Source: a virus. Taken from it: 41,225 nt of DNA. How positions within the stretch are numbered: position 1 is the stretch's first letter; every line of letters begins with the position of its first letter. The notes under the pieces were generated by a model. That model saw only the letters and a list, made by a program, of their open reading frames with translations. It searched no databases and was not told the origin of the DNA. The stretch is from positions 1 to 41,225 of the IMG/VR virus record IMGVR_UViG_3300048838_000134. One strand, written 5' to 3'. Shown piece by piece: positions 1 through 41,225 of the stretch. Position numbers and translations under genes: made by a program.

Positions 1-109
1 AGCAGTGCTGCCTCAATGAGCTTTGAGATAATGGTAAATGCTTTCATGGTCAGAAGTTTGGTAATGGTTCAGATACTCCAAGAATCAACTCTGCTGCGAG
101 CCACAACGC
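1..109. repeat. Terminal direct repeat, copy 1 (identical to 41117..41225)
   Basis: Base-by-base comparison of both contig ends shows 109/109 identity. This implies a 41116-bp circular, circularly permuted or terminally redundant genome. Confidence 0.95.
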
Positions 110-340
110 AGGGCCAACTACAGCCCCCGTGAAGCCCCAGAAGAAGTCGTAATAATCCGCTGTTCCACGGTGCAGCCACTTGTCCTAAATCAACTCTTTG
201 GCTGTCGTGAAGAACAGTGCCACAGCAAGGCCGAATGCCATGTCCCAATTATACAACATAGGGAACCACAGATGCGAGGCCGCTATTGCTGCTATCGCAA
301 TGACCACGGCTGCTAAAAAGTGTTTAAGTTTATCGTTCAT
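50..340 (-). pseudogene. Small multi-TM membrane protein ORF (96 codons) interrupted by one in-frame TAG at 185..187
   Basis: Hand translation gives MNDKLKHFLAAVVIAIAAIAASHLWFPMLYNWDMAFGLAVALFFTTAKELI-TAG-DKWLHRGTADYYDFFWGFTGAVVGPALWLAAELILGVSEPLPNF-TGA. The distal half stays open and hydrophobic in the same frame and has no start codon of its own. Confidence 0.4.
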
Positions 341-377
341 ATCGTTCGTTTTTGGTGTATGACAGCGACTACACTAA

Positions 378-1394
378 TTATTCTACTTGCACTCCATTTA
401 TTGTTACATTATCAGATACATCACAATCACCTATAGTATATAGTTCCTTCAATGTATTATTGGTGATGTTCGTTGATACAAAATCCCTCATATCACTATT
501 AAAAAAGTATAACTCCGCCCTTGCATTAGCGCCCACGACTATGTTATCCATTGTTATGTCATGCCAAAATTCAGAGCTTGCCGGAGTGCCATATCCTATG
601 TAATTATAGTATACAGACCCCACCTTTCTCAACACGCAATCCTTATAGCTGATATTATATTCTTTATTGCCATTCGCAACAATAGCAGCGTAAAGCGAAC
701 CTAATGCTGAATTATAAATATCAATATCATGGATGTCTATATTGTAAACATCTCCCACCCCTGCATCGGGTATGTCAATAGCCTGTAAGTTTGCAGTTAC
801 AGGGCCAATGTGCATATTTATAAAGTCATCCTTTGTGTACCCGCTTATGTTGTAAATCTCAATATCGTGGCAGCCAAAAATGATTGAAATGCCATCCTGA
901 TTACGTGTTGTTGTTTTTTGAGTAAAATATATATCGTGTACAAGCCCATTAATGGCCCTTTGTAGGGTGATATGATAATGAGAACTATCGCTAAAAAACA
1001 CATCTGATATTACAAATCCAGTAACATTACAAAGGAATATCCCGTTATAACGATGTACACCTGCCGTACCTAATGGATACGTTGCATAGTCATCATTGCC
1101 ATTACCCACACTATTGCCATCAAGTACGGCGTTACCTAATCCAATGATGTTTATATTGCTGTTGCCATTGACATAATCGCTATTGCGGAAGATGTTGTCA
1201 TAAATCGCATCCAGTAACCTTACTTTGCAGTTTTTAAGGTACACGGTTCTGTCGCTTGGAATAAGGATTGCTCCGCCTATTACAAACTCCCCGTTCTGAA
1301 TGATTATGTCATCAATCAATAGTTGAGCATTACAGATAGCACTTATATCTGTTGCCCCATCCGCTACCGCACCGTAATTCTTAATATCTCTCAT
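378..1394 (-). CDS. Right-handed beta-helix (pectate-lyase-3-like) tailspike / polysaccharide depolymerase
   Basis: The N-terminus IKNYGAVADGATDISAICNAQL matches the typical pectate_lyase_3 / GH28-like opening motif. The rest is Asn/Ile/Gly-rich periodic sequence typical of beta-helix coils. ATGA-type overlap with the upstream gene. Confidence 0.65.
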   Translation of the reverse strand: MRDIKNYGAVADGATDISAICNAQLLIDDIIIQNGEFVIGGAILIPSDRTVYLKNCKVRLLDAIYDNIFRNSDYVNGNSNINIIGLGNAVLDGNSVGNGNDDYATYPLGTAGVHRYNGIFLCNVTGFVISDVFFSDSSHYHITLQRAINGLVHDIYFTQKTTTRNQDGISIIFGCHDIEIYNISGYTKDDFINMHIGPVTANLQAIDIPDAGVGDVYNIDIHDIDIYNSALGSLYAAIVANGNKEYNISYKDCVLRKVGSVYYNYIGYGTPASSEFWHDITMDNIVVGANARAELYFFNSDMRDFVSTNITNNTLKELYTIGDCDVSDNVTINGVQVE

Positions 1395-2782
1395 AATGTG
1401 GGGTATAATGTGGCGTAATCATCTTTTGTCATATAGAAATCTGATAATAGAGTTTTCGCACCGTCATATCCCCTTGTTGCCATATAGAAATAAAGCGACA
1501 TGAGATACTGTTCTTGAGCATCACCTATCTGTACCCACGAGTTAAGCCACCTGTAGAGAGTAATAAAGCCCCCTGATATTACTATCTTAAATATTGCGTA
1601 ATCATAAACACCGGTGTCAACCTCATACACCGATACGTTATTCTTTATTATTTCAAAGTAAAGATTACCCTGTGCGGCTTTCCTGTAAAAATGAATACGA
1701 TTAAGATTATCCGCCGTTTTCAGACCAACCTCACGGATAGCTTCGGCACGATTATTCAGGTCAATAAGTGTGAATCTGGCAACGCCATTTGTAATTGCCC
1801 TTGCACAAGCGACATTATTGGCCAGTGTATTAAGATTGTTTACAAACAGCGTATCCATTATCAGTGCTTTATTTTGAGAGAAACTTGCAACATCTGCATC
1901 CGGGTTTGTTACTATCCATTTATCTGTGTCCAAAGTTGCATCATCAAAGTCATCTAAAAAAAAAAGCTTATCCATGTACGTTTGCAATGCCGTTGTTATC
2001 GCCGCTATTTGCGCCTCGCTTAACCCCTTTCCCGCAAAAGCAAAAGATATCTGATTCAGGCTCCTTGAGGCTCCGGTAGGAGACGCAAGGAGTTTTATAG
2101 ATGCGTTTGGCGGATTAACATTAGACGACTGCCCCGTATCTATGATTTTGATGTTATCCTTCCAAAGTTGGGTATTATCGACGACTACCCTATTAGCTAT
2201 ATAACAGCCCTTTCGGGTGGCAACGGCAGTATTTAGATAAGCTCCGCTTGTGTGTATTTTAACATAACTTTTTCCATCGGTAAATCTCGAATACATTGCT
2301 ACTCCATCAGTCGTACCAGTCCGACCTGTTAATTCCATTTGATCTGCGCCTGCAATGTCAAGATTGGTGTAAAACCCATAACAAGCATCATCTAAGCCAA
2401 TGTGCGCCCCGTCGGTTGATGGTATAAAATTAGAATCAAGATATCCACTGCCATTGCCTTTTATTCCCGAAAGTGCCGTCCACGCATTACCCGTGCCAAC
2501 GTCATCAACGGTTTTGATCAGGGATTTCCAATCAAGCCGACTCTCAGGTTCGCTCTCCCCAGCAAGGCACACAAACCAATCCAATATACTCCATGCCCCT
2601 GCTTGTCCTATTGCGTAAAGCATCTCAGCCTGAAGTGTGGCAATAGGTTGCGATGGTTTTGTCGCAAACATATTATAGACTGCCATATACTCGGGACATC
2701 GTGTAGTCCAGTATGCAAGCCACGATTGACCTTTTCTAAGCGCCCTCAAAGGGCTTATTGCGACAGGTGATATTATTGGCAT
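1391..2782 (-). CDS. Tail fibre / receptor-binding-like protein with C-terminal concanavalin/LamG-like jelly-roll
   Basis: 463 aa. The segment FFLDDFDDATLDTDKWIV...NKALIMD resembles the start of GH16/LamG-type lectin folds. It lies next to the depolymerase gene. Confidence 0.4.
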   Translation of the reverse strand: MPIISPVAISPLRALRKGQSWLAYWTTRCPEYMAVYNMFATKPSQPIATLQAEMLYAIGQAGAWSILDWFVCLAGESEPESRLDWKSLIKTVDDVGTGNAWTALSGIKGNGSGYLDSNFIPSTDGAHIGLDDACYGFYTNLDIAGADQMELTGRTGTTDGVAMYSRFTDGKSYVKIHTSGAYLNTAVATRKGCYIANRVVVDNTQLWKDNIKIIDTGQSSNVNPPNASIKLLASPTGASRSLNQISFAFAGKGLSEAQIAAITTALQTYMDKLFFLDDFDDATLDTDKWIVTNPDADVASFSQNKALIMDTLFVNNLNTLANNVACARAITNGVARFTLIDLNNRAEAIREVGLKTADNLNRIHFYRKAAQGNLYFEIIKNNVSVYEVDTGVYDYAIFKIVISGGFITLYRWLNSWVQIGDAQEQYLMSLYFYMATRGYDGAKTLLSDFYMTKDDYATLYPTL

Positions 2783-2786
2783 GATA

Positions 2787-3368
2787 TTATAGTTTTTTTC
2801 TTGTTCCCCATTTCTCGATTGAGTGATCCATCAACCACTCGTAAACACTGAACCCCGGACACGTCCTGTCAGCCTTCTGATTGTGCCCTATGATAAGTAT
2901 GTCGGGGTGGTGCAGTATCATTAGCTTGCAAAAGGCAAACAGGTCAATGTCCTGTTCCGCTGTGAAGTGATGATCGAAGGTTGCCAGCGGCCCTTTTCCC
3001 CCTTCAAGTACAATATGTATTGCCTCTGAATTTATCCCCGACACGCCCCACGTCATTTCGTCCGAAGTGATGAAGCTGTCAAGGTTGTTCGGTGTAAGTA
3101 TCTCACGTGAGCCGTCACGGTGGATGATAGCATAGTAGCCTAACCGGTCCCAGCCACGCCCTTGCAGCTTAGCTACGGGAACCCCTCCGAGAAGGATATC
3201 GGGTAACGCCTTCCGGGAGGGGTAGTCTCTGCCGTTATACCTGACACGTCCACCGTCGAGATCACGGGGGCCTTTGTGCCATTGCTCAAGAAGATCCCGT
3301 GTCACCTCCATTTGAGGGGGTGTATCTGTACAGTGTAGAACCAGGTATTTCAGCTTTCCCATAACCAA
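2787..3368 (-). CDS. N-acetylmuramoyl-L-alanine amidase (Amidase_2/PGRP, T7-lysozyme-like) endolysin
   Basis: Motifs LVLHCTDT, GWDRLGYYAIIHRDG and IGHNQKADRTCPGF match the zinc-binding and substrate motifs of the Amidase_2 family. Confidence 0.8.
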   Translation of the reverse strand: MVMGKLKYLVLHCTDTPPQMEVTRDLLEQWHKGPRDLDGGRVRYNGRDYPSRKALPDILLGGVPVAKLQGRGWDRLGYYAIIHRDGSREILTPNNLDSFITSDEMTWGVSGINSEAIHIVLEGGKGPLATFDHHFTAEQDIDLFAFCKLMILHHPDILIIGHNQKADRTCPGFSVYEWLMDHSIEKWGTRKKL

Positions 3369-3393
3369 CCTAACCTAAACCAACTATGAAAAA

Positions 3394-3879
3394 TCAGAAC
3401 GTATGAGAGACGCCCCACATCAGGAACCAGTTCGCTTTTATGGGGGAGTTCTTTACAAAATCGTATCCTAACCCGAACGTAGGGGAGAGACCGTAGAGGT
3501 CAAAGGCTGATGCCGTGACAAGCAACCCCATGTTAGGCCGTTCAACTGTCGCAAGGGAGAGTTGTGCCGCAAAGGAATACACGTTGTAAGGCTGTCCGTC
3601 AACGAGCTTGTAGAGGCTGTAAGAGGCTCCCATACCTACACGGGAGGCAAACGATACCTCGAAGCTGTTGAACGTGCCGTCAATGAACACAGGCTTTATG
3701 ACGTTCCCGGCAATGGTAAACTCAGGCCGGATAAGCACGGTACCCGTGAGAGCCTTCTGCCCGTCAAGACCCTGGATCTGTTCGGCTGTTACCGGAGTGA
3801 AGAATCCTTTGAGGGGTGATTGTGCCGTGACGCCCAGCGTCAGCACAAAGAGAACCGAAAGAATGAGTAGCTTTTTCAT
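3394..3879 (-). CDS. Secreted small outer-membrane beta-barrel-like protein (lysis-cassette member)
   Basis: Sec signal peptide MKKLLILSVLFVLTLGVTAQ, alternating hydrophobic beta-strand pattern rich in Gly and aromatic residues, and C-terminal ...WGVSHTF ending in Phe as in OMP C-terminal signatures. ATGA overlap with the holin-like gene. Confidence 0.5.
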   Translation of the reverse strand: MKKLLILSVLFVLTLGVTAQSPLKGFFTPVTAEQIQGLDGQKALTGTVLIRPEFTIAGNVIKPVFIDGTFNSFEVSFASRVGMGASYSLYKLVDGQPYNVYSFAAQLSLATVERPNMGLLVTASAFDLYGLSPTFGLGYDFVKNSPIKANWFLMWGVSHTF

Positions 3880-4118
3880 GCGTCCTTTGCTTTGAAGATG
3901 AGAATGATTGAGGTCACGTAGCCAATGATCTGCACGGCTGCGGTAACGACGCCATTAAGAGCATCAGAGAGAGGTGCGGCCTGTTCCTGATCTACCTTTC
4001 CGGCAGCGATAAGAACAGACACAACAAGCGAGATAACCAGTCCGGCCATGCCTGAGATGGTTGTGATAAGATTCCGTGTAGGAACCTCTTTGTTGAAAAC
4101 AGCTTTTGGTAATGCCAT
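3876..4118 (-). CDS. Holin-like protein, two TM helices
   Basis: 80 aa with two hydrophobic helices (LITTISGMAGLVISLVVSVLIAAG and VVTAAVQIIGYVTSIILIF) and a charged C-terminus KAKDA. It lies two genes upstream of the amidase. Confidence 0.5.
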   Translation of the reverse strand: MALPKAVFNKEVPTRNLITTISGMAGLVISLVVSVLIAAGKVDQEQAAPLSDALNGVVTAAVQIIGYVTSIILIFKAKDA

Positions 4119-4130
4119 TGTTTTAATTAT

Positions 4131-4919
4131 TTATTTGTTTGACAAAAAAGTTTCATACTCATACGGACCGGACAGCTCCGGCACCTGCTCAAATCCATGC
4201 TGCTGCAAGCCCTGTCCTACCTTTATCCGTTCGTTGGTGTAGTATATGCCCCGGTAGTAGGCTTGCAGATCAAAATACGTGAAAGCCCCGTTAAAGCGTC
4301 CGTCAAACTGAGCATCCATGCTCACCTGCTTCGGACCGCACCCGGAGATGATTATCCAGCGTTGTACGCCCTCCGGCTTTGCAAGTCTTGTCACAGCATG
4401 GTGACGTACATCCATCCCCTGTATGGGCATAAAACGAGGCTTACGCCACGTAGGATTACCGAAGTATCTACTACCCATGTCACCGCTGTGGCAACTATCA
4501 AATTTTGCCAGCACCTTTAATGATAGGGGAGTTGCCTGTTGCAGCTTCCAAATCTCGTTATCAATTAGAGGCCCGTTGTAGAGATACAGGGCTTCGTCGT
4601 ACCCGTCCGGTTCAACCGATGACGGAATCTGCGTACCGTGCCCGGAATACTTGATGTACAGGAATCCTCCCTCCGGCATCTGTGACATGACACGCTGAAC
4701 TTCCTCAACAAAGAAGTGCGTTGTTACCTGCTTGTCGAAATAGGTTATACACTGAAACTCCGGGAAGTCTCTTTTGAGTTTCTTAACCTCATCATTGATG
4801 TCATTGACGCAGCCCCGCAGGTCATTGGCCGTGCCCTGGTAGTCGTTTATGCCGAACCCCAGGAACACGTGTGAGGACGTTATGGGCGGCTGTATTGTTT
4901 TCTTGAAACACATGGTCAT
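4131..4919 (-). CDS. Caspase-fold cysteine protease (peptidase C14 / orthocaspase-like)
   Basis: LRGCVNDIND, catalytic His motif YIKYSGHG, catalytic Cys motif KFDSCHSGD, and p10-like IISGCGPKQVSMDA...GAFTYF. Together these form a full p20+p10-like core in 262 aa. Confidence 0.75.
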   Translation of the reverse strand: MTMCFKKTIQPPITSSHVFLGFGINDYQGTANDLRGCVNDINDEVKKLKRDFPEFQCITYFDKQVTTHFFVEEVQRVMSQMPEGGFLYIKYSGHGTQIPSSVEPDGYDEALYLYNGPLIDNEIWKLQQATPLSLKVLAKFDSCHSGDMGSRYFGNPTWRKPRFMPIQGMDVRHHAVTRLAKPEGVQRWIIISGCGPKQVSMDAQFDGRFNGAFTYFDLQAYYRGIYYTNERIKVGQGLQQHGFEQVPELSGPYEYETFLSNK

Positions 4920-5239
4920 CCTTTTTTGATTATCATGTCCGCAATCATCACAATGGTCGTGCTGGCTCCGATGATTCCCATGACGATGGCCGTCATTTTC
5001 TGACGGGCGGTAAGCCTTAACCTGTCCTCGGTATCCGTTGCCACCTTCCGATTAAGTAGTATCTGCACGTTGCCGGATAGCTCCTTAACTGTTCCCGCCA
5101 GCTGTGGCACAACAATATTCAGTTCGGTAACGGCTTTTTGCAGCCCGTTACGTTTTACAATTTTCGATAGGTCAGCCAACTCTGTCCTTATTTCGGCAAT
5201 GTCGCCTTCCTTGACGCAGTATTTATGATCCTCAGACAT
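4916..5239 (-). CDS. Tail-anchored membrane protein (coiled-coil N-terminus, single C-terminal TM)
   Basis: Start moved to the internal Met (MSEDHKY...) at 5239, two nt after the TGA of the upstream gene. C-terminal TM is MTAIVMGIIGASTTIVMIADMII. ATGA overlap with the caspase-like gene. Confidence 0.5.
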   Translation of the reverse strand: MSEDHKYCVKEGDIAEIRTELADLSKIVKRNGLQKAVTELNIVVPQLAGTVKELSGNVQILLNRKVATDTEDRLRLTARQKMTAIVMGIIGASTTIVMIADMIIKKG

Positions 5240-5240
5240 A

Positions 5241-6983
5241 TCAGTGAGTGAGTATAAGTTTTCCGTTAGCTGTTCTGAGAAAGTTACCCGAGGGGAGCCG
5301 GACAAGGTAGTTGCCGTATTCGTGCGCCCCGATGTCAGGAGTTCCATTTTGCGGTACCCTGTGACCCCAATAATCATGTGTCAGTCCCACGTCTATCCCT
5401 GCGTCAATGCATAGGGAGCTTGGACGCAGTCTGAATGTTTCATTGGATTTGAAGAGTGGCTCGACCGTAATGTTCCCTGTCGTAATGTTTATATTGCTAT
5501 AAACTCTCCCCGAGCCCTCCGGCTCTAAATAAATGCTATTACTGCTACCGCATTCGTAGAGGTTATTGTAATTTATCGCCAAATTTGTAAGCACAAGGCT
5601 GTCTGATGCATCCTCTGTGAATGAAATTCCGTACTGGGCAAAATTGTAGATCAAATTGTTTTTAATGTTTACGTTGGTTACTGTCTCATTCGCATAAACT
5701 CCTATTCCGTGATACCCTCTGTAAGTTCCAGAATTTCCTCCTGTTATCGTGTTGTTGTAAATATTAATATTTCTAAAATCCCCGTCGTATTCCGGATCAT
5801 TAGTATTATTTATCCACCATATTCCTATCGAACTCCATGTAAAATCCTTATAGCAAACTTCCTTTATAATATTCCCGTAGACGTAGATGCCGTCCCAGTC
5901 CCAATCGTGATGCCAATAACCTGTTCCACTTGATGGAGTTGATAGTGCTACTCCAACATTAAATTTTTCTATGTAATTGTTGTATATGTAGACTTCATTG
6001 TGACCATCTCCCTCGATCGTTATTGCAACGTAATCCTCATCAGTTCCGTTTACCAATCTCGGTCCCCAATCTTCACCATAAAACAGATTGTTATAAACCT
6101 TGTATCCGAATGTTTCTCCATCCGTTATTTCGTTAAACTCTCCGCCTAATGACAGCTTTGCCAATCCAAAATGCTTATTATCATGGTATTCAGCTCCCCC
6201 CTTGTAATCCCATTCCTCAAGATAGAAATTCCAATAATATGTTCCATCACCGGCTATCTCTGTATCGTCCCTATATAATTTGTTGTCATGTATGTGATGC
6301 CTTTTGTTTCTTATAAAATACAAGCTCTGACCCTCTCCGGTCCTTCCGGTATTAATCAAAATATTATTACTTATTTCTGTTCCGTCCGTTCCCCCCAATC
6401 TTATGCTCCCCGTATAGCTTGCTGCTCCGATATAACTGGTGCAATTTATAATTTCGCAATCATGGACATGGCATCCTGTTAAGAAAACACTCGGGTATGA
6501 TGCACTCACGTAATACCAAATTCCCGAATAATTAAAATCCTTAATTGTGCAGTGGTGTATTTCTACGTTATTTCGGTAGCTCACTTGAATTGCCCTGCTC
6601 GATGTATAGCTCGAACCGTTAAGTTCAATATAGCTGATCGTCTGGTTTCCGTTTTGCGGAGTTCCTGCTGTTGATGCTAATTGTATTGCAGCCTGTACTG
6701 CACTTCCATTCGTATATGTCGTTACAATCTTTGATGAAATTCCTTCACCCATTATGCTTATTCCAACTGGCACTACTATTTGTGTACTGACGTTGTACGT
6801 CCCTGCCACGATGTACACCGTATCCCCGGCAGAGGCGTTGGTTATCCCGGTGGCAATGGTCAGATATGGGTTGCCGCTTGTGCCGTCACCCGTGCCATCG
6901 TTACCCGTAGTCGCAACATATACCTTCGTCGCCCCCAGCGAGAGCGACAGCAGCAGCAGCGGTATTATCAGCAGTTTCTTCAT
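5241..6983 (-). CDS. Right-handed parallel beta-helix protein with N-terminal signal peptide (DUF1565/pectate-lyase-like; putative depolymerase/tailspike)
   Basis: MKKLLIIPLLLLSLSLGA signal, then YVATTGNDGTGDGTSGNPYLTIATGITNASAGDTVYIVAGTY, the classic beta-helix N-cap motif, then many N/G/I-rich coils. By eye it is more AT-rich than its neighbours. Confidence 0.65.
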   Translation of the reverse strand: MKKLLIIPLLLLSLSLGATKVYVATTGNDGTGDGTSGNPYLTIATGITNASAGDTVYIVAGTYNVSTQIVVPVGISIMGEGISSKIVTTYTNGSAVQAAIQLASTAGTPQNGNQTISYIELNGSSYTSSRAIQVSYRNNVEIHHCTIKDFNYSGIWYYVSASYPSVFLTGCHVHDCEIINCTSYIGAASYTGSIRLGGTDGTEISNNILINTGRTGEGQSLYFIRNKRHHIHDNKLYRDDTEIAGDGTYYWNFYLEEWDYKGGAEYHDNKHFGLAKLSLGGEFNEITDGETFGYKVYNNLFYGEDWGPRLVNGTDEDYVAITIEGDGHNEVYIYNNYIEKFNVGVALSTPSSGTGYWHHDWDWDGIYVYGNIIKEVCYKDFTWSSIGIWWINNTNDPEYDGDFRNINIYNNTITGGNSGTYRGYHGIGVYANETVTNVNIKNNLIYNFAQYGISFTEDASDSLVLTNLAINYNNLYECGSSNSIYLEPEGSGRVYSNINITTGNITVEPLFKSNETFRLRPSSLCIDAGIDVGLTHDYWGHRVPQNGTPDIGAHEYGNYLVRLPSGNFLRTANGKLILTH

Positions 6984-6988
6984 GGTGG

Positions 6989-7411
6989 CTAATTGTCAAG
7001 CTGTTTCCATTTCAGCCCCGTTGTCGCAACGCACCCGTAGAAGTGAGCGTCGGACGTCTTGAAAACCACCTTACCGACAGCAGCCGTTACCGTTGTGTCA
7101 CCAACATAGAACAGCACAGCATCCTCAAGCTCTTCCACATCTTTTAAGGCTTGCATCTCTGCGTTTGTCAGCAGCTCAAGGTCGAGGCTGTCGGCCATCG
7201 TTATGAGCTTGTTGATCTTCATGAAGGCCGTCCTCACGGGCTCGCCCGTTCCGTCGTTGGGAGTAGTACCTACGTTCACCGTGTCAATGGCACGGGAAAA
7301 GGACAAGTCCTGTCCTCTCTCTTTTATCCTGTCAACAGCTACAGCGACAAGCACGAAAACCATTGCCGCAATCATGCCGTAAAGGATCCAGTCTGTTGCC
7401 GTCCTTTTCAT
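6989..7411 (-). CDS. Membrane-anchored/fibre-adaptor-like protein with tail-fibre N-terminal NDGTG motif
   Basis: TM helix WILYGMIAAMVFVLVAVAV, followed by VGTTPNDGTGEPVRTAFMKINKLI, which resembles the conserved N-terminal motif of many phage fibre/spike proteins. The stop codon is TAG. Confidence 0.4.
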   Translation of the reverse strand: MKRTATDWILYGMIAAMVFVLVAVAVDRIKERGQDLSFSRAIDTVNVGTTPNDGTGEPVRTAFMKINKLITMADSLDLELLTNAEMQALKDVEELEDAVLFYVGDTTVTAAVGKVVFKTSDAHFYGCVATTGLKWKQLDN

Positions 7412-7716
7412 CCTGCGTAAGCGATTAGTACCACGTTTGCGGCAACGGTGATAGTGCTGATAGGGTGTTTAAAGGTCAGCACCTGTCCTGCAAAGGCCGA
7501 CAAATCCTCTCCTACGATATTGTTCACCGTAGGCAGGGCGACGGCTGTCATGCCCAGTGGCTGTGTCGAGAGGGCTGAAATTGCTGCAGCAGCCCCAGTG
7601 ACAATCACAAGGGAGGTTACTCCGGGGATCAGTTCGCCGTCAGCCACGTCATATTTACCGGCAGCGTTGATTATCTGGCACCCGCCTGCTCCTGTAAGTT
7701 TTCCAAGTTCATTCAT
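7408..7716 (-). CDS. Hypothetical virion-module protein (Gly/Ala-rich)
   Basis: 102-aa ORF that is tightly coupled (ATGA overlap) within the operon. No motif recognised. Confidence 0.45.
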   Translation of the reverse strand: MNELGKLTGAGGCQIINAAGKYDVADGELIPGVTSLVIVTGAAAAISALSTQPLGMTAVALPTVNNIVGEDLSAFAGQVLTFKHPISTITVAANVVLIAYAG

Positions 7717-7728
7717 ATCATTGTGCTT

Positions 7729-8220
7729 TTAAAATGTTATCATTCGTCTTGTGGTAGGATTGCAGTCATAGTAAGGAAAGTCCGAGCTATTAGCCTCGAT
7801 GTACTTCTTGCAGTCCTCCCAGTATTGCATGGCCGTCTCAAGGGCAAGGTCACGCAGGTTCTTCTTATCCCCGGCAGATGCCGGCTGGGAATCCTCGTTG
7901 CTCTTTGTGACAAAACCCGTGAACGTATCCTCAAGGTTATCGACGATGTAATTAGCAAAAAGGAAGTTGGCAAGGACGTACTTCAGCCCGTCAAAGGTGT
8001 AGGTGACGCCGTTATAGGTGTATGTGCCTCCGGCAAGCAGCTTTGCGTTGGCCGTTTCACCGGAGTTCTGAATCAGATCCTGGAACATATCAAAGCCAAG
8101 CAAGGGCTTGAGGTCCTTAACCTGCGTCAACTCTGCAAGGCGGGCGAACTTCCGGTCAATGTTGTTCGCCGAGATAGGCCGGATAGTCTGCTGGTCAGAT
8201 GACGTCCACAAGATGGTCAT
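7729..8220 (-). CDS. Hypothetical head-module protein
   Basis: Start moved to Met at 8220 (MTILWTSS...), which forms an ATGA overlap with the portal stop at 8217. Confidence 0.5.
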   Translation of the reverse strand: MTILWTSSDQQTIRPISANNIDRKFARLAELTQVKDLKPLLGFDMFQDLIQNSGETANAKLLAGGTYTYNGVTYTFDGLKYVLANFLFANYIVDNLEDTFTGFVTKSNEDSQPASAGDKKNLRDLALETAMQYWEDCKKYIEANSSDFPYYDCNPTTRRMITF

Positions 8221-9440
8221 AGCGCAGGTGGTGTTACGGTTGTACTCTTCGGGGCAAACGTCAGCTCTTCGATGCTCCAATCTCTCTGCCTGAATGCAGG
8301 ATCAATCCAGCTTTTGAAAATCTCCTCGAAGATTTGCGAGATCTTCATCCTGTTTTCGACGGTCATGCTGTTGTAAAATTCGGCCGCCTGTCTCAGGGCT
8401 TCACCTGAAGTGCTTCCGAGCTTGCTGTCCTCATACTCTATGAGTATCTGCGGTATTGCGTTGAATGCTTTCCTGATAGCGTTCTGCGTCGAGGTTTCAT
8501 ATCCCTCGAACATCTTGTCATTGATGTTCTGTTCAATCTTTTCGAGTTTCACGTTCTCTCCTGAGATAACCGAGCCGTCCGGGTTGAATGACCCCTCAAG
8601 TACCATCATAGCCTTTTCGTGGTCACCCCCGATGAACCCCTGCATTTTCTGCACAAATTCAGCAGCCTCTGCATCAGTGTTAAACTTGGTGTGGTGAACA
8701 ATGTATTTCAGGAAGAAGCCTCTCCGCAGTTCGCCGTTCTTGAAGATGGCTATCTGTGATTCCGTGTCAGCGTCCCACTTAGTAGGGTCGATGGGTGACA
8801 GAGGGTAAATGTATTCGTCGTCGAGGAAGGAGTAGAAGATCTGTCCCTTCCAGTTACCGAAGCCACCGGCAGCCTTCACCTGTGCGTCAATAACCTCCTT
8901 GATAGGATTCCAGGTATCGACAGCAATGAACTTGCCCTTCTCTGTCTTTGCAGAACGCCATTTATCCCAGTTGTTATAAACGACTATCTTCGCATTGAAG
9001 TCATTGTCATCCACTTCACCCAACCGGCAGTACCGGAACGGCTCCAAACGGAAGGCCGAAGTGTTGTACCCGGTGTATTGCGCCCGTATGTAGGCACCAT
9101 TGAAATAAGCAAATGACCTTGCAATTTTCCGCAGCAGGTCAAGGGCGGTGATTTTCTTGTAATGCTCCGTACCAACGATCACATCGTTGAGAGCCTTATC
9201 AACAAAGCCCTGTCCTGAGAGGAACCGGGCGTACATACCCGCAGCACTGCGGGCGGTGACAGAGGCGTTTATCAGCCTCTCCATCCGTGAGGGATAGGCG
9301 TTATCAATGTCGTAGGGGACTATCCCTTCAACCTTGACAGCATTGAGCTTAAAGGGAGCGGGGAGGTCAACGAGTGTCAACCTCCGTGCGCCCGATTTAC
9401 CTGAGCGTTCTAATGACCTTCTTTCTGTTACCTGATCCAT
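8217..9440 (-). CDS. Portal protein (PBSX/HK97-like family)
   Basis: 407 aa. NAYPSRMERLINASVTARSAAGMYARFLSGQGF, WKGQIFYSF..YIYPLSPID, FVQKMQGFIGGDHEKAMMVLEG and a C-terminal helical region follow the pattern of PBSX-type portals. Called from memory of family motifs. Confidence 0.6.
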   Translation of the reverse strand: MDQVTERRSLERSGKSGARRLTLVDLPAPFKLNAVKVEGIVPYDIDNAYPSRMERLINASVTARSAAGMYARFLSGQGFVDKALNDVIVGTEHYKKITALDLLRKIARSFAYFNGAYIRAQYTGYNTSAFRLEPFRYCRLGEVDDNDFNAKIVVYNNWDKWRSAKTEKGKFIAVDTWNPIKEVIDAQVKAAGGFGNWKGQIFYSFLDDEYIYPLSPIDPTKWDADTESQIAIFKNGELRRGFFLKYIVHHTKFNTDAEAAEFVQKMQGFIGGDHEKAMMVLEGSFNPDGSVISGENVKLEKIEQNINDKMFEGYETSTQNAIRKAFNAIPQILIEYEDSKLGSTSGEALRQAAEFYNSMTVENRMKISQIFEEIFKSWIDPAFRQRDWSIEELTFAPKSTTVTPPAL

Positions 9441-9458
9441 GAGAGGGAGGTGTTAAGG

Positions 9459-9863
9459 TCATTTCTTTTTTGCTCTTGGCTTGGCCTTCGGTGCGGCCTC
9501 TGCTTCCGGCTCAGCAGCCGGTGTATCTTCTGCTATAATGAAGTTGCTTTTGGCTTTTGGGAACCTGTTGAGATATTCTTCTGCTATCTCGTCGGTCATC
9601 GTCGATGCGTTGTAAATCTGTCCTGAATGGACAAGCACGAGACCTGGTTTAAGCTGGTATTTCATGTTGAGTAGTTTTTGCTGTTTTTCAATTCCTTCGA
9701 GCTGGAGCCTGCGGTAGTAGTTTCTTACCGAGCTGTCGCAGCTGCTTATGGGTGAGCCTCCGTAAAAGAGACTGCGGGTGTAACTGATGACCGCCTGCCG
9801 AAGGGGAGGGGTGACAAGCACCTCCTCCACTCCGTGTGCAAGCAGATCTATCAGGGTGATCAT
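9459..9863 (-). CDS. Hypothetical head-module protein with Ala/Pro/Lys-rich basic tail
   Basis: 134-aa ORF ending in AAEPEAEAAPKAKPRAKKK. Coupled to the upstream gene by an ATGA overlap. Confidence 0.45.
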   Translation of the reverse strand: MITLIDLLAHGVEEVLVTPPLRQAVISYTRSLFYGGSPISSCDSSVRNYYRRLQLEGIEKQQKLLNMKYQLKPGLVLVHSGQIYNASTMTDEIAEEYLNRFPKAKSNFIIAEDTPAAEPEAEAAPKAKPRAKKK

Positions 9864-10417
9864 GATTCAAGGGCAACGAGATCAGACAGGGACGTGGCAT
9901 AGCTGGTGTGGTGGAACACGTACCTTGAGTGCGTTTCCTCTTCACCGTCACGTGTGGCAAACTCGTATGTAGGAATCCCGTAATTGTCGTTTGTCCGGTA
10001 TGACATCCCCGAGGGATGCAGGCCGGTTTCCAATCCGAATATCACAAACGATCCCTCTCCTTTCTTACCCTTCAGCTCGGCAACAATAACGATGTCCGTC
10101 ATGTCATCCATAGCCTTGACATTAGCCGCAGTGCGGCCATAGGGCTGAAACGAGAAGTAATGTTTGAAACAGTTCGGCAGGTTATCGGCAATTACTGCGT
10201 CTGAACCGACGTTGGCCTCCTTCTTGACGGCGGTGATCGGATATGCCAGCGTAGCACCCGCAAGGGCGATAGCTGTGCACAGCGTCTCAGTGGTGCCGTC
10301 CATTGTGAAGGTTGCGTCGGCGCGGTTGATGGCCCATGCTTTGACCTCAATTCCCCCGGAGGGTTTGTTGGTGCATGAGTTGGTTACAGCAGCCGCAATT
10401 TTTGAAGCGCAGCTCAT
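9860..10417 (-). CDS. Hypothetical virion protein
   Basis: Start moved to Met at 10417 (MSCASKIAAAV...), 2 nt after the upstream stop. 185 aa of beta-rich sequence. Confidence 0.45.
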   Translation of the reverse strand: MSCASKIAAAVTNSCTNKPSGGIEVKAWAINRADATFTMDGTTETLCTAIALAGATLAYPITAVKKEANVGSDAVIADNLPNCFKHYFSFQPYGRTAANVKAMDDMTDIVIVAELKGKKGEGSFVIFGLETGLHPSGMSYRTNDNYGIPTYEFATRDGEEETHSRYVFHHTSYATSLSDLVALES

Positions 10418-10419
10418 GG

Positions 10420-10854
10420 TTACTTTGTTGGGACTACGTTGATGAACAGCGACTTCACCCACATTGTATCCGTCGGCGTAATTGTAAACCTGAGATACGG
10501 ATATGACAACGGGTTAGCGGTGATATTGCCTATAATGGTAGTATCAGCGCCGTTACCCGCATAGTTGAGTGTGGATATCGTCTTGTAGTACACATTGTCA
10601 AGCGAACCGGCAAGCACAACGGTTGAAGTGTTACTGCCGGTGTTGTCAATGAGCTTCAGCCCGTAGCTGTAGTAGTATGGAGCGTCCACGTCGAGCTTCA
10701 CGACGTAGTTGTAAGCGGCCACCCTCGGAGTGAGGAGGGTATCAGCCTTGTCGACATAATACCCCGCCTTACCAGCCTTCTTGATGGTGGCGTCCTGTGC
10801 CTGTACCCCTATCGCAAGGGCAAGGAGTGCGAAAATTACGAGTATCTTTTTCAT
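10420..10854 (-). CDS. Secreted protein with Sec signal peptide, located inside the capsid module
   Basis: MKKILVIFALLALAIGVQAQ signal peptide followed by a Tyr/Thr/Asn-rich beta domain. It lies immediately downstream of the major capsid gene. Confidence 0.5.
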   Translation of the reverse strand: MKKILVIFALLALAIGVQAQDATIKKAGKAGYYVDKADTLLTPRVAAYNYVVKLDVDAPYYYSYGLKLIDNTGSNTSTVVLAGSLDNVYYKTISTLNYAGNGADTTIIGNITANPLSYPYLRFTITPTDTMWVKSLFINVVPTK

Positions 10855-10872
10855 CTTCTTTTCCTCCTTTCC

Positions 10873-11922
10873 TTAGTATGCAACAGCGGTCATGTACTCC
10901 TCAAGAAGCACGCAGTCAATGTAGAAGGCTGCGTCAAGATACCACTGACGGGTAACCTTGTCGTAGAAGCTCTCAAGAGACTTCATGCTGCCCTCGTCGC
11001 TGGTACCGATAGGAATGTTGGTAACAGGGGTGAGGATTGCACGGTGCGGGTAGAGAAGGGTGGTACCCTGGTCGTTGTAGGCTGCGATGTTGCGGTCCCA
11101 GTCATTGCGGACAATGATAGGAATGCCCCTGTAGGATGCTTTGGTCGAACCGTCCTCAGCTCTCTGAAGGGCAAAGGCAAGCGACTTGTCCTCAAGGAAG
11201 TCATTCCAGTTGTTCCACAGTGAACGGGTCACCTGGAAGGTGAGATCCTGTGATTCATGCGCCCTGGGGTCGATGTTGTTGTACAGGTAACGGAACACGT
11301 TCAGCGCCCTGTCGGTAGCGAGAGCCAGCTGTGCGGCCTCGGTTGCTTCGGCGTTCTCAGGGATGGTATAACGTACCAGCGTTGCAGCGAAAATCTGCTG
11401 CCACAGGCCGTTTATCATCGTGAAGAAAGACGGGTCAACACCTGCGGTGATGTAACCACCGTCAGCCACGTTGTCAGCGAGTTTGTCACCAAAGGAGGTG
11501 ATACGGAGAATAGCTTCCAGTGTAGCGTCAATACCACGGTCTGTGATGAATGCCATCATCTCGTTATCAACTTCTTCCCATGTCTTCGCAGCGATGCGTG
11601 AGCGCTTCCACATCTTGTAGAGCTGCGACACGTCACCCTGGCAATGGGTCAGACGGTAATCAACGAGTGCAGGATCCCAGTACTTCTGAGTAAGGTTGAC
11701 CTTCTCAGTGCTGGCGTTAGGGGTACATCCTGAAGACACCTTGCCAACCAGACCCATGCGGCCAAAGAAGGGTATCTGCGTCTTCATCTGAATGCCGGTC
11801 ATTACGTTGTGTGCCTGTGCAAGGACCGGTTTTGCATAGACCTTCTCAAACACTGCCTCGGAAGCGGTCAGCGCCTCCTGCGGTTGCAGTGTCAGATCAG
11901 CGGTGTCAATGAGTGATGCCAT
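10873..11922 (-). CDS. Major capsid protein (HK97-fold, inferred)
   Basis: 349 aa, directly downstream of the ClpP-type prohead protease/scaffold gene with a 0-nt gap. Size and position are typical. No diagnostic motif could be verified by eye. Confidence 0.6.
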   Translation of the reverse strand: MASLIDTADLTLQPQEALTASEAVFEKVYAKPVLAQAHNVMTGIQMKTQIPFFGRMGLVGKVSSGCTPNASTEKVNLTQKYWDPALVDYRLTHCQGDVSQLYKMWKRSRIAAKTWEEVDNEMMAFITDRGIDATLEAILRITSFGDKLADNVADGGYITAGVDPSFFTMINGLWQQIFAATLVRYTIPENAEATEAAQLALATDRALNVFRYLYNNIDPRAHESQDLTFQVTRSLWNNWNDFLEDKSLAFALQRAEDGSTKASYRGIPIIVRNDWDRNIAAYNDQGTTLLYPHRAILTPVTNIPIGTSDEGSMKSLESFYDKVTRQWYLDAAFYIDCVLLEEYMTAVAY

Positions 11923-12984
11923 TTATTTGCTTGATTTAAAGGGTTTGCGTACTTCTGGGGCGCCTTCGGTGCGGGGCGGTTCGGGTTTCAGACCTTTGAT
12001 GTCTGAGGTGATCTCAGCCTTGAAAGCCTCAAGTTCTTCCTTCACTGCCTTGAGAGCGTCCTGCGCCTCTGTGAGCTGAGACTTCAGTGTCTCGTTCTCT
12101 GTTTTGAGAGCCTTTGCTGCTTCGTCCTCGGCAGGTGCCGGTTCGGGTTCTGCAGGAGGTTTGATCTCTGTAACCTTGCCACCGGCGAACACGTAAATGG
12201 TTCCGTCGGGCATGGTGTACTCACCTTCGGCGGGCTTGCCGTCAACGGTGGCGGTAGAGCCTACGGCTATCTGAGAGGCTTCCTGAATGTCCTCCCCGAA
12301 GTCAAGGTTCTGGTCGTCGGCTGTTTTCAGTACGAGGTCTTTGATGACCCCCTGCTTCTTGAAAAGAGCCACAATTTTGGAAAGGATACTTTTGTTCCCC
12401 TCTTCAATTTTCTTTGTTAATTCATCTGAGTTCATATCTATTTTTAGTAATGCCACAGCTTTGATCTGCTCTACCTTTGAGGTGGCAAATCTTTTCTCAA
12501 TCGCTTCGTCAGCCGTCAGGAAGGTTTCAGCCTTCATCATCTCGACTATATCATCCCTGCTGTTCCCAGTTGCAGAAGCGTAAAAGTCAATTATCCGGTC
12601 CTCCTCTTTCTTCAGCCTCTCAGCGTACTTCTGCATATCGTCAGCGTCGCCCATTGCAAAGCCAAAGGGGTTATGTATCATCAACTGGGTGTTATCGGTC
12701 ATGCGTCTCTCGCTCCCCGCCAGGAATATGACAGTAGCAATGGAGGCGACAATGCCTTCACCCTGAGTGATGATCTTCTTTCCGGTAGCTCGTAAAACGT
12801 CATGGATAGCCCATCCCTCGAATACATCTCCGCCGGGAGAGTTGATGTGTGCAATAATCGTGTCGGCTTCTTTGTTGTCGGTCAACTGCTTATTGATATC
12901 CTTCAGGTTTACTGCGCCGTATTTCGGTGCGTCCTCATCCTGATATGAGGTGATTTGCCCGTAGATAAAAATGTGACCTTCCAT
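11923..12984 (-). CDS. Prohead serine protease (ClpP/S14 family) fused to coiled-coil scaffold domain
   Basis: INSPGGDVFEGWAIHDVLRATGKKIITQGEGIVASIATVIFLAGSERRMTDNTQLMIHNP matches the ClpP-like head-maturation protease core. The C-terminal half is coiled-coil (ENETLKSQLTEAQDALKAVKEELEAFK). Confidence 0.8.
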   Translation of the reverse strand: MEGHIFIYGQITSYQDEDAPKYGAVNLKDINKQLTDNKEADTIIAHINSPGGDVFEGWAIHDVLRATGKKIITQGEGIVASIATVIFLAGSERRMTDNTQLMIHNPFGFAMGDADDMQKYAERLKKEEDRIIDFYASATGNSRDDIVEMMKAETFLTADEAIEKRFATSKVEQIKAVALLKIDMNSDELTKKIEEGNKSILSKIVALFKKQGVIKDLVLKTADDQNLDFGEDIQEASQIAVGSTATVDGKPAEGEYTMPDGTIYVFAGGKVTEIKPPAEPEPAPAEDEAAKALKTENETLKSQLTEAQDALKAVKEELEAFKAEITSDIKGLKPEPPRTEGAPEVRKPFKSSK

Positions 12985-13045
12985 TCAATTATGCTTTCTT
13001 GTGGTAAAGCGTTGTTTTACTTCATGACAAAAATACGCCCCAGTG

Positions 13046-13077
13046 CTTGCAAATGCCAATACAAATACCTATCTTTG
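13046..13077 (+). promoter_or_regulatory. Bacteroides-type promoter for the plus-strand cassette (-33 cTTG, 20-nt spacer, -7 TATCTTTG)
   Basis: TATCTTTG at 13070..13077 fits TAnnTTTG. CTTG lies at 13046..13049. The ATG at 13098 is about 20 nt downstream. Confidence 0.5.
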
Positions 13078-13097
13078 TCCAAGTGTTGGACAAAACG

Positions 13098-13466
13098 ATG
13101 AATGACAAGGACGAAGAAACTGATTTACAGGAAGTTTACAAGGGAGTAGCAATCTACGCCGACAACTGCCTGGAGAATATCAAAGATGCCCGCAGAGCAT
13201 TACGCCACGCCACAACACGCACAGACAGAAAGATTTACCGCAATGTTATCCGGCACAACCGGAACGAACTGCGTGACGCACGCAACAAAATGAAGATACT
13301 CAAAGCACGTTCAGGTACGACGTGGTGGCTGTGGTTAACCGCACTGCTCCTGAGTATTGTGCTGATGATTGTCATTCCTGGTGCGCCTCTTTATGTCGTG
13401 TTTGCGCCGGTGTGGATAATTGCTTTGATAGGAGTTATCGGAATCTTATTCTATGTAAAGCGATGA
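13098..13466 (+). CDS. Membrane protein (cytoplasmic basic helical N-domain plus two C-terminal TM helices), moron gene 1
   Basis: Start set at the first ATG after the promoter (MNDKDEETD...). TM helices are WWLWLTALLLSIVLMIVIPG and LYVVFAPVWIIALIGVIGILFYV. One of only two genes on the plus strand. Confidence 0.55.
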   Translation: MNDKDEETDLQEVYKGVAIYADNCLENIKDARRALRHATTRTDRKIYRNVIRHNRNELRDARNKMKILKARSGTTWWLWLTALLLSIVLMIVIPGAPLYVVFAPVWIIALIGVIGILFYVKR

Positions 13467-13708
13467 TTTACACGCCAGAGGAATATGCAAGAACATTTAC
13501 TTTTGGCGGTATCTTTTTATCCGCCCGCAGCATTAAGCGGCGGTGTAGGATAGGGCAACTTCCTAAAGGTCATTTAGCCCGTAAGATAGGAGGAAAGACA
13601 GGAGGGTGGATTATTGAGGTAGAGATGTTCTCGGAGAATATCCGTAGGCAGTACAATATTCAACTCACGCTAAAGAAGGAGCAGTCTAAAGCTCCCCAGC
13701 CTTCTTAA
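13463..13708 (+). CDS. Small HTH DNA-binding protein (excisionase/MerR-like HTH_17 type), moron gene 2
   Basis: Start at an internal Met that forms an ATGA overlap with gene 1. FLSARSIKRRCRIGQLPKGHLARKIGGKTGGWII resembles excisionase-family HTH proteins. The 3' end overlaps the convergent tape-measure gene by 23 nt. Confidence 0.5.
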   Translation: MIYTPEEYARTFTFGGIFLSARSIKRRCRIGQLPKGHLARKIGGKTGGWIIEVEMFSENIRRQYNIQLTLKKEQSKAPQPS

Positions 13709-15779
13709 CCTTCACACTCGTATCTTGCACCACCTGAAACTCTTCCAGCACCAGCACGGTCTGCGGTGCGCTCACATTGGAAACATAAGTAGGAGAGGGG
13801 TTGCCGGCCAATCCCGTACCACCACCACCGGCCCCGGCAATATCACTCACGCTGGTTGATGCTCCTCCACTACCACCGCCACCGGCCTTCAGGATGTTAC
13901 GGATAGCGGCCACACCCGTAACAACAGCCGTAGCAGCGGCGGCGCTCTTGATGATAACGCCTCCCGGTGTCTCGGCAAAGGCTGACATTGCGCCCTTGTA
14001 GGTGTTGATGACCGTCTGAACAATGGCCGCAGCCTTACCCGCAGCAGTCTCTTTTCCCAACAGATCAGAGATAGCACCGGCAAACCCGGCAGCAATATTC
14101 ATCTTTGCCATCTGTTTTTCACGTTCGATGACCTTTTCGATGGCTGCAAACTTCTTTGTGATGAGCGCAACACTGGCTCCCGTCTTTAAAGCAGCCTGAA
14201 TCTCTGCCTCCTCCTCCCGTTTCAGGGCGTCAAGTTCTACCTGGAACCGGTCATTCATCTCGAACTCCTTCGCTATACGGGCGTTCTCAGCGTCGGTGAT
14301 AGCTTTCTCAAGCCGGAAGGCGGCCATCTCTTCATCCCACTGCTTCTGCCGGGCGACATCCTCCTGGCGCAGCCTTTCTTTCTCGGCCAGCTTCTGCTTC
14401 TCAAGCTCGATCTCGGCAAGCATCTCCGCCTCAGCAGCCTTGTACTGCTCATCGTAATACTTATGGATGATCTCATTCTCCTGCTCAAGCTGCTTCTCTC
14501 TCTCGGCCATCTCACGCTTGAGTAACCCCGATATCTGCGAGGTGGTTTCTTTCTTCTGTGACGCAGCCTGTGCCTCGAGGTCGATGTACTCCGCAATGAG
14601 TTCATTTACCCGCTTGCGGTCAACATTGGTGGAATTACTCAGTCCGATCTCTTCGAGGGTAATCTGCTTGCCCTCCTTGCGCAACTGGTTTATTCTGTCG
14701 AGAACCGCAGCCTCGTCGGTCATGGCAAGCTCGTTGGCTATCCTCGTAAGTTTAACGGCCTGCTGCGCCTTCGCCTCCTCCTCAATCAGCCTGTTAGCCT
14801 GTTGTAACAGCCTTGCCCTCTCTCCGTCTGTTTTATTCTGATCCGCTGCGGCCTCCTGTAGCTTCTTGATCTCTGTCCGTCGCAGTGCGGAGGTGGTTAT
14901 CAAATCAATCTCTTTGTTCTCCAGCTCCTCCAGCCTGTCACGCAGTTCTCCGGCCAGCCTGACATCCCTTTGTATCTCGTCACCCATGCCAGCAAAGGTA
15001 CCCTTGAGATCCTTTAGCTTCTGCTCTCCTGAGAATACCTTTGCCAATCCGAGGGCGAAGTTCTCAATCCTGTCTTTCAGCACATCGACAACGGCCTTAA
15101 TCTGGTCAAACTTCTTCTTCAGCCGGTCACCACCTTCCTCTGTGTTCTTGAAAGCCTTGACAAGCCCGACAACCACGCCCACAATAGCGGCAATAGCCAG
15201 CACAATAGGATTTGCCATGAACATCTTCGCAGCGTTACCCGCCGTCTGGAAGCCAGTGGCAACGTTTTTCATGGACCCCGGCAGCAGGTCAAGGGCTGAT
15301 TTGTAGTTACCGATGTTCATCTTCTGCTGAATAGCAGCGTCGGAGTTCTTTTTGATGAACTCGGTGTTGGAGTTTATTTGCGCAATGTACTCCTTCTGTG
15401 TCTTACGGCCCGCCTCGGTGGTCAGGTCAAGGGCACGAAGTGATGCCCGGAGCTTCTTATTCTGCTCGTCGAGCTTCTGAATGGTACCCAACTCCTCGTT
15501 TTTCAGCGAAGCGGCAGAGGCAAGCACACGCTCGTTGTTCTTGTACTCGGTTTTCAGACCGGCCATTGATACCTTCTGCAATTCAATAGCCTTTGCGTTC
15601 TGCTGGTATTGCTCGCTGTCCTGCTTGCCAGCCCTACGGAGAACGTCCTGCGTGGCCTCAAGAAGCTGCATCTCCTCACGGGTAGCCCTTATCTGCTCCT
15701 GTATCTCGGCCTGCGCCTTGAGCAGGTCTTTATACTCTATTTCTATTTCAGCGATTCGGATTTTTGGTATGCCTGCCAT
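13686..15779 (-). CDS. Tape-measure-like protein (long coiled-coil, TM/Gly-rich C-terminal part)
   Basis: 697 aa, highly Glu/Lys/Ala/Gln-rich coiled-coil. Hydrophobic segments include PIVLAIAAIVGVVVGLV and a GGGGSGGAS tract. The stop codon is TAG. Confidence 0.6.
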   Translation of the reverse strand: MAGIPKIRIAEIEIEYKDLLKAQAEIQEQIRATREEMQLLEATQDVLRRAGKQDSEQYQQNAKAIELQKVSMAGLKTEYKNNERVLASAASLKNEELGTIQKLDEQNKKLRASLRALDLTTEAGRKTQKEYIAQINSNTEFIKKNSDAAIQQKMNIGNYKSALDLLPGSMKNVATGFQTAGNAAKMFMANPIVLAIAAIVGVVVGLVKAFKNTEEGGDRLKKKFDQIKAVVDVLKDRIENFALGLAKVFSGEQKLKDLKGTFAGMGDEIQRDVRLAGELRDRLEELENKEIDLITTSALRRTEIKKLQEAAADQNKTDGERARLLQQANRLIEEEAKAQQAVKLTRIANELAMTDEAAVLDRINQLRKEGKQITLEEIGLSNSTNVDRKRVNELIAEYIDLEAQAASQKKETTSQISGLLKREMAEREKQLEQENEIIHKYYDEQYKAAEAEMLAEIELEKQKLAEKERLRQEDVARQKQWDEEMAAFRLEKAITDAENARIAKEFEMNDRFQVELDALKREEEAEIQAALKTGASVALITKKFAAIEKVIEREKQMAKMNIAAGFAGAISDLLGKETAAGKAAAIVQTVINTYKGAMSAFAETPGGVIIKSAAAATAVVTGVAAIRNILKAGGGGSGGASTSVSDIAGAGGGGTGLAGNPSPTYVSNVSAPQTVLVLEEFQVVQDTSVKVKKAGEL

Positions 15780-15783
15780 TGCC

Positions 15784-17790
15784 TTATAGTGTTACTGCGT
15801 AGTTTGCTGATTGTATCGGATAGGTTCCGGCCTTGTATCCTATCCTGAAGGTGAAATCTGTATCAGGAAGTTCTGTGACGGTTAGCCCCGTGAACGAATA
15901 GTCGTTTGTGCCGAGCAGCATCACAAAGTCCTCGTACCCGCTTCGGACCATCGTGGCGCCGTTGTAAATTGCCCAGAATACACGACGGGTACCCTGTGAG
16001 TAAATCGATGTGGCCGTGAACGTTGGGGCAGGAGAGAAGGGGTCGCCCGTTATCTGCGTACCAATTGCATCGATAGAATCAAGGGTCATCTCTGCCATGT
16101 CAGCAGTACCGGCAAGCTCATTGCCAGCAAAGTTGAAGGTTATAATTGCTTCTATCCCAGCGTAGTATTCTGCTGTGACTATCACCGTGTCATCACCGGT
16201 GCCGGAGGACTTGTTTAAACTCACTCCCGCACCCGCTGTGACCGTCCATGCTATGTTAGCAGTAACGGTTATCGTTGCCGTCTGCCCCTCGTAGGTGAAT
16301 ACAATAGTCTCGCCGGAGATAGAATACAGGCCCGTTGCCCATTTCACTACCTGACACTTAGCCATCTTACCGCTGTCGGGGTCAAAGCCTGTGATCTTAT
16401 TGAGATAGAACAGCCCTCCCAGCTCGTTAATGCGTACCAATAGCCACGGGCGGAGCCTCATCAGAGAGTAGGTGTCAAGGTATATCTCAGCATCAAAGGC
16501 TATTCCCTTTGCAGCAAGCAGCCGGTAGGTCGTCCACCACGTAGAGAAATCAAAGTATGTCAGCACTTTCAGCAGTACATCAGTTGCCGTATCTGTCCCG
16601 TGGGTTATGGTTGTATAATCGGGGTCGCCGCTGTCGTAGAGAAGGATGGCACCCTCACGCCCTTCGGCGGTGTTGAAGAAGTTCTTGGAGTACTGGCCGA
16701 CGTATAGCTGGCCGGGAAGGGAAATGTCAAAGGTCAGCAGGTTCTTCTCTTCCTCCGGCTTCACCGGAGAGGTAACAGTGAGCTTGCCGATATCCTCTGC
16801 CCCTGCGTAGCTGATATGGTTCAGCGAGCCGTGGCCGGGGATGGCAAAGTATTTCCTCTCTACTTTTGCCTTACCGGAGAGATCCACAGCCCCGGTAGTT
16901 GTGAGGGCGTTTAAGGGTATCAGTCTTATGTCCGTCCGGTCCTGCCAGATAGCAGCGCAGAAGAGTTGAGCTACAGCCTTCAGAAACTCCCATGACGTTT
17001 TACCGCCGAAGTTTTTGAAGTCAGCACGGTCGACAACCTGCCCGTTCAGTAGTCTCTGCCCGGAGGCAAGTTCAATAGTCCATGACGAGGTATTGTCATA
17101 CAGTACCCAGTTCCAACACGGGGTGTAAAGTTTCTGGAGTTCGGTATACAGGTCTGAATCCGCCAGCGCAACGAACACCCCAGCCTCGTAAACCTGCAAG
17201 GTCAGCACTCCTTCAGCTATCATCTGGTCAAGAATAGCCGCAGCCGACAGCCATACCTCATGCGTATGCCCGTTGGCACCGGAATAAATGGTCCAGATTG
17301 ACGATGCAATAGACCCTTCAAGTGTCCGGGGAAGGATGAATCCGGGGTTTATCCCTGCGTCGATACCTGCCCGGAGGCTTTCAATAGCATCGGCATAATC
17401 GGTGTAGGTAAAAGTTTCAGCGCAATCGGCAATGATCTCCTCGAGGGTGTAGCTCTCGATGTCCTCAATGAAGCGGTTACGGCCCGTGACCGTCCCCTGA
17501 TACCCGTCCTTACCGGCATTGAGTACCTTGAAAGTTCCTTCCCGTATGAACCGGAGCGCACCTATCCACAGGTCCACGTCCTGAATAGCCCTCACAGCAG
17601 CGGGGTTGCCACCGATAACGTCACCATAGCCCATGATTTTCTTGTTCGCCGGGGTGTACGGTAGGGTGAGAGTAGAGGTGAAAGGGCTGTAACGCTTACC
17701 CGGTTCGGCAAGGTTAAGATACTCCCAGTTGATTGCTATTGGCGCCTGCGGAAGGTCAGCCGGTGAGCCTGATATCATTATCCTCTTCAT
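15784..17790 (-). CDS. Large tail/baseplate-like structural protein with BACON-like Ig domain
   Basis: 668 aa. The segment IVFTYEGQTATITVTANIAWTVTAGAGVSLNKSSGTGDDTVIVTAE follows the BACON-domain pattern. Adjacent to the tape-measure-like gene. Confidence 0.45.
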   Translation of the reverse strand: MKRIMISGSPADLPQAPIAINWEYLNLAEPGKRYSPFTSTLTLPYTPANKKIMGYGDVIGGNPAAVRAIQDVDLWIGALRFIREGTFKVLNAGKDGYQGTVTGRNRFIEDIESYTLEEIIADCAETFTYTDYADAIESLRAGIDAGINPGFILPRTLEGSIASSIWTIYSGANGHTHEVWLSAAAILDQMIAEGVLTLQVYEAGVFVALADSDLYTELQKLYTPCWNWVLYDNTSSWTIELASGQRLLNGQVVDRADFKNFGGKTSWEFLKAVAQLFCAAIWQDRTDIRLIPLNALTTTGAVDLSGKAKVERKYFAIPGHGSLNHISYAGAEDIGKLTVTSPVKPEEEKNLLTFDISLPGQLYVGQYSKNFFNTAEGREGAILLYDSGDPDYTTITHGTDTATDVLLKVLTYFDFSTWWTTYRLLAAKGIAFDAEIYLDTYSLMRLRPWLLVRINELGGLFYLNKITGFDPDSGKMAKCQVVKWATGLYSISGETIVFTYEGQTATITVTANIAWTVTAGAGVSLNKSSGTGDDTVIVTAEYYAGIEAIITFNFAGNELAGTADMAEMTLDSIDAIGTQITGDPFSPAPTFTATSIYSQGTRRVFWAIYNGATMVRSGYEDFVMLLGTNDYSFTGLTVTELPDTDFTFRIGYKAGTYPIQSANYAVTL

Positions 17791-17791
17791 C

Positions 17792-18982
17792 TCAGAACCT
17801 CACGTTAAAGGGTTCGGGAAGGACAAGCTCTACGGTGAAGTTTTCACGTGAGCGGTTGCTGCGGTAGCTGGCTGATCCTGCAACCTCACACTCTACCCAT
17901 GTGCCTGCCGTGTCGGCGGCTCCGTCGGTGCCAACAAAGAGGTACACATGACGGGAGGAGTAGAGGGCAGCGAGCAGCGGCCAATAGGTGCTGTCAGCCT
18001 TCGTCGAGATAGTTATACGACGGGATTCTTCGTAACCGGTGATCTCTTTCAGGGAGTTGACGTTCACAAGGGTAGTGAGATTCTTGTCAAGCTCCACGCC
18101 TTTTTTGCCGCTTACGTTAGTCACCTTATTCCCGGTGAATGGAAAGGACACATAACCGAGGGCAGGGTGCTGCCAGCAGACCGGCACGACGGAGGCGCAG
18201 TCAGGGTCGTAGTCAATGATAATGCTCTTACTGCCTGCCGGGGTAGTAATTGTGATAAGATTCTTTCCTTTGTCAAGGTAGATGGATGTCTTTGCGAATT
18301 TATACTGATAGTAGCCTGCCGTAATAGTACCCGAATAAATAGTTGTCGCACCCGTGCCCGTCAGTCCCCCGTCAACCGTTGTGCTGTCGTCTGCCGTCAC
18401 GGTGGTACTGTCTGCCGTGTAGCTACCGGAGCCACCCGCATCACCCTTGGCGATTGTTACTGCTCCGCTCGCCCAGAAGAAAATAGCGTTGTACGTGTTC
18501 TTGCTCCACCTTAAATTCTGAAGTATAGAGTTATTATATACCCGATTAAGATTAAACCCGTATTCGGTTGGCAGGGCGTCGGCAAGGTAAAGCCAAAAAT
18601 GGTCTATGCTTAGGGTCTGCTCATCAGATGTGCCTCTCTCGAAATATATGTCAACATAAACCCTGCGGAAATATTCATCAAACGCCTGCAGGAGATTGCC
18701 ATTAATGAACTCAAGGTCATCAGGCTTCAGCACCCCGTCAAAATTAGCAAGGACGTGCTTCATTACATCCGAGAGGTCAACAGAAAAGTAATGCACGTCG
18801 CTGGCCGTCCTTAGATACACAGCTTCAATGGTCACATCCTCTGACGTTCCATTAATGACTATCTCTGCCGTGGGAGAGGTTACCGCTGCCGCACCTGACA
18901 CGGAGAAGTAAAGAACGGGGCGCATGAACGGGGAGAGCAGATCGCCGTCGTTCTCCATTTCGTTTTGTACTGCTATTGCCAT
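17792..18982 (-). CDS. Structural (tail-associated) protein, unknown function
   Basis: 396-aa ORF tightly packed between structural genes, with a Thr/Gly/Ser-rich central linker. Confidence 0.45.
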   Translation of the reverse strand: MAIAVQNEMENDGDLLSPFMRPVLYFSVSGAAAVTSPTAEIVINGTSEDVTIEAVYLRTASDVHYFSVDLSDVMKHVLANFDGVLKPDDLEFINGNLLQAFDEYFRRVYVDIYFERGTSDEQTLSIDHFWLYLADALPTEYGFNLNRVYNNSILQNLRWSKNTYNAIFFWASGAVTIAKGDAGGSGSYTADSTTVTADDSTTVDGGLTGTGATTIYSGTITAGYYQYKFAKTSIYLDKGKNLITITTPAGSKSIIIDYDPDCASVVPVCWQHPALGYVSFPFTGNKVTNVSGKKGVELDKNLTTLVNVNSLKEITGYEESRRITISTKADSTYWPLLAALYSSRHVYLFVGTDGAADTAGTWVECEVAGSASYRSNRSRENFTVELVLPEPFNVRF

Positions 18983-18986
18983 ATCT

Positions 18987-19454
18987 TTATTTTCTGAAAA
19001 GTCTCTCGACGTCTGTTGTTATTATCCTGATAAAGTTGTCATTCATCTGTGCCACCAGTCCGTCAAACCACTCGTTTGTCACCACATCCTCCACCACGTC
19101 GCCGGGGTTGAACCGGTTCGGTACCGTTATCCCTTCACGGACTATCTTCCACGCAGCAGCATAGGGGTTGACCGAGATACCTTTGTCCTTCACCCACTGC
19201 TCAAGAATGTGCCCCAGTGACCGTGCCTGTTTCGCTGTCTGCTTCTTGTTTGGTTTACGCCCCTCCTCCATGAACCACACATGACCCTCACTCTCCATGA
19301 CAGCCTTGATGCTGTGGCCGGTGTCCTCCACGGTGTATGACAGACCCTTCTCGTACTTACCCGATGCCTTCAGACCCTTCTCAAGGTAGGAGGCAACCAG
19401 GTCTTTCTTGGTCTGCTCCATGTAAGCGGTCACTATTTCGAGGGCGTTAGTCAT
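18987..19454 (-). CDS. Possible HK97-gp10-like head-tail/tail-completion protein
   Basis: 155 aa. The pattern ...SIKAVMESEGHVWFMEEGRKP... and the size resemble the gp10 family. Weak, pattern-based call. Confidence 0.3.
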   Translation of the reverse strand: MTNALEIVTAYMEQTKKDLVASYLEKGLKASGKYEKGLSYTVEDTGHSIKAVMESEGHVWFMEEGRKPNKKQTAKQARSLGHILEQWVKDKGISVNPYAAAWKIVREGITVPNRFNPGDVVEDVVTNEWFDGLVAQMNDNFIRIITTDVERLFRK

Positions 19455-19780
19455 GCTACTTTCAGATACTTATGACATTGCGTTGCAACCCATCCGGTCA
19501 GATAGGCAATAAGCTCCTCATCTTTCTCAATGCCGTGTTCCTCGACGATACGGTGAGCAATGTGTACTGATTCGTGGGCGATAGTCTCATTGTCGCAGTC
19601 GTCGAAGATTATGACAAATGCCTGCCGGCCACTGCGGTCATAGCAGACGCTGGTATATGCACCGAAAGGCTCCTCGGGGTCATACTCAAGATTGACCATA
19701 CCGAATGCCTCCTCAAGCGGAATCCCTTGCATCAGGATCAGCGTCCCGTGGAAGATCGGTATGTCAATCTTCTTAATCAT
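19451..19780 (-). CDS. Small HExxH (zincin-like) protein
   Basis: 109 aa with AHESVHIAH (an HExxH motif) and a downstream Glu-rich helix. ATGA overlaps on both sides. Confidence 0.4.
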   Translation of the reverse strand: MIKKIDIPIFHGTLILMQGIPLEEAFGMVNLEYDPEEPFGAYTSVCYDRSGRQAFVIIFDDCDNETIAHESVHIAHRIVEEHGIEKDEELIAYLTGWVATQCHKYLKVA

Positions 19781-20502
19781 ACCGTCACCGCTGTTATCGT
19801 ATTACTATTGCCGGAGGTGCCCGTGTCATTGTACGCCCTCACCCGGTAGTAGTAGGTTGTACCGCCAGTCAGCCCCGTAACAAGGCTGTATTCTTTGTTG
19901 CCGCAGTCCCGGTTGGTCACCACCAAAGAGGTGAACGCCGTGTCGGTAGCCACGTCAAGGTAGTACCCTTCAGCCGTCAGCTTCTGCCAGTTCGCAATAA
20001 ACTGAGTAGCGGCAATGGATGAAGCGGCAAGGGCAAGGGGTGTAACGGGTGCGCTGTTCTCCTGAGAGGGGTCGTAAGTGAACGACAAGTCACAGCCTAT
20101 GACGTCGGTGTTCTCGTCAAAGCGGTTCAGCTCCCGGAAGATCTCACCGCTCAGCACCTCTATCTCTGACCCGCACAGCGACTGAAGGATCACCTCCATG
20201 AGGCTTCTAAGGTACTTCAGCCTGCGGTCATACTTCTGCTTCTCTGTTTCGTCAAGGCTGCTGTATGTTCCTGCGGGGTCGAACTTCCTCCCCACCCACA
20301 GGATTGTTGACACAGTGTAAGAAGCCATCGCCCCGTTGTCAAACGTGCCACGCTCCCTGAAGGGGAACATACCCATGAAACACCCGCCGTCGGTGATATC
20401 CTTCTGTGTCAGCTCCCAGTTCTGAAAGGGCTTTGCCCCGTAAATGAACGTCAGCGACTGCGCTGTGGCAATGTCCTCGAATACCTGTACCGGATCAAAC
20501 AT
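19777..20502 (-). CDS. Structural protein with C-terminal fibronectin type III domain
   Basis: C-terminal APVTPLALAASSIAATQFIANWQ...GYYLDVATD..YSLVTGLTGGTTYYYRVRAYNDTGTSGNS is a textbook FN3 pattern. Confidence 0.6.
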   Translation of the reverse strand: MFDPVQVFEDIATAQSLTFIYGAKPFQNWELTQKDITDGGCFMGMFPFRERGTFDNGAMASYTVSTILWVGRKFDPAGTYSSLDETEKQKYDRRLKYLRSLMEVILQSLCGSEIEVLSGEIFRELNRFDENTDVIGCDLSFTYDPSQENSAPVTPLALAASSIAATQFIANWQKLTAEGYYLDVATDTAFTSLVVTNRDCGNKEYSLVTGLTGGTTYYYRVRAYNDTGTSGNSNTITAVTV

Positions 20503-21043
20503 TTCTATTCTGTTTTATGAGTGCCTTGTTGTATTCAATATCAGTCTTTTGCAGTAGCAGGGTGGCAAAGATTTCCGAATACGGCATCCTTCCTATTGCG
20601 TCGTACTTCAAAGGGTCGCCGCCTGCCAGCCGGTAGAGCGTTGCGAACCACGAGAACTGAGCATAGCGGTCTATCCATGCGTTCATCTCTGCCGTGTCAG
20701 GCTCGTAGGATAGCTGCTGCTCACGTTCATTCACGTACTTGATTGTCCCCACAAGGAAGTTGTAGAACTTCAGCACCTCGTGCCACTTGAGTTCAAGCAC
20801 CTCCTCCCTGCTCTTCAATGATGCAATCACCACGGCCTCGGTCAAATCATCCCATGACACGTAATCGCTGCCAATGAGATCCTGCACCTGCTTCACCCTT
20901 GCCCACTCCCACTGCATAGGATCCTTATCGGTGAGGTTGCGGGGCTTTGCATGAAGTCCATAAGCCTTGTAAAGCTCTCTCTCTTCGTGTGGCAGCTCAA
21001 GAAACTGCCGGTAGGTGTAGTCGTATAGTTCAAAATCGTTCAT
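20495..21043 (-). CDS. Hypothetical protein downstream of TerL
   Basis: 182-aa ORF that overlaps its neighbours by 4-8 nt. No motif recognised. Confidence 0.45.
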   Translation of the reverse strand: MNDFELYDYTYRQFLELPHEERELYKAYGLHAKPRNLTDKDPMQWEWARVKQVQDLIGSDYVSWDDLTEAVVIASLKSREEVLELKWHEVLKFYNFLVGTIKYVNEREQQLSYEPDTAEMNAWIDRYAQFSWFATLYRLAGGDPLKYDAIGRMPYSEIFATLLLQKTDIEYNKALIKQNRNV

Positions 21044-22347
21044 CCTATGGCACGTGAAACAGGTTGCTTATCTCCAATCTCGAAATACATACGCATGATA
21101 AACACGTCGAGCCAGTCCGGGCTGCGGCCTATCGCTTCCTTAATCTTCTCCTTCGGGAGGATGCGCAGCTTGCCGTCTTTGTCGGCATCATACGTCTTGA
21201 GCATCCCCAGCTCAGTTGTTATCATCTCTCTCTCGCTGTCCGGCAGATCACAGGCAATGTAGATGCCCCGTATCATCTCTGCCAGCTTATACCCGCACTC
21301 TGCCTTGAGATTCTGATACACGGGGTTGATAGCCTTTGACCCGTTAAGGAATCCCTTGCACCGGAGAGCATCAACCACACCGCCACCAACACCGTCCTCG
21401 TCAACCAGGATGTCAGAGATGTTTATTTTATCCTGCGCTCTCCATGCGTTTATGATGTTCTTTATGTCCTCCATAGATGAGATATTCAGGGCGGCGTACT
21501 TCACGAGGCGCATCCCTTCCCACTGGGTAATGATGGCACGGTCAGACCCGTAGCGGGCAATGTCAGCAATGATCCTCTTTGTGCCCTTTGCGGCAAAGTC
21601 ATTTGAGAACAGGTCGTTTATCCTCTCGAAGTCAATCAGGGCTGTGGGGTCATCCTCATACTCCCAGTTGCCATCCATGAGCCTTGCCCGTGTTGACTTG
21701 TCTTTGATGTCCTTGAGCTGCGCCCCGTACACCGTTGCCGTGTGAGGGTTGTCGGAATACAATGCCTGAACAAAGAGGGTATCTTCCGGCAGGGTGCCGT
21801 TCTTTGACGGCAGGTAAAATGTCGAATACGTCCAGTTCTTTTTTGGGTTGCCGGTGATGGCAAGGGTGGCGGGTATATTCATCTCCTCATTGAGGTGCCT
21901 GCCGATCCTGGACTTCAACACGTCATAGGCAAGGGCATGGATCTCGCCCGCCTCTTCTATTGCTCCGTCGGTGTATTCAAGTGAGCCAAACCGTTCATAA
22001 AGCGGGTCGGAGGGGAGAAACTTCAGGTCGAGCAGGTCAATGCGACTGCCGTTGGTGAACTCGATGTAGTTGTACTGTCCGTTCAGGTGCCACAGATCTC
22101 TCGGTATGTTATGATGCTTGCAGACCTTGCACCACGTTATGTACGTTGATGACATGAGCCGCTTCAACTCCTCACGTCCGATGAAAGACTTGTAACCAGG
22201 ATAACGCAGGCAGTTTATCAGCCGGGTTTCACACAGCCACCACGACTTACCCGATCCGGCACCGCCACCAAAGTACACCTTGTTGTACCTCCGCAGACCC
22301 TCCCATGCGAGATGCTGCTTGTAGGTGGGGGTGAGGCGTATCTTCAT
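21040..22347 (-). CDS. terL: Terminase large subunit
   Basis: Walker A FGGGAGSGKSWW near the N-terminus, an acidic Walker-B-like region, and a C-terminal RNaseH-like nuclease region (VDEDGVGGGVVD). 435 aa, directly after TerS. Confidence 0.8.
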   Translation of the reverse strand: MKIRLTPTYKQHLAWEGLRRYNKVYFGGGAGSGKSWWLCETRLINCLRYPGYKSFIGREELKRLMSSTYITWCKVCKHHNIPRDLWHLNGQYNYIEFTNGSRIDLLDLKFLPSDPLYERFGSLEYTDGAIEEAGEIHALAYDVLKSRIGRHLNEEMNIPATLAITGNPKKNWTYSTFYLPSKNGTLPEDTLFVQALYSDNPHTATVYGAQLKDIKDKSTRARLMDGNWEYEDDPTALIDFERINDLFSNDFAAKGTKRIIADIARYGSDRAIITQWEGMRLVKYAALNISSMEDIKNIINAWRAQDKINISDILVDEDGVGGGVVDALRCKGFLNGSKAINPVYQNLKAECGYKLAEMIRGIYIACDLPDSEREMITTELGMLKTYDADKDGKLRILPKEKIKEAIGRSPDWLDVFIMRMYFEIGDKQPVSRAIG

Positions 22348-22775
22348 TTTGGCACGATGTATTCAATGTCAATAACTCCGGTAGTGGAATGATCCACGTC
22401 AATTCTTTCGCCGTATTTCTTTGGCTGCAACTTTGCAAGCAACCACTTCCGGCTGTCAACTCTCAGCCTGTCCCGCTGAACAACGGCATTATCAACCACC
22501 TCCCGGCCGTCCTTCAGTGTTATCATATCTCCTCCCACGTTGTCAGCTATCTCCATTATCTCGTCAGCGATAACATCAGCCCTCATTTCACACGCACGGG
22601 CGTATCGCTTTACTTTTTCTTCGTCTATATTCAGGAGCTTATCAAATGTTCGAGACGACATCCGCAAATTGCCGTTTTCATCCTTTAAGGCCTTGCGCCA
22701 CGAATACCCTTTTTCCGCTATATCAAAAAGAATCTCATCAAACATTTTATTGATCCTATCTTTTCGTGCGGTCAT
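22344..22775 (-). CDS. terS: Terminase small subunit
   Basis: 143 aa. C-terminal RDRLRVDSRKWLLAKLQPKKYGE matches the conserved tail of a common TerS family. ATGA overlap with terL. Confidence 0.6.
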   Translation of the reverse strand: MTARKDRINKMFDEILFDIAEKGYSWRKALKDENGNLRMSSRTFDKLLNIDEEKVKRYARACEMRADVIADEIMEIADNVGGDMITLKDGREVVDNAVVQRDRLRVDSRKWLLAKLQPKKYGERIDVDHSTTGVIDIEYIVPK

Positions 22776-22781
22776 AATTGT

Positions 22782-22833
22782 GGACTTCCTTATCCTTTAT
22801 TATTTATTCGGACTTCATTGTCCTTTATTGTTT
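22782..22833. repeat. Two 24-bp imperfect direct repeats (GGACTTCnTTnTCCTTTATTnTTT), 28-bp period, just upstream of terS
   Basis: 22782..22805 and 22810..22833 match at 21/24 positions in a by-eye alignment. Confidence 0.8.
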
Positions 22834-22905
22834 TTATCTCGGATAAAGAAACCTCTTTATCTTCTATTCTTTTACACAGTTTATATCCCTGCATTCCCTT
22901 TGGGC

Positions 22906-23109
22906 TTAAATGTTTTTCAACATCTCTGACAACAGCAACGGCCGTTCCCTGTGACGGATGAATGAGACTTTCGAGGTCATGCAGGTCGTGGGTATAAACT
23001 GTAAATTCACCACACTTTCGCCATTCATATTGCTGATTGTCACTCTGTTTTTGAGTGTCCCGGCATTTCGCTGGGCTGGAAGAACTGTGTCAAAACTCCC
23101 TATGTCCAT
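22906..23109 (-). CDS. Possible small protein (67 aa) at the head of the late operon
   Basis: This ORF starts about 20 nt downstream of the predicted promoter at 23135..23166. No recognisable motif, so it could be non-coding leader. Confidence 0.3.
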   Translation of the reverse strand: MDIGSFDTVLPAQRNAGTLKNRVTISNMNGESVVNLQFIPTTCMTSKVSFIRHRERPLLLSEMLKNI

Positions 23110-23134
23110 AGAAAAAAGAAAGCGTTGCTTTTTG

Positions 23135-23166
23135 CAAATATAGCACCGCTTTCCCGATTTTCCAAA
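23135..23166 (-). promoter_or_regulatory. Bacteroides-type promoter (-33 TTTG, 20-nt spacer, -7 TATATTTG) facing the packaging/late operon
   Basis: The minus strand reads TTTG-gaaaatcgggaaagcggtgc-TATATTTG. This is an exact fit to the TTTG/TAnnTTTG consensus and spacing. Confidence 0.55.
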
Positions 23167-23238
23167 AAAAAGATTTAACGAGTGTTACTTCTTATAAAAA
23201 AGAGTAGTAATTATACACTACAAAGAGCAGTAATAATA

Positions 23239-23499
23239 TTACTTACAGATGCCCGAGCTCACGTATTCACTCTTTTCATATTTCGTGCAGCGGTCAACCC
23301 TTGTGTAAGTTACTGCAACGTATTTCCCGGTGTAGCAGTAGTACGTGTAGGTTATTGACCTGTATCCGTCGGTGCTGTCGTAGTATGACACATCATCCGG
23401 TGTGCCATACGGTGCTTTTGGATCAGGTTCATCGCAGGTGATTGGGCTTTCACACGAAAGGCAGAAAGCAAGCAAGAGAAGCGGAAGAATCTTTTTCAT
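23239..23499 (-). CDS. Small lipoprotein
   Basis: MKKILPLLLLAFCLSC lipobox-type signal, followed by a Tyr/Cys-rich mature domain. Confidence 0.6.
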   Translation of the reverse strand: MKKILPLLLLAFCLSCESPITCDEPDPKAPYGTPDDVSYYDSTDGYRSITYTYYCYTGKYVAVTYTRVDRCTKYEKSEYVSSGICK

Positions 23500-23522
23500 G
23501 TTTTTTCTTTTAAAGTTAATAT

Positions 23523-23756
23523 TTATTCCGGTATATTCTCCGGCACCACGAATCTCATCAACTCAAAGGAGTGAATGTTTTTGTACTTGAAGTAATACGG
23601 CTGATCGTGGTTATCAACAAACCAAATCCCCGACTTATCCGCTTCGGTTATCCTGCCATGGATACCCTTGACGTACTGGCTTCCGTTGCCGACAATGAAG
23701 GCAAACTTGCCTATGTGTTCCCGTGCCGTTGCCGCTGTTAGGATCGGTTCGGTCAT
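23523..23756 (-). CDS. Hypothetical protein (77 aa)
   Basis: Start moved to Met at 23756 (MTEPILTAATA...), which forms an ATGA overlap with the upstream stop. Confidence 0.45.
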   Translation of the reverse strand: MTEPILTAATAREHIGKFAFIVGNGSQYVKGIHGRITEADKSGIWFVDNHDQPYYFKYKNIHSFELMRFVVPENIPE

Positions 23757-24337
23757 AGTTCTGCCGGAAATGTTATTGAAGTCCCCGGCTCTGCGAAAGT
23801 GTGTACCCTCTGGCCGGGGTTCCCGAAGGCATAACCGGGAGTTGTCCATGTCAGCAATATCTTATTGAAGTACTGGTTGTCGGCTGTTACCTCCGGCGGT
23901 ATGCCTGCCCCTTCCCAATCAAACGACGCATCAAACCACATCTCCTGATAAGCAAGGATGCGGTCTGCCATGTTGTACAGCGTGTTTATCTTTTCGTAGT
24001 TGTCGGTTATGAGGGTGCTGTCCTGTAGGATTATCTGCGGCGGTACGGTGTCGAGCAGGTGAATAGTGAACATCAGGTCGGTGTGATTGCCGAACTTATC
24101 AATGGCACGTATCATTGCTGACGTGGCCGGAGCTGTTAACCAGGTGCCACGGATAGGGGACTGCCACACGGTATCGATACCACAATTATCTGTGAAGGTG
24201 AACTTCGGCAGGTAATCCGGCATAGCAGCCCCACAGGATTGGTCAACATAGAGATACTGAGCCGGTATCGATTGGCTCATTACGCAGGTGCAGCTCGTCA
24301 TTGCGACGGCAAAGAGAAAGAATAATAGCTTTTTCAT
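23753..24337 (-). CDS. Lipoprotein with HYR-like Ig-fold domain
   Basis: MKKLLFFLFAVAMTSC signal/lipobox. CGAAMPDYLPKFTFTDNCGIDTVWQSPIRG...AIDKFGNHTDLMFTIHLLDTVPP follows the HYR-domain pattern. Confidence 0.5.
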   Translation of the reverse strand: MKKLLFFLFAVAMTSCTCVMSQSIPAQYLYVDQSCGAAMPDYLPKFTFTDNCGIDTVWQSPIRGTWLTAPATSAMIRAIDKFGNHTDLMFTIHLLDTVPPQIILQDSTLITDNYEKINTLYNMADRILAYQEMWFDASFDWEGAGIPPEVTADNQYFNKILLTWTTPGYAFGNPGQRVHTFAEPGTSITFPAEL

Positions 24338-24759
24338 TTTTCGTTTTGGTTAGTTATTTCTGATTCAAGTTTATTTAACTGAGCGTCAAAGTACTCAGAA
24401 ATGATTGCAGTGGCCTGTGAGGGAATTTTGCTCAACGATGTGTCCGAAGCGGCCCATTCAAGCGTTTTGCCTCCGACAAGAATAAACACAGCCTCCTTTC
24501 TACTTGGGGTGAGAGTCGCTAATAGCACAGCCAATGCCGAAAACGGAATAATCCACCGATACTGCCTCCTGATAGCATTACGAGTCTTTTTCTTTTCCCG
24601 TCGTTTTTCTTCGTCCGTGAAAACGTCAAAATCCCCGTCTATGGCCATGCCTATAAACGTGAGTAAGATGAAGGCGAAGCCCAAAATCCCAATAGTCATA
24701 AATAGTGCTTGAAATGCGTCAAGCCTTGTCAGTAAGTAAAGTCCGAAATACGAGTTCAT
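24334..24759 (-). CDS. Integral membrane protein
   Basis: 141 aa with hydrophobic helices (LFMTIGILGFAFILLTFIGMAI and WIIPFSALAVLLATL) and a basic loop EEKRREKKKTR. Confidence 0.5.
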   Translation of the reverse strand: MNSYFGLYLLTRLDAFQALFMTIGILGFAFILLTFIGMAIDGDFDVFTDEEKRREKKKTRNAIRRQYRWIIPFSALAVLLATLTPSRKEAVFILVGGKTLEWAASDTSLSKIPSQATAIISEYFDAQLNKLESEITNQNEK

Positions 24760-24764
24760 GTCTT

Positions 24765-24968
24765 TTAATTCTTAGTGTTTTGTTTTATGTGTTCTTTTTC
24801 AATAACAAGTGTTACCACCAGCCCGCAGAACGAGATGATGAAAGTGAGAAACCCGGCAAGGGCGAATCCCGTCAGGCATAGCATCCATCCGAATAGCATC
24901 AGCAGCCCTCCGCAGATAGCAGCGGCCAATAAGATGCTGTAAGTGATATTGTAGAGTTTGTGGTTCAT
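24765..24968 (-). CDS. Small two-TM membrane protein
   Basis: 67 aa, almost entirely two hydrophobic helices. Confidence 0.5.
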   Translation of the reverse strand: MNHKLYNITYSILLAAAICGGLLMLFGWMLCLTGFALAGFLTFIISFCGLVVTLVIEKEHIKQNTKN

Positions 24969-25330
24969 GGCTTCAGTAATTCAGAGTTCTCATAGATGTT
25001 GCCGATGACCTCAATATGTGACACATACGAATCATCAAACTCTTGTGGATAGTCTTCAAAATCATATTTTATCATGAAGGCCGGGGCTTCGTAAATAACC
25101 ACACCCATGCATCCGTTATCATTTATTTTATCTCCCTCGTATATCTCCTTGCCGTTCTTGTCCTTAAGGCCGGTGGACTGACGGACGCCGGTAATATGCT
25201 CTGAATCGGGGGAAAAGTTTTCACCTATAAACCGCTCAATCCCCCATGATCCGTCTTCGTAAAAGGACATCTCGGCTACCTGATACATCTTTCCACGGTA
25301 GAACGCCTGATATTTAATTTCTCTTTTCAT
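24965..25330 (-). CDS. YopX-family protein
   Basis: IKYQAFYRGKMYQV..., GLKDKNGKEIYEGD and IEVIGNIYENSELL are hallmark YopX motifs. Confidence 0.75.
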   Translation of the reverse strand: MKREIKYQAFYRGKMYQVAEMSFYEDGSWGIERFIGENFSPDSEHITGVRQSTGLKDKNGKEIYEGDKINDNGCMGVVIYEAPAFMIKYDFEDYPQEFDDSYVSHIEVIGNIYENSELLKP

Positions 25331-25818
25331 CTCTTTACCCTTATCAGAAAGTAATCCCTGTACGTGTCAATGGTAATGCTGGCAAGCAGCTCCCCGGTAG
25401 CGGGGTCAATCTCTTCAAGCTTGCGGCGGGGAACCTTTATCCCTTTCTCCATGTTGTAAGTCTCTCTCACCCGTTCGGCGATTTCATCCCTTTTCTTGCG
25501 TTCTGCGACAAACTTCGCCGCGGCGGGTGTCAGAGTAGTCTCGGCGGTCACTTCGTCCGTCTGCGGGGCAGGAATGAAGTCTGCGGGCGGTTTTGGCTTG
25601 TAGGCTCTCAGGGGCAAGCCGCTTATCATCCAGTTGCGGATCTTTGTCCATCCCGGCTGTGTCACCTTTTCCTGGTGCCGCTTCAGGTTACTCATGTCAA
25701 CAGGAGAGATACCCAGGATCTCGGCCACCTCTTTGTTCATCAGCCCCTCCCGTTTCATTGCGGCAAACAGGTCATCACCTATGCGATCCTGCGTCAGTTC
25801 ATTGATTTCTTTTGTCAT
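25327..25818 (-). CDS. HTH DNA-binding protein (XRE-like)
   Basis: REGLMNKEVAEILGISPVDMSNLKR is an HTH pattern near the N-terminus. Confidence 0.5.
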   Translation of the reverse strand: MTKEINELTQDRIGDDLFAAMKREGLMNKEVAEILGISPVDMSNLKRHQEKVTQPGWTKIRNWMISGLPLRAYKPKPPADFIPAPQTDEVTAETTLTPAAAKFVAERKKRDEIAERVRETYNMEKGIKVPRRKLEEIDPATGELLASITIDTYRDYFLIRVKR

Positions 25819-25836
25819 TGTGTATCAGTTTTTAAG

Positions 25837-26163
25837 TTATGCTGAAATCTTTTCCCAGTAATAGCGGCCCCGGTGTGTTAAGGCTCCTCTGTCAATAGCC
25901 CGCTGAAGGGTGTCGTACAGATAGCCCGTAGCCAGTGCCGCATCTTTGATTGAAGGATAGGTTTGAAGCTCATTGCCTTCTCGGTCAAGCTGACGGACAG
26001 CCTTCAGATTGCGTGTGCCTAATTCCCTGCCCTTCTCCTCTGCCCCCGCTTGCCACAACAAAGGGAACAGCGCCTCGAGCTGCTGAAGCTGGCTGTCGGT
26101 GTAACTGCCACTCCGCACTTCTTTCATTGCGGCTTCGACTGCTCTGTCACGGGTCATTCCCAT
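25837..26163 (-). CDS. DNA-binding protein with NUMOD1/IENR1-like C-terminal HTH
   Basis: VRQLDREGNELQTYPSIKDAALATGYLYDTLQRAIDRG...YYW resembles the NUMOD1 modules found in homing-endonuclease-associated proteins. Confidence 0.45.
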   Translation of the reverse strand: MGMTRDRAVEAAMKEVRSGSYTDSQLQQLEALFPLLWQAGAEEKGRELGTRNLKAVRQLDREGNELQTYPSIKDAALATGYLYDTLQRAIDRGALTHRGRYYWEKISA

Positions 26164-26486
26164 CCTCCTTCCGAGTTGTTCGGTTTACTCATGCGGTTAC
26201 GAAACCACTCACAGGCAGTTTTAAATCCGATACGTTTATCGAGTTGCATGTGATTAAAGGCATCATCAATTTTGCTTAGTCCATCGTTTTTATAAACTGT
26301 TGGATAAACGTGTTCTGCTTCCGCAATGCACTCTTCCTCGCTCGGCATCTTAGCCTTGAACTCGGAAAGATCAACACCGGTAGTTGTGCTTGTTATTGTG
26401 GGTGATGGACAATTACATTCAGACACAAATGGACTATGTACTTTCCCACATCTCGGACATACCCATCCTTTTAATTCTGCTTTCAT
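26154..26486 (-). CDS. Zinc-ribbon protein
   Basis: WVCPRCGKVHSPFVSECNC is a CxxC...CxC motif at the N-terminus. Confidence 0.45.
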   Translation of the reverse strand: MKAELKGWVCPRCGKVHSPFVSECNCPSPTITSTTTGVDLSEFKAKMPSEEECIAEAEHVYPTVYKNDGLSKIDDAFNHMQLDKRIGFKTACEWFRNRMSKPNNSEGGWE

Positions 26487-27118
26487 TTGCTTATGTTTTG
26501 TTTCCAGTATTCAAAAAGTAAGTCTAATCCTACAAAGTGTACGTTTAGGTCTGTTCTAAAATAAGTGTTACCGTATGGGTAATATTCAGTATTTAGCGAT
26601 ATCCACTCCACAAACTCCCTATCAAAGAACTGACGCTTATTAAAATTGAGATGAGCAAAGTCCTTATGATATTTTATTGCTGCCTCGTCTCTAACATAGG
26701 CGGCTTCTTCAGGAGTGTCATATGTACCTAACCTAATCCTCTTTTTATCCACATTAATAGTTGCAAAATACCTTCCATTTCTATGTTTATATACTCCCTT
26801 AAATCCAGTCTTTGAGGCATTAAATCTATTCATCTGATTTTGCCCTCTCGTACATATACGCAAGTTATTTCTCTGATTGTTTAAGCCATTATGATCTATA
26901 TGGTCAACAAGTTCATTGGGATAGGGATTTAATATAATTCTATGCATAGTCATTGATCTCCACTCCCCTGATGACAATTGGGCATTGCAGATAGCATAAA
27001 TATACTGCTTATCCCCACGTTTTTTAACTTTAGCAAACCATTTACGTTGATTAAGAAGCTCAAAATCTTCATCATCGACTAAAGCAACAAATCCCTTTGT
27101 TAAATTAATTGTTTTCAT
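26483..27118 (-). CDS. Free-standing HNH homing endonuclease with AP2 DNA-binding domain (copy A)
   Basis: Start moved to MKTINLTKGF. HRIIL...VDHIDHNGLNNQRNNLRICTRGQNQMN is an HNH_3 motif. FKGVYKHRNGRYFATI..KKRIRLGTYDTPEEAAYVRDEAAIKYH is an AP2 motif. Confidence 0.8.
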   Translation of the reverse strand: MKTINLTKGFVALVDDEDFELLNQRKWFAKVKKRGDKQYIYAICNAQLSSGEWRSMTMHRIILNPYPNELVDHIDHNGLNNQRNNLRICTRGQNQMNRFNASKTGFKGVYKHRNGRYFATINVDKKRIRLGTYDTPEEAAYVRDEAAIKYHKDFAHLNFNKRQFFDREFVEWISLNTEYYPYGNTYFRTDLNVHFVGLDLLFEYWKQNISK

Positions 27119-27208
27119 TTTACCCGTATTAATTATCCCGTTCAAAAGAATCGGAAGGGAGAACGGGTTTCCCTTATCAGCCGGACATGACCCCGACCTA
27201 TCCGATTC

Positions 27209-27216
27209 CAAAGATA
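27209..27216 (-). promoter_or_regulatory. -7 box TATCTTTG upstream of HNH-AP2 copy A
   Basis: Fits TAnnTTTG on the minus strand, about 90 nt upstream of the ATG at 27118. No clear -33 element. Confidence 0.3.
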
Positions 27217-27266
27217 AACAATATTTTTGAATTAGCACCATTCTCCCTTTGTTATTTTCAGGTCTT

Positions 27267-27497
27267 TCATCTTATATTATCTAATTTAATTTGCATCTTC
27301 CGAAGAAGTTCAGATGGTGTTATGAAATAATATCTGAGTGTAAATAAAACTTTCTTCCCATCAAGGGAAAAGGCGTGAGCCTTAATCCCTTTACCTTCTC
27401 TGCTTTTAATCAGAATACAATGACCCTTGTATTCATATTCGGATGTGTTCCAAACACCATCTATGTGCTTCTGCGTTGTTATTTTCAGATCTTTCAT
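27267..27497 (-). CDS. Hypothetical protein (76 aa)
   Basis: ORF with ATGA coupling to the upstream gene. Confidence 0.4.
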   Translation of the reverse strand: MKDLKITTQKHIDGVWNTSEYEYKGHCILIKSREGKGIKAHAFSLDGKKVLFTLRYYFITPSELLRKMQIKLDNIR

Positions 27498-27691
27498 CTT
27501 CTGCTCTCAAAGGTTATAAGCACACACTCAATGGGTTCACCGGAAGTGATTGCTGTGTCAACATCAATACTCTTTATCTCTGGCATCCCTACCTCGCCGT
27601 CACCGTCGCCATCATAATCAAGATCGCATAGCACAACCGGCATTTCTTCCGGTAATTCTTTCAGCTTTTCAATAAGTTCTTTTACTTTCAT
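27494..27691 (-). CDS. Hypothetical acidic protein (65 aa)
   Basis: ORF in operon context. Contains the Asp/Gly-rich tract DLDYDGDGDGE. Confidence 0.4.
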   Translation of the reverse strand: MKVKELIEKLKELPEEMPVVLCDLDYDGDGDGEVGMPEIKSIDVDTAITSGEPIECVLITFESRR

Positions 27692-27699
27692 CGCTTTGG

Positions 27700-27978
27700 T
27701 TATTGGCTATTATTCAGAAATCTATCCACATCATTTTCGCTTGTTGTGCCAAAAACATAGTCACGCAAACATGGGTTTATTATGGAGTTGTCGTACCTTA
27801 ACAGTAATGAGCGGAGGTCGGCACGGAGTTCCTCAGTACAGTCCTCCATCTTCCAGCCTTCTTCGGCATAAGGCCAGCCCCACTTCTCGACTAACTGTTC
27901 CACCGTCATCTCCGGCTTGACCACCTCCTTGACCACCTCCTTGACCACTGGCTTCTCTTTTTTTGTTTCGTTGCTCAT
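27700..27978 (-). CDS. Hypothetical protein with VVKE tandem repeat
   Basis: 92 aa. A 12-bp DNA tandem repeat at 27916..27948 encodes VVKEVVKEVVK. Confidence 0.4.
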   Translation of the reverse strand: MSNETKKEKPVVKEVVKEVVKPEMTVEQLVEKWGWPYAEEGWKMEDCTEELRADLRSLLLRYDNSIINPCLRDYVFGTTSENDVDRFLNNSQ

Positions 27979-27982
27979 AGCT

Positions 27983-28276
27983 TTATCTTTTGATGTTTGT
28001 ACTCATACTCCACTTGGGAATCTGCCCCCCTTCCCGATTGGTTGCTTTTCTAAATTCAGGATCGTCAAACAACATAACCAGCACATCCATCAACACGGCC
28101 AATGTTTCAAAGCTGTACGATACCTGCGATTCAAGAATGTGCCTTGTCTTTTTGTCAAGCAGTCGCTTAGTGTAGATGACTGCTGCATGGCCTTCGTCTG
28201 TCTTAAAAATTAAAACCTCTATCCGGCGATTCTCACGCCTGACTGCTGCAAACTTTATTGGAGTTTTGTCTGCCAT
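27983..28276 (-). CDS. Hypothetical protein (97 aa)
   Basis: Start moved to MADKTPIKF at 28276, 2 nt after the stop of the upstream small ORF. Confidence 0.4.
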   Translation of the reverse strand: MADKTPIKFAAVRRENRRIEVLIFKTDEGHAAVIYTKRLLDKKTRHILESQVSYSFETLAVLMDVLVMLFDDPEFRKATNREGGQIPKWSMSTNIKR

Positions 28277-28278
28277 AG

Positions 28279-28452
28279 CTACACGTTTAAGAGTTTCATC
28301 ACAAGGGCAAACAACCCCAGGTATCCGGCAATAGTGCCGCCAATAAACAGGCAAGCGTAGAATGCGCCCAGCCAAAGTCTCTTTCTCGGAAACGCCTCTC
28401 GCTGCTTCTCGCTGTAGAGCGTTCTGATTTCGGTTTCAGTTAAGGTGGTCAT
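28279..28452 (-). CDS. Small membrane protein (57 aa; below the ORF-track cutoff)
   Basis: Hand-translated as MTTLTETEIRTLYSEKQREAFPRKRLWLGAFYACLFIGGTIAGYLGLFALVMKLLNV. Its ATG forms an ATGA overlap with the stop of 28449..28760. Confidence 0.4.
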   Translation of the reverse strand: MTTLTETEIRTLYSEKQREAFPRKRLWLGAFYACLFIGGTIAGYLGLFALVMKLLNV

Positions 28453-28760
28453 AGTGTTATGCTGATTTTGTTGTACTTATCTTTCAATTCCCTCACGCTG
28501 TCAACGGCTTTAATCCCGTCGTAAACAACCGAGTGGGACCTGTTTACCGTGCGGCCTATCATTGAAATATTAAAAGGTTTCAGATCATTTGCCAGCTTGA
28601 AGAATATCATCCTTGCCTCGGCAAACTCCCGCTTGTGGCTCTTTGATTTTGCAGCCTCAACCGGAACATTCATCTCGCCGCAAACCTTTTCAAGCATGGT
28701 TTCATACACGCCTTCGTAGGCATAGGCAATGAGGGTTTTATATTTCGGGGCAAGGATCAT
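28449..28760 (-). CDS. DnaA domain-IV-like HTH protein
   Basis: KREFAEARMIFFKLANDLKPFNISMIGRTVNRSHSVVYDGIKAV parallels the Bac_DnaA_C pattern (R..A.YL...T..S...IG...RDHSTV.H...K.). Confidence 0.5.
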   Translation of the reverse strand: MILAPKYKTLIAYAYEGVYETMLEKVCGEMNVPVEAAKSKSHKREFAEARMIFFKLANDLKPFNISMIGRTVNRSHSVVYDGIKAVDSVRELKDKYNKISITL

Positions 28761-28766
28761 TTCGTG

Positions 28767-29441
28767 TTATGAGTTTCTTCTAAAGTCCTTGCCCTTCATT
28801 ACAATGAAGTTGAACATGGCATACATCCGGCTCACGATCCTGTCGCCGTATTTACCAGTCAGGCTTTCAATTTTAAAGTTCGTCGTGCCAAGTGTCATCA
28901 GCCTCCTGGTATATCTCTCGGCAAGAATATAGCCCACCACGTCACAGTCATTGCCGTAATGTTTCACCTGATTACTCTCTGCACCAATGTCGTCAAGGCA
29001 GATAGCGTAACGGTGTTTATACATTTCAATGCCGTCATAACCGTCATCCATAAAGGCGCTGACAAGCAGGCTGACGTCAATAATGTTATAATTCATCCTG
29101 ACGGGCCGGTTATTGAGGATGTAAGCGATGTTGTCAATGGTTTGGTAAACCCTCATTACCTGCATGGCAACCGTTTTTCCGGTTCCAGTGGGACCCATAA
29201 GTAAAATACCCTTATTGATATCTCCGCTAAATTCAGTGTCTCCGTGAAACCACCGGATAAGTTCAATATAGACCGGGTAAACCTCTGGTGTCATCTGAAA
29301 TGACGGGTCCATGCCTCTCCCTATCCTTGCCACCACATCCAAGGCGATATCCATTTTGTAAGGAGCATAGGCAACTCGCCGGTTACCATTGGTTGTTAGG
29401 GTGCAAAGTTGTTTCTCGATAATTTTGTTTACCTGTTCCAT
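28767..29441 (-). CDS. DnaC/IstB-like AAA+ helicase loader
   Basis: Walker A LLMGPTGTGKTVAM and Walker B-like AICLDDIG. The size and position after the replisome organizer fit. The true start may be an internal Met, because the ORF overlaps the upstream gene by 59 nt. Confidence 0.65.
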   Translation of the reverse strand: MEQVNKIIEKQLCTLTTNGNRRVAYAPYKMDIALDVVARIGRGMDPSFQMTPEVYPVYIELIRWFHGDTEFSGDINKGILLMGPTGTGKTVAMQVMRVYQTIDNIAYILNNRPVRMNYNIIDVSLLVSAFMDDGYDGIEMYKHRYAICLDDIGAESNQVKHYGNDCDVVGYILAERYTRRLMTLGTTNFKIESLTGKYGDRIVSRMYAMFNFIVMKGKDFRRNS

Positions 29442-30096
29442 CTGGTTTTATAATTTCATTGTTCCACGACTTATTATTTAGATAAGTTTCAGGATCGCGC
29501 CGGAATTTTTTGTCAGGTGTTGCCTTTATATAATCAGGAAGCTTCTGAATACAATCTATACGCTCCTTATCTGTCAGCCTCTCCCATTTTGGCTCACATT
29601 TTACCCTGTCAACTTTCTTGTCGTACATATCCCAAAAAGCACTAAAGGGTATATTTAAACTTTCGGGACTACCTCCCGCGCCCCCCTCTTTATCCTTGTC
29701 TTTATCCTTGTCTTTATCCTTAGCTCCCTGCAAGGAGCTTATAAGCCCCTTATTGATATTATATTTGTTTAATTCTAAAAGCACGGAATTATGTACTCTA
29801 TTGCGGCCATCCAAAACTCCATATTGAAACTCTATAAAAGGAATTATAAACCATTTTTTGCCGTCATCAATTTCAATTATTCTTTTTTCATCGGAGTTAA
29901 AATACCTTAGCGCATCAGCCTTATTAACTGGCATATCTTTGCCGATATATAATTGCGCTATCTCAAAATCCACAATCCAAATTCCAGCGTGGTCGCAATC
30001 ATGGTAGAGATAATCCCAAAGGAGTTTATAAGCCCCTTGCAAGCCCCTTATAAAGGGCTTTTTATATTTATTCGTATCAGTGAACCTCTTCGCCAT
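29383..30096 (-). CDS. Replisome organizer / replication initiation protein (DnaD-like, inferred) with (KD)n linker
   Basis: 237 aa. The N-terminal domain FIRGLQGAYKLLWDYLYHDCDHAGIW resembles phage replication-organizer N-domains. A low-complexity KDKDKDKDKDKDKE linker is present, and a DnaC-like gene follows. Confidence 0.45.
   Translation of the reverse strand: MAKRFTDTNKYKKPFIRGLQGAYKLLWDYLYHDCDHAGIWIVDFEIAQLYIGKDMPVNKADALRYFNSDEKRIIEIDDGKKWFIIPFIEFQYGVLDGRNRVHNSVLLELNKYNINKGLISSLQGAKDKDKDKDKDKEGGAGGSPESLNIPFSAFWDMYDKKVDRVKCEPKWERLTDKERIDCIQKLPDYIKATPDKKFRRDPETYLNNKSWNNEIIKPDGTGKQNYRETTLHPNNQW
29687..29722. repeat. 12-bp tandem repeat x3 (TCTTTATCCTTG) encoding the KD repeat
   Basis: Read directly: units at 29687..29698, 29699..29710 and 29711..29722 (the third matches 11/12). 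Confidence 0.85.
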
Positions 30097-30508
30097 TTGA
30101 GTTTGTGTTTAAAATATTTCTGATTACATCTGCCTCGCCTCTTGTGGGAGCGAAATAGCTGCCTCTTTTAACTATAATGACGGGCTGGTTGTCGCCGTAT
30201 CTATAACATGACAATGCGCTGCCTCCATCTCTGATACAACACACCCTTAATGCAGCCAGATCGACATTCTCTGCTGCCTTTTTAACTGTTTCTATAATGG
30301 AATGGCAGGTTTCGCAAACTGTTACTAATTGTGTATTATCGTATTCCCACGGCTCCCTGCCGTTTATGTATTCCTTATGATGAACATGTAGCACTTGCCG
30401 GCTATCGCCGCACAACTGACAGGTCCACTTATCCCTCTGCATTATTTCCAGTCGCTTCTTTTGCCATCTAGGATCTTTCAGCTTTTCTGCATAACTTAGT
30501 TTTGCCAT
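30077..30508 (-). CDS. HNH endonuclease (small, YajD/HNH_5-like)
   Basis: WQKKRLEIMQRDKWTCQLCGDSRQVLHVHHKEY......LVTVCETCHS contains the CxxC...HH...CxxCH HNH zinc-finger motif. Confidence 0.75.
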   Translation of the reverse strand: MAKLSYAEKLKDPRWQKKRLEIMQRDKWTCQLCGDSRQVLHVHHKEYINGREPWEYDNTQLVTVCETCHSIIETVKKAAENVDLAALRVCCIRDGGSALSCYRYGDNQPVIIVKRGSYFAPTRGEADVIRNILNTNSNGEEVH

Positions 30509-30624
30509 TAGCTTATAAGATTAAAGCCCTTTCAATGCGAAGGCTAACCCGTGACGCACGGCATCGCATTTACTCAGGCTTATATTTTCTTGGACTTGCG
30601 TCATTAAGGATGTTGTTAGCTGTA

Positions 30625-30656
30625 CAAATGTAAAACATCATTTTCAATTATGCAAG
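30625..30656 (-). promoter_or_regulatory. Candidate promoter (-33 cTTG, 20-nt spacer, -7 TACATTTG) upstream of the HNH/replication genes
   Basis: The minus strand has TACATTTG at 30625..30632 and CTTG at 30653..30656. A structured 5' leader follows, with a nested hairpin at 30534..30570. Confidence 0.4.
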
Positions 30657-30667
30657 CGTTGTAGTAT

Positions 30668-30880
30668 TTAATTTTGCTCTGCCTGCTCAATTTCTTTTCT
30701 CTGCTGAATCTTCAGCCGGTACTTTTCGAGTATGTCCTGCGCTTTCTTACTGCCAGGATCTTCTGCTATCGTGTCAAGCTCAATGAGCAGCATGATGTTC
30801 TTGACGCTTTGGTGTATGCACTCCCGGCGCATCTTCCGCAGCTTAGCGGATTGTTCGAGTAATCTGTATGCAGCCTTCAT
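30668..30880 (-). CDS. Hypothetical helical protein (70 aa)
   Basis: ORF whose start overlaps the stop of the upstream glycosyltransferase fragment by 4 nt. Confidence 0.4.
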   Translation of the reverse strand: MKAAYRLLEQSAKLRKMRRECIHQSVKNIMLLIELDTIAEDPGSKKAQDILEKYRLKIQQRKEIEQAEQN

Positions 30881-31660
30881 CCGAATACTTTAAATTTTCT
30901 GATAATGATCTTCCGTAGCACAGTCGAGTAGCTGGTGAAAAAGTAAAGCATCGTTTTCCAGTTCAGCGTTCCACGGGCAAAAAAGAACCGTGCCATTTTC
31001 GTCTCACCCATGACATAGTGATACCTCGCTCGTGAGGCAAACCACTTCTTCATTGTGCGGGTGTCACCGTCAACCTGCAATAGTCCCATGTAAAAGTCAC
31101 GGGCCCGGTAGGAGGGATCGAGACTGAGGTTCTTGCCGTTGACCCAGCGTCTGACACATGGTGCAACCTCCCGGCAGTCCCTTGTAGCCGTCACCTTCAG
31201 CAGCCAGTCGTAGTCAAGCTGTCCGAACTGCTCCTCAAACAGCGGTATGTTCTCATTGAGCAAAATGATGCTGCTCATGTACGGCCAGTTACGGGCCTTA
31301 CTCCTTGCAAGTAATACCTGGTGAATAGACAAGTTCTGCTCCATTGTATATTTCTTTAAGTTGTGTTTCAAGTTTGTTCGGCAACCACTCATCGTCGTGG
31401 TCGAGGAAGGCAATCACGTCTCCGGTAGCTACCTTGATGCCCCAGTTGCGTCCGTAGTTGGGACCGCCTCTTCCAGCTACCAGGTATAACTCCGCTGAGT
31501 ATTTTTTTGCCATAGCGAATAGAAAGTGGTGGTTTTTTGAATGGTCGTCGCACAGCAATATCTCTATCTCGCAGTCGGCTGTCTGATTACGGACAGATTG
31601 CAGCGCCCTCTCAAGGGTTCTCTCGCTGTTGTGTGTTGGGATGATTACTGATACTTTCAT
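30877..31660 (-). pseudogene. Family-2 glycosyltransferase split by a +1 frameshift (N-fragment 31298..31660, C-fragment 30877..~31340)
   Basis: The N-fragment VSVIIPTHNSERTLERALQSVRNQT...ILLCDDHS...GGPNYGRNWGIKVATGDVIAFLDHDDEW is a canonical GT2 (GT-A, DxD) domain. The continuation ...PYMSSIILLNE...QLDYDWLLKV... lies in the +1 frame and overlaps the first fragment. Confidence 0.65.
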
Positions 31661-31824
31661 TTCTTCATTTTTTCTTTAACCATTTCCGCAGCGTCGATTT
31701 TTGCCAGCTTACCCACTGCGATAAAGTAAGCCTTCGTGTCATGCCTTTTGATGGCTCTCTTTCTCTGCCATAAAAGGAGACGGTAAATTACTTTTAGCAG
31801 CCACCATACTTTTAGCTTCTTCAT
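31657..31824 (-). CDS. Small basic protein (55 aa; below the ORF-track cutoff)
   Basis: Hand-translated as MKKLKVWWLLKVIYRLLLWQRKRAIKRHDTKAYFIAVGKLAKIDAAEMVKEKMKK. Its stop forms an ATGA overlap with the GT2 start at 31660. Confidence 0.35.
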   Translation of the reverse strand: MKKLKVWWLLKVIYRLLLWQRKRAIKRHDTKAYFIAVGKLAKIDAAEMVKEKMKK

Positions 31825-31901
31825 CTCTCTAAAGTTTTTGCTCCCCGGCGGGTTCCGATGTTACCGCCTGCCACTTGTCTGTCCGGGAAAATTTGCGCAT
31901 T

Positions 31902-32237
31902 CTATTTGCTCACATCGGGAGTTGTACCTTGCGGAAATCTCTTGAATTTAATGACGGGAATTTGCTTCAATGCAGCCTGAACGCCCGCTTCGTCGTAGAG
32001 GATACGAGAGCCTACTCGCCTGCCGGTTATGATGCCGGAACGAGTATATTCTCCCAGCGTAGGCAGTGAAATGTTTAAGAGCTTACATACCTCTTTTCTT
32101 GTGAGATACTTTGGTGATGCTTGCATTTCTTTTAACAAAGACGTTAGCTCTTCACGCACAACGCTTCTTATAATATCCTGAATGAATGGAGTAGGATCAT
32201 CAAGGGATATTTTTGCTTTGATTGTTATTTTTTCCAT
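31902..32237 (-). CDS. Excisionase-family HTH (HTH_17) DNA-binding protein
   Basis: Start moved to MEKITIKAK. YLTRKEVCKLLNISLPTLGEYTRSGIITGRRVGSRILYDEAGV is the typical Bacteroidota excisionase-type HTH. Confidence 0.6.
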   Translation of the reverse strand: MEKITIKAKISLDDPTPFIQDIIRSVVREELTSLLKEMQASPKYLTRKEVCKLLNISLPTLGEYTRSGIITGRRVGSRILYDEAGVQAALKQIPVIKFKRFPQGTTPDVSK

Positions 32238-32409
32238 TATTGCAGTTTTATTGTTTCTTTCTTCAAAGGTCGCAGCCTCCTCTCCGGCAGGCCACATTTT
32301 AAACACATCCTATAACCCTCCTTTAAGATGTAGTTGTCACCCCTTCTTACCTTGTCATCACAGACAAAGCACCGGAAGGGGAAGGGGGCGGAGAGGATAA
32401 GGTCAGAAC

Positions 32410-32784
32410 TCATCTCAGGAAGCCGTCAATAAGTTCTTTTGCCTCATCAAAGCCAACGGAAAAGAATGCCTTGGTATGGTCGCATTGGCTAAGCTCCTTT
32501 ATCCATTCCATCTGCTCGGCAATATGTTCAGTGGCAGGTGTAAAATCACGTTTAAGTAGCCGTGTTCCGTCTGCCTTTAATTCCAAAAACATCACCTTAC
32601 CATAAGGGTGCAGTATCATTAGGTCAGGGAAGCCCTTGCTGTGTTGTATGGCCTTCATCATCCCCGCCTGTGCCTTGCTTAGATTGTTCCCGGCATAGTC
32701 AAAGTGATACCACACCTTCGGGTATCTTGCCCGGAGGTAAGCGGCCACCCGCCGGTAAAGTTGGTACTCTTTATTTTGGTTCAT
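32410..32784 (-). CDS. VRR-NUC domain nuclease
   Basis: GFPDLMILHPYGKVMFLELKADG is the PD-(D/E)xK core of VRR-NUC. At 124 aa it has the usual size. Confidence 0.7.
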   Translation of the reverse strand: MNQNKEYQLYRRVAAYLRARYPKVWYHFDYAGNNLSKAQAGMMKAIQHSKGFPDLMILHPYGKVMFLELKADGTRLLKRDFTPATEHIAEQMEWIKELSQCDHTKAFFSVGFDEAKELIDGFLR

Positions 32785-33140
32785 GGCAGCTTCGTTTTAT
32801 AGAACTCAATGAGCTGTTCCATCTTTGCCGTGTAGTAGTCATTGAAAGCCTTGTAGCCTTCTTTATCTACCTCGTACAGCCGATAGAATACCGCCCGGAG
32901 GCGCTGCGACGGAGGCTTCCCGGTGTTGGTAAACTCTACCTTCAGCTTGTCAATTTCCTCCAGCTCTGCCGTAGCGAAGGGATCGGGACTGAAAACTACA
33001 AATCCCGCCTTCTGGAAGCTCCACTGCACATCTGCCATCTGCTGCGGCGACAGCTCCCCGGTGGTGAAGGTTACCTTGAGCCCCCGGTCCGACATGGACC
33101 GGAAGCTGTCAAGGATTGCTGGTATCTGAAACGCCTTCAT
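32781..33140 (-). CDS. Hypothetical protein (119 aa)
   Basis: ORF with 4-nt overlaps on both sides. Confidence 0.45.
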   Translation of the reverse strand: MKAFQIPAILDSFRSMSDRGLKVTFTTGELSPQQMADVQWSFQKAGFVVFSPDPFATAELEEIDKLKVEFTNTGKPPSQRLRAVFYRLYEVDKEGYKAFNDYYTAKMEQLIEFYKTKLP

Positions 33141-33598
33141 TTCAGCGTTACGGCTACGGTTGTCTGACTTGTCTTTGCCGGTGGGTAGATATGCTCCCCG
33201 GTTTCCGGTGACACGGTTCCGCTGGCGGGCACTGCCTGGAGGAACTTCTCACGGGCTTTTTTCGCCTCGGCAATTTCTTTAGATTTTGCGTCAAGGATAG
33301 CCCATTCGCTGTCACCCGTAGCGGCGTAGTCGTACTTAACACCACCCTCACGGATGCTTATCTTACAGCCGCCGTACTCGAAGGACTTGCCGTACTTCTC
33401 TGCCTCGGCAATGACGGCGGCCTTCACGTCAGCGTCGCCACGGAGCTGCTTGACAAGCTCCTCCATAGCCTTCAGTCGTATCTCAATGTCAAGAGGGTTG
33501 TGATCCCCTGAGAGGATCATCCGCTTGGCTTCGTACACCAGGTTGCCTATGCTTACATAGTCAACCGGCAGGTCGTTAATGATTGTGATTGTTTCCAT
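33137..33598 (-). CDS. Hypothetical replication/recombination-module protein (153 aa)
   Basis: Start moved to METITIIND at 33598, 1 nt after the upstream stop. Confidence 0.45.
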   Translation of the reverse strand: METITIINDLPVDYVSIGNLVYEAKRMILSGDHNPLDIEIRLKAMEELVKQLRGDADVKAAVIAEAEKYGKSFEYGGCKISIREGGVKYDYAATGDSEWAILDAKSKEIAEAKKAREKFLQAVPASGTVSPETGEHIYPPAKTSQTTVAVTLK

Positions 33599-33599
33599 G

Positions 33600-33794
33600 T
33601 TATTCAAGGTTTTTAAGTTTCCAAAACTCTTTAGGTTCAACAGGCTTGCCGTCCCTGTATGCTTCGAGTACAAACTGCATAGCGTCAAGACACAACGTCT
33701 TTACCTCCCAGAAGTCGTACTTCCTTGCGTAGTCGGTTCCGGGCTTGAGCAGCGCATCACACAGTGCTTGCAGATTTTCTTTTGTCGCTTCCAT
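33600..33794 (-). CDS. Hypothetical protein (64 aa)
   Basis: Start moved to MEATKENLQ at 33794, 1 nt after the upstream stop. Confidence 0.4.
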   Translation of the reverse strand: MEATKENLQALCDALLKPGTDYARKYDFWEVKTLCLDAMQFVLEAYRDGKPVEPKEFWKLKNLE

Positions 33795-33795
33795 A

Positions 33796-34437
33796 TCAGA
33801 AGAGAGGATCACGTGTTTCAATCTTATCCCACGGCAAGTCACTTACCGCCTCTACCGGTTCCGGGTTGGCAGCGTTCATCTGCTGGTACTCCTCTGAGGA
33901 CTTGATCTTCTCCTTCAGATACTCGCTCAGTCCTTCAAACACTTCCGGCTTCCAGTCGTCATAAGAGAGGACAGTGGACGGGTTGATAGGGTTAGGGCAG
34001 CCAAGGCCTTTAGGTATGGAAGAGATGCTGCTTATCTCCACGTATGTTTTAGTCGGGTCAACCCATCCGGGCTTGTGGATGATGTTGAGCATACAGGGTA
34101 CACCCAGCAGCTTCGTAATGTCAAACTTCGCAGCCTCAAGCTCAGTGAAGCCCTTGCCCCTCCAGCTCTCCAGGTCCTTGCGGAGTGTTGCCTTTTCGTG
34201 CATGGAAAGGGTGTAAGTTTTGCTTACGCTGTACGGTTCCTGCCCTTTCTCCTCATTGAATACCTCCAGTTCTGTCGGCAACTCCCATGTGAGCTGTACC
34301 TTCTTCTGACGTTTAGTCTCTCCGTTGTAATTCTCGGTGACGGTTCCTATTTCAACCATCCTGTAGCACCTGGCTACATAGTTTCCCGGTTCAACTTTCT
34401 TAAAGTTCCCTTCCGGTTTTGTTGCATTGATACTCAT
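33796..34437 (-). CDS. Possible DUF669-type phage ssDNA-binding protein
   Basis: The N-terminus FKKVEPGNYVARCYRMVEIGT resembles the DUF669 opening motif (f..l.pG.Y.a.i). Weak, memory-based call. Confidence 0.3.
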   Translation of the reverse strand: MSINATKPEGNFKKVEPGNYVARCYRMVEIGTVTENYNGETKRQKKVQLTWELPTELEVFNEEKGQEPYSVSKTYTLSMHEKATLRKDLESWRGKGFTELEAAKFDITKLLGVPCMLNIIHKPGWVDPTKTYVEISSISSIPKGLGCPNPINPSTVLSYDDWKPEVFEGLSEYLKEKIKSSEEYQQMNAANPEPVEAVSDLPWDKIETRDPLF

Positions 34438-34447
34438 TGTTCAGTTT

Positions 34448-34699
34448 TTATTTAATGGTTAATACTCCTTTTCCTCCGCAGACGGGGCAGCTCCTCCAGT
34501 CAACCTGACGGAAGCAGCTCTCGCAGCGGTTATAAGCTGTATTTGATGGCAGGGTGCCACAGTTGCATCGGTGTGCCACCGATCCGGTGCCTTCGCAGTT
34601 CGGGCACGTTTTCTCTTCCGGTTCTATCAGCTCCGGTTCGCTCATGTGTTCTCTCCACTCCCGGTCACGGATGACCATGTGATTCTCGACGGCTATCAT
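34448..34699 (-). CDS. DnaJ-type CxxCxGxG zinc-finger protein
   Basis: CPNCEGTG and CPVCGGKG plus two further Cys pairs within 83 aa. Confidence 0.5.
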   Translation of the reverse strand: MIAVENHMVIRDREWREHMSEPELIEPEEKTCPNCEGTGSVAHRCNCGTLPSNTAYNRCESCFRQVDWRSCPVCGGKGVLTIK

Positions 34700-34932
34700 A
34701 GCGTTGCAGTTTCAATCGTTACAATCCTTGTCTCCGGGTCCATCATTTCGCTGTCGCTGATCTCGCTGACCGTGCGGCGCAGAAGCATCTCAGGGTTATC
34801 ACCTGACGTGACGACAGCAAAGAGGTATTCGTTGTCGGAGAGGACTTTTTTTACCGGCCTCCCGAGGCGCATCAGCTCGTACCGGAACCGGTTGTCGCTG
34901 ACGCTGAACGTGCGTTTAACTCTCATTTCCAT
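34696..34932 (-). CDS. Hypothetical protein (78 aa)
   Basis: ORF with ATGA coupling. Confidence 0.4.
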   Translation of the reverse strand: MEMRVKRTFSVSDNRFRYELMRLGRPVKKVLSDNEYLFAVVTSGDNPEMLLRRTVSEISDSEMMDPETRIVTIETATL

Positions 34933-34935
34933 TGC

Positions 34936-35676
34936 CTAGTACCTTAAATTGACCTTGTTATGGGTTCTGAAGTTATATATCTTCTCAATGAGAAGTCTAT
35001 ATTGCTCCGCATTGGCGCAGAGGACAAGGGCGGTGGGCTGTGATTGCAGTCTTTTAATCATAAGTTCATGATTAAATTTGGGGTTCTTAAAAAGTCCTAT
35101 CATTACTCCTACGAAAACAACCCTATTGAATCCGGAAAAGAATTTTTTATAGTCCATAATTTTTGAGGCTATTTCATAGGCATACGGAAGGTCGTTTACT
35201 TTTAATTCCCCCTTTTCAAACTTCTTTACTTTGCCAATTGCCTTGCCTTTATGAAATATTTCTTGGCTATTATTTACGCCACCGACGGTATTAGTAAAAA
35301 TAGCTTCCGCAGCTGCGATTCCAAAGTCGGGATAGGTCTGCATAAATTCTCTTAACTGAAGATATGGGAGCAGACCCATGTCACAATAGGAGTTAAGAAA
35401 CTCCATTTTACCCCAATTTTTAACATTTTGATTCAGAGCCTGGGCCTCTTCTAGTCCAAAGCCCTTCCTTACTTCGTATTCAACCGGCAGAGATAATCGC
35501 TTAGCGGCCTCAAGTCTATGCTGTCCGTCAATGACCTCAAAGTGTTCATTAACTAAGATTCTTGCCATGAGATAATCCCTCTTAAAGGATTCCATTAATC
35601 TTCTAACATGAACCTCACTTATTGGGCGATTCCCTTTAAGTGGCTTGAATAATTCGTAATTGATCGTTGTTTCCAT
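34936..35676 (-). CDS. ParB/Srx-fold N-terminal domain protein (DGQHR motif)
   Basis: PISEVHVRRLMESFKRD...FEVIDGQHRLEAAKRL is the ParB-like nuclease / DndB-like DGQHR signature. Confidence 0.65.
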   Translation of the reverse strand: METTINYELFKPLKGNRPISEVHVRRLMESFKRDYLMARILVNEHFEVIDGQHRLEAAKRLSLPVEYEVRKGFGLEEAQALNQNVKNWGKMEFLNSYCDMGLLPYLQLREFMQTYPDFGIAAAEAIFTNTVGGVNNSQEIFHKGKAIGKVKKFEKGELKVNDLPYAYEIASKIMDYKKFFSGFNRVVFVGVMIGLFKNPKFNHELMIKRLQSQPTALVLCANAEQYRLLIEKIYNFRTHNKVNLRY

Positions 35677-35723
35677 TGTTGCAGTTTTTATTTGTTAGTT
35701 TTTAACCGGCAGTAGCGAGAGGC

Positions 35724-35828
35724 TTAGCCAATCACATACCGCAGTGTCTGAATCAGAAAGTACGCTGATCCGCCGCCAATGATGACGCTGAAGATTAGTA
35801 ATTCCCAGTCGATTTTGAGCTTCTTCAT
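35724..35828 (-). CDS. Small single-TM protein (34 aa)
   Basis: Hand-translated as MKKLKIDWELLIFSVIIGGGSAYFLIQTLRYVIG. ATGA overlap with the upstream gene stop. Confidence 0.35.
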   Translation of the reverse strand: MKKLKIDWELLIFSVIIGGGSAYFLIQTLRYVIG

Positions 35829-36037
35829 GATTCCAGAGTGTTAAGAAATTCGCCCGCAGCCTCGCCGCCTATCCTGTGAATATCGACAAGGGTGAGATAC
35901 TTCCTCCCTGTCTTTTTTCTGTAGGCTTTTGCCGTGTCATAGAAGGCCGTGGCAATGTTCGCCTCCATGTCGTTCTTGAATCCAGGGTCATCTTTTAATG
36001 CCTGCCCAAGTGTTGTTACTACATCTTTTGTTGTCAT
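35825..36037 (-). CDS. Hypothetical protein (70 aa)
   Basis: ORF preceded by a 105-bp AT-rich intergenic region. Confidence 0.45.
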   Translation of the reverse strand: MTTKDVVTTLGQALKDDPGFKNDMEANIATAFYDTAKAYRKKTGRKYLTLVDIHRIGGEAAGEFLNTLES

Positions 36038-36142
36038 GTTCTGCTGTTTTTGTTATTGCAAATATTGTAAATATTATAATACAACGCAAATATTTTGATG
36101 CTTATTTTATGCCATGCTGTTATTTAGACGGCATATAAATAA

Positions 36143-37129
36143 TCAAAACATACTTTTTTGTTCGACCTTCGTAAACCTTTTTTCAGCCTGCCTTAAATTC
36201 AATATAGCCTGCTTAAAATAGCTATCCTTTAATTCAATACCTATCGCCTTACGTTCCATTGAAACGGGGCCATAAACCTCAGATCCGACACCCATGAACG
36301 GGGTGAGTACTGTTTCATTGTAATTGGAATATAAATACACCAATCGGTCAATAACATCTAATTGCAGGGGATGTACGTGCTTTTCGTCGTCGTCCTCTTT
36401 GCTGTCTTTGAAGGGTAGCACATTATCAATCCTAATGTCATCCCATACAGAAGAGGCATATCTCTGCCACGTCAAGTGAGATAACTTATTTTCCCTGGGG
36501 TCGCCCGTAAAACCAATCCATTTACGCCTGAAGTCAGCATAATTGCCATAGGTTTCTTTGTGTGCCTCCAAAAATGGAACGTCGCCAAAGTATTCATAAT
36601 CATTCAGCCCGTTAGGGTGAACTACCGGAACTTGGTTCTCTCCACGCTTTTTGAAGATAAGAATATAATCAGGCATGGCCGTGAAACATTTTGTTGCATC
36701 CTCAACAATGAACTTATGCATCAGCGATTGTACCATTGTCCTCATGCGAACCTTTAACGGCTCTTTCCAAATCGTTATCCGGTTGTGATATTCAAATCCA
36801 TGCTTTTCGTGTATGCGTATCACTTCTCCGGGAAAATCCCAAAGCCTTCCGGTATTGTCGTGAATATCCTCGCAATGAACTGCGTTTATTCGTCCCGGTT
36901 TTGTTATCCGTGCAAGTTCTGAAATAAGGAACTCGTATTGCTCGACAAACTGATCCCGGCTGTCACAGTTTGAAAAATCTCTGTGATCAGAACTGTAATT
37001 GTATAACCCCGCAAACGGCGGAGAATATAGAATTAAATCGACTGAGTTTTCGGGTAGTGTCGGAATGACCTCCATGCAGTCTCCGCAATAGATTGCGTAA
37101 TTGTCTGTTATTACTTGATCTTTGACCAT
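36143..37129 (-). CDS. DNA methyltransferase, N4-cytosine/N6-adenine family (beta class)
   Basis: Motif IV LILYSPPFAGLY (SPPF, which favours N4-C type) precedes motif I TVLTPFMGVGSEV (FxGxG). This is the N6_N4_Mtase architecture. Confidence 0.8.
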   Translation of the reverse strand: MVKDQVITDNYAIYCGDCMEVIPTLPENSVDLILYSPPFAGLYNYSSDHRDFSNCDSRDQFVEQYEFLISELARITKPGRINAVHCEDIHDNTGRLWDFPGEVIRIHEKHGFEYHNRITIWKEPLKVRMRTMVQSLMHKFIVEDATKCFTAMPDYILIFKKRGENQVPVVHPNGLNDYEYFGDVPFLEAHKETYGNYADFRRKWIGFTGDPRENKLSHLTWQRYASSVWDDIRIDNVLPFKDSKEDDDEKHVHPLQLDVIDRLVYLYSNYNETVLTPFMGVGSEVYGPVSMERKAIGIELKDSYFKQAILNLRQAEKRFTKVEQKSMF

Positions 37130-37130
37130 G

Positions 37131-38513
37131 TTAGATGAATTTTGGTAAGGTTATAGTTTTATTAAAGTCTCTTGTCTGTATCTTAAAATCCCTGTTTGTC
37201 TGCTGTGTCAGCTTCTCAAACATCTTTATAGCCTTGTCTTTTTTGTGTAATAGGCTCTGCATAATTCTTTCCTGCCCGTCTGAAAGTACGAGGTCAACTG
37301 TCACCGGCTTAGTCTGACCGAATCGCCAGAAACGACGGATAGCCTGATAGTATTGTTCATAGCTGTATGTCGGGAAATAGGTCGTATGATTACAGTGCTG
37401 CCAGTTCAGACCAAAGGCCGTGATGCTTGTCTTTGTCACCAGCTTATTTATCTGACCAGATGAAAAGCCCAAAAGTATATCCTCTTTTTTGTCAATATCC
37501 ATATTGCCCCGAACCTCTACAGCAGTGGGATCCAATCTCATTAACTCGTCGGCCTCATCATTTAAGTTGCACCAGTAAACAGAAATATCATGTACAGCAG
37601 CTTTTTCAACTGCCATCTCACAGCGTTGTTTGATAGTTGCTTTTGCCTCCTGTTTGATTTCATGGAACCCAACGGCAGGCATAGCAAACAACTTAGTCTG
37701 TCCGTCAATCGTTAGCGGGTTCTCATTTCTAAGTATTGTTTCAACCTCATGCAACTCAGGTAAAATAAACCTATCGTCGGCAAATCCTATGTCTGACGGT
37801 TTCTTTGCGGAAATAGACCACGAAGCAACCCACTGCCAAAAGTCGTTCTCCGCATGGGGCTTTAAGTAAAACGACTCACCCTGCCGTGCTTTTGATATTT
37901 GACTTATTTTTGCGACGTTGTTCTGATTGTTCTTAAAAAACTTGCCGAGCATATCCATATATCCCATATAACCCAAAGCCTCGGAGCTTGTGCCTAATTC
38001 AATGTAATCGTTAGGTGATGGGGTTGCGGTAAATAGATATCTGTAATTTACTTTTTTCAGAAAAGCGTTAATCTGGTTTTTAATTGCACCGTCAAAGTTT
38101 TTAAGTATTGAACTTTCATCCAGGATTACACAATCAAAATCAGATGAATTAAGATAGTGCAGACGTTCGTAATTTATCAGCACAATTTTCTTTTTAAACT
38201 TGCCATCCCTCGTATGTTCAACATCTTCTATGCCGAACTTATTGGCCTCTAAAAGATGTTGGTTAGCAACGGCCAGCGGCGTAATTATCAGAACGGGTTT
38301 ATTTGTAGCCTGAACATAATTTGAGGCGACAACTAATTCAATTATAGTCTTGCCTAATCCCGTGTCAAGAAACACCGCACCCCGGCCTTTTCTTATAGCA
38401 TAGTCGGCAACGTGCTTCTGAAAGTCAAACATACTATCAGGCATGAACTTTGGAACTATCCCAAAATCCATTGAGCTATGTTGCTTACGTATTAAAAAAT
38501 CTTCATAGGTCAT
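37131..38513 (-). CDS. SNF2/DEAD-like superfamily-2 helicase
   Basis: Motif I LDTGLGKT, motif II VILDESS, motif III FTATPSPN, and C-terminal helicase-domain motifs (FGLNWQ, QAIRRFWRFGQ). Confidence 0.8.
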   Translation of the reverse strand: MTYEDFLIRKQHSSMDFGIVPKFMPDSMFDFQKHVADYAIRKGRGAVFLDTGLGKTIIELVVASNYVQATNKPVLIITPLAVANQHLLEANKFGIEDVEHTRDGKFKKKIVLINYERLHYLNSSDFDCVILDESSILKNFDGAIKNQINAFLKKVNYRYLFTATPSPNDYIELGTSSEALGYMGYMDMLGKFFKNNQNNVAKISQISKARQGESFYLKPHAENDFWQWVASWSISAKKPSDIGFADDRFILPELHEVETILRNENPLTIDGQTKLFAMPAVGFHEIKQEAKATIKQRCEMAVEKAAVHDISVYWCNLNDEADELMRLDPTAVEVRGNMDIDKKEDILLGFSSGQINKLVTKTSITAFGLNWQHCNHTTYFPTYSYEQYYQAIRRFWRFGQTKPVTVDLVLSDGQERIMQSLLHKKDKAIKMFEKLTQQTNRDFKIQTRDFNKTITLPKFI

Positions 38514-38524
38514 AAATGTCAGTT

Positions 38525-39016
38525 TTATATTGCGATTAATAATTCATTCGGGAAATTTACATAGGCAAATTCGCCAAACAATTCACAGGCTTTTTTATCG
38601 TAAGCCCTTGCCGCCTCGACAGGAGTGGCAAACGTCCCGGCGTAATGTCGTTTTTGATTGAGTTTAGCGACGGCCAAATAAACAATGCCTGACTTGGTTT
38701 TTCGTGCGAACACTCCCTTATACTGAGATGTGGGATATTTGATTCTGTTGTACTGGTTCTGTTTATGTGAGCACATCCTGAGGTTATGCCGCCGATTATC
38801 CAGCCCGTTGTGATTGATATGATCAATGGAGCAATCCGGCATACCCATGATTACACGGTGCATTCCAACTGACCGGCGTATGCCATTTACATAAAGATTG
38901 GTTCTAGCATAGGTTGTGTGCGGCGCCCTTACTGTAAACCATTTATACTTACTAATAATGGGATAGTCCGCATCATCAATAATTGCCTCTAATCCCTGAG
39001 TTATCTTTATTTTCAT
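38525..39016 (-). CDS. Free-standing HNH homing endonuclease with AP2 DNA-binding domain (copy B)
   Basis: HRVIMG...IDHINHNGLDNRRHNLRMCSHKQNQYN is the HNH motif. YKGVFARKTKSGIVYLAV...KRHYAGTFATPVEAARAYDKKACELFG is the AP2 motif. Paralogous to 26483..27118. Confidence 0.8.
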   Translation of the reverse strand: MKIKITQGLEAIIDDADYPIISKYKWFTVRAPHTTYARTNLYVNGIRRSVGMHRVIMGMPDCSIDHINHNGLDNRRHNLRMCSHKQNQYNRIKYPTSQYKGVFARKTKSGIVYLAVAKLNQKRHYAGTFATPVEAARAYDKKACELFGEFAYVNFPNELLIAI

Positions 39017-39041
39017 ACTGCGTTATTGTTTTATTACAACG

Positions 39042-39049
39042 CAAACATA
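39042..39049 (-). promoter_or_regulatory. -7 box TATGTTTG upstream of HNH-AP2 copy B
   Basis: Fits TAnnTTTG on the minus strand, 25 nt upstream of the ATG at 39016. No clear -33 element. Confidence 0.35.
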
Positions 39050-39182
39050 ATACAATTATTGTAATAATTATAATGAATCTGTAATTTAGAAACAGTCTAA
39101 ATAGTAGTCAGAGATTGTACACGATGTATGATACGCTATGTGTGATTGTTACGGGTGTGCTTGGATATTTTCGTACAACAAT

Positions 39183-39224
39183 AGTAAAACATCAACAAGA
39201 AACCCCGTGCAAATCGGGGTCTCT
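39183..39224 (-). terminator. Intrinsic-terminator-like hairpin 2 of the leader (AGAGACCCCG-7 nt loop-CGGGGUUUCU, then U-rich tail)
   Basis: 10-bp stem (one G-U pair on the minus-strand RNA) at 39198..39224, followed by UGUUGAUGUUUU. Confidence 0.5.
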
Positions 39225-39329
39225 TTAGCGCAAAAATGGAACGTGAGGGAATGTTGTAAAAATGGTGTTTACCTTCAGGGGTAAAGGTACAATAATTCCC
39301 GAAAATTATGCACAAAAATCGTGAAAAAT

Positions 39330-39373
39330 TATATAATAAAAGAACCCCGATGTTGTATAGGGTCACCGGGGTC
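39330..39373 (-). terminator. Intrinsic-terminator-like hairpin 1 of the leader (GACCCCG...CGGGGUUC, then UUUUAUUAU)
   Basis: GC-rich 7-bp stem with one bulge at 39342..39373, followed by a U-run on the minus-strand RNA. The stem sequence is related to that of hairpin 2. Confidence 0.45.
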
Positions 39374-39456
39374 TACGGAACAAAGAGTCATGTGATGATT
39401 CGCAATGGTAAGTTAGCAATACATAGGCAAATGTTTTTAATTGTTAGCTCAATAAG
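39330..39456 (-). ncRNA. Candidate small RNA / transcribed leader bounded by a promoter and terminator hairpin 1
   Basis: It lies between the canonical promoter at 39463..39494 and the first terminator. No credible ORF is present. The GCUAAC motif occurs twice. Confidence 0.3.
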
Positions 39457-39462
39457 CAGTAA

Positions 39463-39494
39463 CAAATATACAACGCTGCTTTCATATTTGCAAA
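39463..39494 (-). promoter_or_regulatory. Canonical Bacteroides-type promoter (-33 TTTG, 20-nt spacer, -7 TATATTTG)
   Basis: On the minus strand, TTTG lies at 39491..39494 and TATATTTG at 39463..39470. Both the motifs and the spacing fit the consensus exactly. Confidence 0.55.
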
Positions 39495-39511
39495 TTATTC
39501 TTTCAAACAAA

Positions 39512-39554
39512 GGGACGGTACCGGAAAAAACTGCCAAAAACCGGTAACCGTCCC
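39512..39554 (-). terminator. Intrinsic terminator downstream of the metallophosphoesterase gene
   Basis: Minus-strand RNA reads GGGACGGUUACCGG-16 nt loop-CCGGUACCGUCCC (13-bp stem with one bulge), followed by UUUGUUUG. It begins 28 nt after the stop at 39583. Confidence 0.6.
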
Positions 39555-39582
39555 TGTCCCGTGAGGGATGACGAATGATTGA

Positions 39583-40635
39583 CTATAACGTGAAATTCGT
39601 TCTGTTAAATTCTCCGTGCTTCGGATTGACAAGCCACGCCGACTGCCCCGGCTTCGAGTACCTTCCGGCCTGATGGTCGTAAGCATCGGTACCGGAGAGG
39701 GAGGCGCCGCAGGAATACAGTGGCGAATCAAACGGCGTATGGAAGTGACCGAACACGTACTTATGAAATCCTATCTCTCTCGCCCGTTCAATCTCCTGCA
39801 TAATGATCTGCAGGCGTGCCTGCGCCTCCTTGCCTACTTTGCGCTCAATCCCGTACCAGGGGACACCCATCCAGCCCTTGACGTTGTGGCCGTGAGAAAT
39901 GAGATACAGCCTGCCGTTCACCTCGACAACCTTTTCAAGCATCGGGTAGATGTTCATCTCTACATTGGAGAGTGAGGCGATGTACGCCTGCAGCATGGAG
40001 CCTACGAGATAGTTTAATGAGTTTTGCCCTGCCTCCTTTGCCTGCGGTTTCTTCGTCAGGCGGGAGTGATTGTCCTCGGTGATGAAATGAACCTTCACTT
40101 TATTGAAGTGAGGGGCAAAGATTTGTATCTGCTGAGCAATGTCTTTTGCTGTTTCAACAACCTGTACGGGAGAGGGGTAGGCGTTGGTTATCCGCAGCTC
40201 GTCATGTATGTCCCCGGAGATAAGGTCACCGGTGAGTAATACCGTTGCCTCCTCAATCCTGTATGCCTGTTTCATGAAGTTTGCCCACTTGACAGCTTTC
40301 TCCGCAAAGGCAATGGAACGTTCATGCGAGATGTCAGGGTTGAACGCATTGAACCCCTCGATCTCGTTCGGCTCCTGCACAGCCCCTTTGTGGGTGTCGG
40401 TGATATGGAACACCGGCTCAATCAAAACGCCACTCCTGACGGCCTCCTTTTGCGTCACAGGCTCATATTCCTTCACGGGTGTTATTGCCTCCCGCACTTC
40501 TTCAAAGAATACCTCGAGCTTGCCGTGTTCACGGCGGTAGCCCTGGAGGATGGTACGCAGTTCTGTTATCTGCCTGCGCAGCTCAACAGATTTCTCGCTG
40601 TGTTCAGCTTTTAATTGCTCCTCGGTGATTGACAT
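39583..40635 (-). CDS. Calcineurin-like metallophosphoesterase with N-terminal coiled-coil
   Basis: Motifs HITDTHKG (DxH), LLTGDLISGD (GDxxD), ITEDNH (GNH-like), ISHGHN and VFGHFHTP (GHxH). Confidence 0.75.
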   Translation of the reverse strand: MSITEEQLKAEHSEKSVELRRQITELRTILQGYRREHGKLEVFFEEVREAITPVKEYEPVTQKEAVRSGVLIEPVFHITDTHKGAVQEPNEIEGFNAFNPDISHERSIAFAEKAVKWANFMKQAYRIEEATVLLTGDLISGDIHDELRITNAYPSPVQVVETAKDIAQQIQIFAPHFNKVKVHFITEDNHSRLTKKPQAKEAGQNSLNYLVGSMLQAYIASLSNVEMNIYPMLEKVVEVNGRLYLISHGHNVKGWMGVPWYGIERKVGKEAQARLQIIMQEIERAREIGFHKYVFGHFHTPFDSPLYSCGASLSGTDAYDHQAGRYSKPGQSAWLVNPKHGEFNRTNFTL

Positions 40636-40647
40636 AGCAGTTAACTT

Positions 40648-41061
40648 TTAAGTTAATACTCCTTCAGACTTCAGCTTTTTAATGCTGTCGGGGTGTGAAA
40701 AGTAAATCACCCCGCTTACCTTGCCGTGATAGCTGTCGTAATTGGGGTGTTCGAGTACGTCATTGTATCCCTGTCCGGGGCGTATGCCGCAGAACTGGAT
40801 GAACTCTGAACGGGTGAGATAGACCCCCGGCTTCAGCTCTTTGAGCTTTGTAGCCACAATGAACCGGATGTCATGCTTAGCCCGTAGCTGTTCCTCGGAG
40901 AGGCCGAGAGACTTTGACGGCTCCGGCTCAATTTGTAACAGGGGAGCCTCTTCTTTTGCCGCCTCAATATTGTGGCCGCAGGTGCGACATTTATACTTTT
41001 GCTTACCACTACGAGTTGTGCCGTTCTTGTTCATCACGGCGGAGCATCTTGGACAGTTCAT
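40648..41061 (-). CDS. Zinc-ribbon (InsA/IS1-type CxxC...CxxC) DNA-binding-like protein
   Basis: The N-terminus is MNCPRCSAVMNKNGTTRSGKQKYKCRTCGH. The C-terminal domain is unrecognised. Confidence 0.5.
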   Translation of the reverse strand: MNCPRCSAVMNKNGTTRSGKQKYKCRTCGHNIEAAKEEAPLLQIEPEPSKSLGLSEEQLRAKHDIRFIVATKLKELKPGVYLTRSEFIQFCGIRPGQGYNDVLEHPNYDSYHGKVSGVIYFSHPDSIKKLKSEGVLT

Positions 41062-41073
41062 TTTTTGGGTTTT

Positions 41074-41163
41074 TTATATGGTGAATAGTATGTACACCTC
41101 TCCGGCCAGCACCACGAGCAGTGCTGCCTCAATGAGCTTTGAGATAATGGTAAATGCTTTCAT
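41074..41163 (-). CDS. Possible 29-aa hydrophobic peptide spanning the circular junction (also read from 47 back across position 1)
   Basis: Hand-translated as MKAFTIISKLIEAALLVVLAGEVYILFTI. It starts 2 nt after the TGA of ORF 50..340 and ends 12 nt before the next gene. Confidence 0.25.
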   Translation of the reverse strand: MKAFTIISKLIEAALLVVLAGEVYILFTI

Positions 41164-41225
41164 GGTCAGAAGTTTGGTAATGGTTCAGATACTCCAAGAA
41201 TCAACTCTGCTGCGAGCCACAACGC
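41117..41225. repeat. Terminal direct repeat, copy 2 (identical to 1..109)
   Basis: Same comparison as copy 1. The repeat runs exactly to the end of the window. Confidence 0.95.

Follow-up and report, generated by a model that had tools for sequence, protein, structure and literature searches.

A caspase-family protease in a conserved lysis cassette of a probable Bacteroidota phage

Background

Lysis by phages of Bacteroidota, among them the abundant crAss-like phages of the gut, is to our knowledge essentially uncharted, and their genomes seldom contain recognisable holins or spanins. The window analysed here, a stretch of 41,225 nucleotides that makes up positions 1 to 41,225 of the IMG/VR record IMGVR_UViG_3300048838_000134 and probably derives from a tailed, Bacteroidota-infecting phage, raises a specific question in this respect: what does a caspase-like protease do among genes for a putative holin, an outer membrane protein (OMP)-like protein and an endolysin? 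A first-pass annotation had drawn attention to the protease gene and had considered three roles for its product, namely cleavage of the adjacent membrane proteins to license lysis, processing of a host envelope component, and counter-defence. Here we ask whether the gene product is a caspase-family protease, whether its neighbourhood is conserved and which of these roles fits best. The features discussed are listed in Table 1.

Table 1. Features of the window discussed in the text
Feature	Position	Strand	Basis
Homologue of a recurrent cassette family of multi-TM proteins of about 90 aa (possible holin)	50..340	-	alignment to L175 member
N-acetylmuramoyl-L-alanine amidase (endolysin), 193 aa	2787..3368	-	PHROG 822 (lysis), 1e-27
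Secreted all-beta 161-aa protein, family F0 (SP-161)	3394..3879	-	Sec signal peptide and OMP beta-signal
Holin-like 80-aa protein with two TM helices, family F1 (TM-80)	3876..4118	-	conserved partner at +1
Caspase-family cysteine protease (metacaspase/orthocaspase-like, Peptidase_C14)	4131..4919	-	Pfam, PDB sequence search, Foldseek
Catalytic Cys143 codon (TGC) in FDSCHSG	4491..4493	-	invariant in alignment A1
Catalytic His94 codon (CAC) in YSGHG	4638..4640	-	invariant in alignment A1
N-terminal M-C-F-K-K motif of the protease	4899..4913	-	clade hallmark M-C-[FWLI]-[KR]-[KR]
Tail-anchored 107-aa protein with C-terminal TM helix, family F11	4916..5239	-	homologues in L001-4, L094, L174, L175

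Results and Discussion

The protease

The gene product matches the Pfam family PF00656 (Peptidase_C14) with a score of 47 bits (cut-off 21.4, E 3.4e-12), and a sequence search of the PDB retrieves GSU0716 (3BIJ, E 8e-20) followed by metacaspases (1e-8 to 1e-11). The best Foldseek matches of its AlphaFold (AF2) model (pLDDT 83, pTM 0.85) are AtMC9, AtMC4 and 3BIJ (E 4e-15 to 1e-13, TMq 0.68-0.75), with MALT1 and the caspases ranking below, and the predicted structure has the caspase-haemoglobinase fold. All three lines of search thus bear out the assignment as a C14-like protease and place the protein in the caspase/metacaspase family and not in a non-protease family.

The catalytic dyad that had been recognised in its caspase context, His94 and Cys143, is invariant in 29 homologues of 38-95% identity (alignment A1), and so are the residues S192 G193 C194, D202 A203 and G211 A212 of the region that had been described as p10-like. 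Four further invariant positions, C37, D40, S92 and D141, correspond by their place in the motifs GCxND, SGHG and DxC to C92/D95/S156/D211, which form the S1 pocket of TbMCA2 (PMC4357240). An acidic pocket of this kind, with D141 as the acid, predicts that the protease cuts after Arg or Lys. The allosteric Ca2+ site of TbMCA2 consists of four Asp residues (D173/D189/D190/D220; PMC4357240), and among its equivalents in the phage protein, located by spacing only, E109 and D120 are invariant while D105, D108, N121 and D147 vary. A conserved [KR]-x-[RK]-[FY] sequence (RKPRF) in the low-pLDDT linker 145-183 is a candidate autoprocessing site, and the protein has no signal peptide. Judged by its sequence, it is a genuine member of the caspase family of the metacaspase/orthocaspase type with an intact dyad and S1 pocket. 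A sister group consists of rearranged caspase variants in which the segment bearing the His has been relocated to the C-terminus and the dyad and S1 pocket are still kept.

The fold is common to the metacaspases and orthocaspases (Peptidase_C14B: AtMC9, AtMC4, Yca1, TbMCA2, GSU0716 and MaOC1), with which the phage protease also shares the YSGHG/DSCHSG dyad motifs, the acidic S1 pocket, a disordered linker between p20 and p10 that contains a conserved basic site and, in the case of 3BIJ, the single-domain size. It differs from them in carrying M-C-[FW]-K-K and a Pro-rich segment but no prodomain, in its fixed lysis-cassette neighbourhood, in having a sister group with a moved His segment and in keeping the Ca2+-site residues only in part.

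The N-terminus deserves particular attention. From its first ATG the reading frame comprises 262 aa. At the junction ggATGAccATGtgt, read directly in the sequence, this ATG is overlapped by the stop codon of the 107-aa gene, and a second ATG (4913) yields the clade-typical start MCFKK. The latter, giving 260 aa, is likely the true start, and in a homologue of 95% identity (L001) the gene caller likewise begins at MCFKK. The motif M-C-[FWLI]-[KR]-[KR] is present in at least 107 of 120 protease homologues and, counted by loci, in 20 of 25 of the clade as compared to 0 of 56 distant viral and 0 of 70 cellular relatives. The caspases start with M-C-[FW]-[KR]-[KR], after which many have (I/L)(F/W)xW and a linker of the PDPIPVP type; the window protease carries the short form only, MCFKK with the Pro-rich linker TIQPPITSS directly after it, which is too short for an amphipathic helix. 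AlphaFold confidence is low in this region. We considered a nucleotide-level signal such as a slippery sequence, but this is unlikely because the motif varies in its codons (MCWKR, MCLRK) and yet stays constant as protein. We propose that M-C-F-K-K is a membrane-targeting or lipidation motif, for which palmitoylation of an N-terminal Cys of bGSDM in the bacterial cytoplasm provides a precedent (Johnson et al.).

A papain-family protease in the same slot

In at least four phages (L177/L198, L199, L201 and L202) the place of the caspase is taken by a Peptidase_C1 protein (64 bits), and each of these loci also encodes the SP-161 partner (E 2.5e-51 to 1.2e-23). The C1 replacements have an invariant C53 and H181 (alignment A4). 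That two unrelated protease folds occupy one slot strongly suggests, on evolutionary grounds, that selection acts on proteolysis as such. Arg or Lys at P1 is accepted by metacaspases and papain-like enzymes alike, whereas subsite preferences differ between the two folds.

This bears on whether catalysis matters at all. The protein could be a scaffold that merely organises the membrane lysis proteins, much as TbMCA4 is reported to be a pseudopeptidase metacaspase. Yet neither the dyad nor the S1 pocket varies among homologues of as little as 38% identity, both persist even in the rearranged variants, and the intact Cys and His of the replacement protease point to catalysis as the selected function, which makes a scaffold highly improbable.

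After a Pro-rich linker, the C-terminus of the C1 homologues is variously a TM helix, an amphipathic helix like that of MinD, a tail of the KKGCLAKIFGF type or a CaaX-like box. In several of them the C-terminal TM helix has basic residues on its N-terminal side and the catalytic domain is therefore predicted to lie on the cytoplasmic face. Caspases and papain-type proteases thus share a terminal peptide set off by a Pro-rich linker; in the papain type (TM or amphipathic helix, Cys-basic tail) it is a predicted membrane anchor, and by sequence the N-terminal motif of the caspase mirrors the C-terminal anchors of the C1 replacements. The N-terminus of TbMCA2 acts as a gatekeeper (PMC4357240), and the N-terminal peptide of the phage protease might correspondingly be read as a pure pseudo-substrate. 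A shared anchor is the more parsimonious explanation, because the papain-type replacements bear C-terminal TM helices and amphipathic tails.

The neighbouring genes

The translational coupling described in the first-pass annotation is confirmed by the sequence: in addition to the stop/ATG overlap ahead of the protease, a gap of 12 nt (4119..4130) separates the protease gene from that for the 80-aa protein, which in turn is joined to the 161-aa gene by an ATGA overlap. The descriptions of the neighbours as a tail-anchored TM protein, a holin-like protein with two TM helices (2-TM), a signal-peptide-bearing OMP-like protein and an amidase hold as well.

The 107-aa protein has a coiled-coil-like N-terminal part with a conserved Cys-x-Lys-Glu motif and obtained no Pfam or PHROG assignment in profile searches; its family is present in some cassettes only. 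The TM helices of the 80-aa protein are rich in Gly, Ala, Ser and Thr, its N-tail is basic (K5, K10, R15) and its C-tail reads FKAKD. In the TM-80 family the juxtamembrane residue is basic (Lys/Arg) in about 8 of 14 members, and in the F14-type 2-TM partners of other loci a conserved [KR]-G immediately precedes TM1. Other small multi-TM proteins, further holin candidates, also recur in these cassettes. The 80-aa protein resembles lambda S105/S107 and the phage 21 pinholin S68/S71 in being a small 2-TM protein with a Gly/Ala/Ser-rich TM1 and a positive N-tail. We detected no homology of the 2-TM proteins to either, and the one holin profile match in the TM-80 family is weak (PHROG 526, E 0.0075, in the L011 member). 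In lambda and phage 21, moreover, charge control is brought about by two protein forms from dual translation starts and by membrane depolarisation, with no protease involved.

The 161-aa protein begins with a Sec signal peptide of the SPase I type (cleavage VTAQ/S) and ends in an OmpF-like OMP beta-signal, GVSHTF; both elements were found in 19 of 19 SP-161 members inspected, with F161 invariant. A disordered N-terminal extension with a GFFxPV motif and a conserved K42 is followed by long beta-hairpins. K42, in the context G-[DE]-[KR]-[AG] within the low-pLDDT extension before the first strand, is Lys or Arg in 98% of 138 members. In the AF2 model (pLDDT 76) the protein is built of long antiparallel strands. 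Since Foldseek gave no significant match in the PDB (Ail, OmpX, PagP and OprG at E of 0.09 or higher, TM about 0.3), the assignment as an OMP is based on the strand pattern together with the signal peptide and the beta-signal, from which we conclude that the protein is probably a small outer membrane beta-barrel. In about one third of the close homologues the SP-161 domain is fused to a 2-TM protein. The collection was scanned for this family with the closer alignment A2, the broad alignment A3 being too divergent.

The amidase has no signal peptide and matches Pfam Amidase_2 with an E-value of 9e-5, below the cut-off. Near the edge of the window, the reading frame at 50..340 is 38% identical over 87 aa (E 5e-14) to its homologue in L175; the alignment continues through an in-frame TAG (187..185), where the homologues have Trp. 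Global recoding of this stop codon was rejected, as code 11 gives an ORF coverage of 93% and 6 of 52 long ORFs end in TAG. No lipobox protein or spanin was recognisable in the window cassette; a lipoprotein family occurs in some related ones (L175, L177). A scan for tRNAs found none in the window, which therefore offers no host clue from them, and promoter and terminator counts were not above shuffled expectation, the sigma-70 consensus being unsuited to Bacteroidota. A gasdermin-like partner was likewise rejected: none of the neighbours has a gasdermin match by Pfam, PADLOC or fold, and the 161-aa partner is Sec-exported.

The conserved cassette

Among 25 non-redundant loci of the protease clade obtained by tblastn and clustering, the SP-161 family is found in 18 and the TM-80 family in 13, and most of the others have a different small 2-TM protein at +1. 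A partner with signal peptide and beta-signal occurs in 17 of the 25 clade loci but in only 2 of 56 distant viral and 0 of 70 cellular relatives of the protease. Conversely, when loci were collected by SP-161, a cysteine protease was found upstream in 12 of 12 IMG/VR loci and also in all further contig sets examined. The trio adjoins four non-homologous types of lysin, namely Amidase_2/PHROG 822, DUF5675 (1.8e-21), which has been reported as a C82-like lysin, and two M15 types (PHROG 894, 2e-19; PHROG 465, 1e-26). Its synteny is kept on unrelated phage backbones, one of them crAss-like, and the linkage of the protease to membrane proteins and peptidoglycan hydrolases is no accident. Cassette members number in the hundreds in metagenomes.

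The five-gene unit originally described therefore stands in part. Protease, 2-TM inner membrane protein and Sec-exported OMP-like protein form an evolutionarily stable trio and are the core of the unit; the lysin can be exchanged, and only some loci have the 107-aa protein. The protease match, the conserved residues, the gene junctions and the neighbour assignments are all far beyond chance.

The exchange of lysins and of proteases also speaks to the idea that the protease is a second endolysin, a caspase-fold stem-peptide peptidase that cuts next to a dibasic residue (mDAP, Lys or Orn) and complements the amidase. Its location in a lysis cassette, the missing signal peptide and an S1 pocket suited to a side chain with a terminal amine would agree with this, and lysin A halves of actinobacteriophages have been interpreted as 'cysteine protease-like' peptidases (PMC4982276). 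However, the slot is swapped with a bona fide papain-family C1 enzyme and not with a CHAP or NlpC/P60 domain, the predicted membrane anchors would hold the catalytic domain on the cytoplasmic side, and no cassette lacks a lysin of its own, which in several cases is itself a stem-peptide peptidase. The protease, moreover, is linked to the 2-TM and OMP proteins and not to a type of lysin. Nor do we know of any member of the C14 or C1 families that cleaves peptidoglycan. We consider a second endolysin very improbable.

But could the trio have nothing to do with lysis? As a moron beside the lysis and tail-fibre genes, it might serve counter-defence, host takeover, superinfection exclusion or abortive infection. 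Such neighbourhoods commonly harbour morons, as do those of lambda, where bor and lom lie beside lysis and tail-fibre genes, and OMPs encoded by phages, Lom among them, are conversion genes. Some carriers are temperate, as judged from their integrases (L174, L175, L194), and bacterial immune systems use caspase-like proteases as effectors or activators. The protease indeed matches the generic PADLOC 'caspase' model (E 2.8e-11), but this was the only PADLOC match, none of the four neighbours matching any model, and a known defence system was rejected. The trio lacks sensor domains (TPR, NACHT, repeats) and a gasdermin-like partner, is translationally coupled in a late operon and shares its strand with the lysin, and keeps its position relative to the four lysin types across unrelated backbones, including that of a crAss-like phage. 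A function outside lysis is improbable. Counter-defence in particular is the least supported of the three roles first considered, because the gene is tied to 2-TM/OMP-like partners and lysins and not to anti-defence loci, and because these partners have no PADLOC match.

Proposed function of the protease

Of the three roles, cleavage of the neighbouring membrane proteins agrees best with the evidence for membrane anchors; a host envelope component as target is possible. Our preferred reading, to which we assign a likelihood just short of even, is that the protein is an active, Arg/Lys-specific clan-CD protease, a dedicated part of the lysis cassette, which is held at the inner membrane and cleaves co-encoded membrane proteins to license or complete lysis. 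The protease, having no signal peptide, would be made in the cytoplasm and held at the cytoplasmic face of the inner membrane by M-C-F-K-K, acting as an amphipathic segment and possibly S-acylated at Cys2. There it would mature by proximity-driven autoprocessing at [KR]-x-[RK]-[FY] in the disordered p20/p10 linker and would then cut the co-encoded small membrane proteins behind basic residues of their cytoplasmic tails, with the 2-TM protein (at its basic N-tail) and perhaps the tail-anchored 107-aa protein as candidate substrates. Removal of the charged tail may produce a hole-forming state, analogous to lambda S107 versus S105, and hole formation would license release of the amidase, with the OMP-like 161-aa protein serving the outer membrane step. 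The tight translational coupling of the genes supports such licensing, and the basic tails of the 2-TM partners offer possible cleavage sites. Because the protease would be co-expressed with its supposed substrate, an extra timing device has to be postulated. Further points against this reading are the short form of the N-terminal motif in the window protease, the variable juxtamembrane residue of the TM-80 family, the different subsite preferences of the two protease folds and the recurrence of other small multi-TM proteins that compete for the role of holin.

A mechanism at the cytoplasmic face by itself leaves the obligate exported OMP-like partner unexplained. Could the protease act only after the holin? 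Like canonical endolysins, which also await the holin, it has no signal peptide, and it might stay latent until the inner membrane is opened, be activated, for instance by influx of Ca2+ in the manner of Ca2+-dependent metacaspases, and enter the periplasm. As an executioner of this kind it would cut the extension of the 161-aa protein at K42 and so generate an outer-membrane-disrupting activity, and/or cut host tethers between outer membrane and peptidoglycan, functionally substituting for a spanin in the spirit of mycobacteriophage LysB. The obligate linkage to the exported OMP-like protein, the near-constant Lys or Arg at K42, a P1 preference that suits both kinds of protease, and a window without a recognisable lipobox spanin would all be in line with this, as would the partial retention of acidic positions of the TbMCA2 Ca2+ site (E109, D120). 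The other equivalents D105, D108 and D147 vary, however, K42 could equally be structural, the oxidising periplasm endangers cysteine proteases, and the TM tail anchors of several C1 replacements argue against a freely diffusing periplasmic enzyme. We regard action after the holin as rather unlikely and retain cleavage of membrane proteins by an inner-membrane-held protease as the preferred reading.

Comparison with known systems

Bacterial systems of gasdermin and caspase-like protease (Johnson et al.) resemble the cassette in that a C14-type protease is encoded beside membrane-acting partners and is presumably needed to unleash membrane damage. They differ in that the phage cassette has no gasdermin, its partners being a 2-TM protein and a Sec-exported OMP-like barrel, in that the conserved Cys is found on the protease and not on the pore former, and in that the phage protease, which lacks sensor repeats, is encoded in the phage's own late lysis operon and not in a host defence island.

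Of the canonical holin-endolysin-spanin cassette, a peptidoglycan hydrolase is present here and no spanin is recognisable. Genes directed at the outer layers beyond holin and endolysin are known in the spanins Rz/Rz1, the u-spanin gp11, the disruptin gp28 and mycobacteriophage LysB, and the overlap or fusion of the 2-TM and OMP-like proteins recalls two-component versus unimolecular spanins. Unlike spanins, however, the present cassette has neither a lipoprotein o-spanin nor a long periplasmic coiled coil; its outer membrane component is beta-barrel-like with a beta-signal, and a cysteine protease is obligate.

The caspase fold is also found in viruses of eukaryotes, which provide the BFVD matches of the protease, and giant-virus MAGs contain distant relatives of the caspase-type and the C1 proteases alike. 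These homologues belong to other hosts and envelopes, lack the MC motif and the 2-TM/OMP partners, and have ends with CaaX-like boxes instead of bacterial-type anchors. Aid in progeny release by a viral protease is known from baculoviruses, whose late C1 protease V-CATH destroys host structures. Among phages, profile searches of PHROGs and NCBIfam returned no family for the protease or its two core partners, and no phage entry in PHROG, NCBIfam or BFVD describes the protease or the cassette. The first 12 kb of the window had no near-identical match among deposited phages, and tblastn of the protease against phage records gave a single match of 30% in a 485-kb uncultured megaphage. Searches of the literature turned up no report in which a caspase, metacaspase or C1 protease is part of a phage lysis cassette.

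Conclusions

The analysis defines a concrete, widespread and testable set of genes, consisting of the protease, the 2-TM protein, the OMP-like protein and an exchangeable lysin, whose arrangement suggests a so far undescribed proteolytic step in host lysis. It is possible, if doubtful, that the cassette represents a new class of lysis in Bacteroidota phages, including crAss-like ones, in which a membrane-anchored protease of caspase or papain fold is the trigger or clock for small membrane lysis proteins and an OMP barrel replaces the spanins. If so, the protease would add a fourth functional class to the lysis proteins of phages and would be the viral equivalent of membrane rupture under caspase control. 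Protease biochemists and membrane biologists should find the rearranged caspase variants, and the motif that may direct lipidation in the cytoplasm, worth attention in themselves. Should lysis be controlled or executed by the protease, proteolytic licensing would be a new principle beside the holin-endolysin-spanin paradigm and a phage-side parallel to caspase-gasdermin cell death, and it would offer new handles for the annotation of lysis modules, the engineering of lysis timing and the discovery of envelope-active proteins against Bacteroidota.

The protease gene and its product

The first-pass annotation had described a caspase-like protease gene closely coupled to its neighbours. Direct reading of the window DNA agrees with its gene junctions, and the reading frame is real and encodes 262 aa. 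The stop codon of the gene for the tail-anchored protein overlaps the first protease ATG (ggATGAccATG), a 12-nt gap separates the protease gene from that of the 80-aa two-TM protein, and an ATGA overlap joins the latter to the gene of the 161-aa signal-peptide protein, which is followed by the amidase gene. The second protease ATG gives an MCFKK... N-terminus and is likely the true start, since nearly all homologues begin in the same way.

The proposed C14-like fold is borne out. The product exceeds the Pfam Peptidase_C14 threshold (47 versus 21.4 bits), and its closest solved structure by sequence is the small bacterial GSU0716 (3BIJ, E 8e-20), with plant, yeast and trypanosome metacaspases next. 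The confident AlphaFold model (29 homologues as input; pLDDT 83, pTM 0.85) matches first AtMC9, AtMC4 and 3BIJ (E 4e-15 to 1e-13, TMq 0.68-0.75) and later MALT1, TbMCA2 and caspases. The two residues noted earlier as a catalytic dyad, His94 (YSGHG) and Cys143 (DSCHSG), are invariant among homologues down to 38% identity, as are C37, D40, S92 and D141. By motif position these four correspond to Cys92, Asp95, Ser156 and Asp211, the S1 pocket of TbMCA2 (PMC4357240), from which cleavage after Arg or Lys is predicted. In the disordered p20/p10 linker (residues 145-183), [KR]-x-[RK]-[FY] is conserved and may be where the enzyme processes itself; the Ca2+-site equivalents are conserved in part only. 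The protease is of genuine metacaspase/orthocaspase type and probably active; a pseudo-protease ranks lower because dyad and S1 pocket are invariant, structurally rearranged variants included.

In these variants, a sister group, the His-bearing strand, acidic loop and helix (window residues ~81-124) have moved to the C-terminus (41% identity, E 1e-5 to 3e-6), with both catalytic motifs and the N-terminal MC motif retained; this is the majority form among loci reached via the 161-aa protein. An uncultured megaphage of ~485 kb encodes a 30%-identical homologue, and distant homologues on many other jumbo-phage contigs, which have neither MC motif nor partners, probably serve a different role.

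A conserved trio with exchangeable lysins

The same local gene order is found on contigs with homologues at 95% to ~40% identity whose phage backbones differ widely, a crAss-like one (CrAss_Ring and MUZ proteins) included. Synteny with holin and amidase had been put forward as a check, and it holds for the holin-like part: by tblastn, homologues of the 80-aa and 161-aa proteins lie directly downstream of the protease across loci. It does not hold for the amidase: for this and the 107-aa protein the same search gave homologues in the closest relatives only, and other lysins replace the amidase elsewhere. The 161-aa family lies within four genes of the protease in 18 of 25 non-redundant loci and the 80-aa family is present in 13, most others having another small two-TM protein at +1. 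The conserved unit is a trio of protease, two-TM protein and 161-aa protein, and the association is clade-specific: the MC motif, a small two-TM gene at +1/+2 and a signal-peptide plus beta-signal partner are found in 20/25, 19/25 and 17/25 clade loci, in 0/56, 7/56 and 2/56 distant viral relatives, and in 0/70, 2/70 and 0/70 cellular relatives, respectively.

The trio is flanked by Amidase_2 (PHROG 822) in the window and, in related loci, by DUF5675 (Pfam 1.8e-21), which a 2026 preprint reports to be a C82-like lysin, or by M15_3-like (PHROG 894, 2e-19) or M15_4-like (PHROG 465, 1e-26) endolysins. One conserved trio combined with four non-homologous peptidoglycan hydrolases is what one classically expects of a lysis cassette. 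A counter-defence or abortive-infection moron is ranked lower: no PADLOC model fits the partners, and the coupling of the trio to exchangeable lysins in the late operon also speaks against it.

In about one third of the close 161-aa homologues, a two-TM protein, a basic linker, a signal peptide and the beta-domain are naturally fused, which argues for both partners acting as a unit; such a fusion is possibly a polyprotein that signal peptidase, the protease or both would cleave. Insertions of GIY-YIG/NUMOD3 homing-endonuclease genes recur within or beside the cassette, and in some phages they part the protease from its partners.

Locations of cassette genes and associated features (L, contigs or loci with homologues; P, protein homologues)
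Feature	Location	Strand	Remarks
Protease	4131..4919	-	second ATG at 4913
80-aa two-TM protein	3876..4118	-	
161-aa protein	3394..3879	-	
107-aa tail-anchored protein	4916..5239	-	
Amidase	2787..3368	-	
Right-handed beta-helix protein	5241-6983	-	580 aa; signal-peptide-like N-terminus, choice-of-anchor Q domain
463-aa protein	1391-2782	-	C-terminal match to PHROG 26223
GH28-like beta-helix protein	378-1394	-	
Multi-TM protein	50-340	-	in-frame TAG at 187..185
Overlapping ORFs	13047-13466; 13322-13708	+	within region 12985-13685
Rearranged protease	L174:4145-4948; L175:3935-4729		also L180, L181, L182, L183, L185, L186, L188, L193
Megaphage homologue (H1)	LR745208.1 345847-346593		also L047 (IMG/VR contig, 485,040 bp)
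Fusions	L025:6825-7574; L026:6769-7539; L182:4554-5435		P0134, P0158, P0176, P0124; two-TM (or signal peptide + TM) protein, basic cytoplasmic linker, signal-peptide-like TM, 161-aa beta-domain
Homing endonucleases	L010:5436-5999; L013:6803-7528; L014:3335-4018; L018:3654-4310; L006:3222-3965		GIY-YIG/NUMOD3
Cationic peptide	L174:4036-4158; L179 at 3862; L184 at ~3850; L182 around 3724		41 aa in L179 and L184
Lipoprotein	L177:4574-4972; L175:3366-3956		lipoboxes LFSGC, LTSSC
CaaX-like papain-family relatives	L210, L212, L222, L228, L233		P0303, P0308, P0330, P0341, P0344, P0352

A papain-family enzyme in the protease slot and its membrane anchors

Searching via the 161-aa protein, we found a cysteine protease upstream of it in 12 of 12 IMG/VR loci (one by tblastn only) and in all contig sets from the protein collection. 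In one phage (L177 = L189 = L198) the slot holds no caspase and instead a 249-aa Peptidase_C1 enzyme (64 bits, cut-off 20.7), and a scan with C1 homologues added three phage contigs (L199, L201, L202) with small TM proteins and a member of the 161-aa family (profile E 7e-42 to 1.2e-23) downstream of a C1 protease. That one slot accepts two cysteine proteases of unrelated fold is an argument for selection on proteolysis as such.

Among 120 caspase homologues, at least 107 have the N-terminus M-C-[FWLI]-[KR]-[KR], often extended by an amphipathic (I/L)(F/W)xW(F/L) segment and then a Pro-rich linker such as PDPIPVP. By analogy with the C1 tails described next, this N-terminus may direct the protease to the membrane; for S-palmitoylation of an N-terminal Cys in the bacterial cytoplasm, bacterial gasdermins set a precedent. 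The C1 replacements are without it and carry a C-terminal device after a Pro-rich linker instead: a basic-Cys-amphipathic tail (KKGCLAKIFGF), a real TM helix preceded by basic residues (KKSWFKRLWWIIPVVAAIIVSIIIFT), a MinD-like basic amphipathic helix or, in distant giant-virus-associated members, CaaX-like boxes. We read these devices as interchangeable membrane anchors, and the tail anchor would place the catalytic domain on the cytoplasmic face. That the enzyme is a second endolysin is less probable, since the C1 enzyme that replaces it is a papain-family protease proper and since the catalytic domain is kept at the cytoplasmic side by the anchors.

Many of the distant papain-family relatives with terminal Cys boxes (KKCCIIS, CCVIV, CPNCTIV) lie on giant-virus MAG contigs. 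Within one viral protease family, anchoring appears to be of the prenylation type in eukaryotic hosts and by TM or amphipathic segments in phages.

Partner proteins and proposed mode of action

All 19 members of the 161-aa family that were inspected have a Sec signal peptide and an OmpF/OmpC-like C-terminal beta-signal, G[VI]xYxF, with Phe161 invariant. The model shows long antiparallel strands and only weak resemblance to Ail, OmpX and PagP, with no significant PDB match, and we therefore grade a small outer-membrane barrel as probable. The disordered N-terminal extension has a GFFxPV motif, and position 42 is Lys or Arg in 98% of 138 members. The 80-aa family combines a basic N-tail, Gly/Ala/Ser/Thr-rich TM helices, a conserved periplasmic loop, (V/I)TPEQS, and an FKAKD C-tail; in F14, the alternative two-TM family, [KR]-G is conserved just before TM1.

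We suggest that the protease, anchored at the membrane's inner face, would cleave after basic residues in cytoplasmic tails of the co-encoded membrane proteins and that this would license hole formation, working like the lambda S107/S105 charge switch, while the OMP-like protein may serve the outer-membrane step. In the main rival explanation the protease would instead be a periplasmic executioner that acts after the holin, with the OMP-like protein (at K42) or host tethers as targets. This explains the obligate OMP partner better than licensing does, but fits poorly with TM-anchored C1 enzymes.

Several cassettes encode, immediately upstream of the protease, a highly cationic amphipathic peptide of 40-41 aa (e.g. 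MRELAIKIKVNVLTLIKWARKFLKWRRQ...), which recalls the disruptin-type outer-membrane-active lysis peptide. Some contain a lipoprotein family with conserved Cys pairs that could be an o-spanin-like component, absent from the window.

The phage genome and its host

The window is a complete tailed-phage genome. Its nt 1-109 exactly repeat 41117-41225, which makes it circular or terminally redundant with 41,116 bp; the assembly break is arbitrary and lies close to the lysis cassette. Nearly all genes are on the minus strand, among them those for terminase, portal, ClpP-type prohead protease, tape measure, helicase, methylase and exonuclease; the left end aside, only at 12985-13685 do more than 250 nt pass without a minus-strand ORF of 60 aa or longer. 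A near-identity search with the first 12 kb turned up no deposited phage closely related to this one. A Bacteroidetes MAG contig, crAss-like markers, Bacteroidota-type integrases and a Prolixibacteraceae C1 homologue point indirectly to a Bacteroidota host.

Tail-fibre or depolymerase-like genes lie on both sides of the cassette. The gene at 50-340 is homologous to a recurrent ~90-aa multi-TM protein encoded just upstream of the cassettes in L174, L175 and L177. Its TAG is Trp (TGG) in homologues and similarity runs past it (38% over 87 aa, E 5e-14). The interruption may reflect a nonsense mutation, a gene dependent on a suppressor or on read-through, or an assembly variant; the window shows no sign of genome-wide recoding.

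Relation to known systems

The earlier reading of a caspase protease within a phage lysis cassette is upheld by family, fold, dyad and the lysin-flanked trio. The family, the intact active site, the conserved trio, its lysin neighbourhood, the non-orthologous replacement of the protease and the anchors of the C1 type are established. PHROGs, NCBIfam and BFVD hold no phage family or structure of this kind, the caspase-fold proteins of BFVD being of giant-virus and insect-virus origin, and in the literature, including a 2025 survey of prokaryotic viral lytic proteins, we found no caspase, metacaspase or C1 protease described as a lysis-cassette component. The closest precedents are the 'cysteine protease-like' halves of actinophage lysin A, interpreted as peptidoglycan peptidases (PMC4982276), and bacterial gasdermin-protease systems. 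The enzyme family is already known, and this phage member of it is new. What is new in phage lysis modules is a system of protease, two-TM and OMP-like proteins with interchangeable protease folds and terminal anchors, whose mechanism is putative.

Follow-up and report, generated by a model that had tools for sequence, protein, structure and literature searches.

In the window (the whole 41,225-nt stretch of viral DNA that was analysed, IMG/VR record IMGVR_UViG_3300048838_000134), the 566-bp spacer between an exonuclease gene and an HNH-AP2 gene on the minus strand appears, on balance, to contain a moron-like, self-contained transcription unit whose product would be a probable non-coding RNA of about 120 nt. 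Related loci were assembled using the exonuclease gene as the anchor (112 loci fetched, 466 kb), and the spacer was divided into modules by comparison with them; judged by this comparison, it is a mosaic of independent modules rather than one regulatory device. The anatomy given in the original prediction was confirmed by reading the sequence, and its five elements (a terminator, a consensus Bacteroidota promoter, two hairpins, designated H2 and H3, and a second -7 box) were located on the minus strand at the coordinates predicted. The description of the spacer as the only large non-coding stretch was essentially right; the one other region of the window with few minus-strand ORFs (12985-13685) seems to be coding on the plus strand. 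No tRNA gene was detected in the window by ARAGORN, and no Rfam family scored above threshold (whole window at the gathering score, spacer region at E ≤ 10). The best Rfam match, IS128, was on the wrong strand, scored 19.7 bits where the cut-off is 80, and was discarded as not meaningful.

The final gene ahead of the spacer (39583..40635, minus strand) encodes a metallophosphoesterase-type exonuclease of 350 aa (PHROG 284 'exonuclease', E = 3e-32), for which 692 homologues were found at E ≤ 1e-30. Exonuclease relatives were found in phages of Bacteroides, Phocaeicola and Parabacteroides, and three of the four genome matches were Bacteroidetes or Bacteroidales MAGs; these relatives of a flanking gene point indirectly to a host in the Bacteroidota. 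No integrase or lysogeny module was found in the scans made of the phage. The first gene past the spacer (38525..39016, minus strand) is an HNH-AP2 homing-endonuclease-like gene (Pfam HNH_3 and AP2, both under Pfam curated cut-offs; PHROG 99, E = 2e-31) and forms a singleton cluster. The related loci L004 and L005 lack this gene and have the SNF2 helicase gene directly instead; just the first few HNH-AP2 codons are retained in L004. The HNH-AP2 relatives in IMG/VR were at most 41% identical, and the spacer was present in none of them; when spacer copies were searched for from the helicase side, a primase or DnaB gene was found directly upstream in the close helicase relatives L014-L017 and L104-L109, with no comparable spacer.

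The exonuclease transcription unit is predicted to end at Term1 (39504..39554, minus strand), an intrinsic terminator with arms at 39541-39554 and 39512-39524, a 16-nt loop and the U-tract TTTGTTTG as its tail (39504-39511). It is preceded, just 3' of the exonuclease stop codon, by a small 3-bp hairpin, CCC-UCAC-GGG (39558..39567, minus strand), which was identified by folding and alignment and whose helix is retained in five of six relatives, with GNRA tetraloops (GCAA, GAAA) at this position in relatives. The two hairpins together folded at -30.5 kcal/mol (z = -3.4 against shuffles). Term1 is common to six close relatives and is conserved in L004, L005/6, L007, L012 and L102/3. Both partners were altered in four pairs of its stem and 93.9% of cells were paired, above the shuffled and all slid controls. 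The strong terminator proposed at 39512..39554 was upheld by both its fold and its compensatory changes; H3, compared in the same way, was retained in L004 and weakened in L005. A GC-rich stem-loop followed by a U-rich tract was present in each of Term1, H2 and H3, with stems of 10-14 bp; at 16 nt in Term1 and 11 nt in H2, the loops exceed the typical terminator loop length. The invariant loop of Term1 was also considered as a sigma-54 site and, on inspection, rejected for its unsuitable GG-N10-GC spacing.

A promoter of the sigma-ABfr type was predicted at 39463..39494 (minus strand), with the -33 element TTTG at 39491-39494, a 20-nt spacer and the -7 box TATATTTG at 39463-39470, in exact agreement with the consensus. 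A spacing of about 19-21 nt between the -33 and -7 elements was reportedly described by Bayley et al. in 2000, and for promoters of the sigma-ABfr type a transcription start 5-9 nt past the -7 box is expected. By this geometry, the transcription start is inferred at about 39455-39457, within the 14-nt leader TTACTGCTTATTGA (39449..39462, minus strand). The full pattern TTTG-N18-22-TAnnTTTG was matched twice in 41 kb, here and at 23135-23166, both times on the coding strand in intergenic DNA; this count alone is weak evidence, as 0.75 matches were expected and two were reached in 16 of 100 shuffles. In the comparison with L005, none of the 10 consensus positions was changed, against 8 of the 22 others (approximately 36%), in what is a single independent comparison, and the chance of all eight changes avoiding the consensus positions was about 0.03 (hand calculation from the alignment with this one relative). 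The exact promoter sequence proposed at this position was confirmed. The consensus in Bacteroides consists of TAnnTTTG at -7 and TTTG at -33 (PMC7366714; motifs also in PMC2483708). The promoter type fits a Bacteroidota phage, given the occurrence of exonuclease relatives in the phages and MAGs mentioned above, and sigma-70 promoter matches from a generic scan were disregarded because the host phylum has a different consensus.

Among the relatives, promoter and leader occur in L005/L006 only, where the conserved sequence runs into a tRNA-Met(CAT) gene that begins 16 nt past the -7 box. The window leader aligns with the 13-nt L005 leader TTGTGTTCTTTGA, which stops 2 nt short of the mature tRNA-Met, and the homology between the window and L005 ends at the same point. 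In the window, the segment 39260-39448, comprising an RNA body, H2 and a spacer, stands in place of the tRNA gene of L005/L006. L004, whose exonuclease is 95% identical, is without the promoter and the cargo and retains Term1, H3 and the operon promoter, the H3 module lying 33 nt beyond Term1. No promoter was found past Term1 in L102/L103, which lack promoter and cargo altogether, or in L007, whose contig ends about 25 nt further on. The window unit has its own predicted promoter and terminator, and its cargo is flanked by sequences that adjoin each other in L004. In other loci, a tRNA-Met gene was found downstream of the exonuclease gene (L002, L033/34, L039 and L075) or further downstream (L008), and a permuted tmRNA (Rfam RF04321 match) in the slot of L030 and L042; a TAnnTTTG box directly upstream of the RNA gene was present in L039 and L030 and absent from most others. 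With a tRNA-Met behind the same promoter and leader in L005/L006 and a tRNA-Met or permuted tmRNA in distant relatives, the site is, on comparative grounds, a hot spot at which genes for small RNAs collect. Mosaicism of the slot is high, and its filling differs in nearly every relative.

The RNA body (39374..39448, minus strand) is found in the window only; it is AU-rich, weakly structured and about 83 nt long when counted from the predicted start. Its fold (z = -1.5) was no better than that of shuffled sequence, the centroid was unpaired, and the terminator was the single stable part. This terminator, H2 (39324..39373, minus strand), is predicted to end the small unit and was seen in this window alone; it consists of a stem-loop at 39343-39373 (10-bp stem, 11-nt loop, -15.5 kcal/mol, z = -2.2), CUUUUAUUAUAUAAUUUUU immediately past the stem, and a U-rich tail at 39324-39342. 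The hairpin and U-run that had been placed at 39330..39373, at the end of a short transcript region, were confirmed. The remainder of the segment is a window-specific spacer (39260..39323, minus strand) with a small hairpin, TACCTT-N8-AAGGTA (39270-39289), which was identified by folding and is without a homologue.

Homologues of the cargo were searched for by several routes. By blastn, none was found in the 112 related loci (466 kb), in which only the H3 module was matched, in L004 and L005, and none in GenBank phages or the INPHARED set (blastn; megablast of 11 kb). Neither exact-pattern scans of IMG/VR, run with H2, two segments of the body, the H3 module and the loop of Term1, nor one metagenome pattern scan with that loop gave a cargo match; repeats elsewhere in the phage's own genome were chance 11-14-mers only. 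An 11-nt string, ATTAAAAACAT, is common to the body and the L004/L005 spacer. A tRNA or tmRNA remnant was considered and rejected: ARAGORN returned nothing at default and 80% thresholds, and only nonsensical intron-containing calls at 70%. Neither a tRNA nor a tmRNA was found in the spacer by Rfam at E ≤ 10, and no cloverleaf was formed. When the body was compared with the translation-initiation regions of the phage itself, the best duplex was equalled by 94 of 100 shuffles. The sequence elements, their presence or absence in relatives, the swap of cargo and the lack of a coding, tRNA or Rfam identity were observed directly.

The second hairpin, H3, lies in a conserved module composed of TTACAACATTCCC..TCCATTTTTGCGCTAAAG, the hairpin and a U-rich tail (39186..39259, minus strand), which is 84-90% identical in L004 and L005. 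H3 itself (39197-39225; 11 bp, 7-nt loop) was the sole minus-strand spacer hairpin listed by the terminator scan, with folding energies of -19.2 kcal/mol in the window, -18.1 kcal/mol in L004 and a weak -9.6 kcal/mol in L005. Its U-rich tail in the window is supplied by a 56-nt window-specific insertion directly past H3 (39143..39198, minus strand), which is absent in L004/L005 according to alignment and blastn. The promoter/operator region of the HNH-AP2/SNF2 helicase/methylase operon follows (39003..39142, minus strand; 74-80% identity in L004 and L005). It contains a palindrome, TTTAGA-N5-TCTAAA (39085-39101), with conserved arms and a variable spacer; three copies or near-copies were counted in the genome against 0.14 expected, and the palindrome is putatively operator-like. 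The -7 box expected ahead of HNH-AP2 after the hairpins was found as TATGTTTG at 39042-39049, 25 nt upstream of the HNH-AP2 start codon. Together, H3, the putative palindromic operator and this -7 box make up a module of their own, and this module is conserved in both L004 and L005.

H2 and H3 had been described as hairpins with near-identical stems. The likeness held for 8-9 nt of the stem, and hairpins of the form GACCCCG-N-CGGGGT were confined in the window to these two (0.04 expected, for a pattern picked post hoc), but the flanks aligned no better than shuffled sequence. The idea that H2 and the body arose by tandem duplication of the H3 module was rejected, since the local alignment score was reached in 182 of 1000 shuffles. 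As far as the comparison of loci goes, H2 and H3 are not one device, H3 belonging to an older conserved module and H2 to cargo present in the window only.

The preferred reading takes the arrangement in L004 as the ancestral state, in which the exonuclease gene would be followed by Term1, a short spacer, H3 and the operon promoter/operator. A sigma-ABfr promoter, the 14-nt leader, the 83-nt AU-rich body and the terminator H2 would then have been inserted between Term1 and H3. Host RNA polymerase would start near 39456 and stop near 39337, yielding a non-coding RNA of about 115-125 nt. A 5' part that is single-stranded and a terminator hairpin are what a base-pairing sRNA acting in trans would have, so that host transcripts are its most plausible targets. 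Since close relatives have a tRNA-Met behind the same promoter, the exchanged unit is, by this comparison, an ordinary swappable RNA-gene cassette rather than a regulated leader. Transcription, its termination, the length of the RNA and any function are inferred here from the sequence. Several points count against the cassette reading, namely the uniqueness of the cargo, the body fold (z = -1.5), the lack of a target in the phage itself, the 11-nt loop of H2 and the dependence of the promoter comparison on one relative.

Of the three alternatives originally offered, the discrete phage sRNA is the one favoured by the comparative data, and the antitermination leader and the attenuator were unsupported. 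It is improbable that the promoter at 39463-39494 opens a leader of the HNH-AP2/helicase/methylase operon, in which H2 and H3 would be overcome by nut/put-like antitermination or would form an attenuator controlled by a ligand or RNA. Such a leader would account for terminator-like hairpins with the same stem arranged in series between a strong promoter and an operon, and transcription of the genome is unidirectional, so that control by read-through is conceivable. However, L004 and L102/L103 are without the promoter, body and H2, while L004 retains H3 and the operon -7 box/operator; in L005, the conserved promoter and leader go straight into the tRNA gene, and H3 is weak. A cassette absent in L004/L102/L103 and tRNA-linked in L005/L006 is a pattern unfit for a conserved operon leader. 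With a loop of 11 nt as folded in H2 and of 7 nt in H3, the two hairpins probably do not represent one and the same protein-binding element. Processive antitermination of the lambda nut/put type is further opposed by the lack of conservation of the promoter-to-H2 region, which is missing in L004 and L102, and by the 40 proteins scanned against PHROG and Pfam, among which no N/Q-type antiterminator was recognised, although novel factors from small ORFs are possible. For an attenuator, no antiterminator pairing partner was seen, as reading the 83-nt body showed no stretch of the GGGG or CGGGG type that could pair with the H2 5' arm AGACCCCGG; the body has no stable aptamer-like fold (z = -1.5), and Rfam gave no riboswitch, leader or put match.

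Two further explanations concern the body itself. It is possible, though doubtful, that the unit is an inert scar, in which promoter and terminator are relics of an earlier cassette for a tRNA or another RNA, the body consists of residual or rearranged spacer DNA, and any transcript has no function. A scar would agree with a genome-unique and poorly structured cargo, with the high mosaicism of the slot across relatives, with the fruitless target search in the translation-initiation regions of the phage, and with the 11-nt string shared with the L004/L005 spacer, which may hint at reshuffled local DNA. Decay is harder to reconcile with a promoter consensus kept intact despite about 36% change nearby (versus L005), with an intact and strong H2 followed by a proper U-tract, and with a homology break exactly at the boundary between leader and RNA gene, as expected of cassette exchange rather than decay. 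A micro-protein gene is very improbable. The frame in question, a 20-codon ORF with its ATG at 39390 (MTLCSVDPGDPIQHRGSFII) and its stop within the H2 tail, is readable in the sequence and lies inside the predicted transcript, and another small frame could be meant instead; but the 20-aa frame passes through the terminator stem and is without a homologue. None of the five spacer ORFs looked up is on record as a gene product, a fair test for the two ATG-start ORFs only, and the two longest (76 aa on the minus strand, 79 aa on the plus strand) have no Pfam match and span module boundaries that are absent in relatives.

To our knowledge, almost no transcription signals or non-coding RNAs have been mapped in Bacteroidota phages, especially in environmental and digester lineages such as this one. 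The locus offers a three-way natural comparison at one junction, which is empty, filled with a tRNA cassette or filled with an orphan-RNA cassette, and the comparison pinpoints a putative host-type promoter, three predicted terminators and an operator-like palindrome. It also defines a hot spot where tRNA-Met, permuted tmRNA and unknown RNAs gather in one place. Should the orphan RNA be expressed, it would, as far as we know, rank among the earliest sRNA candidates from phages of Bacteroidota; if it is not, the apparent antitermination leader would still be a chance juxtaposition of modules.

Compared with known systems, the arrangement resembles lambda nut, HK022 put, attenuators and riboswitches in placing terminator hairpins between a promoter and an operon. 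It differs from these systems in that no boxA/boxB or put-like conserved structure, no antiterminator homologue and no alternative pairing was recognised, the 'leader' is unconserved and dispensable in close relatives, and the operon has its own conserved promoter. Phage morons, as Juhala et al. reportedly described them in 2000, are independent promoter-gene-terminator units inserted where, in related phages, the two flanking genes lie side by side. Like them, the window unit has its own predicted promoter and terminator at a junction that is filled in some close relatives and empty in others. Morons have been reviewed (PMC3594210), and a moron site of lambdoid prophages holds sRNA genes, the AsxR/AgvB anti-sRNAs (PMC4104026); as with these EHEC prophage anti-sRNAs, the cargo here would be a small non-coding RNA and not a protein. 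Unlike described morons, the unit has a Bacteroidota host and promoter type, comes from a phage in which the scans made showed no integrase or lysogeny module, reuses the same promoter and leader with different RNA cargo, and shows no sequence relation to described moron sRNAs.

Phages can also encode a two-piece (permuted) tmRNA, for example the marine phage Melnitz (PMC9004378). The RF04321 matches in the same slot of L030 and L042 suggest that the slot collects translation-related RNA genes; in the window, neither a tmRNA nor a piece of one was found. In Bacteroides, high-confidence intergenic sRNAs were defined by their own start site and a Rho-independent terminator, and in GibS a terminator comes after a single-stranded 5' stretch (Ryan et al. 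2020, PMC7366714). The predicted RNA resembles GibS-type sRNAs in its sigma-ABfr-type promoter, single-stranded 5' region, 3' Rho-independent terminator and predicted length in the range of about 100-150 nt, and differs in being phage-encoded and without sequence similarity to them. A bolder idea, to which we give little credence, is that promoter and leader serve as a 'socket' for varied small-RNA genes and that the orphan RNA belongs to a new effector class acting on host translation or defence, rather than being a classical mRNA-targeting sRNA. Another counterpart is the tRNA-Met(CAT) cassette of L005/L006: the window cargo differs from it in having no cloverleaf (relaxed ARAGORN) or Rfam tRNA score, but the position is identical, promoter and leader are homologous, and both cassettes end in a predicted terminator.

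The sequence carries a 109-nt exact direct repeat at its two ends (1-109 and 41117-41225), and the window is therefore a complete genome, circular or terminally redundant, with a unique length of 41,116 bp. Nearly all ORFs are carried on the minus strand, and the genes include those for portal, prohead protease, large terminase and a tape-measure-like protein, together with a replication/modification block (metallophosphoesterase-type exonuclease, HNH-AP2, SNF2 helicase, N6/N4 methylase, ParB-like protein, replication initiator and DnaC-like loader). Besides the spacer between the exonuclease and HNH-AP2 genes, the sole stretch with few minus-strand ORFs was 12985-13685, where the AT skew flips, two plus-strand ORFs (13047-13466 and 13322-13708) are found and no PHROG matches were obtained; this suggests a small gene pair on the opposite strand within the structural module. 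No DNA-level match to the window was found among GenBank phages. Distant exonuclease relatives (24-30% identity) were mostly from Phocaeicola, Parabacteroides and Bacteroides phages, and the genome matches closest to the exonuclease were Bacteroidetes and Bacteroidales MAGs, so that the host is almost certainly a Bacteroidota bacterium and the sigma-ABfr consensus (-7 TAnnTTTG, -33 TTTG; PMC2483708; PMC7366714) would be the right promoter model.

All elements of the original prediction were read off the window sequence at their proposed positions on the minus strand. The first terminator, Term1 (39512-39554, tail to 39504), has a 13-14-bp stem and a 16-nt loop, and folds with the preceding small hairpin at -30.5 kcal/mol (z = -3.4). 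The promoter proposed behind it, TTTG-N20-TATATTTG (39463-39494), is a full sigma-ABfr match and one of only two in the genome. The other perfect copy (23135-23166, also minus, the coding strand there) is intergenic, flanked by a small lipoprotein gene (23239-23499) on one side and by a 67-aa ORF with terminase genes on the other, upstream of the terminase module, and probably drives the packaging/structural module. Two further hairpins follow, H2 (39343-39373, 10-bp stem, clean U-rich tail) and H3 (39197-39225, 11-bp stem), the only GACCCCG...CGGGGT hairpins across the 41 kb. Their proposed near-identity held for a shared 8-9-nt stem and went no further; H2 as a copy of the whole H3 module was rejected, as alignment of the flanks scored no higher than with shuffled sequence, and the common stem possibly arose by convergence, local gene conversion or chance. 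Scans of the window for tRNA, tmRNA and Rfam families gave none.

For comparison, 112 related loci (466 kb) were collected with two anchor genes, those of the exonuclease and the helicase, and the spacer was split into six minus-strand blocks by alignment and blastn against them. Block 1 (39498-39582), containing Term1 and the small hairpin, is common to L004, L005/L006, L007, L012 and L102/L103, whose exonucleases are 85-95% identical to that of the window. In the main helix of Term1, both partners have changed in four pairs, and 93.9% of cells are paired (six independent sequences), well above shuffled and slid controls; Term1 is a real, selected structure. Its loop with closing bases, GGTTTTTGGCAGTTTTTT (39525-39542), is identical in six relatives, while its stem arms vary, with compensating changes; such invariance is unexpected in a terminator loop, to which a protein may bind. 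In the window, one copy of the motif CATTCGTCA stands before Term1 (39569-39577) and the motif is not enriched; L102/L103 have three copies around Term1 (L102 5058-5170), and the first two are visible in L007 (3931-4028) before the contig ends. In the relatives, a regulator may act at this motif.

Block 2 (39449-39494), the promoter and a 14-nt leader, is found elsewhere only in L005/L006. Between the window and L005, all 10 consensus positions are identical and the remaining 22 show 8 differences (chance of the split, ~0.03). The tRNA-Met(CAT) gene of L005 begins 16 nt past the -7 box, and the homology ends 2 nt before the mature tRNA. Block 3 (39260-39448), composed of an AU-rich body (83 nt from the predicted start), H2 with its tail and a 64-nt spacer, had no match anywhere searched, including the 112 loci. 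Block 4 (39199-39259), the H3 module, is 84-90% identical in L004 and L005; its hairpin is weak in L005, unlike the strong ones of the window and L004. Block 5 (39143-39198) is a 56-nt insertion of the window only. Promoter and cargo are both missing from L102/L103; L007 has no promoter after Term1, its contig stopping ~25 nt past the terminator; and L004, lacking block 2, has no cargo and leads from Term1 through 33 nt into the H3 module, with the operon promoter after it.

Block 6 (39003-39142), the operon promoter region, is conserved in L004 and L005, and within it the predicted -7 box, TATGTTTG, is found 25 nt before the start of HNH-AP2. Upstream of this box, a palindrome, TTTAGA-N5-TCTAAA (39085-39101), has conserved arms and a variable spacer in both relatives; with its one-mismatch copies at 36123-36139 and 26544-26560, three sites were found against 0.14 expected, and it is likely an operator for a phage regulator. 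HNH-AP2 itself is missing from L004 and L005, with the first few codons left in L004, a pattern that fits mobile homing-endonuclease genes as one source of the region's mosaicism. The genome holds three HNH endonuclease genes (38525-39016, 26483-27241 and 30077-30508).

By this comparison, the ancestral layout would be Term1 and H3 in series, with the regulated promoter of the operon itself behind them, and some genomes appear to carry an extra transcription unit between the two terminators that has a consensus promoter and a terminator to itself. In L005 this unit carries tRNA-Met and a further ~200 nt without assignment; in the window its cargo is a predicted orphan RNA of ~120 nt. The junction 3' of the exonuclease gene is a hot spot for RNA genes in general. 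Besides L005 (3755-3828) and L006 (1702-1775), tRNA-Met(CAT) lies downstream of the exonuclease in the more distant L002 (5754-5828), L033/34 (L033 2571-2642), L039 (3010-3083) and L075 (4279-4350), and further downstream in L008 (4174-4246). A permuted two-piece tmRNA lies just downstream of the exonuclease in L030 (1761-2114; tag predicted by ARAGORN, GREISMPQFKAAA*) and L042 (4141-4954; also L043), with Rfam RF04321 scores of 67 and 56.6 bits, respectively, against a gathering score of 47. A TAnnTTTG box immediately precedes the L039 tRNA-Met and the L030 tmRNA and is absent from most other RNA genes of the slot, the fillings of which are otherwise mutually unrelated. Large ORF-free stretches beside tRNA genes (L005 3829-4040, L002 5051-5750, L033 2188-2570 and 2643-3002, L064 4057-5853) had no Rfam assignment and may hold further RNAs; L005 3829-3970 folds with z = -2.2.

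The three alternatives proposed for the spacer were a discrete sRNA, an antitermination-controlled leader and an attenuator. The loci favour the sRNA, and the cassette is best read as an RNA moron or phage sRNA cassette, a singleton so far. A leader governed by antitermination or attenuation is unlikely: close relatives manage without the cassette's promoter and cargo, that promoter stands ahead of a tRNA gene in L005, and the operon has a conserved promoter of its own. Moreover, the body offers H2 no alternative pairing partner, an aptamer-like fold is absent, and no antiterminator protein was recognised among the window proteins scanned. The body is also unique and poorly structured, as an inert scar would be, and this explanation keeps perhaps a one-in-four share of our belief. 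Translation of a 20-codon ORF running through H2 into a micro-protein is backed by nothing found here and is highly improbable.

For the preferred sRNA cassette, host RNA polymerase with sigma-ABfr would start near 39456 and stop at H2 near 39337, giving a long AU-rich, weakly structured 5' part and a terminator hairpin, and H3 would serve as a back-up terminator, keeping transcription that arrives from upstream away from the operator and promoter in front of the HNH-AP2/helicase/methylase operon. No significant complementarity of the RNA to the phage's own translation-initiation regions was found, so that its targets, if it is a base-pairing regulator, are probably host transcripts. More reusable than the single RNA are the promoters, terminators and operator now annotated for an uncultured Bacteroidota phage lineage, together with the RNA-gene slot, which in relatives of this phage is filled by tRNA-Met or permuted tmRNA.

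The two-piece tmRNAs described so far in phages come chiefly from marine ones (PMC9004378); L030 and L042 are environmental metagenome contigs related to a Bacteroidota phage. The predicted RNA shares its layout with GibS-type Bacteroides intergenic sRNAs and, as far as sequence can tell, agrees with the in-silico part of the Bacteroides 'high-confidence sRNA' criteria (PMC7366714). The insert has the make-up that defines a moron, with a putative RNA as cargo, and resembles the sRNA genes that lambdoid prophages carry at their moron sites (PMC4104026; PMC3594210).
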